Source: Auanema rhodensis
Taxonomy: Eukaryota; Animalia; Nematoda
NCBI GenBank assembly: GCA_964057225.1
Contig: OZ059896.1
Location: 13,764,001 to 13,828,000, forward strand
Direction: 5' to 3'
DNA length: 64,000 nt
Part shown: in pieces, positions 1-64,000 of the stretch
How the letters are laid out: the number at the start of each line of letters is the position of its first letter
Numbering within the stretch: position 1 is the first letter of the stretch
Translations under genes and position numbers: made by a program
Notes under the pieces: model-generated
The model's database searches: none
What the model was told of the DNA's origin: nothing
What the model saw: the letters and a program-made list of their open reading frames with translations, nothing else

Positions 1-165
1 GTCTAAAGCACCCACGCTTTATGTTCTAGTACGTGAACTAAGGGTGTAATTTGTGTATACCGTGGCAATCAAAAGTATACATTGGAGATATGCGCTTGTC
101 ATGATGTTAACTATATGTTGGCATACTATATCATATAAAATCGATAATTTTAGCATTTCAGGTGT

Positions 166-3100
166 ATGGGTGAGAAGAAGAACTTTAAAGATGGACCTAA
201 ACAACCACGTCCCCCGCAACGGAAATCAGGAGTAGAGAAGGGTAAAGTAATCCTGCTAGCCGCTTGCTTAGCTGTGATCGCAGGAGTAACACAACAAGTT
301 ATATTTGCAACAAAGTCGTTACCATCAAAATTACCGCCCATCGAAGGTTTACCTGTTGACAAAGTTAGCTATTTTTGCATGTATTTTATTCAAATAGTAT
401 TTCAGAAATCATGGGGTGCTTATCGAGCTCACACGTATTTTGGATTACGAACGAAAGAAACCCGTTCTCCACTGTTTGGAATGATGTGGAACGAGCAACC
501 TAATTTTGTTTCCCGACCCAATATACGTCACTGGTGTGACCAAGGCAATTCAATTTTTTATATAACTCTAAATTTAAGCTTGCTTTAGGTGATGGAATAT
601 CCCGCTACGGCTGGGATTCAGCCGATGGGCGTACATTTGGTATACAAAATATAACAGATAAGACTGCAAAATTGAAAATTGAATGGGTAAATCATTTGGA
701 TACATGGACAGCAAGAGTTAAACTCGCTCCTATTAAAAAAATCCGGCACACCTTTACTTTCTACTTTGCTTCTCAGGTAGGCTGAAAGTTAATGTTTTCA
801 ATGAAAGATCATTTTCAGGACTCGAACACAAAGTTCATTCTCGGGAAAGAATTAAATGATATTATAAGAGTTGAAGGTTCTAAATACGGAGGATCTGTTT
901 TTTCCGTCAGTAGTCCACAAGCTAAAAAAATATTGTATTCTACCCTATTGTGGGATGATGATTTTTCGTTGACCAATTTAAATGAATTATTACTGAGTAA
1001 TACGGTAGTGTTCGCTTATTATGTCTTAATTGTTTCGATACTTAGGGCATTCAAGAAACAACTGATGGAATTGTATATCAATTAAATCCTCAGCGTCATT
1101 TCAAAAATGGACGGTTTGTTGCTATTCAATTCAACGTTCCAGCTGAGGTCTCTTTTGAATTGTCTTTCAGGTTATTTTTTTTCAGAAACAAACTAATAAT
1201 TTGCTTTGATTTAGTTCACGTTCAAATGTTGCTTTGAAATCCAGCAGTTTTGATCAAGAACTAAAGACACGCTTAAGCGATTTCCAAAATAAATTTGAAA
1301 AAACATTTAAAATTCAAAACAAGGTTCTTCATTTCAAAATAATTGATTTATGATAAAAATTGTTTTCTTAGATGTATACCGTAATGGAATTATCTATGGC
1401 TAGAGTAGCTTTATCGAATATGTTAGGTAGTTTAGGATATTGGTTTGGTCACAATAGAGTATGTTATTTATCTTATGGTTTAAGGAAACCAATCCGTTTA
1501 GGTAGCGATAGGTAAAGAGGTTGCAAATTATGGTCCTCACGTCCTATTTTCTGCTGTACCATCTCGTCCGTTCTTCCCTCGTGGCTTTCTTTGGGACGAG
1601 GGATTTCATAATGTTTTAATATCTAAGTTTGATCCCACTTTAACAATTGAGGTTCAAGCGTATATCATTATAGTTTACATACCAGGTTTTAGATTATCTC
1701 TTCTTGGCTAAATATTATGAATGAAGATGGATGGATACCAAGAGAAATGATTTTGGGAGAAGAAAGTGAGGCTAGAGTTAGTGAATTCTTAAATTTTTTC
1801 AAAAGTATTTTACTGTAATAGGTTCCTGCTGAATATATAGTTCAAAGAACAGATAATGCTAACCCTCCAAGTTTATTCTTGGTATTTGACCGTCTTGTAC
1901 AAGATGAAAAGGTTCGTAAAATAAAAAGGCGAAAAGTAATTTTTTTTACAGGTTGTCAAGGAGCATGGAAAGATTTTAGCTAGTATGTATCCTAAGTTAG
2001 AGAAGTGGTTCAATTGGTTGTTAATAAGTCAACGCGGAAAAAAGAAAGGAACATTCAGGTTCAATACTTCCCCTACAGTTAAATGTCTTGCTTTTTTTTC
2101 AGATGGCGAGGCAGAAATGAAACAACCGAATTAGAGTTGAATCCCAAAACATTAGCTTCAGGGTTAGATGATTCTCCTAGAGCAAGTCATCCATCTTCTG
2201 ATGTGAGTTACTCGTCTTTAGGGATATTTAATTTTTTAACGAAAGGAAGTTGTAATACATAATTACAGGAATATCACTTGGATTTGCGTTGTTGGTTAAC
2301 TGTTTGCAGTAATGTAATGGCTAGATTATCTTCTTTGTACGGATCAAATGATGAAAAACAAAAATACAATGATATCGCAAAAGAACTGAACGATTATGAT
2401 TCTCTCGTTCGTCTTCATTGGAGTAATTCTTCTCAGGTTCTAAAGTTTTTCAGATGATGATCAATTTTGTTTTTTGTAGGAGTTTTGCGATTATGGAAAA
2501 CACAGTACTAAAGTTAAATTAGCTGCCGTAGTAAATAAAATGCAACCTGGGACTTATACTTTCAAACGGCATGAATTAAGTTTCACATACATCACGTTTA
2601 CCTGTTTGTTTGCAGAATTGTACAAGAGGAACCCAAACTAAGACTGGTAGACGATTCTTTTGGTTACATTAATTTGTTCCCGTTGATGATGAAATTAATT
2701 CCTGCTAATGCCAAAGAACTTCCATTCGTCCTTAAAAAATTGAGAGATACGAAAGTAAATCAAAACTATGTGTCATTTTTACAATTAGCATTTTTTTAAA
2801 GGAAATTTGGACAGATTTTGGTTTGCGATCAATATCTCTTTCATCGCCTTATTATGCTGCAAGGAATACTGAACATGATCCACCTTACTGGAGAGGGTAA
2901 AACTATTATTTCTACGGAATTAACATGTTTTATTATTAAGAAATATTTGGATAAATATGAATTATCTTGTAATTTCTGCTCTCAAACACTATTCAACTAT
3001 TGACGGTCCAGTGAAAGAAGAATGCGGTAAGCTGTTTGCCGAACTGCGGAACAATGTTATCAAAAACATGGCCAAGGCAAGTGTAGCAAGTTGTCCATTA

Positions 3101-3257
3101 ATATTAGTTTGAATAATCATAGGAATTCACGAGTAATGGATATTTGTGGGAGCATTACAATGATAGAAGCGGGAAAGGCGGAGGATCTCATCCTTTTACG
3201 GGTTGGAGCTCTCTAGTTTTACTGATAATGGGTGATGACACTGATACAGCCTTTTAA
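166..3257 (+). CDS. MOGS: Mannosyl-oligosaccharide glucosidase (glucosidase I, GH63), multi-exon
   Basis: N-terminal signal anchor followed by [22 protein letters not shown]. Spliced exons give [46 protein letters not shown] and [18 protein letters not shown]. Stop TAA at 3255-3257. Confidence 0.97.
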
Positions 3258-3964
3258 GTTTTTTTGTTAATTAAGCTTGTAACTGTGATATATTGTTTTA
3301 AGTTTGCTTAAGTTATATGATAAATTAACTTATTCTAATCATTTTTGTCGGGTTCAATTAGTTTCAAGTTTTACACTTACTGATCTTAATTAGGTAAAAT
3401 AAAACTTTAAACTCTCAAATTTGTAAAAATTTTTTTTAAATGGTCATATTGATCCATTTTGTATTTGATTTCGTTTGAACTTTTTGAAAATGGGCTTAAT
3501 GAGTTCGATAGTTGAACATACCGTCACATGTGGCTTATCTATTTAAATATTTGCCTTTGTCATTCCAAAATGTAATATTGATATTCATTTTTTTAATATG
3601 GCAAGATCTAAAATAAAATTTCGCTCAACAATGGTAAGTTTGTTGACCTTCTAATTAGAAAAATAAATAAACAATGAGTGTTCATCGTTAGGGTCAGAAA
3701 TAAATTATACTCCGATAAATCACTCTTCCCACGAATTTTGCAAGGGTAAAATAAAACTGATGATAACATTTTCCAGCCATAAGGTTGTGCGTGCAGCTCT
3801 TGCCCTTTTTTTATCAAAATGATGCCCATAAGTGACCACTTTGATGAGCTAGCTTTAATTATCGATCATGTTTTTCAATTTAAATAAGATTTATTGGTTG
3901 AATGTGTAAAAGTTATTATAAATTTCTCTTATTTCAGTATCCGAAGCTACTATCCCCTGGGAAA

Positions 3965-6260
3965 ATGTCTTCATACGGAGCCATTGGCCTTGAGGGTTCA
4001 GAGTTAGTTAATTTTTTTTTTGGGATTTTATTTCTCGTTATTTAGCACTGATCCATTATTAGAGGCCGAAGCTTCCATTCGGAGATCTGCATCTGCTGCT
4101 GATTTACCTGTTGTAAACAGAGCAACACAGCCTAGAAATAGTTTTCAAAGACAACCTTATTTATTTACAGGTTTGTTCCAATCTTATTTTTACTTATAAT
4201 TTCCAATTTATATTATATAAATGATATAATTCAGGAGGAATAGCTTTGTCTCCTGATGGCAGCACATTGTCATTACATTCTGGAGAAGATTATCATCGAG
4301 AGCACAACAATGCTGTTCGTTACCGACTATACAATAGACTTGATCCGGGGGGGCATCAGTTGGTATGATCTATGTTTAACATTCTTAGTTTTTCGTTTCT
4401 GTTTTAGAGAATGCCAGACCATGTCACCCCTTCTGAATTCTTCTCCATTCTTCCTTTCGACGACATGCGGGACGGAAGTGGCAAGCAGAGCAGTATAGTA
4501 ACTATGTAAGATCTTACTGTGTTTTATTTAGTTTACTTTGTATTTCTAGTTTTTCACTATGGAATACCATAATGGGTACTTCCTTATTAAGTATGCCTTG
4601 GGCATTACAGCAGGTAGAACATCCTATGCTCTAACAAGCCTTTATCCCTAACTTCCAGGCTGGTCTCGCCCTCGGCATATTTATTTATTTAGCAATGTGT
4701 GCAGTTTGTCTTTATACTGCTTATAGGGTACTACAAAGTGCCGATGGGTTACGTAAGTATATTGCGAATATATGAAAGCCCTACTGTCATTTCAGCTGAT
4801 CTACAAGTTGATCCATCGGTTGCTGAATTTAGTGATGTTTGTGAATATTTTTTCGGGAAATTTGGAAAGGCCATTTCGGTCGTTACTTCTGTTATAGTTT
4901 TTCTTGGCGGTATCATTGTCTACTGGGTACTCATGTCTAACTTTTTGTACTATACTGGAACTGTCGTATATGGTACCTGTAATCATTTTGAACTGTTCTG
5001 AACTGATTCCATTATAGAAGCATTGCAACCCAACAGTACAACGATTCCTATTATGGAAAATAAAACATTCACATGTGATAGTACGTCACTTTTCCAGTTA
5101 TTCTATAAGATTACATATTTGCAGTTTATTGTCCGGACGAAATTCAACAATCTTTTTCATCTGTTCTATCAGGTTTTAACAATGGTACTTCTGAATCTAC
5201 CTTTGATAAGCTTTGGCAGTTACAGGTGCGAATTACCAAACTTTTTTATATATGTCGTTCGATTTTTTACAGGGAACAGTTCCGTTTTATCTTGCTATTG
5301 TAGCCTTCCCACTTTTTAACTTCAAGTCTCCAACTTTCTTTACTAAATTCAATGTTTTGGGAACCATATCAGTTGTGTACTTATTAGTCTTTACTGGTTC
5401 TAAATTTGTAGAATGTGGTTTCAATATGGATTTTGTCAATCCAAATTCTATTCATTATGTTCAATGTAAGTGTTTCTTTTATATTTTATTAAGATTTATT
5501 CTCCTTTCAGTGTTTAATTGGAGGTTCCCTGCTTTAACAGGGACATTAACTCTGTCTTATTTTATTCATAACGCTGTTAGAACCATATTAAGAAATCAAC
5601 GTAATCCTGAAAATAATGCTCGTGATTTATCTATTGCCTACTTTTTGGCGGCTGGCTGCTATATTTACATTGCAGTTGCGTTTTTTGCCGGATTCCCGGT
5701 GCAACGTAGTTGCATAAGTGATGTAATGTTTCAAAGTCCAGGCTTTTAAAAATCTTAACATTCAGAATATGCTCAATAACTTTGGTTCCGGTGATATTTT
5801 AAGTAGTATGGCTCGACTATTTCTGTTATTCCAAATGCTTACTGTACTTCCTTTACTAATGTACCTTACAAGAACTCAAATTTTCTACTCAATTTGTGGA
5901 AATGGCTATCCAGGGTGAGTATCAGTACGCAATTTTCTAATTTCATTATTCAATTTCAGCGTTTTTTGGGTTGTTTTAATGAATTTGGGCATCATGTCTG
6001 TAGCTATTTTCTTCGCCGTGTTTTATCCCAAAGTTGGAAGTATTATCAGGTAAAGAATTTTTCTAAAACTGTCTTATCGTTGTCATTATTTCAGATATGT
6101 TGGCGCTATATGTGGTATGGTTTATGTTTTTACTCTTCCTACTGTTGTTCATCTGAAAAAACTCCATATGAGAGATGAATTGACAGTTACCAAACAATTC
6201 CTGCATTTTCTTATAATTGGGCTTGGTGTAGCGAATATGATAGCACAGTTTGTCATGTAA
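3965..6260 (+). CDS. SLC38A9: Lysosomal amino-acid transceptor SLC38A9 orthologue, multi-exon
   Basis: N-tail [22 protein letters not shown]1 [18 protein letters not shown]; also [29 protein letters not shown] and [25 protein letters not shown]. Ends AQFVM*. Confidence 0.95.
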
Positions 6261-6628
6261 AAGCCTTATTATCGATGTTTTATTTTTTTGTAGGTTTTAA
6301 TCTTTTATTATCTTTGTATTCATGTTTTGTTTCTTCTAATAATACTAACAGTGTTCTATTTTTGTTACCTTTTCATGTACTATAACCAGTCTATTGCTCA
6401 GATCATTATTATGGGTACTAGGTACCAAGCTAGACGTGTTTCGTTTTGTGATTAACCTAGGCCAGTGCCTTTCAGAAATGTTGATATTGAGAAACTATCC
6501 TGTATCTGTATACAATTGCATTATAAAATTTTCTAAGAATAAGTTCATTATCTTTTATGTTTATGATTATAGCTGCTATACCTTCAATTGCATTTAGTTT
6601 CTATAAATATGTACTTGTATAGGTATCT

Positions 6629-8029
6629 ATGCGGTTAACCTTCTCTTTGCGAAACTTAGGTTCGCGATATGTAGAAAAAGTTCGCTTACTTGACTATTGG
6701 AAACTTCATGATGAATCGTTGGCAAGGTGCGTGTTCTAAGATTTTTCTGTGATCTTTCTTAAGATTCTAGAGAGTTTCCACGAGCTCAATTCGTGCTAAT
6801 GGTTGATAAGCGTCCACTGATAAGAAAAAACAAAAAGATACCTGAGCTAGCTATCTATGAATATGCTGGTTTAATTTTGTTGTAAACAAATCAAGAACCT
6901 TATTTTCTTAGATTTACGGAAAAGACTTGGTGATTATGGTGTAAATTTTGACTTACGACATTCTTGTTTGTTGGATGCTATACCAACTTCAGATGAAATG
7001 TTTGTAAGCCTAGTTTTAAATACCGCCAGTTACTTTTTTTGCCAGACACCCCTCTTTGGTATAGCTGTCACAACTGAAAATCCACCAGAGGACTCTCCTA
7101 TCCAGAAAAGTGATGTTATAAAATCACTTGGTAACTGTTTGGAAGGAAAGTTCATTGATTTGAGAATTGCAATGCTAACAATGACTTGTGAACGCCAAAG
7201 AGGTCTCCTGGCTACTGTAACTGCATTATTCTTACTGTTTTTGTCAAAACCCATGTTCAGTTTCAATCTCTTTCTCGTTGGTCTAGAATTTATCTACGCT
7301 GTCCCAAATGCGCTGCAGCTTTGAAAATGCGCGTAAGTAAAAGTGGTGCTGCTTGCCATTCTTGTCAACGTGTCTATTATCCTACAGTAAGTTTTTAAAA
7401 CGTTTTCTACCAACATTGAATTTCTAGTTTTCTCCTGTAGCTATCACTCTGGTTCGTGATCCGCTGGATCAACATTGCCTCTTGGTTCGCCATAAAGGAT
7501 CTGCTAATGGAATTTTCACTTGTGTAGCCGGTTTCGCAACTGTAGGTTTCATTTTAGTTTGAAAACCAAAACCTCTTTCAGTCGGGCGAATCTCTCGCAG
7601 ATTGTGCTAAGCGTGAAGTTGCAGAAGAAGTTGGTATCGATGTAGAGTGTGTACGAGCATTAGGAATGTCACAACCGTGGCCCATGCCAGATAGTTCACT
7701 AATGGTTGCACACGAAGCGATTGCCGATATGGAGCAGCTGGCATGTTTTCTGCAACTATTGTTAAAAATAACTATTATTTTTAGTTAGATACGTGTCCAG
7801 ATGAATTGGAAACTGCACAATGGTTCTCGCGCGAACAAGTGAAAGAAGCACTTGAGCGTACTATTAGCGATCCTATGTTGAAAGTATTTTTCGAATATGC
7901 ATAACTGATATTGCTTAATATTTGCAGGGACTATCAAAAAGCTTAGATGATAGACAAAAACTACGTTACATACCGCCTGCTGGTGCCATTGCTCATCATA
8001 TTATTAAGAATTGGGTGGAAAGAGTATAA
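6629..8029 (+). CDS. ndx-9: NADH pyrophosphatase, NudC/NUDT12-13 family Nudix hydrolase
   Basis: Zinc ribbon RCPKCAA..ACHSCQRVYYP, Nudix box AGF..GESLADCAKREVAEEVG, SQPWPMP signature, C-terminal IPPAGAIAHHII. Confidence 0.92.
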
Positions 8030-8229
8030 TATTTGTATATTGATAATTTTCTCAGTTTTCTATGTTAAGATAGACACATTATTTTCCTATGGAGAAGAAT
8101 ATAAAATATTTAACAAGTCTTAAGCGAATACAAAGAACGACCACTTTTAAAAGGTTTCAAGCCAGTTTTCATATTCAAAAAATCAGGCTCAAACCTTAGT
8201 CTAAACAAAAAATTATTAAACCATAATAA

Positions 8230-8695
8230 TCAAATTACTAACTTTTCCAACATAATAGGGACAGTACAATAATCATCAGAACAGATGCAATTAAAGAGAG
8301 AAAACTGAAAGAATAAAGTCTTGATCAAGATTATACACTTACTTCGCTTCCAGAAAGAAATTCTCCTGTTGTGCATGGAAACAATTGAGTTTCTAACGAT
8401 GAATTATAATCTGCACATGATGATACGAGGCGATATTTGTATCCAGATTGAAGCTGAAAGTAATACGAATTCTACTATTTTTCTTTAAGAGTTGAAGATC
8501 ATACTAGACTCAGTTGGCATACACTGCCATCACAATCTGATTCTGTGTTTTCCAAAGCCCACAAGCCGTAATTGAATTTATATATAAATCTGAGAAGAAG
8601 CCAAGATTTAAGATAAATTGTTGTTTTTGATACCTGGCACATAGTGAAGAGAAGCTCATATGAACTAGAGGAATTAGAAAAGCAACCGCTCGCAT
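8230..8695 (-). CDS. Small secreted Cys-rich protein (~110 aa), three-finger (Ly6/activin-receptor ectodomain)-like Cys spacing
   Basis: Four GT-AG exons join in frame: MRAVAFLIPLVHMSFSSLCAR-FIYKFNYG..DCDGSVCQLSL-LQSGYKYRLVSSCAD..FPCTTGEFLSGSE-FSLFNCICSDDYCTVPIMLEKLVI*. Signal-peptide-like start, 8 Cys. Confidence 0.7.
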
Positions 8696-9446
8696 TAAGG
8701 GAAACATTAAAATTAAAGTTAAGATTTCGATTTCAATGCTCATAAGTATGCTAATTAGATTACTTTGATAAGAAATAAATTGATAATTTGTAGTGATAAA
8801 TAAAATTTTAATTTAATTTAACTTGTCTTTAACATTGTTTTCTATATAACACGCTACAATATAGTGGTAGATAGCTTATCCCTAGTAGTCATCTAAAAAT
8901 ATGGTCTTATATATGTACATATAGCTATGCGATCATCTGCATCTGTTTTTCAAACATATCGATTTTAAAAAAATTTATAGCTTATAATATACATATCACA
9001 TATGATTCGTCATGATACTAAGCTAAGTGTATCAGATCTCAACAATAAGCTTTAGGATAGAACTTCATCGTGTTCATCATTTGACATAATATATCACTAT
9101 GATTCCAACCAATGAAGAGGATAAACCTGAAAACAAAACGTAAAGTTTCTATATTTTAGCTTTTAGACAACTGTAAATTAGTTTTTCTTTCATTATCCAA
9201 AAAAAAGGTTCAATAAAATATAAGTTGGAACAATGAACGAGCACTTTTATTGCTTCGATGATCCGTCTTGTTTGTCCACACTATTATTCCTCATTATTCG
9301 GTCTGTATACCGTTGACCAAACAGGATCATCCTTTTTCGTTTTTCATTTTGATCATGAGATATATATATATTTGGATAGATAGTATAAACCATATCGTGA
9401 TTACCAGATTCAATAAAACCTTCCCTGTAATATTGAATTCTTCAGA

Positions 9447-12400
9447 ATGCAACTAGAGAATTATTCCAAATGTATGGTTCAACCACCCATAACGAAGGTT
9501 TGTTTTTATTGCTTTTCTTAAACTTAATGTCGTTTTTTTTAGATACACACGGAAAGTTCGAATGAAATTAATAATAATGTGAGTTTTAAGGAAAATATTT
9601 TTTTTAACACGATTCTTAGAATATTAACATATCGGTTTCCCCTACATCTAATGAGTTAGATCAGAGTAAACGGTCTTCATCGTTTTTTTTTAACTCGGAA
9701 GTCATAACGAACTGTACTTCAATGAAATTCGACCAACATTATTGTATTAATCATTGTAAACAACGTTCGCTAAGGTATTTAAGTTTATATCATTAACTAG
9801 TGAAAACACGGTAAAATAGTTTGATATATGCTCGAGAAGATCCGATTAAAGTTGAAGAAAGGCGTAAATGGCTAGGAAGTCTTCTAGCTGAAATCTATGA
9901 TGAACCATCGTCTGATAGGTTATATATCATACTAGAAAAATTATTAAGAAAGTATGTTTAGAGACGTATCTGATAGTTTAACTGATACTTCTACTTTATC
10001 TGATCAAGAAGCAAAAAGACGCAAACTAACAAAAGAATTACTTCAACGTATAAGTCAGTTACATAGTTAAAGAAGTTCTTCGTGACACTTCAAAAATATT
10101 TAGATATTCAGTTAATCAGAGAAGAGAGGGACTCGTTGGAAACTGAATTAGAATTATGTAATCAACGACTACTACGGGCTGTACGTCAAAAAGCTCATCA
10201 AGCGTCAAAATTGAATACAAGATGCGCTGTCGTTACCGCAATTCTGCAAGCTTTATCGTCGAAGACAAGTATGTTTCGCCGATTTTTTAATGTTCTATTA
10301 TGAGATTTAACTATTAAGTATGTTGTGCTAATGAGATAGGCATTTACGCTTACTAAACAGCTAAACGAAAGACATTTTTTCTTTAGCAATCTATAACAGA
10401 GATGTCTTTTGGCAGTATTGAAGAGACAGAAATGTCACAACAGATGGCTTTTTTTGAAAAATAAATAAAAGTTCCTCAACCAAATAAAATAATAATCTTT
10501 GAGAAAAAAAGTTATGGATGCTATCCCTGTACTTTAAGGGTAATTCAAACCAATTTAGATTGAAACTTTGTATAAAATAATATAATGAAGAAAAAGAGAA
10601 GAAAGAAAAGAAGATACTCAAGTATTAAAATGAAACTTTATATCTTAAGGGTCTCTATTCCTCTCTTAAAAAAGATAAAACACTTCTAAACAAAGGAAAA
10701 TCAATACGATGCACACTGCTTACTCCCATATTCATAGTAGAGCACATTGCCTTTTTTCTTCTTTGCCTCTACCTTAATCAAAAGCTATTTTTCGATTTAT
10801 GAGCAAAATTTTATATGTTTTTATTCATTTATTCATTTTCTTTTTTTATATATGAAACTTGTTTGTATTGTATACTAGCATATCTACTCAACTTCAGAAA
10901 TTATTTCCATACAGAGCATAGCTACATAGTTGTATCTATGCTTATTGAATTCTACATGTCGTTCAGCTTTGTTTTTCATCCGAGTGTCTAGAGATCAGCT
11001 GCTTTTATTTCTAGTCGAGCCAAAAAAAGAGCATGAGAAAAAATAAGAAAGGAGCAGCTACGACGTTTTACTTTACCAAGAAGAAGAAGGGCGAAATGGG
11101 AGGAGACAAGACTTCAAGAGTTTGTCTTTCGATCTCAACCTCAGTCCTTGTTCAGCTTGCGGATTGAACCTTTTTTCAAGTTTGCATTCAGAATTTTCTG
11201 CTTTTAGTATTTAAATTATTCGCATGACACTATATCTTGCTCCTTATTGCAAGCCTCTCGCATATTAGGTCCGTTTGTTTTTCATGTTATTGTGACCCAT
11301 GTTCAAATGGGTTTCCACATGTTTTCTTCTTTCCACTTTTTTTTATGATCATAGATGAAGAAAAAGGCTCCTTTTACTCACTGAAATGTTTATGCAACGA
11401 ATGAAAATTGATATTACTTCTGATGCATTCTTTTGATATTTCATCATCTCGAACGATATTTCTGAAGCTTTTTTTCTATTCATGTCATATTCTCATGTAA
11501 AGCTGCAAGAGGTTCAGAACATTGAAATCTGCTCGTATTGCGCTTCAAAAGGACCTCGTTCGCTTCTCTCGTTTTATTAGAAAAATTTCTCTCCATTCTT
11601 TACGTACATTTATTTTATGAAATCATAATGGAAATGTTTAGAAATGGCTTGAAGCGTTAGAATTTCATTGGTTGACCAAAAATGACTTTCAACTTTCCAT
11701 CAACTTCCAATATTCAAAATAGTATTCAAACATTCATTTCTTCACGTTGGTAACCTGTTCACATACTCAAATAATCATTAGTCAAAAATAAAAATATACT
11801 TTACATTTCTTAGCACCTCTTACTTATACTAGATGCTTCAGGTCTCGATTCGCGCCTCAAATTTAGTACGGAGCCTATGAAAGGAGAAAATGGAATGAAA
11901 GAATGGACAGAAGCTATGAAAGCTGTAGCTAGGTTACCGGGAGGGATTCCGGATTATTTTAGACTAAAAGTAGGTGAATTTAGTAATGTACAAACCAGCG
12001 AATTTCATTTCAGTTATGGAAAACATTAGCTGAAAATCATGTGCAATCAGCTGGCATTAACTGGAAAGAGGTTCAGAATTCATCTTTCTGTGACCGCTTA
12101 CAAGATAATGATGAATTGATTCATTCCCAAATTATAAAGGTTATTATAAGTAAAAAGAAAATATTAATGAAAGATTTACAGGATTTGCATAGAACTGGAT
12201 GGGAAGGATTCCAAGAAGAGAAAAAGCTGAAACAACTTCTTCTAGCATTCGCTCGGTAAATATTTTTGGTAACAGTACTCTATCAAATAAACATCTCAAT
12301 CTTAGTTATAATAAATCAATTGGATATTGTCAAGGTTTTAATATTATTGGAGCTTTAATACTACAAGTGGTTGACTACGATATTCCCGATGCACTTAAGG

Positions 12401-14162
12401 TTTGATTAACGGAATTATGATGTTAAATTAAGTTGCTATCAATATCAGATTTTCATATTTTTAATCGAACAAGTTATACCAACTGGGTACTTTGACCAAT
12501 CTTTGCGAGCTTTATCTGTTGACATGTCTGTTTTAAAAGATTTGCTACATCAACGATTACCAAAAACAATGCAACATTTGGAGAATCTGCAGCACACATC
12601 AGGTTATTTTTTTACGAAAAGCGACATTATTTACTCTGGTTATATTAGGGAATGACTACGAGCCTGCTTTGACCAATGTCTTCTCTATGCATTGGCTGCT
12701 TACTCTTTTTGCTACTTGTCTTCCTCGAAAAATTGTTTATCGAATATGGGACGCTGTTATGCTCGAGGGTTCTGAAGTTCTGCTACGCACAGCTTTAGCT
12801 ATTTGGGCAAAAATCAGCAAGTAAGTTCGAGAAAGTACAAATATTCAAAACTCTAATGTTGCTCACACACGTCTAGTCAGTTCAAACAGTTAGAAATGGA
12901 GATAAATAAAAAAAGGAAAATATATTGAGAAAAATATGAAAACTTAGATTGATAAAGATATTTCTTTTCTAAATTGCAGTGGAACCAACCAAGGGTAACG
13001 CTAAAATTAAAATAAAGTTTTTTTTTTGAAGATCCATGTACACGTGCGTGTAATATTCAAAATTTTATGTTAAAAGATTTTCTCTTTTCGTATTAAAAAG
13101 TATTTTCAGGAAAATTCTAACAACTACAAGCGCAGATCAGTTTTATGATTTAATGGAAAAATTGAGTGTTCAATTGGCAGAAATGAGTGACACAGACCAA
13201 GATAATCTCATTATGGTATTTCCACATATATCACAATCTTTATGATTATATCTCTAAGGTCGTATATACAATGGAACCTTTCCCATATCCAGGGTTGAAC
13301 GAGTTACGCGAGAAATATACTTGGAACATTCAACCTTTATCTACAACTTTCAAACTTTTTCAAAAAAGTGTATCCAACATTCTTCACGACGAATCTGAAT
13401 CAGATTCGACCGTATCATGTTCACCCTGCCAAGGCAATTCTTATGGTTTTCTAGTATAAAATAAACTGTTTATAGGATCAGGAACAGATACCGAGAACAA
13501 ATGCAAAAAAACTGACATTCAACAGTTACAGGCTCAGTATCGGAAGCTGTTAAATAGACAACGACAAGCTTCTGTGATTTTGAAATGTAATTCAGAGTAT
13601 ATTCCCACGAACTTTCTCACAATTCTATTTTAAGCTGCTTTTGTGAACGCACAGAACAAACTTTCTAATAATAGCGTAAACTACTCAAATTTTTTAATCA
13701 ATAATAAGCCGGTCTTTAATCATTTGAGAATATCGAATAATTCAGAACTAAAAGAAAAAAAGTTTAAATCACTCAAAGAAAAAAAAACACTTTTTCTTTT
13801 AGTAAAACTACGTCACCGACGTTAGCTTCGGGGGCAATCGCACTTACACCAACTATGGTCCAACCAATGGAAGCAGACTTGCGATCGGCAGGCTCAAGCC
13901 CGCATTTGGGGTAACTGTTGTGTAATAGATAAAATGTCTTATCTTGATTATATAGGGAACAGAGAAGACATTTACAAGTAGACCCGAAAAATCCGCCTTT
14001 CAAGGTCACATTTACCTGCACTGACATAAAAACTAAATATATTATTTTCAGGAAACCATATTAGATAGGCAGTCCATGTTGAAAAAATCTAAAGCTTTGC
14101 TCAGGAGTTTCACAACCGAAGATACACCTATTTTATCAAACGTGCGGTCTTCTCATGCTTGA
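9447..14162 (+). CDS. TBC1D30: Rab-GAP TBC domain protein, TBC1D30-like
   Basis: ARLPGGIPDYFRLKLW, IIKDLHRTG (Arg finger), YNKSIGYCQGFN (Gln finger), EPALTNVFSMHWLLTLFATCLP, YPGLNELREKYTWNIQP. N-terminal coiled-coil exons at 9447-10268; the exact 5' end is less certain. Confidence 0.85.
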
Positions 14163-14445
14163 ATTCACTTAACAGATGTTTTACGTATATAAAAAATAAA
14201 TATTTTGATGTTTCTCTAATGAACAAAATATCCAGCTAATCACGTCGACTAAATATGAAATTATGTTGTAATGTTATATAAATTTAAAATGTTTATAATA
14301 TTTTGGAGGGAGGATGGATTTAATTAATTAAGAGACTATGTATTGTATCACATTCATAAATTATGGTGTACAAATAGAACGTATAAGACAGTTTCTACTG
14401 AAATAAATTAAAACACAACAAGGACCCATAAGTGGAGGATAAGAT

Positions 14446-14819
14446 TTAAGCGCGGCTTCTTGTGAATTTTCCCCAGATGTGCAAGACGAATACTGAAGCG
14501 ATGAAAACTAAGCTCATAACAAGAACTGGGACAGGTCCGATCTTAAGTCCAGTAGAATCTTCAGTGTAGAAACGCCACATGCCTCCTTGGCTTCCACTAG
14601 CACGAGCTCTTCCAGAAGACTGGGCGGCTCCTTAAATGTTAAGAGATAATTAATTATTTCAAATCAAAACACGTTAACTTTGTTAGAAACTTCCATAGGG
14701 AAACAAAACTCAATTGTTTGTTTGATTTAATTAAATATTAAAAGAAACAAACCTCCAGAGCGTCTCTGTTTCAGCTGAGTTCCAGCGCTTGGGCGAGGGC
14801 TACGGCCAGTGTCAGACAT
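14446..14819 (-). CDS. sec-61.B: Protein translocon subunit Sec61 beta (2 exons)
   Basis: [83 protein letters not shown]. Confidence 0.97.
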
Positions 14820-14949
14820 TATTACTAAATATTATTAAAAGTAAATTTATATAGTTATACTTGAACATAGATATAGCAAAATAATATAGAAAATAACAAA
14901 GCCAAAAACGACAAGACTGTACTGGTAGTTCAAGAAAAACAAAAATCAG

Positions 14950-15262
14950 AGGAGACAAAGACCCCACTGATATATCTCGGCCACGATGGTAAAAGAGACA
15001 GCATGAAAACGCTTGTACGTAGAATAGATGCGTACTGTACGTCTCTGGCAGACATCCAATCTCTTTGCAGTTCGACTGTTCAGCGTCCCTGCATTCGCAG
15101 GCTGACACGACTCATTGCAGTTCGGTAGGGCTGCCGCGCAGTTTGATGTTAGGCCAAGCCACGCCCTTTGTGTGCATTCTTGGCTAACGTTACCTTTGCA
15201 AGGGAACACTGCACTATACTCTGCTATAGTGGCGATTATGCGCTGGATCTTAGTCGGTCTTG
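14950..15262. ncRNA. Candidate ~310-nt structured non-coding RNA of unknown family
   Basis: GC-rich island in an AT-rich divergent promoter. About nine nested helices are visible, including a 5'/3' closing stem (14954-14964 with 15245-15255). On the minus strand it ends CTGATTTTTG. Strand unresolved. Confidence 0.55.
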
Positions 15263-15480
15263 AGTAAGAATCATGAAGTTCCATATATTCATTACTAGCT
15301 TTTCCATTTCAGCGTCAAGTTTTTCTATTTAGTTAAAGACCTTTGCATTGCATCACAATTACTTAGATATTAAAATATTTTTGTTCCAATTTTTGTAGCT
15401 CGATCCATGTTATGAAGTCTCTTATCTCAGATATTTTATTTTTTTATTTCGATTTTTTAGACTAAACATATTTATTCACT

Positions 15481-16179
15481 ATGGGTAAATTCACCAAGGA
15501 AGAGGAAGTTCTTCTCTCTAGCTATTCTTCTGGAAATACCGCTAAGAGCAATGCTCTTTTCTACATCAATGCTGCTGTAATCTCTGTTGCTCCAATCTAC
15601 CTCTTTTACGGTGTTCACCAAATGGAGGTTTGTATAAGTTAAAGTATATGTGACTTATCTCCTGTTTTAGATTGCTGATTCATGGATTGTTTGGGTCATC
15701 TCTGCCGCTGCTTCCATCTACCTCCTCACCATGGCTTGCAAGAATCAGAAGAGACTTTTGAAGGATTCGTAAGTATTTCTATAGCTTAATTTTTTTGTAT
15801 CATCAGCACACAACTTATCGATAATTATATATTATTGTAGCATCATGACCAAGAGAAGCGTTGCTGTTGACCGTGAGATCAATCAAAGATACGGTAACGA
15901 TAAGAAAATGAGCACCAAGGAAAAGGAGGTGAGTACTGACTTGACCTAATTTCTTTCAAACTTACCATTCTTTAGGAACGCGCTCTTTACCGTAAAAACG
16001 AAGTTGCTGATTCAGAGGCTACTTATCTTTCTATCTTCTTCACCAACATTCTCTTCTTGACCATTCTCCTCTTCCTCGCATTCTTCCTTCTCTCCAACTT
16101 GGCTCCACTTTTCAACTCTCTTTTCTCTATTGTTGGAGCTGCCGGTCTTGTTGCTTTCCTATCCACAGCTAAGAACTAG
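15481..16179 (+). CDS. trap-3: Translocon-associated protein subunit gamma (SSR3)
   Basis: MGKFTKEEEVLLSSYS..SNALFYINA..PIYLFYGVHQME; KKMSTKEKEERALYRKNEVADSEAT..SIFFTN; GAAGLVAFLSTAKN*. Confidence 0.97.
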
Positions 16180-16397
16180 ATATCTAAGTGTGTACTTCCT
16201 GTAAACGTGTTTGTTTATTTATATGGTAATAACGGGACCGTTGTTGTAGTTTGAGAACGATTAATTAATTATTACAGCTTTTATCAATATTTATTAAAAA
16301 CTGTTTTACAAAATAAAAAAGTCTCATAAAAAGGTGTGTTTTTCCTAAATACTTTGACATTTTGTAACGTTTCGATTTTCTTAATTTCAAAGCTCAG
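16180..16397 (+). promoter_or_regulatory. Operon-type intercistronic region between trap-3 and the eri-5-like gene
   Basis: AATAAA at 16312, then a U-rich stretch, then an AG acceptor at 16396-16397 directly before the ATG. The ~85-nt spacing is typical of SL2-type operons. Confidence 0.6.
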
Positions 16398-18704
16398 ATG
16401 AGAATCGGCAGGCAATCCTCGAAGAGGCCAAAGTCTCCCATAACTGTTGTCTCAGACAAACAAATTTTAATGTGTAGAAATGGGATTATTGATAATACAA
16501 TGAAGGTAATTCTAGGTTGGCTAAAAAAAGCTGATTTATAATTATAGATAAATAGAATTCCTTTAATAAGGACTTCAGTTGTTGAATATTTGGGATTAGA
16601 ATCCCCATCGTGTATTTGGGTCCGGTTACCAAATCATATAACCCCAAACCTTGTGATAACTGATTTGTAATATTATTATTTCTGAAGAAATCACATGAGC
16701 ACGTTTACTTTATAGAAAATCTTTGACAAAGGTTACGGAAGAAATTCAAGAATTTGATTATTTTCTTGCACCTATTGAAGAAGGGGTTTTTGCCAGATGT
16801 CGAGTAATCAAGGTTATTTTTGTTTCTCTCACAATGATCGAACAAGATTGAACTTTGTAGAAAGAATCAAACACAATGAGGGTACTTGTTATGTTTATAG
16901 ATCACGGTGTTAAAGCTTGGATAGGAAGAAATGTTAGTATTGTTTATCAAATTTTACAACATCTTGATTAATTCAGGTCCTTGCTGAAATGCCTAGTGAC
17001 TTCTTGCCTTATCACCCTTGGCAAGCAATTTGTATTTCCATTCATGGTCTTAAAATGCAAGGAAATCCCGCTTTAGAAGCAAGAGTTGGTGGATTATGTA
17101 TATCTCTCTTTGAATATAGATATTTTATTAGATAACACCTAAATGGAACACAGAACATGCTCATATTTTAAGAGAAATTATGGGCTTTTTTAACTTTTTT
17201 AGAACAAAAACTATTTTCAGTAGTGAATACTGTAATGATTATCGTGAACCTAACAAGGTATGAATAATTCAATTTAGTTAGCATTATCAGCTATAAAGGT
17301 CGAACTCTTTGGATTACGTGGTGCTGACGATGAGATTGGAGTTTCTATCGCTCATATCTTCACTTCCAAACTTGGAAATCTTTTTGTAATTCCCATTAAT
17401 GTATTTGATGCTTCCACTGTACAATCTATTGATAATTGTGACCCTGAGGTATATTCGTCTTCTGTTTTATGACACTGTCCTTATAAGCACTTCAGAAGTG
17501 TGATGAGTCAAGCATTCCAATATTTCAAAAGGAATGGCCAGTTGACGATGATAATAGTGATGATGAGTTTATTGAACCAGTAGTAGATAACTGGTCGCTT
17601 TGGTGTCCTGAAAAAATACAAATCCCTCTGTTAACTCCAGAGTGGCTTTGCGAAAATGGGTTTGTAGCTATATATAATACTTTACGACTTTTTTTTTTTG
17701 AGTTATGCTTTTGGGTCTGAAGGAAAGAAGCAGTTCTTACTTTCCATCGAAGGTCAACATACGCAATCTCCATATGAATGGTATGGCAGGCCTATCAAAG
17801 CTAAAACTGAAAGTTGTCTTTCTTCGCGATCTTCTGATTTAAATTTGCATTTCAGGTAATAATACTAATAAGTTCGATAATATGAGTTTGATGTTGGAAG
17901 CCGATGAGTTTTTGAAATCTAAATCTGATATGTTGGACGTATTTTATTCCAAGAGTGCCAACAGACATCAAATGGACCGAACAGATATGTACGAATAAAC
18001 TTAATGTTTTTAGTTTATAAAATATATTTTTAGCTCTAAATGGCTGAAAAATGGTCTAGCTGTTTATGCTATATTTGGAACATCTGAAGAAAGAGCTCTT
18101 TATACTGGTGAATGGCAACGAGTTCAGGTAACATGGAACTTGAAAAAATTATTCAAGTTCTTATAAAATTCTTCAAGGTTGTATCTTGTGATGAATCTTC
18201 CTGTATTATTCGTTATTTGGATTCAGGAGGACGTGAGTTGGTTGTACCTAGTCAACTTTACAAAATTCACACGAGGTAAGTATATTTCTACTATTAGTAG
18301 ATGTCAGTTTTTTTATAGCCATTGTACCTACCCTCCATTATGTGGCCAGTTTTGTTTACAAGGATATAAAGATGTTGATCCCAAAGCTTATGAAACCAAA
18401 AAGAAGTGGTCAAAAGAGGCGATCAAAGCGTGGAATATTCTACTTCGAGTTGATCTTCCGGTCTCGGTAGAACATTTAGGTTTTATTTATATCGTTATAC
18501 ATTAATGTAAGAATTTCATTAGGAATGTTGAATGCTCCACAATTAAAAACTGGTGTAGTGCCATATGAGGAAAATCATGTTCTTTGTGCTAAGCGTGTAA
18601 GTATATCTGGCATTGATCTGGCTGTCGAATTGACCCAGATAGATGGTCCTGGGGGTGCTCTAATAGATGTTACAGCTCCAGTTACGTATTATCAAAATGT
18701 ATAG
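16398..18704 (+). CDS. eri-5: Tandem Tudor-domain protein, ERI-5-like
   Basis: Two extended Tudor units: ESPSCIWVRL..FLAPIEEGVFARCRV..VMFIDHG..HPWQAICISIHG and SPYEWYGR..GEWQRVQVVSC..IIRYLDSGG..HCTYPPLCGQFCLQG. It sits directly after trap-3; from my recollection trap-3, sec-61.B and eri-5 share cosmid Y38F2AR in C. elegans. Confidence 0.72.
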
Positions 18705-18814
18705 TTTTTTTCACATGCTCTTCAAGATTGATCGGGTTTTCTTCTTTATGTTATCATCGCTTTTAATATGAGATTACTTTAATGTACAGATCCATAGAAT
18801 TTTTTCCGTTTTTT

Positions 18815-21800
18815 TTAATGTGTTATATCGGGAATGTTCTCGATGCGTGGTTCCCATCTTCGTGCTTTCTTGTCCGCCTTTTCCAGCTTTCTATACCGAA
18901 GTGTTCGATAAAGAGCTAAATAAATCTGAAAATGTTTTCATAAATATCCTCATCGTTATTTTCTTTTTGCTTACTCCATGCACAAATTTACGGAATAAGG
19001 GAGATTCAGAATAGTTTTCTGGAAGTCCTACAGACACCTTATCCGATCTGCTGTGCAAGCCAAGTTCATGTTTTATCTAGAAATCAATATCAATCCAGCT
19101 TTCTGTGCTGAAAACCTTGTATGATATATGCTCGATTATCTCATAATTATTAGCTAAACGATCTGCATTGTTTCTCACTAATTCAAACTCGTACATAATA
19201 ATCATTACGAATACATTCTGTAAGAGAACAGTCCCCAAGATCATATAGAAAAGGAAATATCCTGATCCTGAAGTTTACAAATTGAAAAGATATGCTTTTG
19301 CATCTCAATACCTAGCACGGATACACTATACAATTTGCCTCCTTTCAATTTTCCTAATAATGAGGAGACTAATGATTGTAGTGAGATGATATATGCATGA
19401 TATCTTAATTTCTTTCAGTATATATATATATATTATATTGAAGATCTACCCATCCAACTGATTTCCAAGTAGGTGAAGCATAGCCAACGTAAAAGCATTT
19501 AATATACAAAAGAATGATTTTCCATAATCAACCATACCACGCGTTCCACTGTGCAAAGTATCAGCAAGAACTGTGATTCGATGATTGAATCTGTTAAGGA
19601 TCATGAGGATAATGCTGATACTAAGCTTTGACAAACCTCAATATTTTGATTAGTTTACATGAGACAAAAAATACAATAATTGCAAAAGAATAAAGGAAAA
19701 ATAGATCGGCATCTCGTTGTCTCGATAAATTAATATAAGAATTTCCATTTGTAGCAATAAAAGTTTCAATAGCCTAATTTCAGTGTTTTAACATACTTAT
19801 ATAATAGTATTACCTCTTGAACAAAATGAGTTTTTATTCCATATGCTACAGCAGATAATAAAGCTATGACTCCAACAAGTAAATCTATAGTTTGCCAAAG
19901 GTCATAACCACTGAATCTTCATCATACAAAGAAATGAAATGATTTAGAAATTCTTACCCAATCAGGAACCATCTTACAAACTTAATTGGATGAAGTAACA
20001 AATGCTTGGTGAACAGTCTGTGTCGATCATAAACAATAACCACAAATTCAATCAGAAATTTGATTACACAATAACAAAGATACAAATACTAATATAGATA
20101 AATAATTATTTGTATTAAAATAATGTACAACCTCAATCGTTTTATTTACTTCATCTTCTTCTCCTTTAATCAAACGTAAAGATTCAATCCAGACCGATGG
20201 GATACAGAATCCTGAAATTAGCATATACATTTATGAATAAAAAATTATTTTTTTTTTGTTAATGATGACATGATCTATTGTATTTAGATTTGGGAATACT
20301 TACGTTCACGAGGAATCTCAAGAAGCAGTTGAACAACTGAGAAATAATTTACTTGAGCATTATATAAGGAGAACTCAACCACAACAGCTCTTGTATTCTA
20401 TTAACATTTTATTATTATATAATAACTTGTTTAAGTTTTACTTTGTCAATCCATAGTTCTTTTTCTAATCTACTGAAACGTTCACGAAGAGTATCAGCTG
20501 TACCTTGTAGTGATATAGCATATCCTCCTCCTTTATAAGTTCCAACTTGACCCATGATATTTTCACCTACAACATCGAATGGTAAAGGTAATCGAGAAAT
20601 CAACAGAAACAACTTTTCAATATATCGTTGTTTCTATAAGTATATTCAAGAAGAGTCTTGTTTTCATATGGAGTCCATGATGAACCAAAAAAAGGAGTTG
20701 TATCATATCCAACCACCCATAGATCTTCAACGCAACTTGAGTTTGAAGATGCTTCAGGTAAAACAAAATTGCATTCGTGAGGTTTTGATCGAATTTGTCG
20801 AATAATACCCATTCCCATAGCTTTTGATGCCTCAAATTGGTTTTAGAAAGGTAACAAAAAGAGAATGAGAGGCTATATATACCATATCATTGACGAAACC
20901 TCTCATGCCATAAGCAGGTTCGTCATCAGGCCAATTTGCGGATAAACCTGATATGCATATAAGGTACATCAATTTTAAATAAGCATTAATAATACCATTT
21001 ACAAGATATTTGTTGGCCCAGTTCCAAAAATCTTCAACATATTCGATCTGTGTGAATGAATCAGTAGATTTTTCAATGTTGAACGTGCTTTTAACCTTAA
21101 ATGAAAAATGTATATATATATAAATTTAAAAGGTTAAAATAACATCTTACATCTTTTTGATAGTAAAATCCAAAGCGATCTCGCAATAAATAAGTTAAGC
21201 TTGTAAATATAATTAAGGAAAATAGCAAAAAGATTATTTCCCTTATAGTGTTGAACAACACTTCATCTCTGAATAAAAAAAGTTTAGAAGTCAGAAAATC
21301 AACTATGTAACCTCATTCGATTATCTTTTGTCGTTTTCAATTTGGATAAATCAGCATACGTTTTTCCGGTAACATCATCCAGTATTTCAGGTGGGCATTC
21401 TAAGATAATACTTTCATGTTCAAGTTTTGTATAGTTTAACATACTTTCGTAGTAAGGCAGGGGATTCTTCGGTAAGAAAGAAAGCTCAATATCTGATAGA
21501 ATATTATGTCGGATATTCTTTTTAATTGATCGTAATGAAATCAAATATGCCTAAAATGGTCAATATTATCAAGAACATATTGTTTATATACTTTAATTGG
21601 TTCAAATATAATTATCCACAACATTAGCATAATCATAAATCTTAATGTAAAAGCTGTAGCATACTGTTCAGATAATGAAAACGCTGTCTAAAAATATGAA
21701 AAATTTGAAATTTAGTATCAATTAAGTACTAGTTGTATGACAACATTAAGCATATTCTAATTAGCATAATTAGTCATTTTCATATAAATGTGAGTTATGA

Positions 21801-24800
21801 ACGGTTGTTTTCATAAATCTTTCAATTTAAATTAATAAAACATACCACAGTATTAATAATAAATAACATAAATAATAAAGATTTAAGTATTGAAGATATG
21901 ATTTGAATAACTATTGGATTATATTGTCTTTTCGGTTTTATATAGTTTGGATATTTTCTTTTATAATACTTTATTAAATCTTGTTCTGTTGATGTGCATG
22001 TCACACTGCAAGCAAATACTAGAGATTCAAACTCACTTTCTGTCAACTTACCTGCATAAAACAGGATAAAACATATTGAAGATTGTTAATAGTAGTCCAG
22101 ATATCATACCAATTATTCCCTTAAGTATAATTTTTACATTCGAACGACAAACGATGTTACATCAGTCAAGGTATAGCCTGATGATCCGCGTTGGCTATTA
22201 AACAATTTTGATAGTTGAATATGAAGAAGAGTAAAAATTGAAAAAGAAAACCATACAGAGATAATATAAACATCTCTTTCTAGTCTAATTCTTGAAAGTC
22301 CAGAACCACCTAAACGTCCTGATCTTATTTTTCAATTTATATATTATAATACCCAAAAACATAGCTGTATAACTAGTGTTTTCAAGCATATTGAACATGC
22401 TCATTGCTTTATATAATGGACTACTTTGATTATATTGTTCTGCTAATCTTTCTGTCTGTTAATATTCATTTTCAATATTATTAAATTAAATTGATTGTTC
22501 CATACTTGTCCATCTCCATAGCCGGTTCCTAGCCAATTATGAACAGGAAATGAATATTTAGTGTCTGTTTGAACATCATATATCTCCACTGATTCACAGT
22601 ACCAAGCTTCTGCTTGCTCTTCACCTGGTTTTTCTATCCATAATCGAAGATATGTTAAATTTCCCAATGGCCTGTTTTGGTTGTTATTATTATTAAAAAT
22701 TATTTTTGAAGAAAAATACCATTGAGTAGTCATCAGAAAACGTGCGCATTTCCCCCACTTCAGTGGAAATCCGTAATCAGCACTTTCTTCCCCTTGTAAT
22801 GTTCGAGATATTTCCGTACCAGTATCTCCGGTCAAATTAAAACAAATCTATAACAAGATTATTTGAACACACCAAAATTTCAATTTATTGATACTCTTGA
22901 TTCCGAAGAAGAAAACTGTCGATATCCAGTATAAACATTCAAAATATAAATATATTCATCAGAAGCATGATTATTTTTTAAATTACGTAATTGACCCTGT
23001 TCAAATTTTAATTTAGTTTGTTAAAAGAAGAATGACAAATGAAACTTACTCGATCTCTATCACATCGTTCTGTTTGACAGCAATTACAGAATGTTATTAA
23101 AAGAAAAATACAATAACAAACTATTATAACGACTGGTTGAATATTTTTCTGAAAATTCTTTAATTTAGTAAATATTCAGTGTACTGTAATTATAACTGGT
23201 AACACATCAATTGCATAATCATAAGAAAATTGTGCTTTAATTTCTGGATTGAAGATACCCGTTACAAAAGCCGTTAGATGATTTGATTCACATAATACAT
23301 AAGATTCACCAGCTGATGGAGCCACCTAAAGCAAATAAATGCAATGATATCCTAAATATAAAACAAACTGATATTCCACTTGAATCAAAAAGATTTGTCT
23401 CTTTGTTATAAGCATAACATCCCTTAGTTAAAACTCTTACTTCAATATCTGATGTTTCTGAAAATTATATTTTTCGATGGAATATAAAGTTATCAAGTTC
23501 TACCTTTACTGAATATCCGTTCTTCAGAATTATCAGATTTCTTGTCTTGATACAAAACGGTGTCATTGGTTGACTCTGTTGTCTGAGTCCCAACACCAAA
23601 TATATACGTCCCTGTCATATTATATAAAGCTTCAGAAGGAATATGATAACGATATACATCTGTGAAAGAAAGGATATATTTTAATATATTTTGCTTAAAA
23701 TCTATACCGTTTGGAATATTTTGTTGATATTCAAGCTCATGATCTTGTACTCGAGGTCCAGGAATAGCTTGAAAGCTGATGAATACATGTTTCTGTTCAG
23801 CGGCAGAAATAAAAGGATGAAGAATCTAAAAAATATGAATTAGAACTAAGCTTAGAATAATATTCTTCACCTCAAACGACATGGAAGCATTCCAAGCTGT
23901 AGTTTGAAACGAACGTAAATCCAATATTTGATATGATTGCAAAGTTGATCCAATAAATGATACAGGCGGATAAATATTATCTTAAAAAAGACATTTTCTT
24001 GCTTGAAATAAGTATTTATATCGGAGATACATACCTTTCTTATTCGATCCTCGAACTATGATTGGACGTTTTGTATTTTTAACTCTAAAGTTTAGAATTG
24101 AAAATATTTTTAGAAGAAAACTACAAACTTTATAAGTTCACTATTAATATTTTTTAATGAGAAGTCTAATGTACCACTTGTAATTAAAATATCTGCATCA
24201 TCCAAATAATAATACATATTTTGCTCAAAACATAACATATCAATACGAAATGGTTCAGTTGATGATATATCATTAATATTTAAATCATTTAATGTTTCAG
24301 GTAATTTAACCTATAAAATAATATAAATAAATTATTTGTACTCTTTTATAGTTTAGAATTTACCTGGAAAGATGGACATGCATAATCATTTTTCAGAACA
24401 ATATCCTCTGTTCCAGCAGCAGCAATAAGAAGTGCATCATTCTTTTCATACTGTTAAGTTATTTTCAGATTATGAAAAAATCAAAAAATTGTTCACATAC
24501 TTTAACGTAAAATGGAATTTCCCCTTTTTCTATTTTTTTCTCAGCAATTGTATCACTTATTGTATTTAATACAGAAGTTATTTGATTAATCATCTTTTCA
24601 CCCTTAACAAAATTAATTTTTAATTTTTTGATTAATCTTATAACATCTACTAACTAATTCTTTTTGAACAATTTTTGTCGCTTCTGCTGCCCATTCTTCT
24701 GGAGTTGATTCTTCAACATACCGTATATTGTCTATATCGATCAGATAATAAAAAAATTATAATTGTATGTAATTACTTGGATCATTTGGTAAAACATTAA

Positions 24801-27800
24801 AGATATCATTGTAATTCTCTTTTTCAGACAATAAATTCTTTGCAAGATCCGATGGTAATGGGGAATTGCTTGAATCAATAAGGGATGAAACTAATGACGA
24901 AGTTACCGAAAGTATATTTTCAGAAATCTGTAATTATATTAAAAGTATGTAAAATTAAATTAAATTAACATCTTCTATATCGTCTTCAGTTAAATCTTTT
25001 GAATTTTCTTTGATATAATTTTCTATTTCGCTCAGAGTATCTTTAGCATATTCCATTGATTTCTGATTGAAAGTGCTCTGTGGTACAATCTCTTAACAAA
25101 GTATGTTCTCTTTTTAAAATTAAAAAAAACTTTATAAATACCAAAGACAGGAGCTGAAAAATCATCAGAAACTTCAATGGTTGATTCTAATATGACAAGT
25201 CCATTTGTTTCATTACGAATTAGCATTCCACCCTCGAAGAACATGTTACCTTTTCCATCAAAGTTTAATTCAGTTCTAATATTAAAAATGAAAATTTATA
25301 AATGAAAAAAATAAACCGTTTATGAGTTTTTGCTTTACTTGCAAATTCACCTGAAGATATTACTAAATAATTTCCCAAATTATTTGTTTGAACCTAAAAC
25401 TTTTAACGAATTCTTTTTCTTATTTTTATAATTAATATTATTTTATACCTTATATTGAATATTATTGAATAATATTTTTTTATATGGTTCAGATAAAAAC
25501 CTCATAGTATGATCCAAAACTGCAATTGGTGTACTAACCAACTCAATGTTTTCGTCATCAAGAAATATCTATAAATATATAAATAAATAAGAAAAATAAA
25601 TCTTTGATTATATTTATGAACAACCAGTCTTTACGTAATTTCATTAAAAAATGAAATCACGTTAATCTATGATGCACTTAGGCTAATAAATATTCAAAGT
25701 GTTTAATATTTGTACTTTGAATTGTAAATTATAAATATTAGGTTGGTCGGAAAGTAATGTCGTTTTTTTCGATTGTATTCGATCAAAAAAAATTATGAAC
25801 ACATGAATCAGTATATAAAGAATAAAATAATGATAACAAGTATTATTATATGTTATTAATTCTTAATTATACTTTTCTGAACAGTAGATTAATTCTGAGT
25901 TTTTTTATAGCTTTTTGAAATCATGCTGGAGAAAAGAGAATTGAGAGCAATTTTTTTGTACGAGTTCAAACTTGGACGTAAAGCTGTTGAAAGAATCAAC
26001 GTTTCTTTCGGCGAAAGTACTTGTTCTGTTCGTATGATGCAGAGATGGTTCAAGAATTTTAAAGAGGGAACCGAGAGCTTGGAAGATGATGATCGATTCT
26101 GACGACCTGCTGCCGTTGATGAACAAGTTCTGAAAAACTTGGTTGAAGCAGACCCGTGTAGTACCACCAGAAGTCTTGCAGAAGATCTAGGAATATCTCA
26201 TTCAACAGTACTAGATCATTTGAGGAACATTGGAAAAGTGAAAAAGCTAAAAGCTAAAAAAAGGAAGAAAGACAATTGAAAAACTAGGAGACATGATTTT
26301 TATTCTAATGGTATATATAAGTTATATAATCGTTGGCAGAGTTGTATTGTTTCTGCTGGTTTTTATTTTGAATAAAAAAATTGATTCTAGCAAAAGTTAT
26401 AACCAATTGAAAACATTGTATGAAAAACGACATTACTTTCCGACCAACCAATATTTTTTAATAAACATACTGTTCCTTTAATGACTAGTTGTGCACCAAT
26501 TTTAATATTTTCTTCAATTTCTTGTATTGTTTTTGGATGAAGAATTGTAAACTTTGTTTCTTTCAGAGAAACATAAACTGCTTTTACTTCAGGTAATCTA
26601 GTGTCTAGAATAAACTTTTCATATGATATTCGATATTATGACTGAAGAGACCTGGTAGTACGGTAGCAACTGATAATGGACTATTATCAGCAGATTTAAG
26701 TGTAATAACTGATCCTAATAAGGAAGAATCCTTTTTAAGCCATTCTGAATCAATATCTAAATATATATGTATAAAATATTTGATTATATCCATTAATATC
26801 ACTTTCGAAGAAATAGGGAACATGTAAAAATTGTAAAACTTGGGATTTTTCCGGAAAAACTTTAATAATTGAAGAAGTATATCGAAGATTAATTGAAGAA
26901 TCTTTATTTTGAATAATTGAAATAATTCCTTTTCTATAAAAAATAATTAATATTAAGTATGAGAATACGGACTTTACCCAATTTCTATTGAATATTTCTC
27001 TTCTGCATAATTAACATCAAAAGTACATTTAATAGCTTGTTGTGCATAACCTTTTCCTAATTCTGATAAAGTATTTTGTGAAACCTAAATCAATCAATAA
27101 TTTGGTAAAAAAATTTAAAAATAATTCACATTGATATGTAATTTAAGATTTGATACAGAAGCAATAGTTGTTATAGCTGTATTATATTGAAGTTGTGAGT
27201 TTCGAATATTTGATTTGAAAGTAACATTCCAGAATTTTGTATTAAACGTTTGCATCGGAATGTATGTATCTGATACAACTTCGATCTATAAACATCATTC
27301 TTTCTAGGCCTGCAACCTTTTCAAATTTACAAACCATTGCAGGACTGTAGAGATGAAGAACTTTTAACGATCCAGCTGTACTTTGTTCTTTGTATGTTGT
27401 TTTTGAGACGAAGATTTCTGTTCTATTCAAAAAATTTCCAGACATATCCACCATATTATCAGAATATGCCGTAATAATAGACTCTGTTTCAGGATTTTGT
27501 ACTTTTCCTGGGAAAATATTACCAGAGATATAGATTAATCTACCATTTATCGTAACCTAAGCAATTTTGTTTTTATTTAATTTCGGATAAAATTATGTGG
27601 TACCGTAGAATCATGCATAATAATGCTTGTATCATCTGTTCTCACTACACCATATTGAAATCCAAAACTTCCACTTGGTCTGCTAGTTTTCTATTTAAAG
27701 AATGAAATAAAGCTTGAGTTGTTTCCTGCTGTATCTTACGTCTTTATACTCAACATTGAATCCTTTACTAGCATCAAGAGCATCTTCAAGAACATTTAAT

Positions 27801-30244
27801 ACATCTTTTAATGTATTAGGTGATTTAATCTCAGTATTATTCAAATCTTTCATAATATCTTCTAATTTCTAAAGTTAATTATTAAATTTTTAAATAAAAT
27901 TTATTTTTAAACTTCAGCCATACTATCATTCACATCTCCTAAATCTTTTGTTACTGTTTTCATAAAATCATCTTTTGCTTTGTTATCCTATAATCAAAAT
28001 CAAAATGAAGTTGAGACACTTTCAATAAAAAAAATACATTTGAAGATGAAGAGAGAGCATTTTCAATAAGATCCAGAACTTTGTCTCGCTGAAATGTTCA
28101 AACTCCTTTTAGTTTGAATTTTTTTTTCAAAACTTACGTTTATATTTCCATCTGGATCTGTTGATCCAGTTAATGGATTTTTAACATTTACAGAAGACTT
28201 TAAATCTGAAATCTTTTTTTTCATTTCATCAATATCATCATCCACTTCTGTTCTCGTTTGCCTAGTTGTAGTTCGCTTGGCTGGGATAGTCGTTGTTACT
28301 GGTGTTGATGTTTTTGTTGTTTTTGTTGCCGACGATGTAAAAGGATTTGTTGAAGTTGTGCTCAGTATAGTAGATGTTGATGCAATTGTTGTAGTAGGAT
28401 TACTTGTTGAAATATCAGTAGTTGAACTTATGTATTTTTGAGTTGATGTAGAGCTTGTTGTTGAGGTGAGAGTTGACTTTGAAGTTACAGGTGGAGTTGA
28501 TTTGGATGTTGAAATAGTGGTGGAAGTTGAGGTTGGAGCTGAAGTTGTAGTTGAAGGTGAAATTAGAGTTGGAGTTTGAGTTGACGTTTGAGTTGAAGTT
28601 GAAGTTGTTATTGGAATTGAAGTTGAAGATGAAGTCGAAGTTAAAGTTGAAGTTAAAGGTGAAGTTGAAGTTGAAGTCGAAGTTAAAGTTGAAGTTAAAG
28701 GTGAAGTTGAAGTTGAAGTTGAAGTTGAAGTTGAAGTTGAAGTCGAAGTCGAAGTTGAGGTTGAAGTTGAAGCTGAAGTTAAAGATGAGGTAGAAGTTAG
28801 AGTTGGGGTTCGAGTTGACGTTTGAGCAGGAGTTGATGCTGTAATTGGAGTTATACTTGTTTTTAGAGTTGAAGTTGGAGTTAAAGATGAAGTGGAAGTA
28901 GAGGTTAAAGTAGAAGTAGAAGTGAGTGTTGATGTAGGTGTCGAAGTCGAAGTAGATGTAGAAGTGAGCGTTGATGTCAAAGTCGAAGTTGAAGTTGGAG
29001 GTGTAGATGTAGTTGTTGTTGGAGTTGTTGTTGAAGTTGTTGTTGGAGTAGAAGTTGGAGTTGTTGTTATAGTGGTTGTTGGAGTAGAAGTTGAAGATGA
29101 AGTGGATGTAGAGGTAGAAGGTTGAGTAGAAGTGGAAGTTGAAGAAGAAGTAGAAGTAGAAATAGAAGTAGAGGTAGAAGTAGAAGTAGAAGTAGAAGTA
29201 GAAGTAGAAGGAGAAGTAGAAGGAGAAGTTGAAGTTGAAGTCGAAGTAGAAGTTAGTGTGGATGTCGATAAAGACGTAGATGTAGAAGGGAGCGTTGATG
29301 TAGGCGTTGAAGAAGGTGTCTGAGTAGAAGTGGAAGTAGAAATAGAAGTTGAAATAGACGTCACTGTAGACGTGGTGGGAGTGGTAGATGTAGATGACAC
29401 TGTTGTTGTAGGAGTAGTAGTCGTAGTAGATGGAGTCGTTGTTGTCTAAAATTATGATAGTATGATAACTTCTAATCCATATAATATTCTTTTAAAAATT
29501 TAAAAGTTCACAGTCTAGTAGTTTAAAACTCGAGTATAATATTTCTTTATAAATTAATTTTTAAGTAGAAATAATAATATATTATATGAAAAATATAATA
29601 AAATATTACAGTAGTTGTAGTAGCAATAGGATCAGGTACTTTCATGAATCCACAAATCTTAAATATATTAGAATTATAAATATAAAATAATTAATAATTA
29701 CCTTTTCATTATTAACATCAGCACAAACTTTAAGAGATTTATCATATTTAGCATTAGAGCTTAAACCGTTGGGCATAGCTTTTCCATCAATCGACCATTT
29801 AACTTCATGTTTACATTCGGAATACTAAATGAATTTCAAGTTTTCAAAAGAAAATATTTATTTTTATGAATTATTTTACATTTTCAGATGTCACTTTGAC
29901 TACAATATTTTTAACTTTGGGTTTATCAATGATTGTAGGAGTATTTTCGTCATCTGATAACTGTGGAGTAATAGTGTATGTGGCATCATCACAATCCTAA
30001 ATAATAAAATACAACGTTTATTAGATTCTAATTTGTAATTTACAAATGCAAGGTATACATATACACAAGTTCCGTTAGAATTTGTTGTTACGTTTACTAA
30101 AATAATAATTATTATGAATGTTATTTGAAATCATTCCAACCTGAGGAAGCATAATGAGTCTGAAACATTATAATTTTTAATTTATAAATTATTTTTTGAA
30201 CTTACACAAAAAAAATATAAAATAGTTAAAAGCCGTATTTCCAT
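18815..30244 (-). CDS. lov-1: Polycystin-1-like receptor (LOV-1 type): signal peptide, Ser/Thr mucin stalk, GAIN/GPS, PLAT, 11-TM PKD channel region
   Basis: MEIRLLTILYFFC start; 445-aa S/T exon; GPS CESNHLTAF (~23270-23300); PLAT (RFLMTTQW..PLGNLTYLRLW..AWYCESV..FPVHNWL); TOP domain GTYKGGGY..WIDK..NTRAVVVEFSLYNAQVNYFSVVQLLLE; IKILRFNHRITVLADTL. Confidence 0.9.
25736..26453 (+). mobile_element. Internally deleted, non-autonomous Tc1/mariner element (mariner family, Hsmar1/cecropia-like transposase N-terminus) in a lov-1 intron
   Basis: Left end TA + TTAGGTTGGTCGGAAAGTAATGTCGTTTTT (TIR from 25738). Right end AAAAACGACATTACTTTCCGACCAACCAA + TA (to 26453). ORF from 25923 reads MLEKRELRAIFLYEFKLGRKA..QRWFKNFKEG..SLEDDDRF*RP..LVEADP..TTRSLAEDLGISHSTVLDHLRNIGKVKKL; the DD34D catalytic domain is absent. 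Confidence 0.95.
28400..29445 (-). repeat. Coding low-complexity tandem repeats (GAAGTT/GAAGTA hexamers on +) encoding the (TS)n mucin stalk of LOV-1
   Basis: Long runs of gaagtt/gaagta and a duplicated SPLTSTLTSTS unit near 28630-28720. These explain the spurious (KL)n and (VE)n ORFs on the + strand. Confidence 0.9.
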
Positions 30245-31131
30245 TGAAAGCATGAAGATACTTACTAACTAGTTTTCTATCATTTCATAGATGTCGCTAG
30301 TATGTTTTTTTACGGAATTCGTTGCTATGTATTGAAATTTCAGTTGCTATGATTAAAACTATAATGTTGCTATGAATATGTAATAATAATAATATATTTC
30401 CATATAGTAAATGAATCTTTCAATTTTTTTCAAACTATTCTCAATATTCACATAATATTATTTTATATACATATATGTATATACTTACGGTAGCTAGAAA
30501 TATCTATGTGCTTATATGTATGTGTTAATTTGAAAAAAACTAAGATAGTTAATATGATTGAAGTTTTATTTTGAAATACAACCGTTCTGTTCTTTATCGA
30601 TACAATAAATGATATTTCTACACTCATGTTTGCTATAAAGCAATAAATTAGCATAAAGTTCAATAATCGTTATCATTTATCAGCATTAGCATATTAGATG
30701 TTTTCCATATAAATATCCTAATTGATCGAATATTACAAAGAAAAACAAATGAAATTCTAGCTATATTTGAACTTAAATAGTTAAGTAATTATATATTTAA
30801 TCATAATTTTTGTATTACATATGTTATAACATTATTCATCATTTGGTTGTTATTATTATGATTTAATGGCATTTTATTTCAAGATATTGCAGACATAGCT
30901 TTGTTGAAATAACGAAATGTTTGAGAGAAATCAAAAGATGATATTGCAAGTTATATATTAGATATAATGATAATTCTGACGAGTTAACGACAATAGAGAG
31001 AAATAGCTGAGCACATCACATTAAGTGGGGTGTACTGATATGAGTAGACAACCAAATGTGAAAGACTCCCCCTTTTACTTAATGATAAGGTATCATCTAA
31101 AGCATCTTTCTTCTACCTTCTACATCACCTT

Positions 31132-32669
31132 ATGATATTTACCCGATATTTAATTTCATTGCTAGTAGTGGCAGGTATTTATCATTTTTTTAACAGAATT
31201 TATAGTTTTTAACCAAACTTTTTTTTTGAAATCTGTAGTCATTTTATTATTATAGGTCTTGCCATAGCAATACCTCTTAGAAAACATCATTCCCGTCATC
31301 ATGGAAAAAGCCGCAATTATCGGCAAGCTGCAAAATATGATGTTGTCTCTAGAACTTTAAATGATGGAACCAGACACGATACAATTCGTGAATACGGAGA
31401 TGAGTTACCTGCTCTTCCTGTACCAAGAGATTATGATATGGTGGATAAAAAGTTTCAATTATGAATTTTATAATTTATATTATATTGATAGACTTCAATG
31501 GAGGAAAATGACGGAAGTATTCTTGTACCTGTTGATAAAGATGGGAAAGTTTTACCAGGTTGTTAAGTTTGTTATCAACTTTTATTAATTAATCTAGTTT
31601 AGACTACATGCGTCGTATTCAACCCACTGTAGTTTTCATGACAATGGAGGATATTTTGCGTTTAAACGGTCTGATATCATAAATTCATTAAATTATGATG
31701 CATTAGCACAATTTACAGGAACAGGAAGAGCTGAACGTCCACCTCCACCCCCATTACACAACTCAGAAACGCCAGTTCCTCCTTTGCCACCTCTTCCTGT
31801 GCCAGAGAATATAGGTTTTACTTTAGTTGGAAATAATTGACAGTTGTATAAAATTTTTTAGATGATACACCTGATTATGTTGATTCTGATGTGCTTAAAT
31901 TACCTAAGACTATTGATTACACAAGCTCTAAAGAAACTGATCCGGACCTTCAAAAGGTATATTTACTCAACGTGCTTCCTTTCGAGTTAAAAATATAATC
32001 AGGCAACAGATTATGAAAGTCAGAAAGGTGAATCTGTTCAAGATGTTGTTGATGCTATTGAAGAGGCAAAGAAAGAGTTGTTAGAAGAAATCGAAGAAGA
32101 ACGTCTGTCAGAAAAAGAGAAAAAAGCCGAACAAAGCGCTGAAAGGCTTGAAGATGATTTAGCAGAGAAAATCAGACAAATTGAGCGTCAAGATGAGATT
32201 GAACGTAAAGAAGATATTGAAGAAGAAGAAAAAATTATTGAACAAGAGGAAAAAACGTTGATTGAAAAGGTTAAAGAGGAAATTGACGATGAAATCATCG
32301 ACGCGGAAGTTAAAAGGAAACAGCATGAAAAGCATGACCACAATGGTAATGTGCAAGTTGAAACTGCTACAGGAAACGGTAGTTCTTACTATGATATCAA
32401 TAACTAACAATAATATTAAAGATCGTTCTGAACCAAAAATTAACGGAGCAGCTCTATTTGAACCAAGACCAACCGAAATCGTAAAAACATTGCAGACAGA
32501 TGATTCAGAAGAAACGGATGAAACCGTCCGAGATCATTTGAAAAATAGTAATGGAAAAATCAAAGTTTTAACAAGTGGAAAAAGTTTGAAACCAAGTTCT
32601 TCGTGTTCCTTTAACATTATCACTACCCTACTTGTGACTTTATCAGTTTTATTCCATTTAAACCATTAA
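31132..32669 (+). CDS. Uncharacterised secreted, probably GPI-anchored protein (Pro-rich segment plus Glu/Lys-rich coiled coil)
   Basis: Signal peptide MIFTRYLISLLVVAGLAIA; spliced exons in frame; PPPPPLHNSETPVPPLPPLP; acidic coiled coil at 32000-32340; C-terminus SSSCSFNIITTLLVTLSVLFHLNH*. Confidence 0.75.
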
Positions 32670-33103
32670 TCTGCTTTGGATTTTTTCGTGTATAGCTGAT
32701 GCTCTTTCTCCAATTTCTTTCCGATTCTTTTTTTCCGTGTGGTGAATTTAACATTTCAATTTGTATGTAAACTTGAATATATTAGAAAAGAAAGATATAT
32801 ATGTATATAATGTTTTTTTAAATCAGAAATAGTTATCATATTAATAACTTCCTGCTTTTATAAGCCTTGAACCTCCGCTTTTACTACGTAATCAGTTTCT
32901 CATTCATATGATCATCTTGATCATTAAAACATAATTTACTTCATGATTGAATTAACTAAAACGAAATATATTTACTAGTAAAGAAAGGTTCTTACGGAAA
33001 CACTAATGCAGCCTCTATCGGAAATGGATATATCTTAAATCATTCTTCTTTGGTTATATATATTTGATATTTTCACTCATCTAATCATTTTCATCGCTTT
33101 ATC

Positions 33104-33975
33104 ATGGATAAGGAAGGTTTATATTCCACTTCTTATCTTCTTATTAAACTTTTCTTTTTAGAACTATTGAATAGAGAAATCTGTCGTCTTACTAAAGAAC
33201 ATCGACAACTTGTTCAGTATGGGTTTAATGAACTCAAACGATGTGCCACACCGAATGGTCTGGCTCTCTTTGTAAAGTAAATATATATATTTTTTTTATA
33301 TATTTAATCTATTTATATAGATTATTCTCTGAATATCCAGAATATAAGGATATTTGGCCTCAATTTCGTGCCATCCCGGATAGTTCTCTCTTGTCATCTG
33401 ATGTGCTGAAAAACCATGCCACAGTTTATATGCGAGGACTTCAGGTACATACATATTCCTATTTTTTTTTAAAATACAATAATTTGTTTTGAGTATATTG
33501 AAAAAAAGTTAATAATTGCAATATTTATAAGAAAAACAAATAATTCATCCGATTCTCTCATAACTACAACTAGAAATGTACGTCATTTTCACATAAAACA
33601 GTTTTGTTTTTAATATACAAATTGTAGTTTTTAAAATAAAAAGAACAACATAGTGAATTTATTTTGTGAATTTCATTTATATTTTCAGGAAATAGTTGAT
33701 TCAATCGATGACGATACAACATTACGTCAAAGTACACGCAAAATTGCTCTCAGTCATCTCAGATGGAAAATTTATAAACATCATATTCAGGTTTTGAAAT
33801 AATAATTTATTTTCTAATAAGACTCGAAATTACTCATTTATAGCACATGGTTCCCGAGCTTTTGGCTGTTCTGAGCCAAATTCGCAGTGGAAATGTGACA
33901 GAAGAAGAAAGAGATGCATGGAGAATTCTATATGATATAATTGGAAATCTTATTGAAATTCATAAGAAACGTTAA
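33104..33975 (+). CDS. Single-domain nematode globin
   Basis: LTKEHRQLVQ..NGLALFVKLFSEYPEYKDIWPQF..LKNHATVYMRGL (distal E7 His)..RKIALSHLRWKI (proximal F8 His)..VTEEERDAWRILY. Introns fall at B12.2-like and G7.0-like positions. Confidence 0.92.
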
Positions 33976-34173
33976 AATGACGTTGAAATGTAAATTCTTT
34001 TATTGCAAATATAAATTAACATTGTATTCAAAGCATAGAAGTAGTAAATTAACGTTAGAAAAATAAATTTTCAGCTAAAATTAGAATGTATTCGTGATGA
34101 AAGTGTTTGGAGAATAAGATCAGGAAGTATAGAAATCTTGAAATTGGTGTAATCAGCATTTATGAATTGTTTT

Positions 34174-34890
34174 TTAGCTTCGAGTTCCAAGTTCCAATTT
34201 GTTTAAGCTTTTCTCTGTATCACTCAAATTTGGATAAAGTGTATTACATGATGTTTCTCTTGGAGTATATGGTGGAGGACCTCCAAATTGAGGATTATGA
34301 GCTGGGGTGGATGGCGGAAATGATGAGGTTGCATAGATTGGTGGAACATTATAATCATTTGTTGGCAGGAAGTGTCCATTAACAACGCTTGTATTTGTTG
34401 GTATCGGAACATATGTCTAAAAACTTGTTTTGATTAATAAAAGAAGCTGGATCTTACCTGGGTTTGTACTAGATGACCGGGGGGAGGTGGTATATTTGGA
34501 TCTCGAGCACGATTTAAGAATCTATTACCATCCATAGATCCTAACAAATCTGAATTGATTTCATCCAAAGCATCATCGATCCGGGTAATAAACGATCCAC
34601 TGCTAGCGGAAGCTGTATAAAAGCTGTTTGGATAGTAGTGAACAGGAACAATGATAGTGTTCTGAAAAAGAATTAGTTTGTTTCAAAGAAATTGAGGAAG
34701 ATCGAACCTGAGTAGTAGTAGTAGTTAATGGTGGAGCTGATGGTGCAACTTCGTGTTGTTGGTATGGAAGAGCTGTGCTATTGTGCATACACTGAGCTTG
34801 AGGTTGAGGTAATACCACAGGTTGAGAAGCTTGACGAGGATAATTCACATGGCTGTATTGATAGGATGGCATTCCAGCTGCTTGGCCCAT
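34174..34890 (-). CDS. Small disordered Pro/Gln-rich protein (~210 aa) with N-terminal MG and PSAP, PPxY and LYPxL motifs
   Basis: Three phase-0 GT-AG exons join in frame: MGQAAG..EVAPSAPPLTTTTTQ | NTIIVP..DALDEINSDLL..PPPPGHLVQTQ | TYVPIP..VPPIY..GGPPPYTP..TLYPNLS..LELGTRS*. Confidence 0.75.
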
Positions 34891-35524
34891 GTTGGCGAGA
34901 AGTTTAGATTTATTTTTTTTCTGTCTGAACATTGGAATAACGAATTAAATGAATGTTATTTTAATTGCTTTCGAATATCGTATGAGAGTGTGTTTGTTTA
35001 AATTTCACAAAAAAAACAGAGAATGATAGAGAGATAGGTAGAGAGAAAAAAAGAAAAAGAATGAGAGAGAAAATGATTAGGAATAAGAGAACAAGTAAAT
35101 GACAAACATTGACAAAAGTTCGAATACTTAGTTAGCTTATATTGACAAAGTTACATTGTTTCTTAATAATATGAAACAGAAAAGAAACTTATGAGTATTG
35201 GGATAACAAAATTGGTTAGAGAAATGTGAAAAGCAAATCAATAGATTGAAACCTATTAATCTAAATTATTATAAAAGGATAACAGGTATTGGATTAATAA
35301 TTGAGATGAGAACTAATACATTAGATTGAGAATATTTAACTGTTAAGCTGTGAAATATATTTTTGAGAGAGATAGGTTCATAAACATTCGGTGAGAGACA
35401 TGTGTTAGAGTAATACTATAATGTGCTCAGTTGTCATGGTTCCAGCTCCGCCACGGTTTTTCTGTTATTCATATGATTTCATTTTCAATTTTTATCAAAA
35501 AAGCTTCATTTTTTGAAAATACAT

Positions 35525-36620
35525 TCATAAACGTTTTTTAATCTGTGGAGAGGGGCCCTGATACTCTTGGCCGATCATGTCGGCTATAACTGGAAGACGA
35601 TCACTACCGAAGAAATGCTCAATACCATGGTCTAAGTGAACGGCTATCCATGGAGCTCCAAAACACTGAAACTTGAAATTAACGACAAGCTAGCAACATA
35701 ATTTAATCAACTCCATAGCTCATGGCTTCGTCCGTCGTATCCGACAACTTTTTCTTTATTTCAGCAGATCCAGCATTAGCCATAATGATTTCCGGATTCG
35801 GAGCTTTAACTTCACGTAATACCTGTGGTTTCTGTTAAAATTCCAATAATCAGGTTAACAAATTGCCTGCATAATATCGTTTTCAGTAAATATGCCTGAA
35901 CCCTCATAGAAAAATCTTCTCCACAAGCCTCTTGCAACAGCAATTTCCAGTTCCTGGTTGTCATTGAGAGCAGCAAGAACGCGTTGGGCCTTTATGGCAC
36001 TTTTGCTCATAACAGTGTTCTTGAAGTCCTTCAAGAAACTTCTTGGCTATAGTATAAGATATATTGGAAAACCTGTGGAAACTTGAAAGGAATTTTAAAA
36101 TGATTCGCGCTTCTTGTAACATCAACTATGGTGTATTTTGCCTTTAGATCAATCAACATAGGAGCACCTGGGTTGTCTGAATAAAACAAGTAAATGATAC
36201 TTTCTATATTGAAGCATACTTTTCACAACAGCTGGAAAAAAGAAAGGGCGCAGACGTAAGTTAATTGGCCACACATTTTGATATCTTACCAAACCCTTAA
36301 AGCATTTTCAGTTAAATATCAGAAGAAAGTTATATTATCTCTGGAATTTGTTCATGTTTTAAGATATTTCCTTGTAATACTGCATTTGGTTGGTACAAGA
36401 ACCAACATTTTAATTTTTGAAAACCCTATTTTAAGACAATAGGTGTATTTGATAGAGGCGAAGGTTAACGGTGATAAGTATTCATTATCATGCGTTTGAT
36501 TATTATATTGTGACATCGGATAATACTAATTAGAAGACATAATCATACCTCGAATCCGATCCAACTATACGGACTTATGACATCATAAAATAAATCAATC
36601 GGTATCTTCTTCGAAGCCAT
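35525..36620 (-). CDS. gstk-2: Glutathione S-transferase kappa
   Basis: IDLFYDVISPYSWIGFE, LRLRPFF, CFGAPW, FFGSDRLPVIA; ends ..KKRL*. The family call is firm. The gstk-2 symbol is inferred from adjacency to afmd-1 (both on cosmid D2024 in C. elegans, from memory). Confidence 0.88.
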
Positions 36621-36856
36621 ATCTGGTTTCAACAAAAAATGAACACAATAAATCACATTCTGATAAGAGAGACAATAATCGATATTATTAACTAGAGAGC
36701 GCAGCACCAATAGCTATGGTATGTTGATCAGCAAGAGAAGTTGGGTTCCATAAACGGACTTTAACCGGGTATACTGTTTCCACCCATTTTGCACATCAAA
36801 AGGTATATATAGACTATTCCTTTCTTAGTTTGGTGTTCAGTGTATCTTCGGCCGTC

Positions 36857-38128
36857 ATGATCGATCAACATCTCAATTTTCTATATTCTCCATCGAATTA
36901 TGCTGTTGGCGAAGGAAAGTCAGATGAAGTAATTCCGTATTTGCATTTTAAAATAAACAAAAAACCTTTTACGTAGGTTTTGAATGCTTATATACAGAAG
37001 GAAATAGTAATGACAGCTAAAGTTGACAAGGAATTCTCACAGGAGGAGATTCGCTACGGAGATGGTTTGAAACATCCGAGATTTATCTTTTGAAGTAAAT
37101 TTCAGATGAGAATCAGGCTATCAACGTCTATGGAACGGTTAAAAACAAAATTTTTATAAATTTTCATGGAGGTTATTGGATAGTGAGTAATTTTTATTTT
37201 TAAGTTATAAGACATAATAAATGTAGGAAGGACATAGAAAATATGCTCTATCTGCTACTTATCCTTATTTGCAAGAAGGGTTTGCTATCGCAACTGTGGG
37301 ATACAAACTAGCTAATGACGGTTATGGATTAGAAAATACTATTAAGGATGTCATTAAAGCTACAGAGGTAAAATGAAAAAAAAAATTAATATCACAACTT
37401 TACTTCCAGACTGTTATCGAAAAATTCCCACAACTTCAGCATATCGCTATTGGGGGACATTCCGCTGGAGGTCATCTTGCATTAAAAGGTTTGTTTTCAA
37501 TTTTCAAAAATTTGGAAAACACACGAGTTCTGTATGATAGGTAGGTAGTATCCAAGCAATTAGTTGTTAGCGGTAAATTATTAAGAAAACGTGTGAAGAT
37601 CTCAAGCAAATGCTATTCGAGGGAATTCCATGTAAACAACATTCAAATTATTACGTTTCAGTTGTTGCTTCTCTTAAAAATCCTAAAATCAAAGATGTTC
37701 TTCTTTTTGCACCAATCTTGAAGTTAAAGGATCTGGTAAATACTGAGACAGGAGTGGCTATAGGGTACCAGATTAGATTCACGTCACACACAAATTAAAT
37801 TTTATAGATTAAAGGATGAAGAAACTGAGAAACTCAGTTGTCATGCAAAAGAGGTTGAAGGATTAAAGCTGCGTTTCCTCTGTTTGGTTGGTAATAACGA
37901 GTCTCCACCATTTAAGGAACAGTTATCTAACTTTGTGAAGGAATTAAAGGAGCTCTCTTACGAGACAGAACATCATGTGGGAATCCTCCAAATCAAACTT
38001 TAAAGCATTAGATAATATATTGAAATTTTCAGCTATTCCCCAACTCAAGTCATTTCTCTCTTGTAACGAACACAGGTACTGCTGGCACTGAGGAGAACAA
38101 GTTGGTGCGCCAATTTGCAAGTAAATAA
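36857..38128 (+). CDS. afmd-1: Kynurenine formamidase (arylformamidase), alpha/beta hydrolase
   Basis: LYSPSNY, FINFHGGYW (oxyanion hole), IGGHSAGGHL (nucleophile elbow), NESPPFKEQ, SHF catalytic His. Divergent from GST-kappa. Confidence 0.9.
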
Positions 38129-38443
38129 GACATACTACTTTTAAAAAATGACTAAAACTAAGAAGATGTTGTTCATTGTTTACTTCCACACTAAGAATAA
38201 TTATTATCAGCTGAACAGTTACATGAGAAGAACATGCACAAAAGGTAACATGCGAAAACAGTCGCAAATCTTCGGAAATATTAGAAGCTAGGAAGAGCTA
38301 GTATATAAGGTGCCTATATATACAAAATCACATTGAACCCGAATCAATCAGAGTAGAGTAGGTATGGAAGTGTTACTTCAAGATACAAAATTACATACAT
38401 CGTATAACAGCATTTGCATATAGCTCTTAACATGAAATGATAC

Positions 38444-41230
38444 CTAAGATTTACCGTGAACATCTGTGGTACTGAGGAAGATTCCCGCAGCATTCAACTG
38501 AAATATACAGATAATGAGAGTTATATTACGATTATTATGAAAAACCTTGAAGCTCTTCCATGCGTGACAAAGCTGCACCTCACCAATGTGAGATAGTTCT
38601 TGGAGTTCTAAGGCTGAACTATAAATACTATTTACATTTAATTCTCGTGTTGGAGTATCCAGGCTGGAACACAGATTATGAGATTGAAGTTGAAATAAAA
38701 TTTAGCATACTTGGGTAGAAGTTCGCTTTCTTTTGAAGAAATTTTGATGGCGTCACCTAGGAACCTTTGCAGTTCCAATTCCATGTCCGCAACAGATGGA
38801 GCGGACGGAGGTGGAGCAGAAGGCGTTGAATGCTTGTGAGATGACGAGCTCGAGGATGCATTTGATGCTATGGTCCTACTTGGTTGAATCGCGGTGAATG
38901 CCTAGAATATATTCAAATATTATTTTGATCACGAGCAATTAGAAATTACTGAAGTTTCGCTTAATCGAATTTTGTTAGTTTTGCGTTCTTTAGGAGGCTC
39001 AGGGGCAGATTTCAGAGATGCACTCCCCTGAGCTTTAGCTTGTACTGGAATAGGTTGTGCTATTTGAGGAGACCCAAACTTAGGAGCACCTGAAGAAAAA
39101 ATAAATTTTGAGTTACAATATCGTTATGACTATAAACCTGTTTGTAACATATCTATAATGCTGGATCCTACATGTGCTGGACCATTCTCGACGGGGCGAA
39201 AATGGCTTTGAGTTGATAAAACAGGATGTGAACTATTCGAAGGTGGAAATAGATTTGATAAAGATTTGAAATTGTCCCCTACACCTAGACCCTGCAAGAT
39301 AATGATGTTCACGAAGATTGGAGACATGGATCCTTACCTGAGGAGAGGGTTGAGAAGGAGCAGGTACTTTGGGATTAGATTGATCTAGCAAATTATTAAA
39401 TAAGGCATTTAAAGAAACAGAAGAAAATTGTTGTTCTAAAATAAAGGTAAACAGTTAAAAAACAAAAAAACGAAAATCGAACCTGATTGAGAAAACTGAG
39501 AAGGCATAGGCTGCATCTTGGTTCCAGGGGTTAATTCATTAAAATAGCTATCAGTCGGCTGAGATTTCGTTCGTTCCTATAATTAAAAAAAATGAATTTG
39601 AAGATATAAGGAAAAATTCTCACTTTGGCTCTTCGGGCTTGTTCTTTTTTAATATAATTATGTAAATCTTGTACAAACGGGATTATAGTGTAAAAGTTTG
39701 AAGGAGTTTGATTATTTGAGTAATCGTTCCGATCGACTGGGAGATCCCAAACATTGAACCATTCAATTTTTCTAAACAACAATTGCTTAAACACTAAGAC
39801 TATATTAGAACGTTTACCTAATTTCATTTCTAGTTTGAGGAGAAAAGGGAAAGTCCATAGGAACATCTGTAGCTATATACAATCTAATCATGGTATCGTT
39901 AATAAACTTTTGAATCTTGTGTTCTTTGCCATTCGAGACTTCGGAAAAATCGAATCCAGTTTCCTCTCTTACTTCTCGAACAGCACAGTCTCGAGGATGC
40001 TCGTTTTCATTAACCTGAAATATTCAAGAAAAAGGTCAAAGCGAAAATGATATACACTTACTTTTCCTTTAGGAAAACCCCATTTGTTTTTAGCTGAATA
40101 ATATCCTTGAACCAATAAAACTTTATTTAAAGTACTGTCTAATAAGATTGCGCCATATGTGGGAACATTAGATTTATAAATACGCCACTGATCTATCATC
40201 TGAAATGAGGTATGAATTAAATTTTTAAATTTTTAAACTTACATAATCAACTTTATGAGCTAAATGTTTAACTTCGGGTACATAATTAAATATTTGTCTA
40301 AAAATGCAAGATAATAGGATACGTTGGACGAACATGCCTAGCAAATTCTCTAACTCCCAAGTTTGGGCAATCTTTTCGTCCATTTGTTGTACAATAGAAA
40401 TCTATATAAAACCACTGAGCTAATTCAATTTGAAAACAAATACGTATATTATCCTTTTTCTGAAAATTTTAATGAAATGATACAAAACTTTTTAAAAAGT
40501 GACTCACCTCTTCATCGGGTATATTGGCTAAAAATCGAAAATGAATGTTATCCAAAACATCTTGAGGTATTCTCTGAGGTATGGATGGATGAGAACCAGC
40601 TTTAAAACTTTGTTGATAGTTTTTATTAGTAAATATTTGTGTCTGAAATATGAAAAGATGTGAAACAAGTAAAAAATAAAAACGTACTGTGAAAGATTGG
40701 TTACGAGAACGTTTCCCAGTAGAATCATTTGATGAACTACCAGACTCTTGTTTAGTCTGTGCCATCCTAGCACCAACACTTGTTCCTTTAGCGCTTGAAG
40801 CTTTAAGCTGGAAATATCCAAAGTAGAAAAAAAACAAAAAAATTGTACTTTAGCTGCGTTCTTCACCACAGTCGTTGCAACAGTGTTTTTAGCCTTTTTC
40901 TTTTTGTTGCTAACTTCAGTAATGGTAACAGCCTTAACAGGCTTCACAACATTAGAAATAGCAGTAGTACTAGTAGCAGAAGCCTTTTTAATGCGAATCT
41001 CATTCTTTTCTTCTTTATCACGTTTCTAAAGAGTTTATTATTAAATACCATCAATGATATGAAATTACTTGAGCTTTGTCTAAAGCTGCTAAGAGATCCA
41101 TAACTCTTTCAGAAGGTTGAGGAGTTTTAATGGCATCAGAAACACGTCGTCGTGTCTAAACGCAAGAATTACATTAAAACACAAAGAAAAAATGATCATT
41201 TACCCTCTTATTTGATGTAGAAGGCTGCAT
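38444..41230 (-). CDS. dcap-2: mRNA decapping enzyme Dcp2
   Basis: [84 protein letters not shown]; long low-complexity C-terminal tail. Confidence 0.95.
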
Positions 41231-41424
41231 TTCTGTCAAAATAAATATATACAACGATTAAGAGTATGCTAACGGAAATATTAAAAAGACGAATTACTTT
41301 CTGGTGAAATCATTAAACAAAGAACGAAAATAATTTAATATTCATGCAATTCAATAAGTTAAAAAAATTAAAAAAAGATTATCGCAAAAAAATAATACAG
41401 AATAGTACACGTTATAAATAATAT

Positions 41425-44400
41425 TCATAATCCTAAAGTGTTAAAAAAGTTACTTAGCTTGACGAATAATTTATGGTTAGTATTAGCCAGGGCTTCCTGA
41501 ACCTATAAAAAATATGATACCAAAATACAAAATTTGAAAAATTACCTGTTTTATTGTCCAAAAATCACAAAAATCAGCAAAAAGACTATCAGGAATAGGC
41601 TAAACAAAGCGATGAAATACGCAAACAAAAGAAAAAACTTACTGTAGTCATATCCATCTCGACATCAACTAGAAGCCATATATATTCATTAATTGTTAAA
41701 TCAAACCACAGTCTGATAACCCCTTTTAGCGGACTCACTGGATTTTTTAACCATGTCAATACTCGTGTGAAAACACTACTCTATAACAAAAAAAATAAAC
41801 AAAAAAGTGTGAAAGGTGAGAACATTTCTCCCAACAGAAACAAAACCGAAGTCTTCACAATACAGATAATGAATACTGTTTTCCTGGTTTGGAGAAAATA
41901 TTGCTAGAACCTGAAATCACATAGGAATATCAATACAAGATTATCATAAACTTGAAATACCTCCGCAGATTGCTTATGAACTCTGATTTTCGGGAGTTTA
42001 CCAACACGTACAATGGAGTTTTTGATTATTTGATAGTTACATCCTATCTAAAAATATACTTTGTGAATGATATAAATAATGAAAATAACCATAGAAGGCG
42101 TTTGTTCAATCTCCTCAAATTCAATGACGTCGCCAAGCTCCAAAGAGGAGTTTCTGACAAGAAATAATCGTAAACATTAACAAAAAACAAGAAAAACTCA
42201 CTTGAATTCTTTCAATACACTTGTTTTGTGATTGGTATTAAAGACAATTGCACAAGGGGAATCCACAATAGCAATAACTCCCTATAACATGGAAATTTCC
42301 CTAATATCAAAGAGTCGTTTTGTACAAGAAAGTTTGAATAATAATGAGTTTCTAAGTTTTGAAATTAGTTCGAGAACAAACATCAAAAAAATGTGAGAAA
42401 AAATCTGAAAACAGGAACCCGATTTGTTTCCGTTAGTATTTAATGAAAAGTTGTACGTATCAAAGAAAACACTAAGATAAACATATACTGTGCACTTCTC
42501 ATAGTAAACGTTTTCAAATACACTCATATTAATAGAACATTATTACTTTCTAGTATTTCATACCTTTATAAAACCAGAACTGAAAACCAAAAATAGTTAA
42601 AAACATTCAAAACAACCACTGATTATACCTTCTTTTAATTGATCTATCCTGAACACAAGCCAGCTCACGGTTCCTATTCTCATGGAATGTATGATTGATT
42701 CGCTTTTCATAGAAATTGTTGTACATATCATCAGAATACTCATCTCGACCTGTACTACCGTAGCATAAATCTCTATTGTCAGAGAAAACACCTTCAAAAA
42801 AATTAACTAAAGATTCTCAAATAAAGTTACCATTGCTTTGAGAGGTTGTATAGCGAGAGTGAGTAGGAGAAGAATAAGACGCACCAGATTGTGATGGAGT
42901 TGGACAACGAGAATGTGATAGTGGATGCATATGAGTTTGCGACTTTAAATTTTAATTTAAACTTCTAAATAAAACGCCACAAACTTACAGCATTGTATGT
43001 GTTATTTTGTTGTGTATCTTTTGTCTGTGCGTTACTCGTAATGTTGTCTAATACCCAATAATTGTTCTCTTTGTCATACACTAATATAGCATCGACACTG
43101 AGAAAATAAATATTATAATAAATGAATATGAATGTCATCACTTACATTTTTCCAAGATATCCCGGTTTCTCCCTGGGACAGCCAATTTTCTTAAAATAAG
43201 GATGGTTTATATAGCAATTTTTCTTCTCGTCAAGTACTGGATCAAAAGAAAGTTCAACCTAAATAGAAAAAGTAAAGTATACAATTCATCTAAATAACTA
43301 ACCGAAGCGTATAAATAATCATCCTCAACATAAGTTTCAAAAGCACCAGGTACAACTTCATGAAGACCCTTAACCCGTATGCCTGTAGGAATTTCAGGAG
43401 TTGGATCAGAAACTCTAAACAATAATAACAATTCAAATAGAAATATTTAAAATACCCAAAAGTAGCACTATACCATGTCCCAATATCCACATCAATATTT
43501 CCACTAGAAACGAGATAAGGTACAAGCCCATATGAGTGTGTCCATACAAGTACTTTATCGTGCAGGTTTTGAACTATAAGAGCTCTCCTTTCTCTTTGAA
43601 CCTGAACTTAAAACCTAAACTTGGAAAGTAAGAAAAACCAACGTCATTTTTTAAAAAGTCTTTATCACCAGGCCGATATTTGTGTTTAGATAGCATATGA
43701 CGTTCATTATTCGGGATCGGTATGACGGAGTTTTGGAAAGTTGTTCCGAAAGATGAAGAATGAGAAGGTCCATTAGTTTCTCGTTTACTAGTTTCTTGAG
43801 TCACAATCGAATTCTTTAAGAGAAGCTATTTATACAAAAAAATATAAACAAAACAACAAACCGTATATTTAATAAATTTATTTGCGAATTCGGGATTTAT
43901 GACTTCTAAAAGTTTAGGAATTCCTTTAACTGTAAACAACTGCGGAACGTTATCTTGGCTTCTAAAATAGAAAATAAATTAATACACAGAAAAGTAAAAT
44001 AATCTAACCTTCCCACGGTGATTCTATATTGACTATTTAGTTGCAACTGATGCTTTTCAGGTAAAAATACATTGCCAAAAACCTCCGTCCACAGCATTGA
44101 ACTGCCAACATGTTTTTGATATATGACATTATAGCTTGCTAACACAGAATACTGAATTGATTGAAATAATGAAACAATAAAAAAAAGGATATATACTTCA
44201 AAATCTTCCTTATTCCTATGCACAGTAAGACGAGGAGTACTCTCCTGAACGATCACATCTTCAGGATTAAGTGGAACATATACATCAACAGTATTTGAGA
44301 TAGACTTAACATTGAATGTTATATGAGACCCAACAAATACACTTAAAAAGATCAAAATAGGTCATAAATTAATATTTAAAAAACTAACCCGACAGTTTCA

Positions 44401-44525
44401 TTGGAAATTTTAACATCAGCTTCACGCTGATTAGTTACATCAAAACCACGATAAGAAGTAAATTTATTATTTTTCCTAAGTTCCTTATAAATAAGGAATT
44501 CTATATGTTGTTCATCAACCACCAT
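41425..44525 (-). CDS. Unidentified multi-exon nematode protein with repeated beta-rich (OB-fold-like) units; possibly RSD-2 family
   Basis: ATG at 44525 (MVVDEQHIEFLIYKELRK..); consecutive open exons bounded by GT-AG down to ..FFNTLGL* at 41425. Repeated W-x3-5-G-x-V units (LWTEVFGNVF, VWTHSYGLVP). Could be two genes. Confidence 0.6.
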
Positions 44526-45731
44526 ATATGGTACAGAAACTAAAATAGCTAATATTCATAAGAGACACACTTAACAGATTGTTATACAATAACAATTACA
44601 TGAAAGCTCAATAACACAATAGAGAAAAAGGCATGACGCGACGCAAGCGGCACGCGAACGGTAATATTGCAAGGCGGTTATGGAACTGAACTTGAACGTG
44701 AACGCTTCTGTCAAAGTATGTGTCTAAGGAAAATATCTTTCGAACACTTCCTCTATTGCGAAAAAATTAAAATTAGATTTCAAAAACATCTCTTTTCACT
44801 TTTTTATGCATTTTAAATAAATAATACAAATATGTACTTTTGTTTGTATTTTTGCTGATGTCTTTTTAACTATCTTTTTATTTGTTAATTTAAATATTTA
44901 ATGTATAAATAATTATTAATTTAATTATTATAATACTATTTTAACAGAAATAAAGTTAATTTAAGAATTGAAAATAAAGAAAATAACTGTTAATACGATA
45001 TAATCTTGAAAAACCAATATAGTTATGAAGCTCATGCTATGAAACATTCCTCTGATAGATTTAATAGTTAAAGCGGTTTTTTTAAACAATCAACGCAAGA
45101 AATCAATATTAGAAAAAGAAAATAATGGGAAAGACTAGCACATGTCAAACAACAGAATGTGGTAAAGTCTTGACTTCATATGTTATAAGACAAAGCAGTT
45201 GTAATCAAGATAATGAAGTCAATTATGAAAATTTATCGTATTTAAATCAAAGTTGCATTTAACAATGAGTTTGCTAATTATTAATATTGGAAGATTCAAG
45301 ATGTTAATTGAAAACGCCGTCAAAGCTAGATTTATTAATATCACGAGTCGGTTTGATTTGATTAATTCTGCTATTTTACTGATAACTTTTGATGCTAAGT
45401 ACTATCTATGTATGACATGTAAATGTGGAAAATCGCTGCATAAATGTATTATTACTATTATTATTAAATACTTTCATTGTAGACAAAACTTTTTGAACTT
45501 AAAATCTGTTTCAAAAGAGCTGTAACTTATATTATTTGCTTATGAGGGTGTTGGACCATGTAAAGCAATATTACAAAGTATGAAGCTTGATATTCATATA
45601 GTAAAATACAATTTCTTTATTTGAAAAAGAAATTTGAGGATGAAAACTATGTTAAAGAAATACAAGTAGCGCATCTGAAAAAGGATATGGTGCTGAACTC
45701 GGTGAACTGACTGCCATATCTTTGTTCAGCA

Positions 45732-47918
45732 ATGAATGAAACGGTAGGTTTTCTAATTTTTCTATTGAATATTAAACTTTATTTTTCTTAATTCAGACTA
45801 ATTTATCTCTTTCTCAAGAGTTTCAACAAAGAATTCGGGTAGTAATCTCTCGAAACCCTCCAGATGTTTACGACACCTGCCCAAAGTCACCTACCTTCCA
45901 TCCAACTGTCAATTGCCCTTTTCCAGGGTGGTGCATGGAAGTAACAACTATAGAAGAAAAATAATGATTTCTCTGCAAGTTTCAGGTCATGAAGATGCTT
46001 TCTGATTATCTTAAAATAGAAATTGTTCCCTTAATGAATCCAAATAGTATTGGTGCCCTTAATTGGGGAACTTACGAAGTAGATATCTCCAACGATCATA
46101 CAGATGAAATGCTTAATTTTCAGGATAATGATACATGGACTGGAGTATTAGGATATTTAGCTGATGGTAGTGCTGATACTGCTTGTTTATTCTATCAAGA
46201 AACTGAGTTACGAGATCAATACTTTGAATTATCTTACCCAGTCACAAATGTTTTTATAAACTTTTGATATTATGCTTCTCATATACATACAGGTTCAACC
46301 AGTCTATGTTGTTCGAAAACGTGTTGAAAATATTGGTTCGGTTTTATGGAATGCATTTAAACCATACTCTACTACAACATGGCTTGTACTGTTGGGTAAA
46401 TATTTTAAATTATTTTTGAATAAAAATTTAATATTATTAAGGTTCATTAATATTTCAAATTATTATTATGATTTTAATATCCAAAGTGGAGTTTAAAATG
46501 GGAAAACGTGCTAGATTTCGACCTTTTCAGGTTTGTTAATCCAAAATCTTTTACAAAAATATCCCGAATTTAAAGATGATATGGGATGCAGTTCAATTAC
46601 AATTAGATGAAAAATCTGAGGACATGGTATTTTATACCTTATCCGGTAATATTGAATTAACAATTAATTCAAAATAAATTAATTTTAAAGGAAATATTGT
46701 ACTTTTCATATTTTCACTTCTACAAGCTGGATTTTTCATATATTTATATGAAGGTAAAGATGTAAGTAAGTTGTTATCATCCAATTGATATTAAGGTCTA
46801 TTACTTTCTTCATTACTAAGAGGAGGAGAGAAAGATCCATTTAAAGATGCTGATGGTGTTATTAAATTAATAAGTGAAGGAAACTATCATTTAACAACAA
46901 ATTATATAGGAAATTGGTAAATATCATTAATCATTATATAGTTTTTTCTATATTCAAGGTATTTTGATGAATTGTATCACTCAAATGCTTCTCATTTCGT
47001 TTCACTGAGAAAGGCAATTCAAACAAATCCAGTGGTAATTAACCGATAAACTCTTCGTGTGCTATACTATTTATAGGTTATTGCTTCATCTGTTTCTGAA
47101 GCATTAGACCTGGTAGAACAGGGTGATCACATCTTTCCAATTCAAGAAGATAGTGTTGCTCTGCAACTAAGTCGTGAACGATGCAACTTAGTTTACATTA
47201 ATAAAGGTAATGATATACTAATAATATTAATCTTATTTTTAAAAAAAAAATACAACCGCTCCACGCGACAATAACACGAAAAGTGATAAGTCATGTGACT
47301 TTTCGCGAGACGCATGCATGAAACAAATTACTTAGAACTTTTTAGGTTTACCACAAAGATCCGCTCATTTAGTTTTTAATAATAACAGTATGTTTACAAA
47401 ACAATTTGATCATGCTATCAAAATGCAAAGTTCATTTATTCAAAGAACATTTAAAAAGTATTTCTTCGAAGGATATAAGTTGCAAGATATACCGAAATGT
47501 GATGATACAGAATTTGCAAATGGCAAAGTTCGAAAAGCACTTGGTGAGAGAATTACAATTGATCTAATGAAAAGGATAGTATGAGCCTTTTAGACTTACC
47601 ATCTGTTATCGGATGTTTTACACTTGGAGGACTCGGGTTCATCATGTCCCTCTGTGGCTTTGCAGCTGAGGTAGACAGTTTTAAAAAAAAAATTAGAAAG
47701 ACAATATGAAGTTTTTATTTTAGGTCTATGTTTACTGGCACCGTAAACTGTTAACACGTCACCAGCGTAATCAAAATGCTTTTGCAAATGTGGCAAATCT
47801 TGTTAGTATGGCAAAAATACATTTTGAGTCACCACCAAACGATAACATAAATCTGGTTCGATTAGCTAATATAAAAACAGCACAAGATAAGAATGGCTAT
47901 ATGGAATTGAAATATTAA
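45732..47918 (+). CDS. Divergent ionotropic glutamate receptor / IR-like ligand-gated channel (S1-M1-P-M3-S2-M4, no amino-terminal domain seen)
   Basis: CPFPGWCMEV..NWG..WTGVLGYLADGSADTACL..TELRDQYFELSYPV..WNAFKPYSTTTWL, followed by TM segments. Start codon uncertain. Confidence 0.8.
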
Positions 47919-48763
47919 TTTATTGTATCTTAGAAGAAAAATTAAAAAACAATTATTATATATTAATATTTTCTTATTGCCTATTCAAAGTTATAAAATT
48001 TTTAAAAGATTTTAAAGCAATGTACTGAAGATTCATTATAAATAATTCAATTGAAAACCATTTAAGACATGCCATCCTCATGATAGATCCAATAGCAGGT
48101 TGGTGTGCAACATAATTTCCCGCATTAAGTTATTGCAGTCACGCTATCCTCCCGACATACCTTGTCCATCAAATGATATAAGAGCTTTATCGAACTTTAT
48201 ATTTCGGCTAATTTTTTTGTTTTTCTTCACTAAAATACAGCAAAATGTCAAGTTTATTCGTCTGTCTAAGTGTATGTGATGGATAAAATGATTGAAAGAC
48301 ATTATTCTCATCCTCTTATCTGATCACACTCATTGGCTCCTCATTGCATCCTCCGCAAATAAATACAAAAACTTTGTAACATTAGGGTTTTACATCAACA
48401 TTTGGGCATTATCTGAGGCTTTCATTTACATTTTATTTATAATTCAATTTAACTTTCCAATACAGAAAATGTTGAAATCATTTTAAGAAAGAAATCTCAC
48501 TCATACATTTGTGTATGATGTGCTCTTCAATTTTAAAACCAACACTAATCTATGTGTGAAAGTATGAAACGCATGCCTCGTTAAAGACACTTCTATACTC
48601 CATGTTCGTTGTCTGCTTCTTCATCATCTTCTTCTAGTCCCTGTTCTTCCTTTTCTCATTCAATCCACTAAACCTTCGTCCTAATTCTCTTATTGTCTTT
48701 TTCATGTCGAAAATATAATCATTTTTAAGATTTTGCTTTGAGTACGTAAGATTATCCAAGAAA

Positions 48764-50791
48764 ATGATTGGAACTCAAATACCCTCTCTACTTTCTTTCT
48801 CGATAGCTCAGACAATTGGTTAGTTTAAACTTGTAAATTCAATACTTTCTGTTTTTTCTAAAAGTTACATTTGTTTCTTTTTCTTATTTTAGAAAAAACA
48901 AATTTACATTCCAAACGCCTTTTTATTGGAGATTTACCTAAAGATTTATCAGCTAGTCATGTTAAGGTATCATCTAGCTCTCTCATGATGATCATCTCAT
49001 ATTCGAATATTTGTTATAGGAAAAACTTACACAACTCTTCCCAAAATCCAAAACTATTGAAGTTTATAGCGATTTATGCCTTGATCATCCAAATAACCGA
49101 GGTTTTGCATTCATTTCTTACGATACGCATGAAGAAGCTAGAGATGTTCGTCTCAAGATTAGAAGTGAACGACCTAAGGTAATTCATGAAGTAACATTCC
49201 TGCATTCAATTCATTTTTTAAAAATTCTTTAAAATGCCATTGTATTAAAAGGATAAACCTCTTCCAGATGTTTTCATCATAGCAGTGAGTAGTTAGATCA
49301 GATTGTTTTAAGAAAATTGACGACAATTTTTTATTTGAAAGCGATTGTTCTCAAAGTGAAAAATAGTCTATATGTCTCTTATGTTCTTTCACGCTTCATC
49401 TGATTCATAAATTACAGAAATCATTATACGATTCCCCTCAAAATTAAAAAGAAAAAGAAAAAAAAAAGATTTGGAATTGTTTGATGGCGATTAAAATTGA
49501 TTATTTTTTCCGAAGATTCTAAAAATCATTTGAAACTCGAGTTTAAACAAATCCGTATTTCAGTTGTGTTTTAAAAAAATTGAAAAACTGAAGTTTACTA
49601 TATTTACAAAGTAAAGAATTACTATTTTTTTGTTTTATACAGAATTATTGAATTTAGTTTCTTGGACATAATATTTCATGTGATTGGGCACAAGAAGAAC
49701 ATCATGTACCAGATGATGTCATGAAATCTGTAAGTCATTGAATTTGAAGCAAACTAAATATTTTGATTCAATAGGTTCGAGTACTTTTTGTTCGAAATGT
49801 GAATAAAACAGTATCAGAAGATGAATTGAGGGATCATTTTGGCGGATCAGAATTGGTCAGTATTATAGAGATCAGATATTTTAAAGATGTTATGTAGGGA
49901 GTTTCGAAAGTGAAAATTCAAAAAAACTTTGCTTTCGTTCATTTTGATACAAGAGAAAATGCCGAAGCTTCATTAAATCGATTGAATGGACAATTATTGG
50001 TAAACAGAAGTTCATATGTAACCAAAGATTAATGAAAACTAATATTTAAGCATGGACATTCATTAGAGATTCAATGGTCAAAGCCTCAACCAACTAAACA
50101 GTTAAAAATTGGACATGCTTCTAATTCAATTCATAGTTCAACCACTACAAGTCCTTATAATATTCCTAACAGGTATTCTTTCTTCGACTTCGTCTCTTCT
50201 GATGAGTTGTGTGTCAGAACTCCTGCTATTTCTGTGGCTGCACCACCTCCTCCCCAGCTATCACAAATGAACATGATTCCAACGAATATTGCCAAGTAAT
50301 AATGTATCTATTATGAAAAATTTTTTGAACATCTTCAGCTTAAGCTTAACTTTGCCAACAACTTATCCCTTGGTTAACTATCCCTGTGTTCCACCAGTTG
50401 CCTTCTTACCTAGCACGGCAGATATTTCTGGAAATGTCCTCTGGATGGTAAGTTTATCAATGTAAAGTTGGAACTTCATTTCTAATTTTTCTCAGGCTAT
50501 CAAGAAAGCTTGTACAGATATGGGATATCATATTCCCATCATATGCACGGTTGTTTTCAATGTTTATCGTCCTCTTCTAGAGCAACAATTCAAATCCTCA
50601 GTTAGTTAACGATAAAAGTTGTAAAAGAAACTTTTGAATTTCAGCTAGTTATGCCTACTGGTGAACAATATCATTCTCAGATGCATGTTACCCAAATGGA
50701 AGCTGAAAATGATGTAATTATAGAAGCTTACCGGGATATATCTCGTGATATTAGCCATCATCTATTTAGCGGCTTACTTCAATTAAAATAA
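48764..50791 (+). CDS. RNA-binding protein of the hnRNP-R/Q-A1CF-RBM46/47-DND1 family: two RRMs plus a C-terminal dsRBM-like domain
   Basis: KRLFIGDLPK..NNRGFAFISYDTHEEA..FLGHNISCDWA..DDVMKSVRVLFVRNV..NFAFVHFDTRENA..LNG..LEIQWSKP; C-terminal IKKACTDMGYHIP..FKSSLVMP..EAENDV. Confidence 0.8.
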
Positions 50792-53700
50792 TCTAATTCA
50801 TTCAAATAAACTGGTAGACTTTTCTTCTTTTTCTTTTTATTATTATTATGTTAATTATATAATTACAATTTAAATAAACAATGAAGAAATTAGCATATCA
50901 CTTCTACGCTCGACTTGTATAAGTGAAATGTATGAAGAGATATGTAATTAGCATACTATGTCTAACCTGAGACATATTTAATTTTTACGTTTTAAACATA
51001 TAATGCGGTTGATGTTGCTGTGATACTACTTAAAGCAAAAACAAAAATTATTTTCATATAAATCAAATAGTAAGCTAATTATATTTATAATTACAATTAT
51101 GTGTTTTATGAGATGATGGAATAGTTGTCGAGGAAAATAGTATGAATAAGAGAGAGGCGAGAAGAGGGACAGGCGTATCTAATGTCGGAAGCACATGCTT
51201 ACTTCGTCTTCTTCTTCGTTTATGAAACGAATTGCCTTCTGTTTCTTTTTCCATCTCTTCTTCATCTTCTTCTATTCTCCTGTAATTTGATCTAACTATT
51301 TCGAAAGAATCGTGTAAGTAGATATGACCAATCTTATGAAAACTTTACCCTCTCATCATTGTCTATCATTGCATCAAGTATTCAATTGTTTAAATGATTA
51401 AGATCACGATGTATACTAAAGTTTTTTAAAATTTCCATTTATTTTCCTTCTTTTTAATGTTAGAAATTCTAAATTTATATATAGTATACAGTACAATATA
51501 GATAGAACTATTCTGTCCTTTTTAATATTTATTAAGCAGATTGCACTAAAATCTTTAATAAATGACTATAGTACGTGCTTGTTTCGCGCGACCTTTTCTT
51601 ATCACTTTATAGTAATTTAAATATCTGACAGATTATGCAAATGTTACGTAATAATTCTTATTATTATTGGAAAATTTGTATTATTTGCTTTGGAAATTGC
51701 TGATAGGAATTCAGCCTGATCATTCAGTCATGGATCCTGATTCCTCAGGACTTGAACGACACTGCCGTCCTGTGATGGCTGTGATGAGGACAATGACATA
51801 CTACATCTACGTTAAATTTTTCCTTGCTAGACTTTGTAGTACAAGGTTTGATATTATTAAATAGTTTGATATTTCATTTCACTTTTCTTATTGTATTCTA
51901 AAATTATTTCGTAAAATATTTGAAAATTTATGCTATGATGTAGTTTAAATATTTAAATATAATTAATTCGAACATTAATGGATTGGCGACAACAGTTGAC
52001 ACAACTTGTCTGTCTGTTTCAATGCTTCCGATTTCTCTAGACACTGATTTGTTCTCTATTTCACAATTATAATGATTTAAAACTAATTTCCAACCAAATT
52101 TCAAAAAAAAAACTGTGGGAAAGAGATGAATTAATGTATGATGTTGCAAATTCACATTAAAAAATATGATAAAGAGCTAGATGATTGAACAAGACTGGAC
52201 AGTCACGTTGTGGTGTTCTTCCCCACGCTTTGATATCTAGTACCTCTATCAGTCATTACAATATGAAAAATAGGATAAGATTGAGATTAAAAAAAGAAGA
52301 AGATAAAAGAAAATTAGATAGAAGATTAGAAAATGCTAAAAAGAACTAAAACTGTGTCTCTTGATCATTTCTGAAGCTGTTAATAGCTAATAAACTTGGA
52401 TAATGGGATTGCTATTCAGCTTGTTGCATTCGTAAGTCAGATCTCCCTTCTTTATCTCTTTTTCAACTAAACACTTCATACTATATTCACACCTTCACCC
52501 ACTCATTTCAATTTTCAATTTTATTTTTATCACTGTTTTCTCTGTTTCTGCTGTTGAAAGTTTCAAATATATTGAAGTCAGAATTTGAATAGATATTCAA
52601 TCATATCTTATGAATTAGTCTCAATTTGAATCAGGAAGTGAATGATTCAAAATTAGTTTCAGTTCTGCCAACCCTTAGCTGCTTTTTCTTTCTGAATTTC
52701 ATGAAAATTCTTCATTTGTTCTATATATACATATTGTTTCCGAAATATTTTTCTTCGTTGTTAAGGTAAACATCTGTCTTATCCATATATTCTAAATGAC
52801 CTGTGGTTGTATCTCCCCACAAGCCTGCCTATGTGCCAGCCAGCTGGCGATTTATTCCAAAACAAAAATTGTTACAAAAGAAAATATTTATTTATATTCT
52901 TATAATATAATACAGAAAAGATAATAAACTATACTATTCTCATAGAAGTATTATCATAAAATCTAATCTAGAACCTGATTTTTAAGCTTTTCAACTTTAT
53001 TACCTCTCACCATATTATCTATGAATCAAATTGCATAATCATGTATTCTATATAGATAAATTCCTCTGGTGGTCAACTGACGACGAAGAACATGCCCTAC
53101 TTGAACTGTCGTCTCCTCGAAAAGAATCCGCTGCTTTGCCCTTATCAGTTAAATCGGAAATTCTTCAGAAATTTATCATCATTCATATACAATCATTTCG
53201 TTTTCTTCTTCCGGAGCTTCTATGTATGCTAGCAAATCACACTTACAGCTGACATAAAGCAAAAATAAAAAATCCTGATAGCTCTAAGCCTCATCCAACT
53301 AATAAAACTTGGGTTTTTAAAATTTTAATTGCTTTTCGGTTTTCATGTACACATCATTATTCTGGCTTACGCTACTATATTTTCGAAATTTTGGTCCCAC
53401 TTCTGTTTCAGATCATAGTTTTTTTGTTTTTTTCTTTATTTTGTATCTTCATGTCAATCATGTTAAACTGAATCTTTTATAGTATTTTATTCTTGATAAA
53501 CATTAACGACGTCTATCTTTTTCTGATTTCTGATCACTTTTTAAGTAAGGAAGTTATCATAAAGTTATCTCTTCTTCTTTTTTTTCCCAATCATCAACCA
53601 TAATTTTCTTCATATTTATGACAGAATGTTGCTCCATATTTTACTTGTAACAAAAAGTTTTTTATCCTCTGATCTTTTCATTCAACTACTTTCTCATATT

Positions 53701-53963
53701 CTACCTGCTTGGCCTTCTTATCCTCTCATGTTCACTGCCTACCTCCCTTCTTCCCTCCTTCACTCTGAAATCTGAGCCTTAACATGCATTGATCAAAACG
53801 ATCGTGTTCTTCTTCAGATCATTTTCTCTTTTAACGTTTCTTTCAAGTTTTTTTCGTTTCAAAGTTTATGAAAAGTTTCTGAAAATATACAATTGACGCT
53901 ATTTTTTGTTGGTTTTTCTTTCTTAATCTTAAAATTTTTCTTTTTTTATTTTAATGTTCAGAT

Positions 53964-56900
53964 ATGGTAAGACAATACCTAATTTGGTGGATAGCTATCT
54001 CCTTATTTGCATTCACAGGTAGTTATCCTAGAACTTCATTTTCTCCGAATTTCAGTTGATTTTTCTTTTTTTCTTAATATTTTTATGTTCACTTAGGATT
54101 AAAATGATAACTGATAGACTAAAACCATAAATAGTTCCATTTGACTTATCACTTTTTGTCTTGAACGCCTGTTTGATAAGAAGAATGAAAAGTGTCTGAA
54201 TGAAAACTTCAAAATTTTGACACTTATCACTCTTTTTTATATAAAAGAAAGCTGATTTTAAATTTTCGTTCTGTAGTCAAAAGAAACATTTACCGATAGC
54301 AGTTAAAGTGAACTGAAAACAAAAAAATAATTAAGAAAACTAAAGTAAGTAAAACTAAACTTCTTTGTACAAATGTTTCTGTTAAACAATGAAAAATAAT
54401 AGTGAAATACATGATGTCAACAATTGACGTCCTATAAACACATTTTTCTCAAATATCTTTAAGGTTTTACATGGGCTAATGAGCTATCACGATGTTGTTC
54501 TGGAGGAACTCGTCATTTCATGCAAACATCAACTTGTTCCAACATTAAAAGTGAAGGAACAAGTTTAACATGTGTTAGGTAAAACTTGTAACTTAAGCTT
54601 GATGTTCTTACTACTACTTACATACAGATCTGCTTCAATATGTTGCTTGAGGGCTTTACTAGATGATGCATGTGATGAAGGAGCTCAGCTGGCTCGACAA
54701 GATGATACATGCCATACTAATATCAACGTTTTGGGAGGTGGTCTCCGAAAGGTAAACAGCAGTATTCATACTAAATTTAAGATCTTCTTTTATTTTAAGG
54801 AATGTTGTGACTGTTGCTTATTAGCTAAAGACCTTATCAAACGTAATGAGCCATGTGTTCCTCCAACAGGCTTTTCAGCAGCTTGTTTGAAAGCATTCTC
54901 GAAATGCTGTGCAGGAACGTTCGAATTCACCCAGCCACATATGCTGATAACAGGTTTTGTTTTTAAAGATATTTACTATTTATTATTCTTCTGAATCTAT
55001 TTTCTGTCAATGAAATAAAAATAATTAAAGAGAAGCCTAAGTTGTATGATGGTGAAGCTGTTCTTGAACTTGGAGACAGATGCTCTACAGCTAAATGTGA
55101 TCACATGTGTAATGACAGGTAAAAATCAGAAAGAAACACATCTTCTTGTTTAATGTTATGAAACATAATCTGAATTACAGAGGAGGAGATTCAGTTGAAT
55201 GTTCATGTCGCGCTGGATATGAACTAGGGCCAGATGGCACTACATGTGTTGGTCAGTTGAAATTCAATACTAATTTTCAAAACTTGAAAACTTGAGACTT
55301 TAGAAAGCTTTCTGCTTAAATCCAGCTTATCATTCCTTAATTATCCTTTGTTATTATTATCCTTTTATCTATCCTCTTTAATACAGATATCGATGAATGT
55401 TCATCTCGTACACCTCCATGTCTTTGGGGTCGAGAAACATGTGTTAATGCAGAAGGAAGTTATTCATGTGAAAAACGAACATCAGTAGATAGTCGTCGTT
55501 TCTTACGAATGCGAGATGAAGGTCGACGACGAGTGACATCTGCATATCCTCACCAGCATCAACAAGAGTTTCTGATGCGTGATGCTCCAGCACGCCCACA
55601 AGCAGCAGCATTGCATTCATCTCGTCATTATGAGCAACATCTGAATCATCATAAAGGCTGGCCATGTAATAAAGGTTATGCACTACAAGATGGAGTCTGC
55701 AGAGGTAAGAAATTCATAGATGAGTATATATAGCTTTAAGTTGTGTTGTATCATTCATGTTAGAAGCATGTTCAATATAAGATTTTCTAGATGTAGATGA
55801 ATGTAAGGTTGATAATCCTTGTCCAATCACAATTCCCATTTGTCTGAATTTACCTGGCACATACTCATGTGTTTGTCCAACAGGCTTTTACTACAGCGTT
55901 TTGCACAGAAAATGTTTAGGTCTTTCATAACTTTTTTTTCCTCAAAACTTCCAAAAAAAATAACATTTCTGAATTATTATACTAATTAGATGTGGATGAG
56001 TGTCTTCTACTTGTTGATGATTGTCTTGAATCTCAACGTTGTCTCAATACTCCTGGATCATTCAAGTGCATTCGTACCCTATCCTGTGGAACTGGATATG
56101 CTATGGATTCTGAATCAGAACAATGCATTGGTCTGTTCATCTAACACTTGTTTTTTTAGTTTTTTTTTGAAGTTTTTACTAACTTTAAACCAAAAATATT
56201 TCATTTTGAAAGATAATTAGTTATTGTTTTAACAGATGTTGATGAGTGTAATTTGGGAGCACATGATTGTGGAGTTCTATACCAATGTCGAAATACTCAA
56301 GGAAGTTACAGGTTTTATAACACTTCTTGTATGTTTTTTCATCAAACATGTATCATCAGATGTGATCCAAAAAAATGTGGAGAAGGAGAGCTTCAAAATC
56401 CTCAAACAGGAGAATGTACATCAATCGAATGTCCACTTGGATTTTTCCCTAAAAATGGAATGTGCAACGGTAAATTTGAAAAATATCATTGTTAAATTAT
56501 TGTTACAACTTGATAGATATTGATGAATGTGCTGAGGAAAATCGTTGTGGACCTTCAGAGCAATGCATCAATACTCCAGGATCTTATCGTTGTCAGGAAA
56601 TGGGAAATATGTGTGCAGAAGGCTATCAAACAAACAGAAACACTGGATTCTGTGAAGGTTAATCAACTTAACGACAAATTCTGTTTAAAGGGACATACTG
56701 ATTAACGAGATTTTCAGATGTTGATGAATGTCTTCAAAACGCTTGTGGATCTCTTCAATGCATTAATCTGCCTGGATCATACAAATGTCGTTGTCCAGCT
56801 GGATACGAGTTTGATGAGAAGGTATTAACTTCATCAGCTTTTTAAAAAACATATCTTTAACTTATAGCTGAAGAAATGCGAAGATATCAACGAATGTGAA

Positions 56901-58893
56901 AAGTTTGCGGGTCATGTTTGTGATTTGTCAGCTGAATGCCGGAATACTATTGGATCTTTCATTTGTAAATGTAAGGCTGGATTCCAATTAGCTATTGATG
57001 GTCGTCGTTGTGAAGGTGAGCAGAAATATTGTTTTCGAATTTTCAATTAATCTCATTCATTTCAGATATTAACGAATGTGATTCTGGACAAGCTCGTTGT
57101 GAGCAGAAATGTGTCAATATTCCTGGATCATATCAATGTATTTGTGATCGTGGTTATGCTCTTGGAGCTGATGGAATTACATGTCAAGATATTGATGAAT
57201 GTTCTATCTGGGCTGGATCAGGTACAAGCTTCAGTTCGCCAACAGAGATTTTTATTTTAATACATTAATAGGAAATGATCTGTGCATGGGAGGATGTATC
57301 AATACTAGAGGTTCATATCTCTGTCAATGTCCACCAGGTTATAAAATTCAATCTGATGGACGCACGTGCGTAGGTATTCAAAATATTTTAAAATTTTGAT
57401 AATAAAAGAAATATCTTTAATCAGATATTGATGAATGCCAGTTAGGAGAATGCCAAGGACATGATAGAATTTGTGTTAATACATTAGGACAATTCAAGTG
57501 TAATCGTATTGAATGCCCACATAATTATATTCATGATAGTAATTATAAGAAGTAAGTTTATTTTATTTCAATCTTATTTTAATGTTTGATGTGACATACT
57601 AGCATGATTTCCAAACTTAAAACTTCCGTTTGATGTGTATTTACTAATCTATTCAGTCGTTGTAATCGTGATAAGACAATCTGTGAAGGTCTTGATGATG
57701 CAACTTGTAAAGCCAAATATCCAGTTCATTATACATGGCAATTCATTGCAATTCCACGATCAGTACCAATTTCATCACATCGACCGTCTATCACTCTCTT
57801 CACTATTAAAGGACCAAGTTCTGTAGATAGTTTAGTTCAGTTTGAATTGCAATTGAAGAAAGCACATACAGGTACTTCGACTACTTAAATTTGACTTTGA
57901 AAATCATAATAATCTCCTCAGGAGCTCCTGGCATCTTGCCTGCCATTCGTCCAAATTTTCTCCTACAGAAAGGAAAAGATCGGAACAGCGTAGTTGTTGC
58001 TTTGCGTGATTCCCTTGATGGCCCACAAGATGTTGAATTAGAGCTAACCCTTCGATTAACCAAAAATGGCAATTTTTCCGGAAAATTTGTTGCAATTTTA
58101 GCTGTGCATGTTTCATCTCACAAAAGACATTCCAGTCATATTCAATAGATAGATATAAACTGAAAACTAGTCATCATATCCTTTAACGTCAAACTGTGAT
58201 CTCATAATATTTAACTAACTAACTATATTAATATTATTTTATTTATTCTAATTTTAAACAAATAAAAAACGAAATGGTATTTGCTGTCATTTAATATTTT
58301 TAACTTATCATTCATATTCAATGTTTATTAATATTTCTTTAGTTACTTAAATAAATAATTAATTGTTTATATTTTGTTTTGAAAAATAACAACTAAAATG
58401 TAATTTCAGCAATATTCAAGATGGATATTCTTGTCTCAAAAGTTGCAGCTCAATGGACGATGCTGCATGTATTGCTAATAGTACTCGTGAAATTCTATAC
58501 CAATTCCGAGCTATTCCATCACTTAAAGTTTTAAAACATCCGTTAGAGGTAAACTGTCCTGTTAAAGATTATTTGTTTTAAACAATAGTTATTTGATTTC
58601 AGATTTCACGTATTCGTGCTCATATGGAAATTCCATTTTCGGTAGAATACATACTGGATAAACGAGATGAAAGATATTTTTCAGTTGAACAAGATAAAAA
58701 TATAGGTAATATTTATATTTAAAAATAAAATAAATAATTAATTTTCTTAGGTATTGTACGTCTTTCACGACCAATTGAAGGCCCAGCAGTACAAACAGTT
58801 CGAGTGAATATTCATACGAAATCACGTCGAGGAGTTATATTAGCTTATAATGTGGCTATAATAGAAGTTTATATATCAAAATATAATTTTTGA
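53964..58893 (+). CDS. fbl-1: Fibulin-1 with alternative C-type (stop 58148) and D-type (stop 58893) terminal exon sets
   Basis: Signal peptide; three anaphylatoxin modules ([25 protein letters not shown]); tandem calcium-binding EGF exons. Donor at 57551 can join either 57657 ([14 protein letters not shown]) or 58410 ([22 protein letters not shown]) in the same phase. Confidence 0.96.
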
Positions 58894-61800
58894 AAAAAAC
58901 AAACATGAAAAGTTAAAGTCAAATAATTTTTTTGTCTTCAATGTTAAAAGAAAAAAACGTTTTGTTTGATTGTTCGATATCTGTTGATGTGGCATGAAGA
59001 TGTCTAGAAATTCGCTTGGCCTCTCCTATATACATATGTATTTCCCTTTCAACCTTTCTTCTTATTTCACTCATTTTTCGAAATACCTAAAATTTAATTT
59101 TTGAATCTTTTTGTAAAAATATCGAAAGCCGTTCATTCATTCATGTTGGCACACCTATCTGAAACATTTTTTTATAAGAATTGGTTGTAAGCCAAACAAA
59201 AAAAAGAGAAAGAGATAAAAGAGATGAAATTAAAAAAGAAGATAAGATACATCTTCTTAATCATTGTATTTCTCTTGGAACACCTTTTTATTAATATTTA
59301 ATAAAAATAATCGTATTGTATGATAATTATATGTATTAGTATTATATTTTTTTCTGACTTATCTCATGGTTTTCCATTTACAGAAAGTTAAATAAACTAG
59401 TTATGTCAAAATCTTTTTTATATTTATACAAATTAAATTTTATTTTTATTGTTATAAATAAATAATAATATAGTAATTATTTATAATAATTTTTATTTAT
59501 TATATGTATGTAGTTAGTTGTTTAGAATGTAATATAATCAATGATCATCGTATGTCACTTTCTTAGAAGAAACAGTTGTTTTATTAGGTTCTTTCCAAAC
59601 TCATCAAGCTAAAAGCTAGACTTACAACCAAAAGTTATTTTCTTCTCTCAGAATATCTTCTTAAAACAACTTTTTCTTTAAATGTTTTCTTTATGATTGT
59701 AATTAGCATATTGATCGTTGCGGTCGTAGTAATAAATGACACACGTAATTCACGTGAACATATGCGTGAATGACGAAAATAAATTTTTCTTTATAATTAT
59801 TCAGAAAACAAGAACGGTTGCTCATTCTTCACTGAAATTCTAAATATTTTATTTATTTCTATGCTATTATATGTATCTCTCTTTAACCTTTTATAATCTC
59901 CATTTCACTCATTCTCCTTCTTCTCTCGTTTTTATTCTTTCATTTCAGATTTTTCTTTTTGTCTTCTCTTATTACTTTATGATATTTCCTGTCATTACAC
60001 ATACTTAAACATTATTTTTCTTTCGAATATGTACAGAAACGTTTTTCATTTTTTTTTATTAGCTTTCCAATATAGATATATTTCTTATATTGAATACGAA
60101 TAACTCGTTTACTAACATTTTATTCTAATTTAAAGTTTAATACATATGTATTTGCATGATGTAACCACCACCTTAGCTAGATAGATATATCTACATACAT
60201 AGCATAAGCATTCATACATCCATCTATGTACATTCAAGATATATGGACTCACAACAACTTCCGAATATGACAAATAAACGACAAACTTTCAGTTCTTTAA
60301 TGACACAACTAAAAATAACCTTTAATCTTATAATTTTTTCAGGCTTTCATTTTATTTTTCATATGATATTCATATTTGATAATAATGAAATAGTATAAAA
60401 TTGCTTATATTTGAAAGAAACTACTACATTCAATAAATTTTTGCTGTTAAAATCTAAAGAAAATACATCTAGTTCTCATAAATCTCAGTTTATTTCCCTT
60501 TAAATCTATTTGTTTTATGGCTTCAGGTTATTTATATTTTTCGGTTGACGCTCTGTTCCATTGACTCACACCTCAAGACGTTTTACGTATTCCTTGGCCT
60601 CTTGCTGAAAAATGGATAACGGCTGTTCCGTTCCTTTTTTTCCAGATGTCATGATTTTTATTGCAAAAGATCAAAAAAAGATCTTAACTGGAAAAAGTTG
60701 AAAAAAGAAATTGAAAATTCTTGAGTAAAAAACATAAAATTCGAATTTAGTCTGGATGCCATTGACAGATTAGCTTTAAGGCTTTTTCGCGTATCTCTTC
60801 CAGAAGCCTAATTATAGCAAATATTCCTCTATCTTCATCGATATGTGAAGAGTTTGGTCATTTATACTAAGACATGATGATGCTCTTTTCCCATTCAGCT
60901 TCTTGTAGGCTACTACAGAATACATGTAGCGTCTTCCGACAGCGTCATCGGCAAACCGCTTACATAATGGCCTAGATGATGTCAGTTGATTTCGTCTATT
61001 CAACTATTTTCGGCCGACAACGCAAACGCAGAAGCAGAATAAGAAGAAGGAGTAGTAGAAGCAACAGAAGCTGCTCATTTTTATATTTCCCTTTTTCTCT
61101 CTCTATCTCTCTTCCATTCTCTCTATATGCAGAAATCTCGATCATGGCCTGTTGCTTTAGCTTTTCCAACTTCTTGTGGCCATCTTCTCTATCCACAAAC
61201 TGAATCAACTCTGCACTGCCAGCTCCTGCTTCTCTTTCTCTTCTCTCCCTATGTCCCTTTCTTCCGTCTATCTTGAACCCAATCCGAGGGTCACCCCCCC
61301 CCCCTTTCCTTCAACTCCTTCGACCTCTTCCCCCCTCGTTCTCAGCATCTAATCGTATCTTTTCTTTGCTCCGCCTACTTCTCACCCGCAATGCAACATC
61401 GGCTCATAACACTGTTTTCTTCATCAACTCATAACAAAGTAACTGACACGTCCAGCAACTCAAGTCTTTTTCAATCCAACTCAACGATGATTTTTTTAAT
61501 CTTTTTTTTTGGAGAAATCAAGAATGCAATCAGCTAACATTCAAGCTGTAATTTTCATCATGCTTGTCATCGTTGAGCATTTCGAAATAAAAATTTATAA
61601 ACATAGTAATAGTTATAGATATTCTCTTTTTTCATTTTCTTTCCTTAATCTTCCAATGTTCATTCATGTCCTAATCTGTGCTTGGGTTCATCGTCTGTTG
61701 ATGCCGCAAGTCCTTCCTCTTCATTGCTAATTAAAGTTGCTTCCTAAACTAGCCAGCTGCTGAGAAATGGACCCTATTTCCTATTATCTTTCCGATTTTA

Positions 61801-62422
61801 CTGAGTTCATTTCTCTTATACAGTTTCACTTTGTCCATTTTCTCAAGCTTCAAATGCAGCCACTCTTGCTGTTGTTGAACTACAAATTTGGGAAAAAGTT
61901 GCTTTAGTCCCTCCACGTTTTCAAATCAAATGTAGGTGGGCCAGCTAACTCTTCATCCGGTTCCGAATAGTTTTTTTTGAATAATTCAAAAGGAAATTGT
62001 AGAAAATGTTATGTGAAAATCAGCGAAAATGCTGTTAACTTTCTCGCGCATCCGCAGTCGGAAGAGCAAGCCTGCTGTGGTCATCTTTGCCGCTGTCCTT
62101 CAATAAGGTTTATCTGATTTGTATTCATGTTGTCGTGTTCATTCCATTGTCCTTATTTGTAGGCTCATTAAGCTTCTGAAGACATGACTGAGTATGAAGA
62201 ATGAATAATCATAATTAACTATTTTAGTTTTATAATAAAACTAGTTGAATATTCAAGCCTATTACTCTACTTCATCATCTGGTTAATTTGCTCATCTTAA
62301 ATCAATCGCATTCCTCTTCAATATTTCTTCTTCTTCGTTTGCATCTTGCAGCATATTCTAACTTCAAATATTTTCGAAATATTTTGTTTTGAGTTTTGTT
62401 TTTTTCAGATGAGGTTAGAGTT

Positions 62423-62914
62423 ATGAAACTTCTACAGTTTATTTCACTTCTCTTCTACCCTTTGCTTCAAGCAACTGCACCTAATCTAGGCAAGTATTAA
62501 TATTTTGTGTTATATGTTTAGTTATTTTTGTTTTTTTTTTAAAGAAATTAACTTTATTTTTCCAGGTCCTCCTAAACTATTATCTCAGTCTGCTGAAGAA
62601 GTTTGGTATAAATTAGATATTTCTTCTAATCCACTTTCAAAACCAACTCTTAAATGCCAAGCTTCAGAAAATGCTGAAAGGTTTTTATTCAATACTCATA
62701 GAATATTCATAAAATAAGAAAATTTTCAGTTACGAATGGTACAAAAACGGCGAATTACTGGATATAGGTGGTGATATTGAATGGATTTTACCAGGCCAAA
62801 GTGGAACTATCGTTATAAATTCTCCGAAACGAGAACATCAAGGCTACTACCAATGTTTTGTTTCAAATATTTTTGGAACTGCTGTTTCAAATAAAATATT
62901 TCTTCGCTTAGGAG
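62423..62914 (+). CDS. lad-2: 5' exons (signal peptide and Ig1) of an L1CAM-family adhesion molecule, LAD-2-like; continues beyond the window
   Basis: MKLLQFISLLFYPLLQA..GPPKLLSQSAEEVWYKLD..TLKCQASEN..YEWYKNG..QSGTIVI..HQGYYQCFVSNIFGTAVSNKIFLRLG. Confidence 0.75.
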
Positions 62915-64000
62915 GTTAGTTTTTATATTATTTTCTTAAAAATAAAAATATTCAACTATACTATTTATACGTTTATGAAAATTTTAATTTTATTGTCTTG
63001 ATTTTGATCTGATTGATTCAAGTGTTGAAAATTTAAATAAGCTCTGCAAGTAGGCTTGCAATCAAGGCATCCTCTCGGCTACTCTTCCGACACGCTATCT
63101 TTCCGACCAATTTCTCTGGCTTTTTCCTTTTGCTCTAGCGTTTCAACATATATTCTGAGACAAGTTATTTAAAAAATTTGTGGCTCATCCAAATAATCTC
63201 CAAATAAAGGAAATGACTGACCTCGTGTGTTGAAACTAACAAAGTATTATATGAAACTTTAAATTTTGTTCCAATTAAACAGGCATTATACTATATTTAA
63301 TTATATAATTAACCTATATAATATTATGTAAATAATATTATTTAATCAAATAACTAGCATATAGCAATATATAATTTTCTTTTTTATAATCTCAAACATC
63401 TTGATGACTACTTAGTGTGCCTCTCATCACTACCTCTCCCTCTCTTCACACCCAGGTCCTCTCTCATATAGTATACGGACACACGCTCATAAACCGTTTG
63501 TAATGACGTCATGCACAGAATCTCAATGATGTCAGTATGATTCAGAGCCTATAAAGCAGAACTAAAAAGAAAATAATTGACAGAAAGCGTGAGAGAGAGA
63601 GAAAGGTTATGTGTTTTTCTCTGTTTGTCTGTGTTTGCATGTGCGCGATAACACATGATGTAAGTGTCCATAACCAAAATACTATAAGTAGTAGCATAGT
63701 ATATACACAGTAATTATATGTACTATTACAAGAGAATATTGACAGATGTGTGTGTGTGTTTTCTCTCTTTCTCTCTCTCTGATACTCATCTTACTTATAC
63801 ATCTTAATGATGTCCTTATTACATAATTGCCAATTAACACATTTTTCTATAATAGATAGGTTAATGGACAGATATCGTATAAGGACATTGAGCTAATAAC
63901 TATATAGATTAAGCTTACTATACATATAGTTCATAGAAATAAAGAGAACAATTTTCGTTTGACAAACAAATTGTTTTCTTTTTTTCTAAAAAAACATTAA

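Follow-up and report, generated by a model that had tools for sequence, protein, structure and literature searches.

What is the short, GC-rich island that separates two divergent genes for components of the ER translocon in the nematode Auanema rhodensis, and in what form does it act, as DNA, as RNA or as a coding sequence? We addressed this question with a 64-kb stretch of the genome (hereafter the window, to whose numbering all positions refer unless otherwise indicated) and with the corresponding loci of other nematodes. Pfam assignments bore out the identity that an earlier note on this DNA had given to the flanking genes, with Sec61-beta on the minus strand (ATG at 14820, second exon at 14446–14630) and TRAP-gamma on the plus strand (ATG at 15481). 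The compositional contrast that it had described is also real, as G+C amounts to 45–51% over 14900–15300 versus about 27–34% in the flanks, and CpG occurs 5.5 times per 100 nt within the island versus 2.2–2.5 times in the flanks. From the GC profile, the CpG density, nhmmer matches and the identity to a sister species, we place the conserved island at 14936–15262, with no strand assigned. The main reading previously put forward was that of an unclassified or divergent ncRNA gene. We favor, with modest confidence, a different one, in which the island is a deeply conserved promoter module of Sec61-beta that is shared with TRAP-gamma where the two genes are neighbors and that acts as DNA.

Orthologous loci were obtained by way of the Sec61-beta proteins of other nematodes. 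The closest is that of Auanema sp. JU1783, whose Sec61-beta protein is 95% identical to that of the window; the island itself is about 85% identical over about 315 nt, while its flanks can barely be aligned, and in 30-column windows the identity is 73–97% within the island and 37–60% outside it. The divergent Sec61-beta/TRAP-gamma pair with the element between its members was found in JU1783 and in seven Caenorhabditis species (C. elegans, C. briggsae, C. bovis, C. remanei, C. brenneri, C. angaria and C. auriculariae), and all eight of these loci also share a Tudor-domain gene beyond TRAP-gamma. Matches to the orthologous loci in nhmmer had E values of 1e-8 to 1e-59, a profile built from eight species recovered the element in C. 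auriculariae, in two Haemonchus loci and in Necator, and the Angiostrongylus element was recognized by eye. The motifs described below are common to the seven Caenorhabditis loci and to four strongylid loci from three genera, and Pristionchus has a short core. CpG density reaches two to four times the flank level in most species. The C. elegans element (positions 4424–4693 of the extracted locus L002, chromosome IV at about 2,388,980–2,389,250) carries a perfect TTGGCATCATGCCAA, and a 34-nt block beginning with AAAACTACAACG is shared without change by C. elegans and C. briggsae and is almost unchanged in C. brenneri and C. remanei. Literature searches on the C. elegans locus, on a fragment of its sequence and on the Y38F2AR ncRNAs found no mention of the element. 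The annotated TRAP-gamma model of C. auriculariae (240 aa, L032:875–2467) covers most of the conserved element, and Sec61-beta starts about 560 nt farther on; the gene models there look doubtful.

The strongylids help to assign the element to one of the two genes. In Haemonchus, Necator and Angiostrongylus, TRAP-gamma lies 1–4.5 kb away and the element is found about 190 nt upstream of the Sec61-beta ATG in unchanged orientation, which indicates that it belongs to Sec61-beta. Orientation is likewise kept, with a distance to the ATG of about 160–225 nt, in 10 of 13 loci. Read in the Sec61-beta orientation, the element starts with a clade-specific upstream half that contains a GC box, followed by a 14-nt arm of the CTGCGTGGCTGCCC type, a free spacer, the complementary arm, a CRRRCTRCAA motif, a 15-nt palindrome of the form YTGGN-N5-NCCAR, and a TAC-N-GTA palindrome; about 100 nt past the last of these the sequence becomes rich in T and has TATA-like or GATA-like blocks. 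Synteny is broken in P. pacificus, and the short core present there, which nhmmer missed, lies about 100 nt upstream of the Sec61-beta ATG (L006:5854–5908) and consists of a short inverted repeat (GGCGCGT/ACGCTCC), GAACTGCAA, two bases and TACGGTAG, with no YTGGN-N5-NCCAR palindrome. Conservation across the rhabditids in a maintained position upholds the view that a functional, selectively constrained non-coding element resides in the divergent promoter of Sec61-beta and TRAP-gamma.

The element is neither a repeat nor, in all probability, a gene for a small protein. Even with three mismatches permitted, the 64-kb window has a single occurrence of the element's motif pattern, and nhmmer over the window returned no match besides the element itself, so that a dispersed repeat or transposon fragment was rejected on the grounds of single copy within the 64-kb window. 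A metagenome scan with an 18-base conserved pattern gave 21 matches, all of them chance-like and located in unrelated, mostly GC-rich contigs. The ORF list includes a 112-codon ATG ORF on the minus strand (14946–15284) that spans the island, and its ends nearly coincide with those of the island, as would be expected if the conserved unit were a small protein gene. The ORF, however, belongs to no Pfam family, a search of 5.8 billion proteins gave no homologue, no ORF is shared with Caenorhabditis, and in JU1783 the frame is broken by one- and four-base indels that leave a longest ORF of 67 aa. With the frame lost in the sister species, we rule out the coding interpretation and judge the ORF fortuitous; a small protein gene here is very improbable.

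A folded RNA had been the central proposal for this island, in the shape of a closed multi-branch structure of about 310 nt. The nine complementary segment pairs that define this structure all exist where the earlier note placed them, and the note was right that G–U wobbles are equivocal as to strand, as G–U asymmetry fails to separate the two. The structure itself was not supported. Against dinucleotide shuffles, the fold of the 326-nt island scores z = −0.54 for the minus and −0.97 for the plus strand, significant for neither, which is the outcome that the note itself had named as counting against an ncRNA; the core of the element in the window scores +0.70 and −0.25. Over 13 species the core z averages about −1.4 on either strand, being strong in some Caenorhabditis and absent in the window. 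When the nine stems are followed into JU1783, pairs are lost at the positions that differ and compensatory double changes number zero, with plus-strand stems decaying from 6/6 to 3/6, from 7/7 to 5/7, from 5/5 to 2/5 and from 7/7 to 4/7. Consensus folding with RNAalifold gave modest structures for six Caenorhabditis, similar on both strands, and only −2.4 kcal/mol for the core over 13 species.

Searches for described RNA families (SRP, RNase P/MRP, 7SK and U3 among them) were consistent with the prior claim that the island lacks the diagnostic motifs of SRP RNA, RNase P and MRP RNA, U1–U6 and tRNA. With Rfam 15, the stretch 13000–17500 of the window gave at E ≤ 1 only a chance match to tsr24, outside the island, and the JU1783 (L001) and C. 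elegans (L002) loci gave no match in the element at E ≤ 0.1; ARAGORN found no tRNA gene. At the gathering score, zero Rfam families were found over the whole 64-kb window, which is therefore devoid of any recognizable tRNA, snRNA or snoRNA gene. The island does resemble the Pol III type-3 ncRNA genes (7SK, RNase MRP RNA and RNase P RNA) in its length of about 300 nt and, in Auanema, in a TATA-like box about 25 nt upstream together with a terminal T5 run, but differs from them in having no Rfam match, no conserved upstream element and no conserved terminator. The two Auanema signals, read directly from the DNA on the Sec61-beta strand, are TATATA at 15283–15288, which has no counterpart in Caenorhabditis and a similar TAAT.AATAT block in JU1783 only, and five T residues following CTGA at the island's left edge (14941–14945), a run whose position is not kept in other genera. 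The earlier observation that the minus strand ends in CTCTGATTTTTG is accordingly correct as to presence, about 120 nt before the Sec61-beta ATG at 14820, and fails as to a terminator, the T5 run not being conserved outside Auanema. In the elegans group such signals are found on the opposite strand, where TATAAAT precedes the element and TTTT follows it. On the Sec61-beta strand the element is itself interrupted by T4 or T5 runs in C. elegans, Haemonchus and both Auanema, and across genera neither a Pol III nor an snRNA-type promoter or terminator is conserved. On these counts a Pol III type-3 gene was not supported.

More specific RNA candidates fared no better. A 7SK RNA was rejected, since the GAUC motif is found in Auanema only and the candidate published for Caenorhabditis is another RNA, which is U8-like and present in two copies (PMC8406779). 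A box C/D RNA was set aside for its lack of UGAUGA and for a CUGA that is not conserved. The template of a telomerase RNA would be made of GCCUAA repeats, and this candidate was dropped because the match is 6 nt long and lost in JU1783. Read on the TRAP-gamma strand, the element's invariant motif is TTGCAGTTCG, which resembles box B (GGTTCGA) of the UM2-type, tRNA-like promoters of C. elegans snoRNA loci (PMC2527325), but its GTTCGA core is altered in C. brenneri, Necator and Angiostrongylus (GTTTGC, GCCCGA and GCTCGA are among its forms) and no box A is found at the 33-bp spacing; with ARAGORN also null, an internal promoter of this type was rejected.

The content of the element is instead like that of a promoter, with short motifs that look like binding sites. 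One is the 15-nt palindrome TTGGATGTCTGCCAG (YTGGN-N5-NCCAR, minus strand, 15045–15059), a nuclear-factor-I (NFI)-type site whose spacing is the same in 13 rhabditine loci. TGG-N7-CCA is invariant in all 13, a perfect TTGGC-N5-GCCAA is present in four species of the elegans group (C. elegans, C. briggsae, C. remanei and C. brenneri), and 11 of 13 retain the T before GCCA, a base that an RNA hairpin would have on its loop side, so that at the sequence level this is a candidate NFI site. C. elegans NFI-1 binds the vertebrate NFI consensus, and its ChIP targets are said, at second hand, to include protein-translocation genes (PMC3337475). The island resembles NFI-1 target promoters of C. elegans in its 15-nt palindrome with the exact TTGGC-N5-GCCAA spacing at 13 of 13 rhabditine loci, perfect in four Caenorhabditis, and differs from them in that the left half-site is degenerate in Auanema (TTGGA) and that P. 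pacificus has no site. Other NFI-type palindromes in the window are TTGGCCCAGTTCCAA and TTGGTTGTAAGCCAA, at 21013–21027 and 59181–59195; the count of such matches is not above chance, with 5 strand-wise matches at three places, the island's own included, versus 2.6 expected.

Three further motifs accompany the palindrome. The motif CGAACTGCAA (consensus CRRRCTRCAA, minus strand, 15065–15074) is present in 13 of 13 loci with A/G changes only, takes the form TGAACTGCAA in P. pacificus, and in its full pattern occurs once within the 64-kb window. At a fixed position after the NFI-type site stands the TAC-N-GTA palindrome (TACAGTA here, minus strand, 15033–15039), whose central base is C in Caenorhabditis, A in Auanema and G in Haemonchus, Necator and Pristionchus. 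We know of no factor for either CRRRCTRCAA or TAC-N-GTA. A GC box of the Sp1/KLF type, GGGCGTGG (minus strand, 15159–15166), lies in the best-conserved stretch of the island (90–97% identity to JU1783); GGCGGAG is found at the equivalent place in JU1783, Haemonchus, Necator and C. auriculariae, giving a forward GC box in five lineages, and the inverted form (CTCCGCCC) occupies that place in C. angaria and C. bovis. No ERSE, nor an NF-Y site adjoining CCACG at the required spacing, was found in an alignment inspected by eye.

One pairing within the element is conserved over a wide range of species. Its 5′ arm, CTGCGCGGCAGCCC (minus strand, 15128–15141), is conserved in sequence in 12 species and pairs in one register with the 3′ arm, GGGACGCTGAACAG (minus strand, 15076–15089), which stands directly before CGAACTGCAA; in the window, 10 of the 14 positions are paired. 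When sequence alone was used to align the arms over 12 species, 122 of 168 cells are paired in this register versus 50–87 in slid registers, and on the opposite strand 125 of 168, so that no strand is preferred; across species, 73–78.5% of cells are paired versus 32–47% in slid registers. The inverted repeat shows some double changes within Caenorhabditis. For the repeat and the neighboring small hairpin together, the covariation score is 0.171 versus 0.119, a value that 4 of 500 shuffles reach and that related sequences can attain with no structure, and the number of double-change pairs, 7, compares with 5.7 in shuffles (133 of 500). The inverted repeat is thus the only robust pairing in the element, with weak covariation and neither strand favored. 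Of the structured leader that had been proposed as an alternative to an ncRNA gene, this single repeat stays a candidate, whereas the other stems do not, and even its own covariation is weak. The 5′ arm begins with CTGCGT, six bases that it has in common with the ESRE stress element TCTGCGTCTCT of C. elegans (PMC7322875; PMC551538); the likeness ends there, and the rest of the arm, GGCTGCCC, mismatches. The 5′ arm and CRRRCTRCAA are 35 nt apart in Pristionchus, 55–56 nt in Caenorhabditis and 65–67 nt in Auanema and the strongylids; these steps of about 10–21 bp correspond, in a post hoc observation, to one or two turns of DNA across free sequence. The earlier note had also remarked on a duplicated sequence, and TGCAGTTCG does occur at both 15066 and 15116 (0.15 copies expected by chance). 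Its second copy, at 15116–15124, falls within the variable spacer of the inverted repeat and is gone in JU1783 through a 4-base deletion, so the duplication is specific to the species of the window.

Evidence at the RNA level came from contigs of three small runs of unspecified library type that carry the same species label. A contig from one run (X2) begins at 15234 and is continuous with the spliced exons of TRAP-gamma, and one from a second run (X1) begins at 15242. These starts mark the right edge of the island (15234–15262, plus strand) as the 5′ end of the TRAP-gamma primary transcript. In X1 the leader has a depth of about 6 versus about 750–890 for the exons, or about 1%, as expected for an outron, and the leader at 15234–15480 indeed looks like an outron that is removed by trans-splicing. 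The primary transcript seems to start about 250 nt upstream of the TRAP-gamma ATG, and a TTTTTTAG acceptor is found at about 15461. The interval 14740–15195 has no RNA contig in the three runs, though contigs of depth 1–6 were recovered nearby; as the first exon of Sec61-beta was likewise missed, its lack of coverage is weak evidence.

We suggest that the island would form the core of an RNA polymerase II promoter region between Sec61-beta and TRAP-gamma, tied chiefly to the former, in which an ordered set of motifs (the GC box, inverted CTGCGTG/CACGCAG-like sites, CRRRCTRCAA, the NFI-type palindrome and the TAC-N-GTA palindrome) would be laid out along a CpG-rich stretch and from which transcription would exit both ways. 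The start site of Sec61-beta would then probably coincide with the left edge of the island or lie close to it, NFI and GC-box factors are predicted to bind within it, and the inverted repeat may act at the level of DNA. CpG-dense bidirectional promoters of broadly expressed genes are an established class in C. elegans. The island resembles them in its GC- and CpG-rich stretch of about 300 bp, its divergent housekeeping genes, its GC box and a TRAP-gamma transcript that departs from its edge, and differs in that motif order and spacing are kept from Caenorhabditis to the strongylids and partly in Pristionchus, far deeper than is usual for nematode promoters. For a promoter, however, the conservation is unusually long and tight (about 85% over some 315 nt between the Auanema species, plus the 34-nt block in Caenorhabditis). 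The one-register pairing of the inverted repeat in 12 species, with a covariation score matched by just 4 of 500 shuffles, and the negative mean of the core z over 13 species (about −1.4) also weigh against it, as does the clean absence of the NFI-type palindrome from between its two flanking motifs in P. pacificus, which is how a dispensable hairpin might be lost.

It is therefore worth asking whether the element might work as RNA, either as an unannotated ncRNA or as a discarded piece of the Sec61-beta leader with its hairpin, GAACUGCAA and UACNGUA, from Pristionchus to the strongylids. We regard this as possible though rather doubtful. A cis-acting form of the idea, which we consider unlikely, has the inverted repeat, GAACUGCAA and UACNGUA folding in a Sec61-beta outron and affecting trans-splicing, pausing or transcript fate; the transcript would originate within the island or upstream of it and lose its leader to SL trans-splicing. 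The orientation and the distance of about 160–225 nt to the ATG that 10 of 13 loci maintain would suit such a leader, as would TTTCAG-type acceptors directly 5′ of the ATG, with a second acceptor 30–45 nt past the element in Caenorhabditis. The pairing of the inverted repeat in one register with some double changes points the same way, and the hairpin reaches z values of −3.5 to −5.5 in C. remanei, C. bovis and C. angaria; in the window, however, it is weak (z = +0.3, 10 of 14 pairs), the paired cells are equal on the two strands (122 versus 125 of 168), and the double-change pairs do not exceed those of shuffles (7 versus 5.7, 133 of 500). The outer pair of the small hairpin runs through U–A, U–G and C–G, a series that fits the Sec61-beta strand but equally fits the degenerate Y...R positions of the NFI consensus. 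Finally, the body of the island yielded no contig, while the equivalent leader of TRAP-gamma was recovered at low depth. An independent ncRNA gene of about 200–320 nt, transcribed by Pol III or by a snRNA-type Pol II promoter and adjoining Sec61-beta throughout the Rhabditina, seems to us quite improbable. Such a gene would account for the long conservation with its sharp bounds, for the single copy of the element in the 64-kb window, and for the signals that bracket the element, which on the minus strand of both Auanema are a TATA-like box about 25 nt ahead of it and a T5 run behind it, and on the opposite strand of the elegans group TATAAAT ahead and TTTT behind. But these promoter and terminator signals change strand with genus and none is conserved, the element is interrupted by T4/T5 runs in C. 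elegans, Haemonchus and both Auanema, and the GTTCGA look-alike varies where box B is invariant, with neither a box A nor a tRNA. Scarcely any space is left after the element for a separate Sec61-beta promoter, the Rfam searches found no match (E ≤ 1 in the window stretch, E ≤ 0.1 in L001 and L002), the fold and covariation statistics are weak, and the body of the island has no RNA contig. With no fold signal, stems that are not maintained and no contig on 14740–15195, the unclassified ncRNA gene loses its place as the main reading. What leaves some weight on both the leader hairpin and the ncRNA is the length and tightness of the conservation, the persistence of the inverted repeat and the small number of RNA runs.

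If the RNA reading were true, the element would be a new conserved nematode RNA tied to the expression of Sec61-beta. Under the promoter reading, the practical value of the analysis lies in removing a false ncRNA candidate and in flagging two orphan motifs, CRRRCTRCAA and TAC-N-GTA. If the promoter reading that we favor is true, the island would be an unusually deep nematode promoter module, in which the order of motifs is fixed, spacing changes by helical turns and NFI is a candidate input to an ER-translocon gene, and would provide a test case for promoter grammar rather than a new kind of element.
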